In this document: piece after piece, positions 1 to 64,000 of the stretch
Layout: every line of letters starts with the position of its first letter
How positions within the stretch are numbered: position 1 is the stretch's first letter
From: an uncultured delta proteobacterium
Lineage (GTDB): Bacteria; Myxococcota_A; Polyangia; Polyangiales; Polyangiaceae
Reading direction: 5' to 3'
NCBI GenBank assembly: GCA_963841435.1
Contig: CAWJCS010000002.1
Span: 832,001 to 896,000, forward strand
Length of the DNA stretch: 64,000 nucleotides
Made by a program: the position numbers and the translations under genes
The notes under the pieces: generated by a model
What the model was told of the DNA's origin: nothing
The model's database searches: none
The model's input: only the letters and a program-made list of their open reading frames with translations

Positions 1-9944: not shown

Positions 9945-10940
9945 ATGTTTGCTTCGTCCTCGCGCGCGCGCGCGCTTCTGGTCACCGGGGCGTGGGGTCT
10001 CTTGGGATGCGGCGAAAACGCGGGCGACCCGGCGCCGTCGGCGGGAACCGGTGGTGGCTCGGGCGGTGCGCTTTCGGGCGCAGGGGGAGCGGGCCAGGCG
10101 GGGACGGGCGGTACGGCGGGTGGCGGCACCGCGGGCGTCTCGGGTCAAGCAGGCGTCGGTGGCGCGTCGGGCGCGGGCGCTGGAGGCGTCGGTGCTCAGG
10201 CGGGCACGAGTGGCGCGGCGGCGCAAGCGGGCGCGGCCGGCGGCGGCGGAACCGCGGGCGTCGCCACCGTGAGCTACCGAACCGCGATCGCGCCCTTGTT
10301 CGGAGATGCTTGCGTGCCCTGTCACCACACGGGGAGCCTCGTGATGGATATCGAGCACCCGTTCACGCCCGTTTCGGGGCTCGTCGATTCCGACAACACG
10401 TGGGCCATCGCACACCCGGAAGGCAACACGCCTGCGCGGAACGTCGCTCCCGGCGATCCCGACAACAGCTTCTTGATGATGAAGATCGGGCCTGCCAGCC
10501 TCGACGCAGCGACGGCTGGTCAGCCAATGCCGTGGCAGGTTCCCACGCTGACGGACCCGGAGGTTCAGGCCATCAGTGATTGGATCACGGCCGGCGCGCC
10601 GAACGATGCGTCATTCACCGCCACGATCCGCCCGATTCTCGGTACGCTCGGTACGCTGACCGGAAAGTGCATCCACTGTCACTGGCCGGGCGGTCAGATG
10701 CCCAATTTCGACAATCCCTTCGATCCGATCAGCGGGGCGGTCGGGGTCATGAGCGAGACCGTCGAGCAGATGATCATCGCGCCGGGCGACCCGAGTGCGA
10801 GCTTTCTGATGACGAAGGTGACGAGCGCGAGCCTACCGCCCGCCCAGGGCCTGCCGATGCCGGCGCACTTTCGCCGTCTCACCGACGCGGAGGTCGGCCT
10901 CGTCCGCACCTGGATCAGCGAAGGCGCTCAGGACAACTGA
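9945..10940 (+). CDS. Diheme c-type cytochrome lipoprotein with Gly-rich linker
   Basis: Lipobox LLGC, CVPCH and CIHCH, two repeats ending PGDP..SFL..K...MP...WI..GA. Confidence 0.75.
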   Translation: MFASSSRARALLVTGAWGLLGCGENAGDPAPSAGTGGGSGGALSGAGGAGQAGTGGTAGGGTAGVSGQAGVGGASGAGAGGVGAQAGTSGAAAQAGAAGGGGTAGVATVSYRTAIAPLFGDACVPCHHTGSLVMDIEHPFTPVSGLVDSDNTWAIAHPEGNTPARNVAPGDPDNSFLMMKIGPASLDAATAGQPMPWQVPTLTDPEVQAISDWITAGAPNDASFTATIRPILGTLGTLTGKCIHCHWPGGQMPNFDNPFDPISGAVGVMSETVEQMIIAPGDPSASFLMTKVTSASLPPAQGLPMPAHFRRLTDAEVGLVRTWISEGAQDN

Positions 10941-11034
10941 GCGGGCGCGGCGTCTTGCCCCAGCTCCGTGGCCGACACGGGTCGGTCATGCGCGTGGCCG
11001 CGCCGCGTTCCGGGCCGGCGCGTGTCCTGTTACG

Positions 11035-11862
11035 ATGACGCTCGAGACGCGAGGATCGCCAATGAGCCACGAGTTGAAGTCGAGGACTTTGGAAGCACAC
11101 GGTCGCCTTTGGGGTGCGCGCGCGAGGGACTGGGCCGACTTTCAGGAAGGGACGGTTCGCCCGGTTTTTCAGGCCGTGCTCGAGCGCACGGGCGTTGGGA
11201 CGGGAACGGTGTATCTCGATGCCGGCTGTGGCTCGGGCATGGCCGCAGAGATGGCTGCTGCGCGTGGGGCCGAAGTGTCCGGCGTGGACGCGGCGGAGGC
11301 GATGTTGTCGATCGCGCGATCGCGTGTACCGACGGGCGACTTCCGAAAAGGCGATCTGGAGGAACTGCCGTTCGCTGACGAAACCTTCGATGTGGTGACC
11401 GGCTTCAATTCATTGCAGTACGCGGGGAACCCGGTTGCGGCGCTGCGCGAGGTCGGACGTGTCACCAAGCGTGGCGGCTCGGTCGTGGTGATGACCTTCG
11501 GAGACCCGGAGGGCATGGAAGTGGTCGCTTTGCTGACCGCGCTCAAGTCGCTACTGCCACCCCCGCCCCCGGGAGCTCCGGGCCCGTTCGCGCTATCCGA
11601 CGAAGCAGTCCTGCGCCAGTTCGCAACCGACGCAGGGCTGGAACCCATCGAGGTCTTCGACGTCGACAGCCCCTGGATCTATGCGGACGAGGTCGCGGCC
11701 ATGCGTGGTCTGACGTCGACCGGGAACGCGGTCAGGGCGATGGAGCAGATCCCCGAGAAGGTCGTGACCCAAGCCTACGCGAAGGCAATCGCTCCGTTCC
11801 GCCAGTCCGACGGCAGCTATCGCGCGACGGCCTGGTTCCGTTGCCTTTTGGCGCGGCCGTGA
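11035..11862 (+). CDS. Class I SAM-dependent methyltransferase
   Basis: LDAGCGSG motif I, LPFADETFDVV. Confidence 0.85.
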   Translation: MTLETRGSPMSHELKSRTLEAHGRLWGARARDWADFQEGTVRPVFQAVLERTGVGTGTVYLDAGCGSGMAAEMAAARGAEVSGVDAAEAMLSIARSRVPTGDFRKGDLEELPFADETFDVVTGFNSLQYAGNPVAALREVGRVTKRGGSVVVMTFGDPEGMEVVALLTALKSLLPPPPPGAPGPFALSDEAVLRQFATDAGLEPIEVFDVDSPWIYADEVAAMRGLTSTGNAVRAMEQIPEKVVTQAYAKAIAPFRQSDGSYRATAWFRCLLARP

Positions 11863-11961
11863 GTCCCCATCACGCGGCGCGGCTCGGTCCCTCCGGGCGC
11901 CCAGGTCGAAGGTGCTTGCTCGGTTGCGGGCTTTCCCGTGACCTGGATTGAATTTGGTAGA

Positions 11962-12160
11962 CGGGGCGTCCGTGGGACCTGTTGCCGTTGGCGGCTCCGT
12001 CGTGCAGATGTCGGCAGGCGACGCTCACACCTGTGTGCTCCTGACGACGGGCGCCGTCCGCTGCTGGGGTCTCGGAGAGCACGGACCGCTCGGCTACGGC
12101 AACGTGAACGACGTCGGCGACGACGAAACGCCCGCGTCGGCGGGGGACGTGCCCGCCTTT
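11962..12160 (+). pseudogene. RCC1-repeat protein fragment
   Basis: QMSAGDAHTCVLLTTGAVRCWGLGEHGPLGYG single RCC1 repeat without credible start. Confidence 0.65.
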
Positions 12161-12354
12161 TGGTCGCCATTCATTGCCAAATGCTCGGCAAGTGACCCGC
12201 CCTGGCCGTGCTCGATGAGGACCGGCCGATTCGCTAGCCTGGTCCCGGCTGGATCTTCGGGGAGCCCTTGATGAGCTCGGGGTGACACTGCCAGCTTCCG
12301 CCGCCCAGCCGTCTGAGACACCAAGTAGGCCGTCCGAGCGGTACAGCCGGGTGC

Positions 12355-12850
12355 CTAGGTGACACTTTCTGGGTTGTTTGGGAGCACGGACCGGGCGTGG
12401 GTCAGGTGTCGCGCGAGCTCCGCGCCGAGCTCGCGTTCGGACCCCTCCTCTCCCGCGAGAGCCGTAACGCGGGCGGCAGGATACGGTCCGTCCAGGGCTT
12501 CTAAGAATCGCGTCGTAGTCGGTGAGGAGATTCGAGCTCTGGCGGTTCGGATCGAGGGCTTTCTCCTGCTGGCGCAACGCCGGAAGCGACTTTGGACCGC
12601 TGCCATCGCGAGCGTGAGCGCGGCCTGCGTCTTCGCTGCGTCGAGGCGCGCCACGGACTTCTCGAGCGCCGCGAGCACGACCTCGTGCTGCTGCCTGTGC
12701 TGACGTTGTAAAAGAGCCGTCGGAGTCTAAGGAGACCAACGGGGGGGCGGGAAATCGCGGGGAGGCGAAGGCGCCATTCGCGGTTTCTAGAAACCTCGCT
12801 GAACCGCAATCCACAAGAGCAGGCACAGGACGCACGCAATACCGAGCATT
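12355..12850 (-). pseudogene. Frameshifted hypothetical (possible lipoprotein)
   Basis: Protein-like segments alternate between frames (MLGIACVL.../VVLAALEKSVARL.../QQEKALDPNRQSS.../EALDGPY...). Confidence 0.35.
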
Positions 12851-13176
12851 GCTAGGGCGTCATCGGGCAGATCGTTGCCGCGCGTGACGCCGCCTTCGAC
12901 CTCGACGTGGACCATCCTCTGCTTCTTCTTCACGCGCTCGATATCGTGCTTGCGCCAGCGGCCCGGCCCGCAGGCTGGATCGCGCAAGATCGCCCGCGGC
13001 AACGACGTCTTCACGCTCCGGCTCCGCCCGCCAAGTGAGGAGAGCCTCCCCATCTCTCCGCTCGGTACGCGCGTCGCGTGACCAGCGCGATCGAGAGAGT
13101 CCGATGGCTTCTCGGAGCGCCGCGCCGAAACGAGGACGAGGCACCTGGCGAATGCGCCATGCGCGGCTCGGCGGCC

Positions 13177-13545
13177 CTACGCGCTCAAGGCTTCGAGCGC
13201 CGTGCCGAGGCCGAGCGAGAGCCCATTCGCGAGGCCCGAGAGTGCGACGGCACGAGTCCAACCGATATTGCGGAGCGTGAGCGCGTACAACAGCGCTTCG
13301 GCAGCGAACGCAAACAGCTCCGAGAGCCAGAGGCCCAGCTCTGGAGACGCGCGAAACAGCGGGGGGAAGGCGAACCACACGAGCGGGTGGGTGAGCACCT
13401 GGGCGAGGAGCGCCACCGCGAGGCGCCTCGGGAGTGGAAGGCCAAGGTCGCGCGTGCCGAGCGTCATGACGGGGAGCTCGACGAGCACGGTGAGCGCGAA
13501 GGCGACGGCCCAGGTCAGCGTTTGGTCAGGCTGCGGCGGATCCAC
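13177..13545 (-). CDS. Small multi-TM membrane protein
   Basis: FALTVLVELP, LTHPLVWF, ELFAFAAE, ANGLSLGLG; four hydrophobic segments. Confidence 0.7.
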   Translation of the reverse strand: MDPPQPDQTLTWAVAFALTVLVELPVMTLGTRDLGLPLPRRLAVALLAQVLTHPLVWFAFPPLFRASPELGLWLSELFAFAAEALLYALTLRNIGWTRAVALSGLANGLSLGLGTALEALSA

Positions 13546-14513
13546 GAAGCGCGCTCCCGCGCATCAGCAGGTAGCCGCCCGCAGCAAGCTCCAGGTAGCC
13601 ATGAAAGGTCGCGACGGAGAGGTAGAGCTGGCGGGTGCGGTGAGCGTCGATGAACGACGCGCCGACGATTGCCAGCGCACCGAGAACGACCAGCCAGAGC
13701 AGGGGGCGGCCGAGGTCCTCGGCGACTGCCACGAGCATCCCACGGGCACCGGTTCCCGCCTTGTTCGTGTCGGCGAGCGGCACCCACGCGAGCCAGACCC
13801 GTAGTGGATGAGCTGCAGAAAGACATAGCTGAGGGCGAGCCCCACCGTGGCGCTCTTCGGCCACGCGGGCAGCGCCAGCGAAGTCTCCGCGAGCACGCGT
13901 TCGTTCCAGGCCGTGGCGACGAAAGCACCGGCGCTGGGTGCGTCAGGAACAACAGCACCGCTGCCGCAACGAGCAGCGCGAGAGGCGCCGCCGTGACGCG
14001 GCCCCGTGGACGAAAGAGCCACCACCAGAGCGCCACGCCTGCCAGGTTGTGGAAATGCGCAAAAACCAGGCGGGCGCTGAAAGGGAACGCGACGGCCCCG
14101 ATGCCAGCGAGCGCGACGAGGGCCGGCAACGCGCGGAGCCGCTGGCCCGTCGCGTCGGCCGCTCCGGCGAAGAACGCGACGGTCACGAGCGAGAACCCCA
14201 GGCCAACCTCCAGGTGTGCCCAGAGGGCGCCAGCCGGCAGTGCTGCCTCGAGACCACGTATCGCCACGAGGGCAGCCGACACGGCGAGGATCGCGACCGA
14301 GAGCTCACGGGGCAAACGCCGCCGGGCGACGAGGTACCGGTAGTCGGACGCCACGTGCACGACGCCAAAGAGTGCCGGTGCCAGCACGAACGGCACCCCT
14401 GGGCACGCAACCACGAGCAGAAGGGCACCGAGCGCCCAGAGCCAAACCGCGAGCATGACGCGCCGTTCAGCGCTTTCGCCGTACGCCGCGACCTCGAGGG
14501 CGCCCGCGGTCAT
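13526..14513 (-). CDS. His-motif polytopic membrane protein (frameshifted)
   Basis: FGVVHVASD, HFHNL, FLQLIHY, FHGYLEL spread over three frames; many TM helices. Confidence 0.6.
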
Positions 14514-14728
14514 CCCCGCGTGCGAGCCCTGGAGCGGCGACTACGCTCGACGAAGAGCAGCGTGAGGCCGCTGAAGGCGAGCACCGCGGCGAGGGCGCTG
14601 CGCCCGAAATGCGTGTGCCCGGGGACCTCGCAACCGCAAGGAGACACGTCCGCGCGCGCAACGTTGGTCACGAAGAAGAGCGCAACGCCCACCATGGTGC
14701 TCTTTGCCCCAGAATGGAAAGCTCCCAT
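14510..14728 (-). CDS. Minimal signal peptide + MYXO-CTERM-like protein
   Basis: VARA-DV cleavage site, CGCEVPG, TM, RSRRSR tail; ATGA overlap with next gene. Confidence 0.55.
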   Translation of the reverse strand: MGAFHSGAKSTMVGVALFFVTNVARADVSPCGCEVPGHTHFGRSALAAVLAFSGLTLLFVERSRRSRARTRG

Positions 14729-15099
14729 GCGCCAGCATACACTCGGAATCGGCCCCATTGCAAGTCCCCCGGCCGCCTCCGAGCAGCCGTGGCTACGACC
14801 GCGCGCGCATCCAGGCCATCGCCGATCGGGCCCAGATCAACAAGGCGATGCTGCACTACCTAAGGGTGCCAAGTCTTGCTAACCGCCGTTCTGAGGATCC
14901 AAGGGCCTTCTATGGAAGCCGACCAGTTGCCGTGGCTTCCACGCGGCCGCCTGTCCGGCAGCGGCGGGTCGGCGAACCCCGAAGCCTCGGCCATCGCTTC
15001 AGCGGCCGGGCGCGCGGTGACTGCCGCGAAGCCGCCGTGCCCTGCAAAAAGCCCCGTCAAAAGTCGGGCGTCTGCGTGGGCATTATCGGGCTCGGGAGC

Positions 15100-15583
15100 C
15101 CATGCCCGCCCACCACTCAAAAGCTCACCGTCACGGTGGGGGCCGGCTCCAATACTTGCGATGCCGACTTCACGTTCATGCCGATCTCTACCGGTGGCGG
15201 GTGGGTGATCCCCACCGACGACCGTGGACGGCGTTCACTACGATTTCCAGAGCGCCGGCGAGTTCACGGCCCTCCGCGAAGATGGGTTCGTGGTCCAGAC
15301 GCGGCAGAGCCCGGTGCCGACGGCCACGGTGCCGATCACCAACGCGTACACCGGCATCGCGCACTGCGTGGCCATCTACACCGCCGTGGCGGCCAAGCTC
15401 GGCACGTCGCGCGTGACGGTGCAGCCCAGTCCCGGCGCGGAGCCCGACCCAGCTCGTCGTGACCTCGAGCTTTTGGAACGCCCAAAAGCTCTGGTACCTC
15501 AACGTCAACGTCTACGGAACCTCGGCGCACGAGGGCACGATGGGCAAGCTCGCGCCGGCGGCCAAGGAAAGCAACTGGGATAA
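15100..15583 (+). pseudogene. VWD (von Willebrand factor D)-like domain fragment
   Basis: GDPH then DGVHYDFQSAGEF...VQTRQ motifs, broken frames. Confidence 0.6.
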
Positions 15584-15799
15584 GGGAGGGACGGGAGCGG
15601 GAGAGTGTGCACCGTTTCGCTGACACGGGCGGGGCAGCGCGGGCGGACGCACGAGCGGGACCACGGTGCTCGCCGTCTTGCTCGTCCTCAACGGCGCCCC
15701 AGGCTGGCGCCGTGTACCGCGCCCGGCCTCACCTCCGGGCGCGGTCCTTCCGGAACGCGCGACGCCGATCTACGCTCGCTTTGAGCCGCCTGCCAAGGC

Positions 15800-16792
15800 T
15801 CAGCCTTTGATGAAGGCGAGCAGTTCCGGGTTGATGACGTCGGCATGCGTGGTGAGCATCCCGTGGGGAAAGCCCTTGTAGACTTTGAGCCTGCCGTTCT
15901 TCGGCAGCTTAATCGACTTCGAGCGCAGCGTCTGCGATCGGCACGATCTGATCGTCGTCACCATGCAAAACCAATGTCGGCACGGTGATCGCCTTTAGAT
16001 CTCCTGTCTGGTCGGTCTCCGAGAACGCCTTGATTTCATCGTAGTGCGCCTTGGCGCTGCCCATCATCCCCTGACGCCACCAGTTCTGGATCACACCGGG
16101 GTAGACCTTCACGCCCTCGCGATTGAAACCGTAGAACGCGCCGGCCGCCACATCGAGAAAGAGCTGTGCTCGGTTGTCCGCGACTCCCTTGCGAAAGCCG
16201 TCGAACACCTCCATCGGTAATCCTCGGGGTTGCTGCTGGTCTTCAACATCAGCGGAGGCACTGCGCTCACGAGCACGGCTTTGGCGACGCGCCCGGCGGG
16301 TTGACCGTACTTTGCGACATATCGGGCGACCTCGCCGCCGCCCGTCGAGTGACCGATATGGATGACCTTCTTCAGGTCGAGTTTCTCCACTACCGCGAAG
16401 GCATCGGCGGCGTAGTGCTCGATGTCGTGGCCGTCACTGACCTGAGCCGAGCGACCGTGCCCGCGACGGTCATGGGCGACGACTCGGTAGCCATGCTGTA
16501 CGAAAAACAGCATCTGAGCATCCCAATCGTCGGAAGAAAGCGGCCAGCCATGATGAAACATGATTGGCTGATCCTCCTTCGAACCCCAGTCCTTGTAGAA
16601 GAGCTCGATGCCGTCTTTGCTGGTAACTGTGCTCATCGTAATTGGTTCTTTCAGGGTGCTGAGGGAAGCGCGCGGTTGAGCGGGGATCGAAGCCGCGTTG
16701 GGCATGCATGTGAGCATCGTGAGGCCGGCACCGCCGAGCAGAATATCCCGCCGAGTCGCGCTGGTTTCCAGGAATGATGGGGGATTGGTCAT
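15800..16792 (-). CDS. Non-heme haloperoxidase / alpha-beta hydrolase (frameshifted)
   Basis: FYKDWG, HGWPLSSDDW, DRRGHGRS, GHSTGGGE, HGDDDQIVP, PHG; indels near 16217 and 15910; possible Tat leader TRRDIL, alternative start 16636. Confidence 0.8.
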
Positions 16793-17549
16793 GAGCCCTT
16801 TATGTCTTCGAGTGCGTGACGCGCTCCCCCCAGTGCACGCTTCATGCCTGCGCCTTGCCGCGATATTTCAGCGCAGATCCACCGAGCTGACCACGCCGCG
16901 CGCGGCAATCAGCTGACGAATCCTTGGCACGAAGGCGGCGGACCGGCACGCGCGGCAGGGCACGCTCGTGCGGCGCCAAGGGAGATCGACTGGAAGAATC
17001 GGGGCGATGTTTGGCCTCAGAGGGCGCCCAGGTGCGCAAGACGATGACGATGGCGCCCTCGCTGGCTGGCACGCTGCATGCTCTTTCTCGGGGCTCGGAG
17101 GAACGACATGCCGAGCCAGCGATGCCCTCGAAAACGTGACGACTCATGGACGCCCTTCACTGTCCAACGCTTCGCTCCCGGAGCAACGACGCTGGATGAG
17201 GCGTCATGTGGCGCTTCGCGGTCCTCTTCGGCGCCCGTCGAGGCTAGGGCGTCCAAAGCGACTACGCCGTCGAGCGGCGACGATCCCGGGTTGACGTAAG
17301 GCGCGCATGTGCGATCCGGGCCGCTGGCTTCTGAGCAGTCTCTTCGCGGCGCCGAGCGTGTTTTTCTTCACTCGGCTCTTCCGAGCCGCGGTCACGATCC
17401 GCCGGCGGGATCGATCTTCTCGGACTTGGGACCGACTCCTCGCGCGCGTGGTCGGACGGGCGCGGTCACGAGGGGACTCGTGGCGAGCGGGCGTGTGCGG
17501 GTGGGCGTCTCCCGACGACCACGCCCGCGCTCGCGGTGGGCGTGAGGCC

Positions 17550-17850
17550 CACGATGTACTGGTGCACGGTGCCTACTGCGCGGCGTGAGGATGATGCAGC
17601 GTACGTGGCAGACTGAGACCGGCGGGACGGTGTGCTGGTCGGGCACTCCTACGGCGGCAGCGTCATCAGGGCAGCGGCGATGGGCAAGAAGAACGTCATC
17701 GCGTTCGCCCCGGAGGCTGGCGAAACGGCGATCGGCCTCTCCGGGAAATTCCCCGGAGCCACGCTCGGTGAGGCGCTCGCCCCTCCCGTACCGCTCGGGA
17801 ACGGCAAGATGGACTTGTACATCGAGCAGAGCAAGTTTCGCCTCCAGTTG
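17550..17850 (+). pseudogene. Alpha/beta hydrolase fragment
   Basis: VLVHGAY, LVGHSYGGSVI, AFAPEAGE motifs with deletions. Confidence 0.6.
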
Positions 17851-17892
17851 CAGTGCTCGGGTGCAACGTCGCGAGTCATCTCAGAAAAAGGC

Positions 17893-17913
17893 GGCGTCCC
17901 CAACGGGATTCGA
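17893..17913 (-). other. tRNA 3'-end remnant (tRNA-Glu-like), possible old att site
   Basis: Minus strand TCGAATCCCGTTGGGGACGCC resembles T-loop plus acceptor strand. Confidence 0.45.
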
Positions 17914-18023
17914 GCGCTAGTGAACACCGCGGAGATGGCAGAATTTGTGCCGATTCGAGTGCGGGTGGTGGCGTGCCCCGGGGGTCGCACGGTCGCTCCG
18001 AGATCAGGTAGAATAGCGAGACC

Positions 18024-18263
18024 ATGAGCGCGCCTGGTCCGGACGACGCAGCGACACGCGCGCAGGCTAGGCGGCAGCGCATGACCCTCCGAAAGACGCG
18101 CCTCGGCGAGCCAGAAGTCAACCTGAGCCCCGTGTTCGGCGCCGAAGCCGTCTCCTTGGTCTACCGGTTGACGCGCACGAGCTACAGCCTCGCCCGGGAC
18201 GCCCAACCCGCCTACACGCGCGCCAACATGCCCTACAGGTTCGTGCCCAGGCGCGCGACTTGA
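18024..18263 (+). CDS. Small hypothetical protein coupled to nucleotidyltransferase
   Basis: 79 aa, 4-bp overlap with the downstream NTase. Confidence 0.6.
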   Translation: MSAPGPDDAATRAQARRQRMTLRKTRLGEPEVNLSPVFGAEAVSLVYRLTRTSYSLARDAQPAYTRANMPYRFVPRRAT

Positions 18264-18718
18264 TCGAGCTTCCGGAAGATTTTCGCGATCTGCTGCTCGC
18301 GCTGCACGACGCCGGCGCGGCGTTCGTGGTGCTCGGCGGACACGCGGTCGCCTTCCACGGGCACCCTCGCGCGACGAAGGACTTGGACGTGCTGGTGCGA
18401 GCTGACCGTGCGAATGCGAACTTGGTCTATCGCGCGCTCGCCGCGTTCGGCGCGCCGCTGTCCGCATTCGAGGTCGGGGAAGCGGACTTCGCGACCTATG
18501 ACGGCGTACTGCAGATGGGCGTGCCACCGCTTCGTATCGACATCCTGAACCGGGCCGACGGCATTACGTTCGATGAAGCCGTCGCCGACGGAGAAAGCTT
18601 CGACCTCGAGGGGCGTCAGATCCCGGTCATCGGGCGGCCGGCGTTGCTCAAGAACAAGAGAGCAGCGGGCCGCGAGCAAGACCTCGCAGACGTGAAAGCC
18701 CTCGAACGCATCAAGTGA
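18260..18718 (+). CDS. Pol beta-superfamily nucleotidyltransferase
   Basis: VVLGGHAVAFHGHPRATKDLD, RIDIL, KNKRAAGREQDLAD. Confidence 0.8.
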   Translation: MIELPEDFRDLLLALHDAGAAFVVLGGHAVAFHGHPRATKDLDVLVRADRANANLVYRALAAFGAPLSAFEVGEADFATYDGVLQMGVPPLRIDILNRADGITFDEAVADGESFDLEGRQIPVIGRPALLKNKRAAGREQDLADVKALERIK

Positions 18719-18846
18719 TCCGCGACAGCGAAACCGCCCTCCCTGATAATCTTTGTGATTTAGGGAGGGCATTTTGCCGATGGCTCGGGCTGCTGCGCGC
18801 TGGGCGCGCTTTTCGTAGAATCCCACGCCATGTTTGGCGCGACGGT

Positions 18847-19326
18847 GATTGTATTTGGTAGAAAGCGCGCCCGAAAGGATTCGCCACCGTCGGCCCAGTT
18901 TGTAACCTTGCGGTACGTCAAGCTGCAGACAGCGCTGCGGAGTCGGACGAAGGTCGAATCCGGTTGTGCAGGCGCAGGGCTTTGACGCGACCTGGATTGA
19001 ATTTGGTAGAAAGCGCGCCCGAAAGGATTCGCCACCGTCGGCCCAGTTTGTAACCTTGCGGTACGTCAAGCTGCAGACAGCGCTGCGGAGTCGGACGAAG
19101 GTCGAATCCGGTTGTGCAGGCGCAGGGCTTTGACGCGACCTGGATTGAATTTGGTAGAAAGCGCGCCCGAAAGGATTCGCCACCGTCGGCCCAGTTTGTA
19201 ACCTTGCGGTACATCAAGCTGCAGACAGCGCTGCGGAGTCGGACGAAGGTCGAATCCGGTTGTGCAGTCGCAGGGCATTTGCGCGACTGGATTGTATTTG
19301 GTAGAAAGCGCGCCCGAAAGGATTCG
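18847..19326. repeat. Tandem array of ~148-bp units (3 full + partial), each carrying 19 bp matching the tRNA-Arg 3' end
   Basis: Units start 18847, 18995, 19143, 19290; GCGCGCCCGAAAGGATTCG at 18865, 19013, 19161, 19308. Confidence 0.95.
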
Positions 19327-19350
19327 AACCTTTGACCTACGGCTCTGGAG
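19308..19350 (-). repeat. att site: 43-bp copy of tRNA-Arg 3' part
   Basis: Matches 30864-30906 with one mismatch (19346). Confidence 0.9.
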
Positions 19351-21371
<2,021 letters not shown>

Positions 21372-23454
21372 TAGTACCAGCCTATCGTTATCGCTGGCGC
21401 GCCCGTGCGCCTGCACTCGAGCATCCTCGACCCGGGTGAGCTCGAAGCCGCCGGAGCCGAGGCCGTGCGAATGGTCGCGATGATCGGCGACCTCGACGAC
21501 CCGGGTACGCACGGCACGAGTAAGCCCGCGCGTGACGAGTGGCGCGCCGAGCGGCTCCCGCGACTCGAGGCAACGGGCCTCGCGTACTACGAGACGCGCG
21601 GCGGTTACCGCCGGCTGAGCGCCTGCTCGCGGAGCCGTTCGCGCTCCGCACGCGCGAGCACGCCGCAACGTGGAGTGACCTCTACCTAGGGTGGTGCGAG
21701 CACGCGTCGCAGGTTTGGGGCCTCGACCTCGATCGTTCGTGCGCGGATTGGACGCGCCTGTATCGCCTCCCCAACGTACGGCGCGATGGCAAGCCGGCCC
21801 GCGCGGCCTTGGACGGCACGCTCGCGCCCTACGATCGGATTGGCGCGGGGCACTGGCGCGAACCGCCCGCGCAGACAAAAACGCGACCAGCGAGCGCGGA
21901 CGAGCCCTCAGTCGGGGCCGCGGACGCGGAGCCCACCGACCGCGCCATGTCCCTCGCCTTCGCGATTGGTGAGGCGTACTACAGCGGCGGGCGCGAGAGG
22001 GTAACGCGCTCCAATGCACGCTCGGGTGGTTCCGCGGCAAGGGTGTGCGCCCCGGCGAAATCGTCGCCATCGTGGACGCCTTATCCGAGGGCGCGACCGA
22101 TTGCGCGAAGTATCTCGCGCTCGCGAGGCGCGTGCACGAGCTCAACGGATCCTACGCGGCCGTCGAGGCGTGGCTAGGGGACGCATACGGCACGGTGGAC
22201 GAACTCGTCACGCGCTTCGCGAACGCGAGCGTTAGCAGCGCGCTCGACCGGCACTACGCTGAGGCGCGCGAACGCGCACGCGAGCGCACCGCAAACGACG
22301 GCGCGAACGCGGACCCGGACGCGAGCAAGTACCGCGTGCCCGAGGACCCGCCGGATGCGCTGCTTCGGCACGGGCGAATGGTGGACCGCTCCAAGCCGCC
22401 GCCGCCTCTCGTGCACGTAATCGAGGGGCTAGACCTGGCACCGGGCAAGGTGAGCGCGATCCAGGCGCTCGCGAACGTGGCCAAGACGCCGCTCGCCTTG
22501 CTGATGACGATTTGCGTAGCAGCTGGCAAGCCTTTCCTCGGATTTGAGGTGCAACAACGCAACGCGCTCTTTCTCGCGTTCGAGGGCGGCACCCTAACGG
22601 AGGAGCGCGAGGCCCGCCTATGCGCGGGGCTCGGCGTCGATCGCGCGAGCGTGCCGCTGCACTTCATGCACGTGGACGCGTCTATCGCGGACAAGGATTT
22701 TAGAGACGACCTCGAGGCGTATATGCGCAAGCACGAGAATCGGCTTCGTAGCGCTCGACACCTACGGGAGCTCTCTACCTGGCGACATTGAGCACAACTC
22801 TGACAAGTTCAGTTACTGGCTCAAGCAACTGGGCAAGGTATCCGACGCGACCGGCGCGCTGATCGTTGTGCTGCTACACGAGAACAAGAGCGCGAACGCG
22901 AGCGGGCTGCGCAAAAGGAGCGGTCACAACTCGGCGCCGGGAGCGATCCAAGCGGCCATCGGATTGGAGCGCGAAAGCGACGACGACCGCACCTTGATTC
23001 GTGTGTACTGTTCGCGCGAGGTGCGAAAGGCGTTCGTGCCGTTTCACGTCCGCTTCACCGACGAGCCGTGCGAGGGCGCACCGACCGGAACTGCGTTGGC
23101 GGCGGCAAAGGTGGCGGCGCCATCGGGTACCAGCGGTGCGGCAAGCCAGCCCTTGAACGCGAATCGGAAGATTGAGGCGGAAGAAAAGACGGCGGCCGCG
23201 GGTCGGCGGCTCTGGGAGCTCTGCGCGACGGCCACAACCACTCCAAGAAGGAGCTCGTTTCGCTAGGCGGGGAAGGCGTGCGGCCGGCGGAAAGGTCGCT
23301 CGCGCGGCTCCGGGAGGCGGGGCTCGTGGACTATGCGAACGGCTACTACACGGTCACGGACGGGGGGCGGACGGCGACCGAGGCCAAGGTGCGGGACGTG
23401 ATTGCCGGCACGGTGACGACCGGCCCGTTCAAGAGGCGCGTCTATGCCGCTTAG
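21372..23454 (+). CDS. Primase (AEP-like) fused to AAA_25/RepA-type helicase with C-terminal winged helix (5' truncated, several frameshifts)
   Basis: GDLDD, YETRGGYR, DWTRLYRLP primase-like motifs; VIEGL..PGKVSAIQALANVAKT, GKPFLG, LFLAFEG, ALDT, VLLHENK; LARLREAGLV. Confidence 0.7.
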
Positions 23455-23455
23455 A

Positions 23456-23635
23456 GCGTGTGTCCGAGCGGTGGGCCGAAAGCACACGGAAACGCCGTTG
23501 TTTGCACACGCTCCCCTCGCGTGTGCGGTCCGCGTCTGTAGGTGTGCATTTGCGGGGTTTTCGTGTGCTTTTCGTATGCTGAGCCCTAGGCCCTCGGCAG
23601 ACACACCGCACACACCTAGGGGTGTGCGTGTGCCG
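23456..23635. promoter_or_regulatory. Putative iteron-type replication origin
   Basis: GCACAC/GTGTGC at 23482, 23504, 23521, 23542, 23563, 23608, 23622, 23628, directly after the rep gene. Confidence 0.55.
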
Positions 23636-24140
23636 GGCCCGTCTGCTGCGAGGGACAAGCGCGGTTACTAGGTCCCGCCGCCACGCGCCCGCCGCGCTCG
23701 AGCACCCGCCCCCCGCCGTCCGCGCCCGGCCCCGGGCCGCGTGGTCGTGGCCATGGCCGCCGCTCGTGCCCGTGGCGGCGTGCCGCCCGGCGCCGCCGCC
23801 GTGGTCGCGCTTGAACACCCGTCGCCGCGCCGCGGCCCGCGTCGGTCCGGGCCACGCCTTGCCGCCCGCTCACGAATCACGCGCCCGTAGGACACGTCGC
23901 GGGCCGCGGTCGACGCGTCGCCCGTCCACGCCTCCGCGCGCACGCGAGCGCGACGCGTGGTGCTCGCGTTGACCGGGATACGTACGGGGTACCCCCCTCC
24001 CAAACGGGACCCCTCTACGCGCGTTTTTGGGACAACGCGCACATTTTCGCTTCAAAACGTGACGCCCGCGCACTGATTGCCGCGAATCCTCGCGTTCTCG
24101 CGTCGCTCCCGTGTTTTGGAGCACGTGCTATTATATTGAC

Positions 24141-24649
24141 ATGGGCCGTCCTCGCCTCGACACCGACGAGCTCCGCGCCGCGCTCGCGGTCGCGGGTGGG
24201 CGGCCAGCCGTTGCCGCAACTGCGGGCTCGGCTCGAACGCGCCGGGCATTCCGTCTCTCGCTCGACGCTGGCTAGGCTCCGGGCTCGGGAGCGCGCCAGC
24301 ACCGGCAAGGCTCCTCGTTCCGCCCGCACGCCGGCACCCGCGGCGGCGCACCGTGGCGGCGTCCGCGGCCGTAGCGGAGCTCGAGCACGCCGCGGCCGAG
24401 GCCGTCGAGCTCGGCGGGCTTGATGCCTTGAAGCGCACGCAAGCGAGTGTGCAACGCGCAATCGACGAGCAGGTCCGGTTCGCCGGCTCGGAGGCGCGCG
24501 CCGCCCAATCAGCGGCCAGGCTTATCGACTGCAACTCCAAGCTGCTGCGCGCGATTGACGACTTAACCCGCGCACCAGACAGTGGCAACCGCTGGCCAAC
24601 GCCGCGCATGCCGAGCTACTCGAGCGCGTTCGAAGCAAGCTCGCGTTGA
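24141..24649 (+). CDS. HTH-like protein, possible small terminase (frameshifted)
   Basis: MGRPRLDTDELRAAL...LERAGHSVSRSTLARL...helical C-term across three frames. Confidence 0.35.
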
Positions 24650-24809
24650 CGAGGACCTCCGCGGGCGCTTGGCGGCGCTCACCGAAAAGCACAAGCGCGC
24701 TACGGAGATGAATGAGCGATTTTCGACGAGCGTTACGAGAGGCTAAACCCAAAGTGAAAACAGACACCCGCGCCGAGCTCGCCGCGTCCGCGTCCGCGGA
24801 GGCGTCCAC

Positions 24810-25139
24810 GTGACCGACCTCGAGCGGAGCATGCTCGCGGCGATTGCGTCGGGCGCGACCGTCGCGGAGGTCGCGACAGAATTTGGTGCCGACGTGGACG
24901 CCGTGCGCGCACTCGCGGGCGAGCCGGAACCGCCGGGCGCACCCGCAAAGGCGGCACGCACGCGCCGCGCCGCAAAACCGCTATCGCCAATCGAGCGGCG
25001 CGCGATTGCGATTGCAAAAGCTCTGCCGTCGTTGGATTGTGTCGCGTGGCACGCGCGCCAGCATGGCGGCCCGCACACTCGAAATCATGGCTACGGCTGC
25101 GCCACAATTGTTGGCGGCGTGTTGACGCGCCGGATCTAG
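24810..25139 (+). CDS. Hypothetical protein with N-terminal HTH-like segment
   Basis: AIASGATVAEVATEFGADVDAVR; GGAGG RBS. Confidence 0.5.
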   Translation: MTDLERSMLAAIASGATVAEVATEFGADVDAVRALAGEPEPPGAPAKAARTRRAAKPLSPIERRAIAIAKALPSLDCVAWHARQHGGPHTRNHGYGCATIVGGVLTRRI

Positions 25140-25205
25140 TCGCTCCAATAAACGAGAGCGCTTGCCAATGCGCGGGAGCGTGTCAGAATGCCTGGTATAC
25201 CAGCC

Positions 25206-25803
25206 ATGTCCCGCACCACCTTCGTACTTTCCACCCGCGTTGACCGCGCGACCGCACTCCGGGTCGCCGCTTACTGCGCTTCGCGCTCGCTAAGCACGTT
25301 CAACAATGATTCGGCTCGGCGCCGAAACTGTACTCGCGTCCTCCGCTGACGTGCCTAACGTCGATTGGGCGAAGCAGCTCGAAGCGGTTCGCGTTGCCCT
25401 CGGGCTACCCGCGAGCGTGACTAGTGAGGAGGTCGTCGCGGTACTCGAAGACGTTTTGAGCCGCTTCGCCGAGGCGCAGCAAGTTGACCAGTCGCAATCG
25501 CCAACAGGCGGTATCGCCGATCCCGCGCCCGTATCAGCGGCCCGCGCTAAATCGCTTCTCGAGCCGTGGAACGCGCCGGAGCCGCGCAAACTCTCGCGCA
25601 AAGAAGTTGACGCGTGTCGCGCTCGCGGCATGACCGAGAGCGAGTACCGCGAACGCCTCGCCGCATCCGTGCGACGCAATGGCGAGCTCGCCGCGCCCGC
25701 GCCGCGTGGGCGCACGGACGCGGAAATTGCTGCTTGCGTCACGCGCGGCATGAGCGCCGAAGATTATGCGGCCGCAAAATGTGCGGCCGTGCGCCGTCGA
25801 TAA
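25206..25803 (+). CDS. RHH domain fused to Mu-like scaffold-type region (one frameshift near 25300)
   Basis: MSRTTFVLSTRVDRATALRVAAYCASRSLSTSTMIR; ALGLPASVTSEEV; two C-terminal repeats E..AC..RGM...(E/D)Y. Confidence 0.5.
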
Positions 25804-25811
25804 GGAACCCA

Positions 25812-26579
25812 ATGAACCCCCACATCAACCCCTCCCTCACCGACCGCCTGCATACGCCCGCCGCCGACCTGCTTGCGTGGCGCGACGGTTCGCGCGAGCT
25901 TCACGAGAATTACCTCGTCCAGATCGACGCGGCACTCGCGGACCTGCACGGACGCAAAGACCACGCCGGCAAGTGGGCGCGTGCGGAGCTCGTGACCGAA
26001 CGAAAGACCGTCGCCGATGCGATCGCGGCCGCACCGTCGATAGACGCGGAACGTGCGGCGCTGGCCAGCGCGCTCGACGAATGTACCAAGCGCTCGGCCG
26101 CGGTAACCGTCGCCTCCGAGGTTGACGAGCTCATGCGAGCACGCGCGGCGCTTACGCTCGCGAATCGCGCCGCCGGCGTCGCGCGCGACGCGTTCGTCAA
26201 GGCCGCCGCCACATCTAGATTGCCGGCAATCGGCAAATATCCGTTGCACGCTGGTGTCGCGAAAGCGGCCGATTCGCGCAGCGATCGCGCACTGGCCGAC
26301 GCTGAGAACACATTGTTCACCCGCTATAATGGGCCCGGTTACGCCTGTGCTGGTGTTGACCTCGCCACGCAGGACGGCGCGCGCGTCGAGCCCAATGTAA
26401 TGCCTTGGGTTGTCGCCGATGAGGCGCACTACGAGCTCGCTCACGGCGACTTCCCGATTCCATTTAGGCTCCGCTGGGAGCGCTTTGCCGGTATCAACGG
26501 GTTGCCGTTCGACGAGATCGATTTAGATGAACTCATCGCCCTGGTTAGCGAGGAAGCTCGCGGGACTGCCGCGGAATGA
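25812..26579 (+). CDS. Hypothetical coiled-coil protein
   Basis: AAGGA RBS, 255 aa, Ala-rich helices. Confidence 0.6.
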   Translation: MNPHINPSLTDRLHTPAADLLAWRDGSRELHENYLVQIDAALADLHGRKDHAGKWARAELVTERKTVADAIAAAPSIDAERAALASALDECTKRSAAVTVASEVDELMRARAALTLANRAAGVARDAFVKAAATSRLPAIGKYPLHAGVAKAADSRSDRALADAENTLFTRYNGPGYACAGVDLATQDGARVEPNVMPWVVADEAHYELAHGDFPIPFRLRWERFAGINGLPFDEIDLDELIALVSEEARGTAAE

Positions 26580-26752
26580 TGACCGGCGCCGACGTGGCCG
26601 CGCTTGCGGCGCAAGGGCGACTCGCCGCGACGCTCGCGGCCGAGCCGTTCGACGCGTTCGAGGATGCGATTGAGCGCGCCCGGGCCGACCTTTTGGAGCT
26701 GGCCGTTCTACGTGCCGAGCTTGCCCGCGTTCGCGCCCGCGAGCGGCGATGA
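26576..26752 (+). CDS. Small hypothetical protein
   Basis: 58 aa MMTGADVAALAAQ...; ATGA overlaps at both ends. Confidence 0.5.
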   Translation: MMTGADVAALAAQGRLAATLAAEPFDAFEDAIERARADLLELAVLRAELARVRARERR

Positions 26753-26967
26753 CTTCGGGGCGGTCGGCTTCGTTCATGGGCCAGCCGCCTCGTCTAACTC
26801 CCATGGGTGACACGATGCAACTAGACGACCCCCGTACCCCCGCCGAACGGATTCGCGGCGAGAGCGTCGAACAAGTGCGTGCGCGACTTGAGGCGCGTCG
26901 CGAGCGCAAGGCCGTCGCCAAGGCAAAGCGAGCCGCGCGCAAAGCGTACCGAGCGGGGGCGCGCTAG
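26749..26967 (+). CDS. Small basic hypothetical protein
   Basis: Coupled ORF, K/R-rich C-term. Confidence 0.45.
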   Translation: MTSGRSASFMGQPPRLTPMGDTMQLDDPRTPAERIRGESVEQVRARLEARRERKAVAKAKRAARKAYRAGAR

Positions 26968-27366
26968 ATGGCGGCGCTTACACTCAGCCAATTACGGGCG
27001 CGCCACGACGCACTGAGTCCGAGCGCCTGCCATGGGGAGCGCGCATCGCTCAGATGCCGCGGGCGCTTGCTCGCAAAGAAGCTCGGCATTGACCCGCCCG
27101 CGTGGACGGCAAAACTGCAAAAGCCCGCGCGCCTAGCCGCGCAACGTGGGGAGCGGCCCTCGACTTCGCGAGGGCGCGAGCGAGGCCGTCGAGCCAGAAA
27201 CGCGCAACCAGTTGTGTGGGCGCCCGAGCTGAGCGACTTACGCGGCGTCCTTCCGACAGGCTCGTGTGTGGCCGTTAGCGCGCGCGGCGTGATCGTCAAC
27301 ATTGTGGGCGCCAAACGCCGGCGATTCCTGAGCGTGGACGACGCGCTCGCGGCGGTGCGGTCGTGA
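26968..27366 (+). CDS. Hypothetical protein
   Basis: ATG immediately after previous stop; GTGA overlap with the next ORF. Confidence 0.45.
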   Translation: MAALTLSQLRARHDALSPSACHGERASLRCRGRLLAKKLGIDPPAWTAKLQKPARLAAQRGERPSTSRGRERGRRARNAQPVVWAPELSDLRGVLPTGSCVAVSARGVIVNIVGAKRRRFLSVDDALAAVRS

Positions 27367-27596
27367 GCGAGGTCGTGGTCAAGGTGGTTCGCGTGCAGGG
27401 CCTTAGCGCCGCCCGCTACGCGGCCGTTGACGGCACTATGCCGTCGCGCGACTTACTGGCCGCGTTGATGGCATGGTGCGACGCAGGGCACGCCACGCGG
27501 GCGCGAATGCTACGCGAGCGCTTCACGAAGCTGCTCCGTGAAGCACCGGCCGGGCACTTTCACTTGGTTGCGGGGCCGCATAAGGCGGGAAGCTAG
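27363..27596 (+). CDS. Small hypothetical protein
   Basis: 77 aa coupled ORF. Confidence 0.45.
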   Translation: MSEVVVKVVRVQGLSAARYAAVDGTMPSRDLLAALMAWCDAGHATRARMLRERFTKLLREAPAGHFHLVAGPHKAGS

Positions 27597-27811
27597 ACGC
27601 GGGCGCGCGTGGCCTTGGCGGCGGTTCGCGAGCGTGGACGCGACCGTGGCCGCGGTCGCGTGAGCGGGGCCCCGGCAGCTAGGGGTAAGGGGTCTTACCC
27701 GCGTCGTATTCGTGATATACCGTATCGATATCGCGTATTTGCGCGGCATATGCCGCGGAGGGGGCTTGCGCGGCCGTCCGCGCGCCTGCAAAGTATCCGC
27801 AGGTGCATAAC

Positions 27812-28006
27812 ATGCGAGACGAGGTCCTAGCACCGCAGGATCTGGCGGAACGCGCCCGTGAGAAGCAGGCGTCGAGGGATGCCGACTATGCGCGTATTGC
27901 CGCCGATGCAAGCGCTGTGGAAGCGGTGCGGGCTGAGAACGCGTTCATTCCCGCCGAGTATTGTCGGGGGCGCATTGATTGGTCACGCAGCAGACCGCGC
28001 ATCTGA
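27812..28006 (+). CDS. Small protein upstream of nucleotidyltransferase (antitoxin-like position)
   Basis: AGGT RBS, MRDEVLAPQDLAERAREKQASRDAD..., overlaps NTase start region. Confidence 0.55.
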   Translation: MRDEVLAPQDLAERAREKQASRDADYARIAADASAVEAVRAENAFIPAEYCRGRIDWSRSRPRI

Positions 28007-28764
28007 TTCAATTTCCGGGGGTTGTCCGCCTACTTGAACGACTTGGGGACGTTCCGCATCGGGTTGTTCTCATCGGCGGGCAGGCGCTGAACGTTTGGTG
28101 CAATCGCTACGCGGGCACAGTTCAGGTAGGACCGTGGCTTCCAGCGAGCAAAGATGTGGACTTCCAGGGAACCTCAACCGACGCAAGGTACGTCGCAGAA
28201 AAACTACGAGGGGGACGTTACCGTCGCGACGATGGATGAAGCACGCGGTCACGTCGCGATCGTGCGCGTTTCTGATAGCGACGGGGCGGAGATTATTCTC
28301 GATCTTCTCGACGCGCCGTTCGGACTCAAGCCAGAAAGGCTATAAGCGAGCGCTCCCGCTATCGCTCCCAGTCTGCAAACGGCTCGATCGTCCTACACGT
28401 AATGCACCCTATTCACTGTCTTGCGAGTCGCCTGCACAATGAAGAATTTGGCCTTCCGCAGCAGTACGACAACGAGCACGGCCGGGCACAGCTGCGAGCA
28501 GCCATTGAGTGCGCGCGAGCGTCGATCCTGGAGCAACTTGGCGAGGGTCACACGCGACCGGCTCTACAGGACGCAAAGGAAGTTTGGGCGCTCGCCACGC
28601 ACTCTCGTGGAATCAAAGCGTTTCATTCGAAGGGCATCGATGTATTCGAGGCCGTTCCGCGAGATCCAAGGTGGCCGAAGTTGTTCCAGGAACGGGAATT
28701 TCCCAAGTTGCAAACGCAGCTCGGTGCGAAGCGGGAAACGCGCAAAAGACGCGACGCGCGATAG
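27979..28764 (+). CDS. Nucleotidyltransferase-fold protein (frameshifted)
   Basis: VLIGGQALNVW, SKDVDF, LDLL..PFGL, MHPIHCLASRLHN across three frames. Confidence 0.65.
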
Positions 28765-28795
28765 CGCCCGGTCGCTAGGCGCAACTCGGCTCACG

Positions 28796-28870
28796 GGCTG
28801 GCCTTTCCGCTACCCTCGACCGATCCCCCAAGCGCATAACGCTGGTCGAGGGTAGCAGGAAAGGCCAGCC
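28796..28870. terminator. Long hairpin (26-bp stem, one bulge, 22-nt loop)
   Basis: GGCTGGCCTTTCC-GCTACCCTCGACC pairs with GGTCGAGGGTAGC-A-GGAAAGGCCAGCC. Confidence 0.6.
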
Positions 28871-29013
28871 ACACTGAACGACATTTCTGAAATGATATCG
28901 GAGTCGTATCGATGGGGTGAGCTGCCCAGGCGTAGTGTACCTCTATTCTTCAATAGAGGAATGATTGCCAGCATTGCGGGATTCGTGTACCTGATCTGAA
29001 TATTGTTCCCAGT

Positions 29014-29539
29014 ATGGGTCGAAACGAGATCGTCCAAGTGGCCTTCAAGGCCGAGGAGGTGGCCCGTGTACGAAGGGAGGGCGCTGAAATGCTGGGGTTG
29101 TCGCTCGCGGCGTACGTCCGGAGGTTGGTGATGTCCACGATCTCCGCGAGGGCTTGGTGGTCGCCCCCGATGATGGGTGCGATGACGGTGGGTGCGGTTC
29201 GAAGCAATGGCGCGAGCCTCATGCGCCGGAACGATCCGGATTTCATTCTCGAGCGCGTGAGTGAAGCCGCGTACCGCTTTCGCGTGTACGTCGGAAGCGA
29301 CGGCTCACCCTTGATGCTCTCCGAGCTTCAAACGTTGAACATCTTTTCGCAGCTCAAGTGGGGCCGAGATCGTGATCGCAGGTAGTGAGCGATCTCTGGC
29401 AGATTGGAGAACGTTCTTTGAGGATGCGGAGACGGGCCAAATCGAGTGGACCCTAATTCTGATCGACGTGACAACTGGGACTTGTTCACGCCCGAACGTC
29501 CCGCCCCACAGCCTCATCGATAACCGCCGCGCGCAATGA
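29014..29539 (+). CDS. RHH-type DNA-binding protein coupled to integrase (frameshift near 29362)
   Basis: IVQVAFKAEEVARVRR..AEMLGLSLAAYVRRLV; corrected frame ends in ATGA overlap with int. Confidence 0.5.
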
Positions 29540-30891
29540 CCGACGACGCTCCGGCCCTCGAGAAGCTCGCCGATGGCTCCGGCTATCGCGTCCGCGTGCG
29601 TTGCGGCAAGGCTCGCACCCGATATCGCATCCCGTACGAACTGACGAGCACTTCGCGGGCTAAGCGCGCGGCCGTGCTCGTGGAGCTAGGCGCGGCGCTC
29701 GGCGAATGAGCCGCCCGAGCTCGCGCGAGCTTGGCTGACGGACGCGGCCGCTGCCGACGGGCCCGGGCTCGCGCGCATTCGCGCGGCCGTAGCGAAGCTC
29801 GCGAGCGGCGCGGTCAAGGTCAAGCGCAAGGCCGAGAACCCGCGCGCCACGTGGACCGTCCGCGAGCTCGGCGAGGCGTGGACGGATGGCACGCTGGCGA
29901 AGGACTACCCCGACCAAGTGAAGGTGCGCGCGTCCGCGAGCGACGACGTGAGCCGGCTCGAGGCGCACGTTTACCCCGTGATTGGTTCGGCGCTCGTTCG
30001 CGCCGTTACGCTCGAGGATTGCGAGCGCGTCATGCGGTCGATCAAGGGTGAGCGCCGCGCGAAGCTCTCACCGGGTACGCGGCGGCATGTCGCGCTCGCG
30101 CTCAACCGTCTTCTAAACCTCGCCGTGTACCCGCTCAAATCCGTGACGGGAACCCGATCCGCGGCAAGGGTTCCTGCCTCGCAAGCCCGACCTGCGAGCG
30201 CTCGCGCTCGCCCACTTGTACCCGGCAGCGAGGACGCCGCGCTCATGGCGTGCGAGGACGTGCCGATTGAGCGCCGTCTGCTTTGGGGTTTCTTGGCGCG
30301 TGAAGGCATGCGCGTTTCGGAGGTGCTCTCGCTCCGGTGGACGGACCTCGACCTTGAACGCGGTGCGGTCGCGCTCGACGAGAACAAAACGGACGAGCCG
30401 CGGGCGTGGGCGCTGGCGCCCGGCGTAGCCGGCGCGCTCGCGCACTTCCACCAGCGGCGCGACCCGGAACGCGTGCTCGTGTTCGAGCAGCCCCCCGAGC
30501 CCGAACGCCTGGCGACGTGGCTTCGCGCCGACCTAAAGGCCGCGGGCGTCCACCGGCCGGCGCTGCATACGCGCGGCAAGGCCCGCCTGGCGATACGGGC
30601 GCACGACCTTCGGGCCTCGTTCGTGACCGTGGGCTTGGCGTGCGGGCGCTCGGAGGCGTGGATCACCGACCGCACTGGGCATCGCTCCCATGAGATGGTG
30701 ACCGCTACCGGCGCGCGGCGCGCCAGGCGTCCGAGCTAGGGCTAGGTGACTGGGCGCCCTTGGATGTCGCGCTAGGGCTCGCCAAGCCATCGCCTCCGCC
30801 GGGTGGCCGCAAGCGCGCCAGCGCCCCACGTGGCCGCCGTGGGACAGCTAGTGGGACAGCTGGGCGCGCCCGAAAGGATTCGAACCTTTGA
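29536..30891 (+). CDS. int: Tyrosine recombinase/integrase (frameshifted)
   Basis: GMRVSE, NKT, HDLR, TGH...Y catalytic set; last frame stops inside att core. Confidence 0.85.
30839..30861. repeat. Tandem 11-bp direct repeat, putative integrase arm site
   Basis: GTGGGACAGCT x2 adjacent to att core. Confidence 0.55.
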
Positions 30892-30938
30892 CCTACGGCT
30901 CCGGAGGCCGTCGCTCTATCCAGCTGAGCTACGGGCGC
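30865..30938 (-). tRNA. tRNA-Arg(CCG)
   Basis: GCGCCCG acceptor stem, TAGCTCAGCTGGATAGAGC D arm, ACGGC-CT-CCG-GA-GCCGT anticodon arm, GGTTCGAATCC; followed by CCCA. Confidence 0.95.
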
Positions 30939-31092
30939 TTGATGGTCGCTACGTCCCCCGCGGGGGAGGGGTCTTTTAGCGCAACCTCGGGGTCCGCGAA
31001 ACCCTTCGTTCGGGGGCGGCGTGGAACGGCGCGCGGTGGCGCCCGGCAGCCGACGCGCACTGGTCGCCCCTCAATCCAAGCGGGCAGCGAGC

Positions 31093-31798
31093 TCAGCGCC
31101 GTGCGCCGCGGCGCTTGGTGCGCGCTTTCGTCTTCGTAGCGCGTTTCTTGGGCGGCCGTCTTTTTCGGAGGGCGCGCCGTCGTCGCTTTGGGTGCCAGGC
31201 GCTGCTTCGCACGCGGTTTTCGCACGGGCTGCTTCCCCGCTTTCGTCTTCGTAGCGCGTTTCTTGGGCGGCCCCTTTTTCGGACGGCGCGCCGTCGTCGC
31301 CTTGGGTGCCAGGCGCTGCTTCGCGGGCGGTTTTCGCGCGGACCGCTGCTGTGATTGGGGCTCGGAGCGCTTCTGCACTTTGGCTTTTCGGCGCGGCGCG
31401 AAGCGAAGCTCGGGGCGCCGTGATGGGGGAGCGGGAGGCTCGGGCTTGATGTTCGGCTTACCTTTGGGCTTGAGGCTCGCGAGGTAGCGCATGCCGCGGA
31501 CGATCCATTGCTTGAGCTCGTGATCCTCGAACGTGCCGGGCTGCACGGCGACGTACTCCTTCATTTCGCGACCCATGGGCTTGAAGGGCTCGGCGCCCGC
31601 AGCGATGCAGGCCGCGCGATCGGCGGCGTCGAGGTGCAACATGAGCACGTTCTGGAAGACGCCCACGAGCATGTGGCCATTGAGGAAGCGACAGGGCATG
31701 CCGAACATGCGGCGCGTTTCCAGCGGTGCCCCGGGTGCCAGGCGCTCGAAGTAAGCGAGGGTGGCCCGAGAGGGCTTGACCCATTTCATGCTCGCCAT
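31093..31798 (-). CDS. TfoX N-terminal domain protein with K/R/P-rich repeated tail
   Basis: [27 protein letters not shown]; tail has a ~114-bp duplication; 1-bp indel near 31158, corrected stop at 31093. Confidence 0.7.
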
Positions 31799-31882
31799 GA
31801 CCCCGGACCCTTGCTCCGCGCCGCTCCGGGCGCAAGCCAGAGCTCGGCCAGGAACGCAGGGGCCGGCACCGGGAACGGCGCT

Positions 31883-32665
31883 ATGCTCTGGCACGTGGAA
31901 ACGACCATCGTCCCCTGCCTCAGGGACAACTACGCCTATCTGGTCCGAGCGCCCGGCAGTCGCGAGGCGCTGATCGTCGACCCCGGCGAGGCGGCGCCGA
32001 TCCGCGAGTCGCTCGAGCGTCTCGGCCTCGCCCTCGGGGCGATCCTTTGCACGCACCACCACGCCGATCACGTGGGTGGTAACGCGGACCTCGTGGGGCG
32101 ATATCCTGGCATCCGCGTCGTCGCTTCGGCTCGCGATCACGGGAGAATCCCCGCGCAAACCGAGGTCGTGAACGACGGCGACACGCTCGACGTGCTCGGC
32201 CTCCGGTTCCGTTGCCTGATGGTTCCGGGCCACACGCTGGGGGCCGTCGCCTACGTCGGGCACGGCGCCGTGTTCACGGGAGACACGCTCTTCGCCGCTG
32301 GCTGCGGTCGCCTGTTCGAGGGGACACCGGAGATGATGACGCGGTCGCTCGACGACGTGCTCGGTGGGCTGCCGCCCGAGACGCTCGTCTACGCAGGGCA
32401 CGAGTACACGCAGAAGAACCTCGCCTTCGCGGCCCATGTCGAGCCTGGTAACCGGGCGGTCACGGACAAGGCGGGCAAAGTTGCGGCGCTCCGCGCGCGC
32501 TCCGAGCCCACGCTGCCCTCGACGCTCGCGGACGAGCGTGCGACGAACCCCTTCATGCGGCTCGACGCCGCCGAGATCGTCGAACGCTACCTTACGACGC
32601 TCGGCCCGTCGCCTTCCCGTGTCGCGGTCCTCGCGGCACTGCGCACGGAGAAGGATGCCTTCTGA
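31883..32665 (+). CDS. gloB: Hydroxyacylglutathione hydrolase (glyoxalase II)
   Basis: DNYAYL, THHHADHVGG, PGHT, GDTLF..GCGRLFEG, HEYT, TNPFMR. Confidence 0.92.
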   Translation: MLWHVETTIVPCLRDNYAYLVRAPGSREALIVDPGEAAPIRESLERLGLALGAILCTHHHADHVGGNADLVGRYPGIRVVASARDHGRIPAQTEVVNDGDTLDVLGLRFRCLMVPGHTLGAVAYVGHGAVFTGDTLFAAGCGRLFEGTPEMMTRSLDDVLGGLPPETLVYAGHEYTQKNLAFAAHVEPGNRAVTDKAGKVAALRARSEPTLPSTLADERATNPFMRLDAAEIVERYLTTLGPSPSRVAVLAALRTEKDAF

Positions 32666-33620
32666 CGTGGCGCTGCTGGCGCGCCGGTCGCTGCTTTTCG
32701 GGCTCGGGGCGCTCGGCGTCGCCGCGTGCCGACGTGAGGAGCTCGCGAGCGCGTCGTCGGCGCGGCCGCCACCCGCGCCGAGCGCGAAGCCGCCCGCGCG
32801 CCTCCCTGCGGAGGAGCGCACCTGGTCGTTCGACGACACGCCCGTCGGTCGCATGAGCGTCGTCGTCGTTGTCCCCGAGCGACGGGCTGGCGAGCGCTTT
32901 CCCGTGTTGATCGCCATGCACGGCCGTGGCGAAACCCTGAAGGGTCCGAAGCGCGGCGCGCGGGGCTGGGTGGACGACTACGAGCTCGGCAAGGCGATAG
33001 AGCGGCTGGGGCGTCCGCCGCTCACGGCCAAGGATTTCCACGGCTTCGTGCTTTCCGAGCGCCTGGCCACCATCAATCGCGCGCTTCGCGAGACGCCCTT
33101 CGGCGGCCTCGTCGTCGTCTGTCCGTACACTCCCGACGTGCTCGGTGGTGACGATCCCTTCACGCCCGCGCCGCCGCTGGCGCGATTTCTCGTCGATACC
33201 CTGATCCCCAGGGTGAAGCGCGAGACGCCCGCCATCGGCACGCCCCGCTCGATCGGCATCGACGGTGTCAGTCTCGGCGGGCGCGCCTCGCTCGCGGTCG
33301 GCATGCTGCGCCCGGAAGCGTTCGGCGCCGTGGGGAGCCTGCAAGCGGCGATCGATGCCGAGAACGCCGCCGAGCTCGCCGTCCGCGCGGGACGCGCCCG
33401 ACGCGCGAACCCGGCGCTCGCGCTGCGCCTCCTGACGAGCACACAAGACTACTACTTACCCGCGCTTCGAGCCGCCGACGCGGCGCTGCGCCGTGCAGGC
33501 GTTGGCCACGAGTTTTTCGTGGCGGAGGGGCCGCACGACTACGTCTTCAATCGCGGGCCCGGCGCTTTCGAGATGCTGCTCTATCACGATCGGGTCCTCC
33601 GCGGCCGACCGCCGATCTGA
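32655..33620 (+). CDS. Exported esterase / alpha-beta hydrolase
   Basis: RRSLL Tat-like lipoprotein signal, HGRGE, GVSLGG nucleophile, GPHDY. Confidence 0.75.
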   Translation: MPSDVALLARRSLLFGLGALGVAACRREELASASSARPPPAPSAKPPARLPAEERTWSFDDTPVGRMSVVVVVPERRAGERFPVLIAMHGRGETLKGPKRGARGWVDDYELGKAIERLGRPPLTAKDFHGFVLSERLATINRALRETPFGGLVVVCPYTPDVLGGDDPFTPAPPLARFLVDTLIPRVKRETPAIGTPRSIGIDGVSLGGRASLAVGMLRPEAFGAVGSLQAAIDAENAAELAVRAGRARRANPALALRLLTSTQDYYLPALRAADAALRRAGVGHEFFVAEGPHDYVFNRGPGAFEMLLYHDRVLRGRPPI

Positions 33621-33632
33621 CGCGGCGCCGCG

Positions 33633-33980
33633 TCAGCGCCACTCCGGCGCGAGCGCTTCGGAGAGCAGCCGAAGCGCTCGGCCGCTAGCGCCGAGGAAGC
33701 GAACACCCGCGATGCACTTGCCGCTGTCATCGACGGCTCTCGACCAAGCAACCTCTGCCGCGAGCTCGAGGGGGTTCCACAACCCGGGCAGATCGATCGC
33801 GACCGTGACGCTGGCGGGCTCGTCGAGCGGTCCGTCGAGCTCGAGGCACGCGCCGCCCAGGCCGAGGTTCAGCACGGCTGCCGGACGCGGACCCTCCGTG
33901 TCGCCACGCGAAATCCGCGCTTCGAGGCGCTGCTCTTTGCGTCCGAAGGCTCGAAAATGGCGCTGGTCCGACTGAGACAT
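33633..33980 (-). CDS. PilZ domain protein
   Basis: R...R motif, NLGLGGAC, AEVAW, GVRF. Confidence 0.7.
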   Translation of the reverse strand: MSQSDQRHFRAFGRKEQRLEARISRGDTEGPRPAAVLNLGLGGACLELDGPLDEPASVTVAIDLPGLWNPLELAAEVAWSRAVDDSGKCIAGVRFLGASGRALRLLSEALAPEWR

Positions 33981-34104
33981 TTCGATGATTTCGATGCTAG
34001 CGGAACCCAATGCCTCGAAACCACTGGAAAATCCGCGCCGGACCCAAGTACCGCCGTGCGCTTTCCCCGCGTGAGTCGGGTCCGGTAGGATGAGCATCCC
34101 GACC

Positions 34105-35585
34105 ATGGCCCAAGAAACCCGAAAAGATCCGCGCGCGAAGGTGCTCACCGTCACCGTGCGCTACAAGAGTGCGACGCTCGACGAGTTCATCGAGCATCAC
34201 TCCCACGACGTGAGCCGTGGCGGGATGTTCATCAAGACGAACTCACCCTTTCCGAGCGGCACACTCCTCAAGATCGAAGTGAGGATTGCGGGGGATCAGC
34301 GTGTGATGCAGGGTGTGGGCCGCGTCGTCTGGAAGCGCGAGTCGGCGGAAGCGCAGGATGGGGCGCCCGCAGGAATGGGTGTCAAGTTCATCAAGATCGA
34401 CGACGCATCGAGAGCGGTCATCGACCAGCTCGTCGAGAAGAGCGGCGGGGCCGTCAGTGCGTTCGACAAGGGAGTGGGTGACGGGGGACAGCCTGCTACG
34501 CCCGCGGCCGCGGCCGCCGAGCCCGCTCCACCCGCTGCCGCGCCGGCGCCGCGCCCCTCGATGCGCAAAGCGACCATGATCGGCCTCGGGGCGCTCGGCG
34601 CGGACGCGACGTCCGGCGAGGATGCCAAGGGCGCTGCCGAGGCCAAGCAGGAACCCTTCTTTCCCGATTCCGGCGATGCCGAGCAGCCGGCCCCCGAAGA
34701 TCGCACGGTCATGAAGCAAGCGGCCGAGCTTCTGCAGGATGCCCTGCGCGAGGCCGGTGGCTCGCTCGACGAGATCGGTACGCCCACTGCTGCGGCCGCG
34801 GGGACGCCGGGTGCATCGTCGCACCCGCCCGAGCCCGTGCGCGAAGCGCCGCGCCCCACGAAGAGCGAGGCGCCCGCCGCCGAAGCGAAGGCCGGCGCCA
34901 AGTCGGCGAGCGGGAAATCCGAGACGACCGCGAGCTCCAAGTCCGCCGAGAAGGCGGCCTCGAGCTCCCGACCCCCGGGTGGTGGCGCGCGCCCCGATTC
35001 GTCACGCCCTTCGGCGCGACCCAGCACGGGCACCGCACGTCAATCACCTCTTGCTGCCGAGGCGATCCCCGGTGAGGGCAGCAACAGCAAGCTCGTGCTC
35101 ATCGTGCTCGGGCTCGCCGTGGTCGGCGGCGGCATCTTCATGGTCACGCGCACGCCGGAGCAGCCCGCGCCGGCGGCCACCGAAGCCCCCGTCGAGCCCG
35201 AGCCGGTTCCGGAGATGTCGGCCGCGCCGGCCGCCACCGAGCCTGCCGCCGTGGAAGCGCCGTCCGAGGAGCCGAGCGCCAGCGCCGCTGCGTCCGCCGA
35301 GCCAGCCCCGGAGGCGATGTCGGCGCTGCCGCCGGAGCCCGCGGCACCTGCCACGACTCCGCCACCCGTGAGCAAGCCGAAGCCCGTCGCAGCGCCGAAG
35401 CCCGTCGCGGCGCCGAAGCCCCCCGCGGCGCCGAAGCCCCCCGCGGCGCCGAAGGAACCGGCCATGAGCGCCGCCCCTGCGGAGCCGAAGGCCCCCGCCG
35501 CACCCAAGCCGACCGCGACGGCCGCACCCAAGCCGACGGCGACGGCCGCACCCAAGCCAGCGCCGACCGTTAGCGACAACCCATT

Positions 35586-35589
<4 letters not shown>
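34105..35589 (+). CDS. TIGR02266 (myxobacterial PilZ-like) domain membrane protein with Pro/Ala-rich region
   Basis: RKDPR, DVSRGGMFIKT, GRVVW, GMGVKF; TM; PKP repeats. Confidence 0.8.
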
Positions 35590-37504
<1,915 letters not shown>

Positions 37505-37529
37505 CTTCGCCGAACGGCCGTCGTGTCCG

Positions 37530-38324
37530 TCAGCGGCGCGAGACCGAGCGCGCGCTCTGGGCGTCGGCGAGGGCTCGCTCGACGAGTGCTTGCATGGCCT
37601 CGTACGGTAGCGCGCCCACGACGAACCAATCGTTGACGAAAAACGCAGGGGTTCCTTCGACGCCGCTCGCGAGCCCCGTGTCGATCTCCCGATCGAGGCG
37701 CGCCTCGTGGACGCCCGCCGCCATCGCCTGCGCGTAGCGCGCGGGGTCAACGCCCTCGCGTCGAGCGAGCGTGTCGATGAGTGCGTCGTCTAGGCCCTGC
37801 GCCTGGGCGTCGAAGAGTCCGTCGTGCATGCGCCAGAACGCGCTGCTGCCACGTTCGACGTAGACCTCGTGCGCCGCCGCCGCAGCGCGTCGGGCGTGCG
37901 GGTGCATGGGCAGCGGAAAATCGCGCCAAACGATGCGAACGGCGCCGCCGAATTGCGCCTCGATCGCGCGCAGCACCGGCACGGTGCGCGCGCAGAACGG
38001 GCATTCGAAGTCGCTGAAGACCTGGATTGTCACGCGGGCACCCGCGGGTCCGCGCGCGGGCGCGTCGGCGTGCGACGCCGGCACGCGCTCGGGGGCCACG
38101 CGGGCGGCGAACTCCGTGGGGTCGAGCGGCACGGCAGCGCCTTCGGGCGCTTCGCGGCCGCGCTCGTCCGGAGCTCCTTCGAGCAAGAACGGCGCGTCGG
38201 GATCCACGACGGACGACGCGCTCGGGTGGCGCGCCGGGGGAGTCTCGCTCCCCCGGCAACCGCCGACGAGGAGCGCGTGGGCCGCCGCGAGGGCGACGGC
38301 TCCACGCGCCACGGCTCGTCTCAT
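37530..38324 (-). CDS. DsbA/thioredoxin-like lipoprotein
   Basis: SDFECPFC, FPLPMH, GTP. Confidence 0.85.
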   Translation of the reverse strand: MRRAVARGAVALAAAHALLVGGCRGSETPPARHPSASSVVDPDAPFLLEGAPDERGREAPEGAAVPLDPTEFAARVAPERVPASHADAPARGPAGARVTIQVFSDFECPFCARTVPVLRAIEAQFGGAVRIVWRDFPLPMHPHARRAAAAAHEVYVERGSSAFWRMHDGLFDAQAQGLDDALIDTLARREGVDPARYAQAMAAGVHEARLDREIDTGLASGVEGTPAFFVNDWFVVGALPYEAMQALVERALADAQSARSVSRR

Positions 38325-40268
38325 CCGCCGGCTTCCTTGAGAGCCTTGTTGATGAGCTTCTTGAAAGCAGCCGCGGGTTGCGCGCCGCTCAAGAAGTAGC
38401 CGTTGATGACGAAGCCCGGCGTACCACCGATGCCCGCCTTGTTGCCGACCGCGCTGTCCGAGTCGAGCTTGGCTTTGTGCTTGTGGGAGTCGAGCGCCGC
38501 CTTGAACTTGTCCATGTCGAGACCGATCGATTGCGCGATCTTCTCGAGCTGCGGTCGCTCGATGCCCTCGCCGCCTTGCGAATCGAAGAGCTTGTCGTGC
38601 ATGAGCCAGAAGCCCACGTTGCCCTTCTGGGCGAAGGCTTCCTGGGCGGCTTCACTGGCGAGCGGCGCGTCCTTGTGGAACGGCAGCGGCATGTGACGCC
38701 AAACCCAGCGCACCTTGGTGCCGTACTCCTTCTCGAGCTCCGCGAGCGTAGGCTCCACGCGCTTGCAGAAGGGGCACTGGAAGTCCGAGAAGATCTGGAT
38801 CGTGACCTTCGCGCTCGCCGGGCCCTTCACGGGGCTGTTGGCGTCGGGCGGTGGCACTTCCTTCTTCTCGGGCGGCGGCGGCTCCTTACCTTCCTTGACG
38901 ATCTCCTCGTAGATTTTCGCGCGCGGCACGCCGCGAGCGAGCACGGCCTTGGCCTTGGCGAGCTGATCGTCGATGGTCGCCTTGAACTTCTCGAACGGCT
39001 GCGCGCCGCTCAGGCGCACACCGTTGATGAAGAAGTGGGGCGTGCCGCGGGCCTGGAAGTCGGCCGCCTGATCGACACTGGCGTCGATCTTGTCGGCGAA
39101 TTTGTTGCTGTCGATGGCTGCCTTCACGTTCTCCCAGCCGAGGCCGAGCTTGTCGGCGATCGCCTGGAGGTCCGTGTCCTCGAGCTTGGGCTGGCTTTCG
39201 AACAGCGCTTCGTGCGCATCCCAGAAGCCCTTGTCGCCCTTGGTCTTGTAGGCCTGGCGCGCGAGGATCGCCGCGGGCTTCGCACGCGGGTGGAACGGCA
39301 GCGGATTGTCCTTCCAGACGATGCGCACGTCGTTCGGGTAGGCCTTCATCACCTGCTTCATCGTGTCTTCTACGCGCTTGCAGAAGGGGCACTGGAAATC
39401 CGAATACTCGATGATGGTGACGAGCGCGTCACGGGCTCCCGTTACCGGATCGTCGGCGGCAACCGGCACCTTCCACACGCTCGTGTCCTCCTCCTCTTCG
39501 GCCTTCTGAGGCTTCGGCGTGTCGGGCTGTGCGGTCTGGTTCTTGTTGGTGAGCTGAGGGTACACGTCGAGGGGTTTCACGCCGCTCGCGACGAGCTTCT
39601 GCGCTTCGGCGAGCTGCGCGTCGATGACCTCCTTGAACTTGTCGAACGGCTGCGCGCCGCTCACGGTCACGCCGTTGATGCGGAACGCCGGGGTCCCGTT
39701 GGCGCCAATCTTCTTGGACAACGCGAGGTCTTCGTCGACCTTCGCGGTGTACTTCTTGGAAGCGAGGGCTTCCTTGAATTTGGCGGAGATCGACGCCCGA
39801 GGCGACCGCCCACTTCTCGAAGTTGGCAGCGTTCAGGTCCTTCTGGTTCGAGAAGGCGAGGTCGTGGAACTTCCAGAACGCGTCGCTGCCGCCCAGCCCG
39901 AAGACGGTGGCGGCGGCGTCGTGCGTGGGACGCGCGTCTTTGTGGAAGGGCAGGGGGTTGTGCTTCCACACGATGCGCACCTTGTCGGGCCCGTAGGTCT
40001 CGCGGACCTGCTTCATGGTGGGCTCGACGCGGCTGCAGAACGGACACTCGAAGTCGCTGATCTCGACGATCGTGACCGGCGCGTCGTTCTTGCCCCAGAT
40101 GGGGTCGTTGGTGGTGACGGGGACGCTCGCGGCGCTGTGATCGAAGGCGGCGGAGCCGCTGCCCTCGGCGCTGATCTCGACGCCCGTCCGGCGATCGACG
40201 CCCCACATGAGGAACATGCCGGCGATGAAGCTCAGCAAGAACCCGACGATGGCGGTTCCTTTATTCAT
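38321..40268 (-). CDS. Triple DsbA/thioredoxin-domain protein (frameshift ~39790)
   Basis: Three DF(E/Q)CPFC...PLPFH...GTP domains, N-terminal TM. Confidence 0.85.
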
Positions 40269-40501
40269 GACGTTTCTCCAAAGTTCGATTTGGGTTTCTG
40301 GTGGATGAAGCTCTGAGCCTCGGTGCGGTCGGGAGCCGGCGCTCGCGAACGGGCCGAGGCAGGGGGCGCCGGCCCGAAGGGCCAGCGCGGCGGCGAATGG
40401 GCTAAAAACGAGCCGACGCCACGTGTCAGCGACGGCTCGAGCACCCGGGGGATCGCGCGCATGCGCCGGCACGCCTCACGATCGGCTTCCCCGGGCGTGT
40501 T

Positions 40502-40900
40502 TCAGCCGCGCGGCGGCCGGTAGGGCGTGTCGCGGACCGCGATCGGAGGCGGCCCGTCGTTGTCGGTGGGCTCGAGAGTAGACCCCGGGGGGTCGGCAAG
40601 CCCGCTGAAGGTCACGGGCACCGCGCGAAGTGGAGCGCTCGTGACGGTCGTCGTCGGTGAGCTGCGGTGACCGGGGAGCGAAGTGGTCGCGAGAGGGGAG
40701 CCCTTCGGACACGCATCCGCCGCATCGAGGACCAGCCCTCGATCAGGAGTACCAATCGGCGGGGCGATGATGGAGCGTCCATCGTCACTGCACATGGGCA
40801 CCGCCGCGCGCGCTGCGCTGCTGGCGAGCAAGCAACCGAAGAGCGCCAAGAGCGCAGGCAAAAGCCGGTGCAGCCCCTGTGGGGTCCGAGGGAGCGACGG
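40502..40900 (-). CDS. Hypothetical secreted protein
   Basis: Signal-like [20 protein letters not shown]-terminal RPPR; start uncertain. Confidence 0.4.
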
Positions 40901-41079
40901 GAGCGGAGAGCGTGACGCCAAAGCCTTTAGGACCGGGATTCTACCTTCGGGGCTCCGTTTCACAACCGAGCCCGGGAGATGGAACCCTTCTCGCCCTCCT
41001 CCCATTCCGCCCGGGGAGCACCTTCGCCCGGCCAGCAGCTTTCTTTGCCTACATTGTACGACATTGGCACCATGGCCCC

Positions 41080-43800
<2,721 letters not shown>

Positions 43801-43905
43801 TCCTTCGCTCGCCTCGCGCCCTTGGCCGGACGATTTTCACCGGCCGGCCGGTGCGTCGTGCACACGTCACGGGACGGTAGTAGTAGGGAGGCCCGCTCCT
43901 TGCCC

Positions 43906-45339
43906 ATGGATCCGTCGCTCAGCGTGCCCAGCGCGAACGTCGTCACGAGCGGCTCCCCGGAGCGGATCGTACTCAAGCTCGCGGCGCCCACCGTGCTCGC
44001 GATGCTCGCGCAGAGCGCCGTCAACGAGATCGACATCATTTTCCTCTCGTGGCTGCCGCAGCCCGAGTCGTCGAACGCGCAGGCGGCGCTCCTGCCGTCC
44101 CTGATCTTGCTCTGGATGTTCGGCGGCTCGCTGTCCGCCATTTCCGTAGGAACCCAGACCATCGCGGCCAGGCGCTTTGCGCAGGGGCGGCCGCTGGACG
44201 CCGGCGCCGTGCTCGCGAACTCCCTGGCCTTCGCGCTCGTGGCGAGCATCGTCTTCACGACCATCGCGTACCTCTGTTTGCCGACGGCGCTGGAGCTCCT
44301 CATCAAAGTGCCCGAGGTCCGCGTCGCCGCGAAGAGCTACCTGACGTTTCGCCTGCTCGGGGTGGCGTCGATGGTGATGACCTTCTCGCTCAAGGCGTTC
44401 TTCGACGGCATCGGCAAGACCTTCGTTCACATGGTCGCGTCGATCGTCATGAACCTGACGAACGTCGTGCTTTGCCTGGCGCTGATTTTCGGACGCTGGG
44501 GGGCGCCCCGCATGGGTATCGCGGGCGCTGGGCTCGCCGGCTGTCTCTCGAGCTGGCTCGGGCTCGTGATCATGCTCGTCTGGATCGTCCTGCCGTATTA
44601 TCAACGGCACCACCGGCCGTTCGACTGGAGTCGTCTCTCGCGTCCGCTGGTCTCGGACATCCTCAAGCTCAGCATCCCGAGCGCCGTGGCGACCCTCGCC
44701 GTGATGAGCGGCTTCGCGCTGTTCTCGATGATCGTGAGCGTGCTCGATCACTCCACGGAGATCGCCACGACGCCCCTCGGCCCGGGTGCCTCGGAAGCCG
44801 TGAACAGTGCCGCGACCACGGTGATCGTCGGTGTCCTCAAGCTGACCTTCACGGCGTGCCTCGCCTTCGGCACGTCGACGGCGACTCTCGTGAGCCAGTC
44901 GCTCGGCGAAGGAAAGCCCGACAAGGCCGAGCGGTTCGGCTGGGTCTCGGTGCGCCTCGGTTTGCTCATCTTCGGCATCGTGGGATTGGCCGAGGGCGGG
45001 GTTTTCACTCACGCGATCCTGCGTTTGGTCACGCGGAGCGACGCCGTGCTCGAGGCTGCCCTCGTGCCGCTTCGCATGATGGGGTTCGCGACGCCGCTCA
45101 TTGCCACCGGCATGATCCTCACCCAGGCACTCTTCGGCGCCGGCAATACGCGCTTCGTCATGGTCGTGGAGCTCGTGCTCCACTTCCTCGTGCTCGTGCC
45201 GTTCGCCTGGCTGCTCGGCCTCGTCTTTCACATCGGCCTGGTCGGCATCTGGAGCTCGGCGCTGCTCTACGTGGTCCTCTTGACCACGGCCATGACGCTC
45301 AAGTTCAGATCCGGCGACTGGAAGGGGATCCGAATCTGA
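43906..45339 (+). CDS. MATE family efflux transporter
   Basis: About 12 TM, KLAAP, G.PRMGIAGAG, LVSQSLG. Confidence 0.88.
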   Translation: MDPSLSVPSANVVTSGSPERIVLKLAAPTVLAMLAQSAVNEIDIIFLSWLPQPESSNAQAALLPSLILLWMFGGSLSAISVGTQTIAARRFAQGRPLDAGAVLANSLAFALVASIVFTTIAYLCLPTALELLIKVPEVRVAAKSYLTFRLLGVASMVMTFSLKAFFDGIGKTFVHMVASIVMNLTNVVLCLALIFGRWGAPRMGIAGAGLAGCLSSWLGLVIMLVWIVLPYYQRHHRPFDWSRLSRPLVSDILKLSIPSAVATLAVMSGFALFSMIVSVLDHSTEIATTPLGPGASEAVNSAATTVIVGVLKLTFTACLAFGTSTATLVSQSLGEGKPDKAERFGWVSVRLGLLIFGIVGLAEGGVFTHAILRLVTRSDAVLEAALVPLRMMGFATPLIATGMILTQALFGAGNTRFVMVVELVLHFLVLVPFAWLLGLVFHIGLVGIWSSALLYVVLLTTAMTLKFRSGDWKGIRI

Positions 45340-45348
45340 GCCAGGCGT

Positions 45349-46614
45349 TCAGCGCTCGGCGACAGCGAGCATCGAGCAGGCGGTACGGACCCGCACGTCC
45401 GCGTCCGAGTCGGCGAGCAGCGTCGCCGCTCGTGAAAAACTGCCGAGCGCGATGAGCCCGGCGCCGGCCGCCTGCCGCCGCTGCCGGTCGGGTGAGCCCA
45501 GCGACCGTGCGAGCAACGGCTCCACGCTCGTCTCGCCCGCGCGCGCGAGCTCCGCGCGCGCGGCATCAGCCGACGGGCCCTGCCTTTTCGCGAGCGTTCC
45601 GAGCTCTGCGAGGGCCCGGGGCCGCTTTTCGCGCTCGTCGAGCAAACGCCCGAGCGCCGCGACCCGGACGCCGGGGTCCGGATCGAGCGCGGCAGTCGCG
45701 AGCACGGGCAGGCTGCGCGGCTCGAGTGGAACGAGCGCGAGTGCGAGCATCTGCTCGTCGCTCAATCCCTCGGCTATGGCGCGCAAAAGGAGCGTCGTCA
45801 TGGCTCCCGATAGCGCGCGAGCGGTGCGCATCAGCGTGCCCGCGGCCGCGACCGCCGGCACGCCCTCGGGTGCCTCGGCGGCACGCAGAAGCGCTTCGCG
45901 CCCACCCGCGCCGAACGAGCGCGGTTTCGACCACGCTTCGACAATCGTGAGCCGCACGTCCTCGTCGGCGCGCTCCCACAGATCGGTGAGCGCACGCACG
46001 GCCTCGCTGCCACCGAGCTTGCCGACCGCGCGTACCGCCAGGCTGCGGGCGAACGGGTCGGGATCGACGCGCGCGGCCTCCAACAGCGGCTCGAGGTCGA
46101 GCGGCGCCGGCACTTGAAGCGCGGCCTCGAGGGCCGCGCGGCGGACGCGCTCGTCGGGGTCGGCGAAGAACGCGCGCCGCTGCGAGAAAGATTCGGGCGC
46201 GACCGAGGCTCGCGCCGCGACCGCTCGCCACGCACCGCTCTCGGCGTCGAGGTACCGCCGCGCGTACGGCTCCGGCTTGCGGGCCCCCGCTGCGAGCAGG
46301 ATGAGCGCCGCTTCAGCGCCGCCCTCGTCCTCTCGCTCGGCGCGTGCCTCGAGCGGGCCGATGAGTGGGCGGCTACACGCGCGTAGCAGGCGGATGCGCT
46401 GCGCCGCCTCATGCCCCCGCTCGGAGTGGATCTCGCGTTCGGCAACGGCTTCGGCGATCGCCAACGCGCGGCTGCGATCGAGATCGCCGCGCCCCTGCTC
46501 CTCGACGATGGCCCGCTTGAGGCCGGTGAGATCGGAGCTCAGCGCCGCCCGCACGGCGCCCTGCGTAGCGCAGCCGACGCTCACGATCGAGAACAGGAGC
46601 CACGCCGGACGCAT
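45349..46614 (-). CDS. HEAT-repeat lipoprotein
   Basis: Lipobox VGC; DPDERVR, DPDPFAR, DPDPGVR, DSDADVR repeats. Confidence 0.75.
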   Translation of the reverse strand: MRPAWLLFSIVSVGCATQGAVRAALSSDLTGLKRAIVEEQGRGDLDRSRALAIAEAVAEREIHSERGHEAAQRIRLLRACSRPLIGPLEARAEREDEGGAEAALILLAAGARKPEPYARRYLDAESGAWRAVAARASVAPESFSQRRAFFADPDERVRRAALEAALQVPAPLDLEPLLEAARVDPDPFARSLAVRAVGKLGGSEAVRALTDLWERADEDVRLTIVEAWSKPRSFGAGGREALLRAAEAPEGVPAVAAAGTLMRTARALSGAMTTLLLRAIAEGLSDEQMLALALVPLEPRSLPVLATAALDPDPGVRVAALGRLLDEREKRPRALAELGTLAKRQGPSADAARAELARAGETSVEPLLARSLGSPDRQRRQAAGAGLIALGSFSRAATLLADSDADVRVRTACSMLAVAER

Positions 46615-46705
46615 CTTCCCGCCCACGATGGTGGGCCGGCCGAGCCCGGTCAAGGGACGAGCGGCCCCGGAGCTCGCGAGGCCAGCCGTGGCAGCGCTCC
46701 GCCGC

Positions 46706-48385
46706 TCAATTCACGCTGCTGCTGCGCGTTTCCGTGGGCGGCGGCTCGTCCCGGGCGCTCCGGGCAATCTCGTCGCGCCGCTCCGCGGCGGCCCGCACGA
46801 AACCGGTAAACAGTGGGTGAGCGGCGAGCGGCCTGCTCTTGAACTCCGGATGAAACTGGCACCCGACGAAGAACGGATGTGCCTCGAGCTCGACGATCTC
46901 GACGAGGCGGTCGTCGGGGCTCGTGCCGCTCAGCTTGAGGCCGGCTCGGGTCAGCGCCTCACGGTAGTCGTTGTTGAACTCGAAGCGGTGACGGTGACGC
47001 TCCGAGATTTGCTCCTGCCCGTAGAGCGTCGCCGCCCGGCTGCCGGGAGCGAGCACGCAGGGGTAGGCGCCGAGGCGCATGGTGCCACCCTTGTCCTTCA
47101 CCCCGCGCTGGTCGGGCATGAGATCGATGAGCGGATGGGGGCAGTCCTTCTGGAACTCGGTGGAGCTCGCACCCTTGAGGCCGCACAGGCTTCGCCCGTA
47201 CTCGATCACGGCGAGCTGCATGCCCAGGCAAATGCCGAAGAACGGCACGGCGTTCTCGCGCGCGTAGCGGATCGCTTGGATCTTGCCCTCGACGCCGCGA
47301 TCGCCGAAGCCGCCCGGCACGAGCACGGCATCGAGCCCGCTCAGCAAGGCCGCGGCGCTGCCGCGCTCGATCTGCTCGGAGTCGATGTACTCGAGCTGCA
47401 CCGCAACGTCGTTGGCGAGCCCGCCGTGGACGAGCGCTTCGTGCAGAGACTTGTAGCTGTCCTTGAGGTGAACGTATTTGCCGACGACGCCGATGCGCAC
47501 GCTGCCGCTCGACGGCTTCTTGAAGCGCTCCACCGTCTCCTGCCACGCGGTGAGGTCGGGCTGGCGAGACCAGATGTTCAGGCGCTCGGCTATCTGCGCA
47601 TCGAGCCCTTCGGCGTGCAACACGAGGGGCAACTCGTAGATGCACGAAACGTCCACGGCGGTGACCACGCTCTCGACGGGAACATTGGAGAAGAGCGCGA
47701 TCTTTTCCTTGAGGCCGCGCGCAATGGGTCGATCGGAGCGACAGATCAGGATGTCGGGCTGGATGCCGATCTCGCGCATCTCCCGAACCGAATGTTGCGT
47801 CGGCTTGGTCTTGAGCTCCCCTGCCGACGCGATGTGCGGCACGAGCGTCACGTGCACGCTCAGGGCGTTGGTGGCGCCCGCCTCGAGCTTGAGCTGGCGA
47901 ATCGCCTCGAGGAACGGGAGCGACTCGATGTCGCCCACGGTGCCGCCCACCTCGATGATGGCAACGTCTGCGTCGTCGGTGGCCTGGCGGATACGCGCCT
48001 TGATCTCGTCGGTGATGTGCGGGATGACCTGCACGGTCGCGCCGAGATACTCCCCGCGCCGCTCCTTCGTGATGACGGCCTCGTAGATGCGCCCAGTCGT
48101 CACGTTGGCCTGACGGGTCAGCCGCGCCGAGGTGAAGCGTTCGTAGTGCCCTAGATCCAGATCGGTTTCGGCCCCGTCGTCGGTGACGTAGACCTCGCCG
48201 TGCTGGTAGGGCGACATCGTGCCTGGATCGACGTTGATGTACGGATCCAGCTTCATGTGCGTCACGGCCAGGCCGCGCGCTTCCATCAATGCACCGATCG
48301 ACGCCGACGTGAGTCCCTTACCGATGGACGAGACGACACCGCCGGTGACGAGGACGAACTTGGTTCGTCGATTCACCGTGGACAT
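46706..48385 (-). CDS. pyrG: CTP synthase
   Basis: [46 protein letters not shown]. Confidence 0.98.
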
Positions 48386-48580
48386 CACGGAAGATTTGGG
48401 TATCACGCCTTGTCACGTCCTGCACGCCAAAACTCTTTTTCGTTGGGTTTGTACGGCGAAACCCCACACGATTTTTTTTCGTGCGCGCGCAGGACGAGTC
48501 GTGTCGGCGTGTTTCGCGCGCGTTCCGAAATAACGCGTGGCGCGCGCGCGTCCTCGAGAGCGCTCGTGGCGGGTCTCGCG

Positions 48581-49120
48581 TCAGAACTCGCCCACGACGC
48601 CGAGCCCGATCGTGCCGCGCCCCGCGACGATGGGGAGCGCCCGGACCCGAGCGTGGTCCTTTTGCAGCCGCTCGCTGCCAGCGTCGTCGTGGAGCAGAAA
48701 CGATTCCAGTATCACGCCAAGTCCGCCGACCTGTCCTATCCCGTCGACGATGGCCAGGAGCGAGCGCACGGCAACGAGGGCGTTTCCGCAGTTCGGGTTG
48801 CCGTTGCAGCCCATGTCGCGAAGGGAGAGAAAGGGACCCGCGACGGGGATGCGCAGCGCGGGCGCCCACTGCTCGTCACGGAACGCGTAGGAGGCGCCCA
48901 GCGATAGCCCATACCAGCCCACGGTGACCGCCGCGCCCGTGAGCAGTAGGCGAGTCCTCGTACCAGGGTCCACGCGCTCAGGCTCGGTGGCCGGACGGTC
49001 GCGGGTGGGAGCAGCCACGGTGGGCTCAGCGGCGTGCGTGGGGAGGCTCAGGAGACACCCCACGGCGACCACGCCCAAAGCCACCAATTTAGAGTGGTTT
49101 CGTGCGCTCACGCCCGCCAT
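48581..49120 (-). CDS. Hypothetical secreted/membrane protein
   Basis: Signal peptide, IPVAGPF, C-terminal G.F. Confidence 0.6.
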   Translation of the reverse strand: MAGVSARNHSKLVALGVVAVGCLLSLPTHAAEPTVAAPTRDRPATEPERVDPGTRTRLLLTGAAVTVGWYGLSLGASYAFRDEQWAPALRIPVAGPFLSLRDMGCNGNPNCGNALVAVRSLLAIVDGIGQVGGLGVILESFLLHDDAGSERLQKDHARVRALPIVAGRGTIGLGVVGEF

Positions 49121-49203
49121 ACGCGCGCACTTTGCCCCCGGAACCGGGGGCCTAGCAAGGCAGAAAGGTGGCCACCCGGTCGATCGCGTCTAAGACTCGA
49201 CCC

Positions 49204-50691
49204 ATGCGCCCCGCCGCGCCGACCGTCGTCACCCGCCGGGCTTTCCTTGCGTCGGCGGCGCTCCTCGCCTTTGCGGGGCGGGGTCGGGCTGCGCCTGCCG
49301 GGCTCGGGACTTTGCTCGGGCCCGCGCTCGAGGCCGCGGGGCGCTTTGCGACCTCGCACGGCGGTCAGTTCGGCGCCTGCTTCCTCGATGCGAGGACGGG
49401 CGAGGAGCTTGCCAGCCTGCACGGCGACGTGCCCGATAACCCTGCGTCCAACGAGAAGCTCGTCACTGCGGCGGCCGCGCTGCGCCTCCTCGGGCCGGAC
49501 CAGCGCTTCGAGACCGCGCTCTACGGCCGCCCCGTCAACGGTCGCATCGAGCGGCTCGTCCTCCGCGGCGAGGGTGACCCCTCCCTGTCGAGCGCCGATC
49601 TCACCGCCTTCGCAGGGGACCTTCGCACGCGAGGTGTCAAGGAGGTCGGCGACATCCTCGTCGACCAGAGTGCCTTCGAGGAGCGCTTCGTGCCGCCTGG
49701 CTTCGAGCAGCAGCCGGACGAGTGGGCAGCGTTTCGGGCCCCCGTGAGCGCCGTGGCCGTCGACCGGAATAGCGTGCTCATCACCATCGCGCCGACGACC
49801 AAGGGACTGTCGGCCCGCGTCGGCTTCGAGCCGAGCGGCTTCGTCAACGTCGAGGGCGACATCGAGACGGTTGCCAAGGGCACGCGCGCGCTGCCGCGCG
49901 TGGGTCTCTCCGCGAAGGGTCAGCACCTTGCCGCGCGCCTCAGCGGCTCCATCGCCGAGGGTGCCGACTCGTACCGCTACCGCCAGCGCGTCGATGACCC
50001 CAGGTTGCTCGCGGGCTACGTCCTCAGGGAAGGTCTGGCTTCGGTGGGCATCGCCGTTGGCGGCACGATTCGCCTCGGTGGAGCCGACGAGTCACGTGAG
50101 ATCGTGAGCCACGAGTCCGCAACGCTCGCCGAGCTCTTGCCGGAGCTCGGTAAGGCAAGCGACAACTTCTACGCGGAGATGGTGCTCCGCGCGCTCGGGC
50201 GGAGGTCGCGCGGACGCCCTGCGACGAGCGCCGCGGGCGCCGCCGCCGCCATCCAGTTCCTCAAGGACATCGGCGCTTGGGAGGATGGCCAGCGCGTCAC
50301 CAACGGCTCGGGCCTGTTCGATTCGAATCGCGTCACGCCGCGCTGTCTGTCGCGCGTGCTCGTGGCCATGACCAACGACGCCACGCTCGGCCCGCACTTT
50401 CGCGCGCAGCTCTCGGTCGGGGGAGTCGACGGCACGCTCAAGAGCCGCTTCAGGTCCCCGGGGACCCGCGGCGCCGTGCTCGGAAAGACTGGCACCTTGC
50501 GAGACGTCGTGGCGCTGAGCGGCTACGTCCTCGGCGCCGACAACCGGCCTTCCGTCGCCTTCTCGTGCCTAATGTCCGGGATCGCCGGGCGCACCGGTGC
50601 CGCGCGGCAGGCGATGGACCGCATCGTCGGAATCGCCGTCGGCGAGGCGCGGCGCTCATCGCCCGACGGCGCCCGCGCCGCGGCGCCGTGA
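49204..50691 (+). CDS. dacB: D-Ala-D-Ala carboxypeptidase/endopeptidase (PBP4)
   Basis: Tat TRRAFL, PASNEK, SDN, NGSGL, KTGT. Confidence 0.9.
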   Translation: MRPAAPTVVTRRAFLASAALLAFAGRGRAAPAGLGTLLGPALEAAGRFATSHGGQFGACFLDARTGEELASLHGDVPDNPASNEKLVTAAAALRLLGPDQRFETALYGRPVNGRIERLVLRGEGDPSLSSADLTAFAGDLRTRGVKEVGDILVDQSAFEERFVPPGFEQQPDEWAAFRAPVSAVAVDRNSVLITIAPTTKGLSARVGFEPSGFVNVEGDIETVAKGTRALPRVGLSAKGQHLAARLSGSIAEGADSYRYRQRVDDPRLLAGYVLREGLASVGIAVGGTIRLGGADESREIVSHESATLAELLPELGKASDNFYAEMVLRALGRRSRGRPATSAAGAAAAIQFLKDIGAWEDGQRVTNGSGLFDSNRVTPRCLSRVLVAMTNDATLGPHFRAQLSVGGVDGTLKSRFRSPGTRGAVLGKTGTLRDVVALSGYVLGADNRPSVAFSCLMSGIAGRTGAARQAMDRIVGIAVGEARRSSPDGARAAAP

Positions 50692-50822
50692 CCGGGGTCC
50701 GCCCCGGCCCCCTTCGGCCGCCGCTGATTTTCTGATCGAAAGGGTCCGGAGGCGCATCGCAGGAGGCACACCGGCGGCCCGGCGGCGAGCCGAGCGGCCG
50801 CGAGCCCGACGGGGCACCTGCC

Positions 50823-51509
50823 ATGCGAAAGCTGCTGATTCGTTTACTCCCCTTTGGGGCATGCCTTTTCGGCATGGGCTGTTCGGCGGGGCCGGCGCAC
50901 GCCCCCGCGCCGGCGCCCCTGACCGTGACCTGGCCGGTGGACCGCCTCGACACCGTCGGCGGCTACCACGTGAAGGTCGTCGGCACCCCCGCCGTCAAGG
51001 ACGACGGCACCGGACCCGCTGTCTGCTTCGGCGGCGAGGACGACGGTCTGGACGTCGCCATCAACCCGCTCGACCTGCAGACCGAGTTCACCATCGAGGT
51101 GCTGTTCAAGCCCGAGCCCGGCGGCTCGCCCCGACAGCAGTTCTTCCACCTTGCCGACGACGACGGAGGCAACGTGCTCTTGGAGCTCGCCGTCGGTTCG
51201 CGTGGCAAGTTTCGGCTGAGCTCGTTCTCCAAGGTCGGAGACGAGAAGCGCGACCTCAGCGGCCCTCCCGGGTCCCAGAAGGTAGACACTTGGTACTGGG
51301 CCGCGCTCACGTACTCCGAGGAGACGGCGCGGCTCTACCTGAACGGACAGGAACAGGCGGGCGACCACGTCGCGCTCAGACCCATGTCGCACGGCCAGAT
51401 GGGGATCGGCTACCGCATGTCGGAGGAGAACTGGTTCCGAGGCTGTGTGCGCGAGCTCAGGTTTGCCAACGCCGCGCTCTCCGCCGATCGCTTGCAGAGC
51501 ACGGAGTAG
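50823..51509 (+). CDS. LamG/concanavalin A-like lipoprotein
   Basis: Lipobox MGC, FTIEVLFKP, W...ALTY...LYLNG, FRG.VRELR...ALS. Confidence 0.8.
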   Translation: MRKLLIRLLPFGACLFGMGCSAGPAHAPAPAPLTVTWPVDRLDTVGGYHVKVVGTPAVKDDGTGPAVCFGGEDDGLDVAINPLDLQTEFTIEVLFKPEPGGSPRQQFFHLADDDGGNVLLELAVGSRGKFRLSSFSKVGDEKRDLSGPPGSQKVDTWYWAALTYSEETARLYLNGQEQAGDHVALRPMSHGQMGIGYRMSEENWFRGCVRELRFANAALSADRLQSTE

Positions 51510-51543
51510 CGATCACCTCGCCCAGACCGCGCGCTCCCCGGGC

Positions 51544-51933
51544 TCAGGGCGTCTGCGCCTGGGCCTGCGCTGCGCGGAACGCTTCCAGATCGTGATCGTA
51601 CTCGCTGCGATCCGTGAGTGTCATCGACAAGAACAGGATCAAGAAGAGCACGCTCGTCAGAAAGAGGATCAGGTGAAAGACCCGATCCCAGCGGAGGTGC
51701 ATGAAGTAGGTCACGACAAGCCCCGCCTTGATCGTCGCGATCACCATGGCGACCGTGAGGTTGCCCTGGGCGCCCAGATCGAAGCTCGTGACGCTTACCG
51801 TGAGGATCGTGAGCACCAGGAGGGCGCCCAGCACGGTGAAGAGCAGGGGCAGCGGTGTCGGGTGCGCGAACCCGTGCTCCGCGTGCTCGCCCGCGTGGTC
51901 TCCACCTTTGGATGCGTGTGCGTCGTCAGACAT
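51544..51933 (-). CDS. ctaF: Cytochrome c oxidase subunit IV
   Basis: IATIKAGLVVTYFMHL motif, operon position. Confidence 0.85.
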   Translation of the reverse strand: MSDDAHASKGGDHAGEHAEHGFAHPTPLPLLFTVLGALLVLTILTVSVTSFDLGAQGNLTVAMVIATIKAGLVVTYFMHLRWDRVFHLILFLTSVLFLILFLSMTLTDRSEYDHDLEAFRAAQAQAQTP

Positions 51934-51940
51934 CGTCGCC

Positions 51941-52951
51941 TCAGTGAATCAGGTAGAGCAGCGGGAACAGGTAGATCCAGATCATGTCTACCAAGTGCCA
52001 ATAGAGCGCCGCGTAGTCGATGGGGCCGAAGTAGTCGGGTCCGAAGACCTTCCTTCTTGCCTTCGTCAAAAGCCAGATCCAGATGCCGATGCCGATCAGG
52101 ACGTGCAGGCCGTGCAGGCCCGTCATGAAGAAGTAGATGCTGAAAAACACGTGCGCGTTGCGTGGCCGCGAGATCCCGTGGGGTGTTTCGGACTTTTCGC
52201 CGATCAGGCCCGCGGCGAGCAACGGCTCGACCTGCTCGAGCGTGGGTGGCTCGGCGCTCTCGGGTGTGCCTTCTTCCTTGTTCGGATCGGCCGCGGCGGC
52301 GGGCTTGGCGGCGCCGGCCGGCTCGGCCGCCTTGGCCTCGGTCGCCTCCTGGGCGCGCGCGAGCTTTTCGGCGTACTCGGCCGCTTCGGGGTGCTTCTTC
52401 TTGAACGAAGGTAGCTCCCAGATCTGCTCCTTGGGCGCGAAGTTCGGACCCCAGAGCAGTCCGTCGTGGAACTTGTGGGAGTACTCGACGTACTTGATCC
52501 CCATGAACGTGCAGGCGCACGCGATGGTGATGACGATGTTGGTCATCAGCATCGTGTGCTGACGAAGCTGCGCGTTTCGCACGGCCCACGCTGCCGTCAA
52601 GCTGCTGATGAGCAGCACGCAGGTGTTGAGGGCGCCGAGTCGAGTATCGAGGAAGTAGTGCGCATACACGAAGACCTCGGGGCGGATGCCTCGATAGATG
52701 GTGTACGCGCAGAAGAGCCCCGCGAAGAACAGCACCTCCGTCAGCAAGAACAGCCAGATGCCGAGCTTGCCGGCTTCGAACTGCTGCTGCGGCGTGTCGA
52801 AGTGGTGCGCGAGGTGAGGATGCGTGGCGTGCTCGTGATCCTCGTGATCGTGCCCATGGCTACCCGCGTGATCGTGGCCGTGCGCTGCCACCGCCGCCGG
52901 GGGCGCCGAGGGCTCTGCCGACGGCTCTGCTTGGGGAGTCGGTTCGCTCAT
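51941..52951 (-). CDS. ctaE: Cytochrome c oxidase subunit III
   Basis: LGIWLFLLTE, TGLHGLHV, YWHLVD. Confidence 0.92.
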   Translation of the reverse strand: MSEPTPQAEPSAEPSAPPAAVAAHGHDHAGSHGHDHEDHEHATHPHLAHHFDTPQQQFEAGKLGIWLFLLTEVLFFAGLFCAYTIYRGIRPEVFVYAHYFLDTRLGALNTCVLLISSLTAAWAVRNAQLRQHTMLMTNIVITIACACTFMGIKYVEYSHKFHDGLLWGPNFAPKEQIWELPSFKKKHPEAAEYAEKLARAQEATEAKAAEPAGAAKPAAAADPNKEEGTPESAEPPTLEQVEPLLAAGLIGEKSETPHGISRPRNAHVFFSIYFFMTGLHGLHVLIGIGIWIWLLTKARRKVFGPDYFGPIDYAALYWHLVDMIWIYLFPLLYLIH

Positions 52952-52961
52952 GGTCGAGTCC

Positions 52962-54641
<1,680 letters not shown>

Positions 54642-54660
54642 GGACCGGGTTCCTTCGCTC

Positions 54661-55656
54661 TTACTTCAGGGTCTTGATGTACTCGATGACGCCGCTGAGC
54701 TGGCGATCACTGAGCTTGCCCTGGTAGGTGGGCATCGAGGGCGGGAAACCCTCCACGATTTTCGCCTGCGGGTCCTGGATCGACTCGCGGATGTAGTCCT
54801 CGTCGACCGTGGCCGCCGTGCCCCCCGTGAAGTGCTCCGTCTTGCCGAACACGCCCTTCCAGGAAGGACCGATGCGAGGCGTGCCGTCGGTGCTGTGGCA
54901 CGTGGCACAGCCCTGCTTGTCGTAAATCAGCTTGCCGAGATCGACGAGCGGGATGTCTTCCATCTTCTTCTTCGCCTCGGCGAGCCACTTCTCGAAGCCA
55001 CCGGGCTCGTGAACGATCACGCGGCTCAGCATGTCCGAGTGGGAGGTGCCGCAGTACTCGGCGCAGAAGATGGGGAACTCTCCGACCTTCGTGGCGTGAA
55101 ACCAGAGGTCGGTGTAGCGACCGGGCACGGCGTCCATCTTCACGCGGAAGTTCGGCAAGAACAGGCTGTGCAAAACGTCAACCGAATGGATGACGATGCG
55201 CACGTCGCGATCGACGGGCACGTGCAACGCGTCTTCCGTGCCATGGGGGTAGTCGAAGAGCCACTTCCACTTCTGACCCGTGGCCTGGATCTCGAGCGCG
55301 CCCTTGGGCGGCGTGCGGAGATTGACGAACCCGCGGAAGCCCCAGACGAAAAGGGCGATCACCACGAAGAGCGGCAGAATCGACCAGGTGATTTCGAGCG
55401 TGGTGTTGTGCTCGGAGCTGCGCTCGGAGAGCTCGTTCTGCGCGCGAGCTCCGGCTCGGTACTTCGTCACGAAGTACGCCATCGCCGCGAAGATGGCGAT
55501 CGAGCAAATGACCGACATCCAGATCATGAACATGTAGAGCCAGTCGATCTGGTGCGCCGTGGTGGACGCATCGAGCGGCATCCAGAACGTGTCCGAGTCT
55601 GGAAGCTTGGGAAGGGTCTGGGCTGGCTGGAGCAAGAACGTGGGGGTCATGGTCAT
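54661..55656 (-). CDS. ctaC: Cytochrome c oxidase subunit II with fused cytochrome c (caa3)
   Basis: [17 protein letters not shown]uA site, CATCH heme. Confidence 0.95.
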
Positions 55657-56534
55657 GAAACGCTTTCAGCGGGCTTCGACGACGAGCGCTTGTGACGCTT
55701 CTTCCGCTCTGCTCGGAGGAGCACGATCACGAAGCCGGCGAGCAGCACCACGCTCACGGCGCCGCCCACGCGCATGATCCTGGATGCCACGGGGGCGTAG
55801 CGCCCGACGCTGGCGTCGTAGTGGAAGCAATAGAGGACGAGCTTGTCGAACGGCGTGCCGATCTTGCCTTCCGAGGCTTCGAGGAGCGCGAGCCTGAGCG
55901 ACTGCGGCGGGTACTCGATGCCGTAGAGGTAGCGGACGATCTTGCCGTCGGGGCTCGCGACCGCCATGGCCGAGGGGTGCGCGTACTCGTTGCGCTCGGG
56001 GTTGTAGCCGAAGCCGAAGCCGAGCGCCTTGGCGTACCCCTTCACGGCCTGCTCGTTGCCCGTCAAGAAGTGCCAGCCGTCCTTCGCCTCGGGGCGCCCG
56101 TACGCGGCGAGGTAGCGGTGCTGCGTCTTTAGCGCCTGCTCCGGCGTCTCGCGGTGGTCGATACTCACCGTCACCATGCGAAAATCGCGGCCCGGCACGT
56201 AAGCGATCTGCTTTAGCCCCTCGACGAAGCCGTTGAGCATCAGGCCGCACAGCATCGGGCAGTTCGAGTAGTTGAACGTCAGCACGACGGGCAGCTTGCC
56301 GTCGAAGTAATCCCCGAGGGTGACGGGGCGGCCGAGCTCGTCGTGAAACGCGAGTGACGCCGGAACGTGCGAACCGAGATGCTCGTCGACCTCGACGTTT
56401 TCGAGCGCCTTGGGGGTCGCGTCCGTGCGATCGGCCCGCTCGCCCGGGGATACGGGATGCGCCGTCGCGGTGGGCGGAGAGAGCAGGCACGCCACGAGCG
56501 CGGCCCCGACGAGCAGCCCACGCCTACTAGCCAT
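55653..56534 (-). CDS. SCO family copper chaperone
   Basis: CPMLC, YAHPS, operon position. Confidence 0.88.
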   Translation of the reverse strand: MASRRGLLVGAALVACLLSPPTATAHPVSPGERADRTDATPKALENVEVDEHLGSHVPASLAFHDELGRPVTLGDYFDGKLPVVLTFNYSNCPMLCGLMLNGFVEGLKQIAYVPGRDFRMVTVSIDHRETPEQALKTQHRYLAAYGRPEAKDGWHFLTGNEQAVKGYAKALGFGFGYNPERNEYAHPSAMAVASPDGKIVRYLYGIEYPPQSLRLALLEASEGKIGTPFDKLVLYCFHYDASVGRYAPVASRIMRVGGAVSVVLLAGFVIVLLRAERKKRHKRSSSKPAESVS

Positions 56535-57192
56535 CGCTCGTGGGTGGCGCGGCCGGCGGCTTCGGTGCGGGGGCCGCGGGCGTTGCCGTGGGCTTGGGGT
56601 TCGGCATCATGGGTGCCGCCGTGGGCGTGGGGCTCGGCACCATGGGTGCCGCCGTGGGCGTGGGGCTCGGCACCATGGGTGCCGCCGTGGGCTTGGCGCT
56701 CGGCATCACGGGCGCCGTGCCTGTTGCGGGAGCGGGCGCGACGGTCGCCGAAGGGGCAGCCGGAGGAGGCGTGCTGGGCGCGGGGGCGAGCGGCGCCCCG
56801 TCGGCTCCCACCGCGCCCTCGGTCCCCGCGTCGGCTTCCGCGGCACCGGCGTCGCCTTCCACGCCAGCGTCGGCGTCGGCCGCGGTGTCGGCGCCCGCGT
56901 CCTTTTCGGGAGCGGGCGGCGTGGCGCTCCAGGGGTCGCGCTGCAAATCGATGACGACCGAGCTCATGGCCCGCTCGATTGGCAGGCGCCCAGCTTCGAG
57001 CTTCTCGCGCTGCTCCTTGACGAGCGAGTGGTAGGGAATCGCCGCGAGGCCCGCGCGCTCCGCGGCGACCGTGCCGACCTCGTAGCGGACGAGGGCGTCG
57101 ACGGCCAGGGCGATGGCCAGGGTGGCAAAGGTTCCCACGGCGACGATGGTCCCGAGGGCGCCGCTGTTGACCTTATCGTTCTCGGTGGCCAT
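56527..57192 (-). CDS. Single-TM accessory protein in ACIII cluster with Pro-rich repeat tail
   Basis: TM then PTAAPMVPSPT repeats; position after actF (possibly ActG-like). Confidence 0.6.
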   Translation of the reverse strand: MATENDKVNSGALGTIVAVGTFATLAIALAVDALVRYEVGTVAAERAGLAAIPYHSLVKEQREKLEAGRLPIERAMSSVVIDLQRDPWSATPPAPEKDAGADTAADADAGVEGDAGAAEADAGTEGAVGADGAPLAPAPSTPPPAAPSATVAPAPATGTAPVMPSAKPTAAPMVPSPTPTAAPMVPSPTPTAAPMMPNPKPTATPAAPAPKPPAAPPTSDG

Positions 57193-58529
57193 CAGAGGTT
57201 CTCGAAGGCGAGCGAGCGAGCGAGTCGCGGGTCCTTGGTGGGGAGCAGGTTGAGCCCCTTGGCGCGCTGGGCCGCGGCGGCCACGAGCGCGCTCAAGAGA
57301 CCGATCAGGCAGAGGATATCCATCGCCTGCAGGTTCGGTTCCTCGTCGAAGCTCGGCATGACGAGCCAGTACATGTCGACGTAGACCATGCCGAGCATCC
57401 ACACCGCGAAGAAGGCGAGCGTCTTCTTGTTGCGCTTGATGTGGCGCGAGAGCAGCCCGAAGAATGGGAACACGAAGTGCCCGAACACGAGCGCCCAGGA
57501 GACGGTGCCCCAGCCTCCTGCGAAGCGCTCCTTGAACCAGGCCGTCTCCTCGGGGATGTTCGCGTACCAGATCAGCATGAACTGCGAGAAGCCGATGTAG
57601 GCCCAGAACACGGTGAAGGCGAATAGCATCTTACCCACGTCGTGGTAGTGCTCGACCGTTACGCTTTTCGTCAGGCGGCCCTTGGCTTGCAGCCACATCG
57701 CCGCGAGGCTCAGCGTGGCGTGCACGGCAAGTACGCAGCTCGCGAAGAAGTACACGCCGAAGATCGTGCTGAACCAGTGGGCGTCCACCGACATGAGGAG
57801 GTCGACAGCGCAGAAGGTCAGCGTCAGCGCGAACAGGATCATGGCCGGCCCCGAGACGCGCCGCATGGACGGGATGATCTCCGCGCCGCCCGTTTCGTCG
57901 AGGCGTACGGAGCCGTTCAGGTAGAAACGCGAGAGCAGCGTCCAGAACCCGAAATAGAACACCATCCTCAGCGCGAAAAAGCCGGGATTCAGGTAGGCCG
58001 CCTTGTGAGCCAGCATGTGGTCGGCCTCCATCTGCGCGTGGTCCGCCCACGCGTAGATGAGGCCGCTGCCGTTGAGCACCGGCAACACGATGGGCAGCGA
58101 GAGCACCGCCATGAGCGGAGCGTTCGCGGCGAACACCTCGCCGATGCGGCGTAGCACCACGCTCCAGTGAGCGTTCACGAGGTGTTGCAAAGTGACCCAG
58201 AACAAGTGGCCCGCGCTGATCGCCAGGGCGACGGCGTAGGCGACGAGGTAGGCGCGCGAGAGCCGCTTGAACCCGTCGCCGGCGGAAGCGCCGAGGACGA
58301 CGGCCAGGCCGAGTGAAACGACCGCGAGGCCGGCGGCCTTCGCGAACAACGTGCTGCCCTCGCTGCCGAGCCGGATGCTGTCCGACACGCCTCCGACGAG
58401 CGTTTGCACCGAGGCGTCGTCGGCGCGCGGCTTCGTGCCCGTGGCTTTCGACTCCGCCGATCCTTTCGAGGAGTCGGGCTTGCGCTCGGAGCCGCCCTTG
58501 CCTTTGCTGCCTTTCTTCGCGGTTGCCAT
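57192..58529 (-). CDS. actF: Alternative complex III subunit F
   Basis: W...LRRI.E, K.AYLN..FF..R, WFSTIFG, FSQFMLIWYANIPEE. Confidence 0.9.
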   Translation of the reverse strand: MATAKKGSKGKGGSERKPDSSKGSAESKATGTKPRADDASVQTLVGGVSDSIRLGSEGSTLFAKAAGLAVVSLGLAVVLGASAGDGFKRLSRAYLVAYAVALAISAGHLFWVTLQHLVNAHWSVVLRRIGEVFAANAPLMAVLSLPIVLPVLNGSGLIYAWADHAQMEADHMLAHKAAYLNPGFFALRMVFYFGFWTLLSRFYLNGSVRLDETGGAEIIPSMRRVSGPAMILFALTLTFCAVDLLMSVDAHWFSTIFGVYFFASCVLAVHATLSLAAMWLQAKGRLTKSVTVEHYHDVGKMLFAFTVFWAYIGFSQFMLIWYANIPEETAWFKERFAGGWGTVSWALVFGHFVFPFFGLLSRHIKRNKKTLAFFAVWMLGMVYVDMYWLVMPSFDEEPNLQAMDILCLIGLLSALVAAAAQRAKGLNLLPTKDPRLARSLAFENL

Positions 58530-58556
58530 CGTGTCGTCTTCGCTTCGTTCGGAGGC

Positions 58557-59789
58557 CTACTGCGCTCTGCCGCGCTCGCTTGGCGAAAGCGAAGCGGTCT
58601 TGCCGGTATGCGCACGCTGCAGCGCGCGCACGTACATCACGATTGCCCAGCGATCCTCGGTTGGGATCTGCGGGCCGTAGCCCGGCATGGTGCGGATGCC
58701 GTGGGTGATCGTGTTGAAGATCTCTCCGACGGCCATCTGCTTGAGATTGTCCTGCGTCAGGTTCGACGGCGGAACCCAGGTGCCCTGCTGCAGCTCTTCG
58801 GCGCGCCTGGCGACCATGCCATTGCCTTCGCCGCCCTGCCCGTGGCACGGGGTGCAGTAAATGCCGAAGCGCTGGCGCCCACGCTCGACGGTGGCCTCTT
58901 CCGCGCGCACCTGGGAGGGGAACGTCCGCGCCCAGGCGCCGTTCTGCTTGCCCCGGTAGAAGTGATCGTCCTCGTGGAGCTCGCCCACGGCGACCGTCTC
59001 GGGCTCCTGGGGTCGGGCGGCGCGCCCGTCGGCAAACACGGGATTTTCCCGCTGCGCCTTGTACTTGGGCTGCCAGTCCATGTCCCCGATCAGGTGTATG
59101 CGGGGGCTTCTCGAAGTGGCAAAGCGCGCCTTGGCCGCGAGCGCGAAGGGAACCGCCGCCGCCACGGTGAGGATCACGACCGCGTAGATGAGCCCTTTCG
59201 GTATCGCGCTCGGCGTGACGTTGTCTTCCGGCACGGCCTCGATGGCGCTCGGGTGCGTCTCCTCGAGGAGCTTCTTCGTCGCTTCGTCGTCGAACTTCGG
59301 ATCGGCCGCCTCGATGAGCAAGAAGAAGCGGTCGTCGGTCGAGCGCGCGAAGCGCCGCACCGCGTCGAGCGGGTGGGAGGGGTAGGGCAGGTTGTTCAGC
59401 ACCAGCATCGCGACCAGCGCCGTGATGCCGGCAAAAAGAACCGTGAGCTCGAACATGATCGGCACGTTGGCCGGGATGCTCCAGATGGGCTTGCCGCTGA
59501 TGAGCCACGCGTAATCGTAGGCGTTCGTCCACCATTGCAAGAGGATGGCCGTGGCGAGGCCCGTGAGACCGGCGCCGAGGACGATCCACGGCAGGATCGT
59601 CATCTTGATGCCCATCGCCTTGTCGATGCCGTGCACCGGGAAGGGCGTGTAGGTGTCCCAGCGGGAGAAGCCCGCGTCGCGGATCTTCTTGGAGGCGGCC
59701 AGGATGCCCGACGGCGAGTTATACTCGGCGAGCAAGCCGTGGAGCGCCGCGGGCCCGGGGGCTTCTGGGGTCGCTTCGTCGTGGCTCAT
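58557..59789 (-). CDS. actDE: Alternative complex III ActD-ActE fusion
   Basis: DTYTPFPVHG, GKP....PA..PIMFELTVL (DUF3341), then DM..QPK and CTPCH. Confidence 0.88.
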   Translation of the reverse strand: MSHDEATPEAPGPAALHGLLAEYNSPSGILAASKKIRDAGFSRWDTYTPFPVHGIDKAMGIKMTILPWIVLGAGLTGLATAILLQWWTNAYDYAWLISGKPIWSIPANVPIMFELTVLFAGITALVAMLVLNNLPYPSHPLDAVRRFARSTDDRFFLLIEAADPKFDDEATKKLLEETHPSAIEAVPEDNVTPSAIPKGLIYAVVILTVAAAVPFALAAKARFATSRSPRIHLIGDMDWQPKYKAQRENPVFADGRAARPQEPETVAVGELHEDDHFYRGKQNGAWARTFPSQVRAEEATVERGRQRFGIYCTPCHGQGGEGNGMVARRAEELQQGTWVPPSNLTQDNLKQMAVGEIFNTITHGIRTMPGYGPQIPTEDRWAIVMYVRALQRAHTGKTASLSPSERGRAQ

Positions 59790-59792
59790 GAC

Positions 59793-61166
59793 CTAGTGGT
59801 GCTCCGCGTGCGCGTGGGCGGCCGGGTGGAACCCCTTGACCTCGGACATCGCCACCATCGGCAGGTAGCGACAGAAAAGGAGGAAGAGCGTGAAGAAGAG
59901 CCCGAAGCTGCCCGCGAGCGTCATGTAGTCGAAGGGTGTCGGGATGAAGTAGCCCCAGCTCGACGGCAAGAAATCCCGCGCGAGCGAGGTGCAGATGATG
60001 GTGAAGCGCTCGAACCACATGCCCACGTTGATGACCATGCCGATGAGCAGCGTGGCGAGCGGGCTGGTGCGGACCTTCTTGAACCAATGGAGCTGGGGCG
60101 AGACCACGTTGCACGTGATCATCGTCCAGTAGGCCCAGGCGTACGGACCAAAGGCGCGGTTGACGAAGGTGAAGCCCTCGTATTCGTTGCCCGAGTACCA
60201 GGCGACGAAAAACTCCATACCGTACGAGTAGCCGACCATCAGGCCAGTCGCGATCAGCACCTTGTTCATCAGCTCGAGGTGCTCGATCTTGATGATGCGC
60301 TTGAGGCCGAAGAGCTGGCGCGCCGGCACGGCGAGCGTCACCACCATGGCGAAGCCGCCGAAGATGGCGCCCGCGACGAAGTAGGGCGGGAAGATCGTGG
60401 TGTGCCAGCCCGGGATCTGGGCCGTGGCGAAGTCGAACGACACGACCGAGTGCACGCTGAGCACGAGGGGTGTCGCGAGCGCGGCGAGCAACAGGTACGC
60501 GCGCTCGTAGCGGTGCCACTGGCGCGACGAGCCGCGCCAGCCCATCGCGACGATGCCGTACGCGAGTCGACGGCCGAACGTCGTCGCCCGATCGCGGAAG
60601 CTCGCGAAATCCGGGATCATGCCCATGTACCAGAACACGATCGAGATCGTGGCGTAGGTGCTGACCGCGAAGATGTCCCACTCGAGTGGGCTTCGGAACT
60701 GCGGCCACATCACCATCTGGTTGGGGATGGGCATCATGTAATAGGGCAGCCAGGGACGACCGATGTGGATGCCTGGGAAGATGCCGGCGCAGATGACCGC
60801 GAAGATCGTCATCGCTTCGGCGAAGCGGTTGATCGCGGTGCGCCAGCCTTGCCGCAAAAGGAACAGGATGGCGCTGATGAGCGTCCCGGCGTGGCCGATA
60901 CCGATCCAAAACACGAAGTTTACGATCGGAAAGCCCCACGCGACGGGCATCATGTTTCCGTACACGCCGATCCCGGTCCAGAACAGCCACGCGACACTGA
61001 TCAGGAACAGCGAGAGCAGGCCAAGCGCACCGGCGAAGGCGATGTACCAAGCGCGCGGCGGGCGCTCCGCTTCCGCGATGCGCGCAACGTTGTCGGTGAT
61101 GCGCGCGAAGACGTTGTCGCCTGCGGGCGGGGTCACGAACGGGTTGAGGTCGGTCGCGGCGGCCAT
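59793..61166 (-). CDS. actC: Alternative complex III subunit C (NrfD family)
   Basis: [42 protein letters not shown]. Confidence 0.93.
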
Positions 61167-61167
61167 C

Positions 61168-64000
61168 TCAGCCTAGTTCCGGGTTGGGGTTGCGGACGCG
61201 CCCGAGGTAGCGGACACGCGGGCGATTGTTGAGCTCGCCGAGCAACGCATACGCACGGGGCAGGTTGTGGAGCGAAGTGACCTGGGCGGCGCCGTCGTTG
61301 AGGTCGCCGAAGACGATGGCGCCGGCGGGGCACGTCTCCTGGCAAGCGGTGCGGATCTCGCCGTCCGGGATGCCGCGGCCGGCGTTCTTCGCCTTGATCT
61401 TCGCGTTCTGGATGCGCTGCACGCAGAACGTGCACTTCTCCATCACGCCGCGCGACCTGACCGTCACGTCCGGATTGAAGACCATCGACTTGACCTTCAT
61501 TTTCGGGTCTTCGGTGGGCGTGTAGGGCGTCACGCCGATCACGTCGACGTTGTAGTTGAAGTAGTTGAAGCGCCGGACCTTGTACGGGCAGTTGTTCGAG
61601 CAATACCGCGTGCCGATGCAGCGGTTGTAGACCATGTCGTTCAGCCCCTCGTGGCTGTGCATGGTCGCGCCCACGGGGCAGACCTGCTCGCACGGCGCGT
61701 TCTCGCACTGCTGGCAGGGAACGGGCTGGAACGCCATCTGCGCGTCCGCCGCCTCGCCCTTGTAGTAGCGATCGACGCGCAGCCAGAGCATCTCGCGGCC
61801 CTTGGCGAGGTTCGTCTTGCCGACGACGGGGATGTTGTTTTCCGCCTGGCAGGCCGTGACGCACGCGCTGCAGCCCGTGCATTTGTTGAGGTCGATCGAC
61901 ATGCCCCACTTGTGGCCGTCGTACGACACCGGGTCCATGAAGAGGTTGAGCAGCGGCTTGTGCTCCACGCGCTCTTCGACGAAGTGCGGGTCCTTCTTGA
62001 ACTCCTCGAGCGTTGCCTCGCGCAGGAGCTCTCCCATGCGCGTTTCCACACCCTCGCGCCCGATGGCGTCGATCGCGTGGATGTCCGTCGAGACCGAGAG
62101 CCGCGGTAGCTCCTGGGTCGAGTGGGCGATGCTGCCGCCGCCGGTCGAGTAGAGTGCCGCGGCGGTGCGGAACGCGTAGGCGTTCACGCCGACCGACCCC
62201 ACGTCGGCGCGCGTGGAGCCGCCGACCTGGCCCGCCGCCGTCCGGCCGTAGCCGAGCGTCAGAGCGATCGAGCCCTCGGCGTGGCCCGGCACCCAGAGCG
62301 CGGGCAGGGTGACGCTCCTTTCGCCGAGCGTCACGGTGCAGGGCTCGCCGTCCGCGATGCCGAGCTCTTCGCCCGTGACGGGGCTCATGAGCGCGGCGTT
62401 GTCCCATGCGAGCTTGGTGACCGGCTCCGGCAGCTCCTGGAGCCACCCGCTGTTGGCGAACGAGCCGTCGTGCACCTTGAGACAGGGACGGAAGGTGACC
62501 TCGAGCTTGCCATTTTGCAGCTTGGTCTGAGCCAGCTCGCGCTCGGAGAAATTGAGCGGGGGGATGGCGACGAGCTTCGGTGTCACGCGCTCGAACGCCG
62601 AGCGCTGCAAGAGGCCGTCGTGCACGGCGCGGCGGAACGGAGCCTCGCCGGGCAGTAGGCGCGCGTGCGTGTGCTTCACGAGATCAACCGCGCTCTCGCT
62701 CTTGGCGAGCAAGAGGGCCAAGAGCTCGATGGCCGAGCGGCCGCCGTAGATCGGCGCGATGAGAGGCTGCGCGATCGAGATCGTGCCGTCCCACGAGCGC
62801 GCGTCACCCCAGCTCTCGAGGTAGTGAGCCGCGTTTAGGTGCCAGGTCGAGCGCTGCGACGTTTCGTCGTCGTACAAGCTCAAGTGAATGCTGGTCTTGG
62901 CGTGGCCGATGGCGTCTGCGAACGCGATGTCGCCGGGCGCCGTGTAGGCGGGGTTGCCGCCGAGCACGAGCAGCGTATCGACGCGATCGTTTGCGAGCTC
63001 GTCGGCGAGCTGCTTGAGCGAGAGCACGTCGGCGATGCTCGGCGCGAACGGGTCTTCGACGTACTCGACCGTGCGACCCACGTTGCCGAGCACCTCGTTG
63101 AGGCGGTGACCCAGGGCATGCACCTCGGGAGGTTGCGTCGGGCCGACGACGACGAGGCTGCGTCCGACGTGCGCGGCCAGATCCTTGGCGACCGCGTCGA
63201 GGAACTTCGCCACGGCGGCGTCCGCGAGGAAGGCCGCCTTGGGAGGCGCCTGCGCGGCGCCGAGCTCGGGCAGGGGCTTGGCGAGCTCGCTCACCTTGGC
63301 GTCGAGCGCTGCGGCGAACGCCTTGATGAGCTCGGTACGCACGCCGAGTCGGTGGTCGGCCAGGCCGCCCACGAGCGAATGTTCGCACTCGACGCTGTAG
63401 ACGCGGCTCATCTCGCCGTCCGGGGCGCGTCCGGCGGCGACGCCGCGCGCGTGCGCGAGGTTTCCGGGGAACGACGGCGCGAACAGATCGGCGTCGAGCG
63501 TGAGGATGACGGCCGCCGCCTCGGGCTTGAGCAGAGTGCGATGCGCCTTGCCGAACGCCATCACCGAGCCGGCGCGCGGCGCGTCACTCTTCGCGGGAGC
63601 GAAGGTCGTCCACTTGGCGAGCGGGAACGCCTCGAGAAACTCGGCCTTGAGCGCGAGCAGCGTGGGTGAGGAGCTGGGCTCGGAGAGGACGCGGACGCCG
63701 TACCCGCGGCCGCCCCGGAGGCGGGCGAATTGCTCCTTCGCGAACTCGGAGAACGCTTCCCAGGTCGCCGGTGCCGCGGCCGCCTTGCCTCGGCGCATCG
63801 GCCGGTCGCTGCGGTCCGGGTCGTAGACACCGAGGACGCTTGCCTGATGCTGCGCGCTCGCGGCGCCCAGGCTTTCGGGGTGCATCGGGTTTCCGTCCAC
63901 CTTGATGGGCCGGCCGTCGTAGCTCGTGACGTGTAGCCCGACGGCGACCCCGTCGGTTTCCATCACGGTCGCAAAGCGACGCGTCGTGCCGGGGATCGTG
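61168..64000 (-). CDS. actB: Alternative complex III subunit B (molybdopterin-oxidoreductase-like + Fe-S), 5' truncated by window
   Basis: [58 protein letters not shown]. Confidence 0.93.

Follow-up and report, generated by a model that had tools for sequence, protein, structure and literature searches.

A frame-broken gene on an island at tRNA-Arg

The window, that is, the whole 64-kb stretch of DNA analysed here, contains an island of ~11.5 kb which is integrated at a tRNA-Arg gene and carries an integrase, a primase-helicase and regulators. The tRNA-Arg(CCG) gene is located at 30863..30938 on the minus strand, with its 3' half (30864-30906) constituting attR, and attL (19308..19350) is a 43-nt copy of that half, 98% identical to 30864-30906. 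Directly after attL, 1573 A residues are followed by 445 T residues (19351..21368); such a run occurs only once more in the 7.78-Mb genome and is taken to be an assembly artefact replacing the left end of the island. The primase-helicase gene of the Prim-Pol/AAA_25 type (21375..23454, plus strand) is split into at least five frame pieces, and tblastn with the intact proteins of contig C6 of the same genome (709 aa, containing Prim-Pol and AAA_25) and of locus L018 (854 aa) placed the frame switches at 21608/21644, 21787/22021, 22734/22736 and 23221. Similarly, the tyrosine integrase gene (29542..30786, plus strand; PF00589), traced with tblastn of the 422-aa integrase of L018, is in three pieces, which occupy frames 1, 2 and 1 and switch at 29682/29711 and 30700/30703. 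Pfam and PHROG scans of the window detected no genes for capsid, portal, tail or terminase on the island. The att repeats at tRNA-Arg, the integrase, the primase-helicase and the lack of virion structural families are, as far as architecture alone is concerned, those of a satellite, a setting that fits the hijacking role proposed in an earlier note on this DNA.

The gene under study (25206..25803, plus strand) is broken. It is the first in a series of genes on one strand (25206-27596) that overlap or are separated by short gaps. Frame A encodes a 47-aa ORF (25206-25349), the start of which resembles a ribbon-helix-helix (RHH) protein, and frame B, open from 25291, encodes an ATG-initiated ORF of 165 aa (25306-25803) with the ALGLPASVTSEEVVAVL stretch and both terminal motifs. 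A four-base step at 25302-25305 turns the two ORFs into a single read-through protein of 198 aa (P0011), in which an RHH-like module is followed by an LGLP linker and two copies of a scaffold-type tail. The +1 frame break has to fall within 25291..25346, since frame B is closed by a stop at 25288-25290 and frame A by one at 25347-25349, and alignment to an intact 216-aa metagenome protein (P0004) across the break places it best at ~25300-25306. Joining the two frames is not arbitrary, because P0011 aligns across the break both with P0004 (81/211 identical, E 4e-29) and with an intact protein of 369 aa from a genome of the same genus (L019:2552-3661, residues 197-368; 59/198 identical, E 1e-10). 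These one-ORF relatives agree with the earlier proposal that removal of one base near 25300 joins the RHH-like N-terminus to the downstream ORF.

Altogether, the island contains at least seven frame breaks, including six in the neighbouring genes, and is either decayed or badly assembled. DNA alignment at two of the helicase breaks revealed indels outside long homopolymers, compatible with error or mutation. Given that the gene under study and at least three other island genes are frame-broken, the copy in the 64-kb window is probably inactive.

Likeness to Mu-type protease-scaffold proteins

The read-through protein resembles the Mu gpI/gpZ prohead protease-scaffold in two of its parts. The LGLP linker (residues 54-96; 25366..25494, plus strand), predicted by AF2 to form helices at residues 54-64 and 73-96, matches head-protease PHROGs (phrog_3894, E 7.7e-6, profile positions 273-327 of 458; and, with the window ORF, phrog_328, E 1.8e-4) and corresponds to the LGL-type beginning of the Mu scaffold gpZ, MNETLRKLLARLGV; gpZ itself is produced from within Mu gene I. 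By itself, the linker match is not specific, because TPR-like repeat proteins without relation to the family (P0003, P0005, P0006 and P0009; E down to 3.9e-10) are matched by the LGLP stretch as well. The second part is the terminal motif, L-S-x-x-E-x-x-A-x-x-x-x-G-x-x-x-x-E-Y, which matches the extreme C-terminus of Mu gpI/gpZ and is present twice, as had been noted previously. Copy 1 (residues 128-157; 25588..25677, plus strand) is a predicted helix-turn-helix with AF2 helices at residues 131-139 and 144-160 (pLDDT 92-94), and copy 2 (residues 168-198; 25708..25800, plus strand), with helices at residues 171-180 and 184-197, forms the extreme C-terminus. In the AF2 model of P0011, the two confident helix-turn-helix tails (pLDDT 92-94) and flexible linkers follow an RHH-like helix pair. 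A Foldseek search of this 198-aa model against the PDB returned nothing at E <= 0.001, and a wide fold search gave a best Z of 4.8.

Profile comparisons relate these tails to viral proteases. With hhalign, the family alignment A3 matched residues 332-355 of the 361 in Mu gpI with E 2e-4 and a probability of only 47%, and a tail HMM built from IMG/VR proteases matched residues 170-191 of P0011 with 8.4 bits, compared to 10.2 bits for Mu gpI itself. When the genome was translated in six frames (95,955 ORFs), the window ORF ranked 4th with the viral tail HMM, at E 2.2, a genome-wide value at which the tail motif alone is not significant. The tail pattern was found within the last 60 residues of 22 of the 45 complete IMG/VR Mu-like proteases, in one copy each and at the extreme end; on this showing, it characterises the C-terminus of viral Mu-like proteases in general. 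The repeat of the related protein P0008 corresponds to positions 289-336 of 339 in phrog_328, the C-terminal end of the profile, and P0017, a classical form of 395 aa, ends in the same ...AVRR signature as the family tail. Matches to head-maturation-protease PHROGs are shared by the window ORF, P0004, P0007 (192 aa), P0008 and the 140-aa paralog on contig C6 (L002:1459-1881(-)).

Furthermore, P0011 is collinear with everything that follows the PF10123 protease domain in the same-genus protein of L019 (residues 197-368), and the protease columns of the alignment have no counterpart in P0011, which lacks the prohead protease domain. The window ORFs had no match in Pfam at E <= 0.1 and did not reach the gathering cut-off of PF10123 (25.2 bits); P0007 (24.5 bits) and P0004 (19.3 bits) are likewise below it, and the protease-bearing sister proteins, at 81.9 and, for L019, 94.7 bits, are above. 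The earlier note had likened the protein to the linker and C-terminal helix of gpI-type proteins, and comparison with profiles of Mu-like proteases and scaffolds bears this out through phrog_3894, phrog_328, the hhalign match to gpI and the collinearity downstream of PF10123.

The N-terminal module (residues 1-47; 25206..25347, plus strand) is probably an RHH domain. AF2 predicts helices at residues 14-26 and 31-47 and leaves residues 1-10 unstructured in the monomer model (pLDDT 42); the RHH fold is weakly supported by weak matches of RHH_1 to P0007 (E 8.5e-4; 19.6 bits, under the cut-off of 20.5) and of RelB to P0004 (E 2.2e-3), and structural matches to the RHH of PutA, TacA and VapB12 (Z 3.1-3.4) are not above background. 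The RHH family is an obligate-dimer fold. An RHH HMM trimmed free of the protease-domain end matched none of the 46 IMG/VR Mu-like proteases. An RHH antitoxin with a downstream toxin was also considered and ruled out, because the C-terminal part is explained by its protease-scaffold homology.

Relatives, neighbouring genes and possible helpers

Three intact single-ORF relatives match P0011 end to end, namely the metagenome proteins P0004 and P0007 and the C6 paralog, the last of which consists of RHH and LGLP followed by a degenerate half of the tail region, with no intact tails. The duplicated tail is retained in P0004, P0007, P0008 and the L019 protein. Thus, homologs encode the modules as a single ORF and not as separate genes, in line with the fusion posited earlier. 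The RHH, however, is not newly joined to a scaffold mimic: sister islands encode protease, RHH and tail within one ORF, and the gene in the window is a protease-less form of this sister-island gene.

The family is rare. A profile search of 5.77 billion proteins recovered seven at E <= 1e-3, six of them with PF10123 and the seventh being P0004, and only three relatives are found among 1.84 billion representatives. With the 165-aa ORF as a query, there was no relative in 60 related genomes, no match other than to itself in a word-indexed search and nothing at E <= 1 in tblastn against 50,697 phage records; phmmer against PDB sequences yielded nothing at E <= 10. Scans with the pattern of alignment A3 produced 115 matches in viral contigs and 272 in genome contigs, none related, and 393 in metagenome contigs, of which one was related, the contig of P0004. 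In a sample of 401 genomes from the phylum, the best eight candidates of each included, beyond the own genome, only an RHH-only protein (G340) and a match in G331, judged spurious as a Cys-rich repeat protein; a weak match within the own genome (L003) is an unrelated locus.

The surroundings of the gene recur as well. A protease/RHH/tail gene, a gene for an all-alpha protein of ~260 aa, a gene for one of ~130 aa and an integrase gene follow one another in the same order at five other loci (the C6 paralog, L008, L018, L019 and L021) that represent four distinct island types, share 30-45% protein identity and include neither capsid nor portal genes; in L008, a large terminase gene adjoins the gene. 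In the window, the next gene is not that of a major capsid protein. It encodes a protein of 255 aa and no known family (25812..26579, plus strand), and in both L019 and L021 a homolog with 34-36% identity immediately follows the protease/RHH/tail gene. AF2 models it as all-helical (pLDDT 69), and searches of the model against the PDB and BFVD retrieved generic helical proteins but nothing at E <= 0.001; the ESM Atlas offered a best match of 0.84 and no named family above 0.9, with Psu at 0.83, below the threshold. That it is a small capsid protein was ruled out, because it is all-alpha, and a complex prediction with the tail region scored 0.07, which is not evidence either way. The conserved 132-aa gene (26968..27366, plus strand) has homologs in the C6 island, L008, L019 and L021, no match in Pfam or among PHROGs and no usable match in the ESM Atlas.

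The earlier note had envisaged a co-resident prophage as the helper, which is not what the genome contains: it is 95% complete and lacks Mu-type or HK97-type capsid proteins, a Mu portal and a large terminase, with no match to PF10123, PF10124, PF05065, PF06074, phrog_328, PF17289, PF03354 or PF03237; the control genomes were silent for PF10123, PF06074, phrog_328 and phrog_3894. By contrast, PF10123 occurs in eight of the 46 other genomes of the genus, and in five of these eight the RHH is absent. At one RHH-less locus (L020), the PF10123 gene lies among phage genes with ORFs that, on reading the sequence, are of tail-sheath and capsid size. Phages with gpI-type proteases occur in the genus, and they are possible helpers.

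Proposed scaffold-tail mimicry and its alternatives

The reading that we favour, at a probability of about one half, is that the gene belongs to a satellite-like island family of Polyangiaceae (Myxococcota) and encodes a CpmB-like scaffold-tail mimic, of which the window holds a frame-broken and probably dead copy. This suggests that the island once parasitised Mu-type phages. As described in PMC5644958, SaPI1 CpmB combines a dimerisation domain with a C-terminus homologous to the scaffold of its helper, competes for the capsid protein and forces the formation of T=4 shells. What the analysis shows is the homology and architecture of the gene, its island setting and its frame breaks; we infer that there is a helper phage and that the intact protein would dimerise, bind its capsid protein and redirect capsid size. 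The intact protein represents a protease-less island form of the Mu gpI/gpZ-type prohead protease-scaffold, with a probable N-terminal RHH, an LGLP helix pair equivalent to the start of gpZ and two short helix-turn-helix tails. In the procapsid of a Mu-like helper, the tails may bind to the inner surface of the shell, at the site that serves the helper's own scaffold and protease, and a compact RHH dimer would stand in for the long coiled-coil body of the helper's scaffold. In this way, the island protein might, like SaPI1 CpmB, both act as a competitor of the helper scaffold and cross-link capsomers, the outcome being either smaller capsids suited to an island of ~10 kb or spoiled helper assembly.

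The likeness to CpmB includes the location of the gene on a small integrase-bearing island devoid of capsid genes and the build of the product, which is small and alpha-helical and has a dimerisation module, presumed in the case of the window protein, at its N-terminus and a scaffold-homologous C-terminus. However, the tail of CpmB is homologous to the capsid-binding end of its own helper's scaffold, whereas that of the window protein is related by homology to the ends of Mu-type scaffolds at large and to that of P0017. The window protein mimics a gpI/gpZ-type scaffold rather than the 80alpha SP, no sequence relation to CpmB was noticed, the presumed dimer module, a probable RHH, belongs to a DNA-binding fold, and the tail is duplicated. 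The family also keeps whole-length homology to protease-scaffolds, sister islands retain the protease and the host is a myxobacterium. The protease domain of the sister islands looks active, a feature that the CpmB analogy does not explain. With Mu gpI/gpZ (PF10123), the window protein shares the LGL-type helix at the starting point of gpZ and the terminal motif, but it is devoid of the protease domain and of the long coiled-coil scaffold body, contains an RHH and two tails instead of one, and its gene lacks a major capsid gene as downstream neighbour. cf-PICIs, as described in 10.1101/2022.09.08.507074, are satellites with their own head genes, including those for protease, capsid, portal and connector; the islands described here resemble them as satellite-type islands with a phage-derived head-morphogenesis gene but hold only the protease/scaffold-derived gene and small genes of unknown kind. 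P4 Sid and Psu and PLE TcaP are likewise satellite proteins that reshape helper capsids, the role suggested for the window protein, but they act outside the shell and involve no mimicry of an internal scaffold, and the only link to Psu here is the sub-threshold ESM Atlas lead for the 255-aa neighbour.

RHH proteins typically repress their own genes, and the same gene could accordingly encode a capsid-sensing regulator, with the RHH repressing the late module at its own promoter until helper capsid protein titrates the tails; it would then be a sensor of helper late-gene expression. A perfect 12-nt palindrome, CTGGTATACCAG (25192..25203), is located 2 nt before the ATG as a candidate operator or promoter element and recurs nearly identically before the ATG of the C6 paralog, even though the DNA further upstream has diverged, and the gene is the first of its same-strand series. 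Yet ~16 such perfect palindromes would be expected by chance per 64 kb (an estimate for uniform composition), the protease-bearing forms start with a different one, GTTAAC, and the interior of a protease protein, where sister islands carry the RHH, is an odd place for a repressor; we deem such regulation unlikely. Distinctly unlikely, in our estimation, is a pure anti-phage decoy, whereby no phage transfer takes place and the protein, joined in its long forms by the protease, poisons Mu-like procapsids and protects the population. It would draw on the same homology evidence (PHROGs, hhalign and collinearity with L019), and the protease and capsid-targeting tail kept in L018, L019 and L021 would suit a poison for foreign procapsids; satellites, moreover, often interfere with their helpers. 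Nevertheless, the island has replication and integration genes of its own and a satellite-typical size, and a decoy overlaps with scaffold-tail mimicry without excluding it.

We also entertain, as a rather doubtful proposition, a two-handed adaptor, with the RHH recognising an operator or packaging site on island DNA and the tails docking on the procapsid protein of the helper. The assembly of capsids would thereby exert direct control over the expression of island genes or pick out island DNA to be packaged, DNA recognition would be linked by a protein to the inside of the phage shell, as in no described satellite, and the protease-bearing sister forms would bring an island-encoded protease into foreign procapsids via the same address tag. 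It is improbable that the gene is a functionless, decaying piece of the head operon of a former Mu-like prophage: the broken genes and the rarity of the family, including the lack of matches to the 165-aa query in the 60 related genomes, would be compatible with this, but P0004, P0007 and the C6 paralog carry the protease-less architecture in unbroken form, and five other loci without capsid or portal genes retain the order of the modules at 30-45% protein identity, which is not expected of random decay. Quite improbable, too, is a tether of the kind proposed in the earlier note, in which the RHH sits on island DNA and the tails on the procapsid or portal, conferring packaging specificity. A DNA-binding fold and a capsid-targeting tail are united in one chain, and the islands of the own genome, having no terminase genes, would need some other specificity device; against this, L008 carries a large terminase beside the gene, and a tether is topologically awkward, because scaffold and protease tails work inside the shell prior to DNA entry (P22, 80alpha, HK97). 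Finally, it is barely conceivable that the 47-aa and 165-aa ORFs are separate, genuine genes or are joined by programmed +1 frameshifting: both ORFs have an ATG, but alignment to relatives shows that the 47-aa ORF has no proper copy of the second RHH helix, which is encoded in frame B, all four other complete short forms and the protease-bearing homologs are, where aligned, single ORFs, and the six frame breaks in the neighbouring genes point to decay or assembly error.

Scaffold-tail mimicry by a satellite would add to a short list, as few ways of reshaping helper capsids are on record (Sid, CpmAB, Ccm, TcaP and Rcm), all of them from Proteobacteria or Firmicutes. Because the copy in the window is broken, the value of the locus lies in the family rather than in the single gene at 25206..25803. 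It points to a satellite-like island family in Polyangiaceae with a captured Mu-type protease-scaffold gene, in which the scaffold body has apparently been exchanged for an RHH module and the protease has been dropped in some lineages. Confirmation of the function would make this a second, independent instance of the mimicry of a scaffold tail and the first candidate satellite system found in myxobacteria, a full-text literature search having returned none, and would yield a short, defined peptide for directing proteins to Mu-type procapsids.

A gene split between two reading frames

The gene at 25206-25803 (+) is divided between a 47-aa ORF in frame A, running from the ATG at 25206 to 25349, and a 165-aa ORF one frame over (frame B, 25306-25803), which includes ALGLPASVTSEEVVAVL and both of the C-terminal motifs quoted in the earlier note. 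Since the nearest stops are a TAA in frame B (25288-25290) and a TGA in frame A (25347-25349), a single +1 break between them parts the two ORFs, and one four-base step at 25302-25305 yields a read-through product of 198 aa (P0011). The proposal that removal of one base near 25300 would join a start resembling a ribbon-helix-helix (RHH) domain to the tail ORF is borne out by P0004, a metagenomic relative that aligns with P0011 straight across the break (81/211 identical residues, E 4e-29).

An exhaustive phmmer search with the 165-aa ORF against 1.84 billion representatives (E <= 1e-3) returned eight proteins. Apart from the query, three are real relatives, namely P0004 (216 aa, E 9.8e-9), P0007 (192 aa, E 7.3e-5) and a partial sequence, P0008 (106 aa, E 4.3e-4), and four are long TPR-like repeat proteins. 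The latter were set aside as unrelated; they match nothing but the 22-40-residue linker helix region (LGLP stretch), many times over, and the LGLP stretch by itself is thus not specific. In P0004 and P0007, one uninterrupted ORF runs from an RHH-like start through the LGLP stretch to two C-terminal scaffold motifs (tails), and the paralog on contig C6 of the same genome (L002:1459-1881, minus strand, 140 aa) likewise combines RHH and LGLP stretch in one ORF, so that the fusion anticipated in the earlier note is found in homologs. The tail of the C6 paralog is reduced to a degenerate half, and its other frames hide no tail. With three relatives in 1.84 billion representatives, the short-form family is rare: a single-protein query of 60 related genomes recovered no relatives, a 400-genome sample of the phylum, with eight candidates scored per genome, no credible relative, and a pattern search of IMG/VR no family member.

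Kinship with Mu-like protease-scaffold proteins

The earlier note had likened the product to the linker and C-terminal helix of Mu gpI-type proteins, and profile similarity to phage scaffolds is indeed present: the window ORF matches phrog_3894 (E 7.7e-6) and phrog_328 (E 1.8e-4), both head maturation proteases, in the post-protease region, and a Pfam scan of the same ORF gave no match. P0007 matches phrog_328 (E 6.2e-8) and RHH_1 (E 8.5e-4) and scores 24.5 bits against the Mu-like protease family PF10123, just below the 25.2 cut-off, and the P0008 repeat covers positions 289-336 of 339, that is, the end of phrog_328. In phage Mu (AF083977), the nested scaffold gpZ begins at MNETLRKLLARLGV, the counterpart of the LGLP stretch, and the C-terminal end shared by gpI and gpZ, AVLSADEQAAVKALGITEAEYLKMK, aligns with the family tail motif (hhalign E 2e-4, probability 47%, 24 columns).

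Of 46 further genomes of this genus, eight carry PF10123, which is absent from the genome under study. In three of these eight loci (L011/L019, L012/L021 and L013/L018), a single ORF of 302-372 aa carries a complete Mu-like protease domain, then an RHH-like segment, the LGLP stretch and one or two tails; the three lie on small islands without capsid genes (L018:9744-10862, L019:2552-3661 and L021:1506-2414). The protease domain scores 81.9 and 94.7 bits in L018 and L019, the two scanned, and the L021 protein is 87% identical to that of L019. Residues 197-368 of the L019 protein (369 aa in all) align collinearly with P0011 (E 1e-10), and the window gene is thus the protease-less form of these protease-RHH-tail proteins.

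A family profile compared with 5.77 billion proteins retrieved seven at E <= 1e-3, six of them with PF10123. The RHH-like segment is also present in the PF10123 carriers P0013-P0015, whereas in P0016 and P0017, classical PF10123 forms, a long helical body takes its place. An HMM built on the RHH segment matched none of the Mu-like proteases from 46 IMG/VR loci, many on contigs of 40-48 kb (best E 0.058, partial); a first version of this HMM had been discarded because the end of the protease domain contaminated it. The RHH is thus a mark of the island forms. By a simple pattern, the tail motif occurs in 22 of 45 complete viral proteases, once each and at the extreme C-terminus, and a viral-tail HMM gave 8.4 bits for P0011 versus 10.2 bits for Mu gpI in a set of 60 proteins. 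Among all 95,955 ORFs from six-frame translation of the genome, the window ORF came fourth, at E 2.2, so the motif by itself would not reach significance, and the homology is carried by collinearity rather than by the motif.

In the model that AF2 built for P0011 from an 11-row alignment (mean pLDDT 75, pTM 0.34), helices lie at 14-26 and 31-47, corresponding to the probable RHH helices A and B, and at 54-64 and 73-96 in the LGLP region; beyond these, flexible linkers carry two tails (131-160 and 171-197), each a helix-turn-helix with pLDDT 92-94. Fold searches with this model gave nothing above noise, with RHH domains at Z 3.1-3.4 only.

A satellite-like island with broken genes

The gene lies between direct repeats of 43 nt (98% identical; attL, 19308-19350, and attR, 30864-30906) that correspond to the 3' half of tRNA-Arg(CCG) (30863-30938). 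The interval encodes a primase-helicase (Prim-Pol/AAA_25) and small regulators together with the gene in question, then a 255-aa gene, several small genes and, beyond a stretch of lower GC, a tyrosine integrase. The capsid, portal, tail and terminase families sought on the island were all absent, and in gene content the island is satellite-like. The 255-aa neighbour is not a capsid protein, being predicted all-alpha and without a fold match. Three tandem units of 148 nt (18833-19287) stand just outside attL, and each includes 28-40 nt of the tRNA-Arg 3' end/att core; they resemble a stack of att remnants left by repeated integration, or an assembly stutter. The lower-GC stretch (27979-28764, ~58%) holds two adjacent ORFs of 86 and 120 aa with no family matches, perhaps pieces of a single cargo gene that has broken; the 86-aa ORF looks a little like a nucleotidyltransferase, an impression that no tool matched. 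A 123-aa ORF just before the integrase (29014-29385), with a weak NikA-like/RHH match (E 0.0073, below the cut-off), might act as another RHH regulator or as an accessory protein in mobilisation.

A module consisting of the protease/RHH/tail gene, a ~260-aa gene, a ~130-aa gene and an integrase recurs with the C6 paralog, on the P0004 contig (L008) and in L018, L019 and L021, with protein identities of 30-72%. Further genes of the intact C6 island encode an excisionase-like HTH_17 protein and a Prim-Pol + AAA_25 protein of 709 aa; L018 encodes a D5_N primase. On L008, a large terminase (531-1904; Terminase_6N/6C, phrog_38 E 1.2e-26) is located two small genes upstream of P0004; an integrase is present, and the 13 kb seen contain no capsid gene. 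The C6 island, the second of its family in this genome (G000:C6:1093900-1103100; L072, L002), has seemingly intact genes, including a 388-aa integrase, and its 140-aa RHH-LGLP protein lacks full tails; an NYN-domain gene is also present downstream.

Comparison with intact homologs by tblastn located frame switches in three genes: the primase-helicase (21608/21644, 21787/22021, 22734/22736 and 23221), the integrase (29682/29711 and 30700/30703) and the gene in question, amounting to at least seven breaks in ~9.5 kb; in the flanking host sequence, long ORFs (560-970 aa) are numerous. A 58-aa 'winged-helix' ORF (23278-23454) is in fact the C-terminus of the primase-helicase in a shifted frame, and matches the intact C6 protein over residues 633-709. 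Directly after attL, positions 19351-21368 consist of 1573 A followed by 445 T, a homopolymer pair with a single counterpart elsewhere in the 7.78-Mb assembly (C6:1694929-1695473); this run is probably an assembly artefact replacing the left end of the island. Given such an apparent fault at the island edge, the frame breaks may be either real decay or local consensus error; two of them, in alignments with the C6 copy, fall outside long homopolymers. The copy in the window is broken.

Possible helpers and a proposed function

In the genome under study (95% complete), no matches were found to PF10123, PF10124 (Mu gpT), PF05065 (HK97 capsid), PF06074 (Mu portal) or phrog_328, nor to the large terminase families PF17289, PF03354 and PF03237, and phrog_3894 matched the two island genes and nothing else. 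Control genomes were also silent for PF10123, PF06074, phrog_328 and phrog_3894; PF10123 did work on the genus genomes. Five of the eight PF10123 loci of the genus are without the RHH, and one of them, L020, is located among phage genes, its neighbours including ORFs of the size of tail-sheath and capsid genes, as judged from the sequences themselves rather than from a family scan. The genus is thus host to phages with a Mu gpI-type scaffold.

The closest worked-out case is CpmB of SaPI1, which, as described in excerpts of PMC5644958, joins an N-terminal dimerisation domain to a C-terminus homologous to the capsid-binding end of the 80alpha scaffold, competes for the capsid protein and, as dimers straddling capsomers, forces T=4 shells. 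P0011 follows the same logic: the probable RHH, an obligate-dimer fold, would stand in for the long scaffold body, with helper-type tails kept, four per dimer. The CpmB analogy gives no reason for the protease kept in the sister islands or for the choice of a DNA-binding fold, and does not cover the role of the conserved 255-aa and 132-aa neighbours. Listings and abstracts returned by full-text literature searching held nothing relevant on satellites with Mu-like scaffolds or in Myxococcota.

The RHH might also, with lower probability, have a regulatory or DNA-tether role, given that a perfect 12-nt palindrome, CTGGTATACCAG (25192-25203), lies 2 nt before the ATG and is common to the C6 paralog, in which the last ~17 nt before the start are nearly identical and the DNA further upstream differs; the protease-bearing forms have GTTAAC at the start in its place. 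By analogy with CpmB, scaffold-tail mimicry is the most likely function, at a probability of about one half. On computational evidence, and with its copy broken, we class the gene as a putative satellite scaffold mimic, which would redirect the capsid size of a helper or interfere with it.
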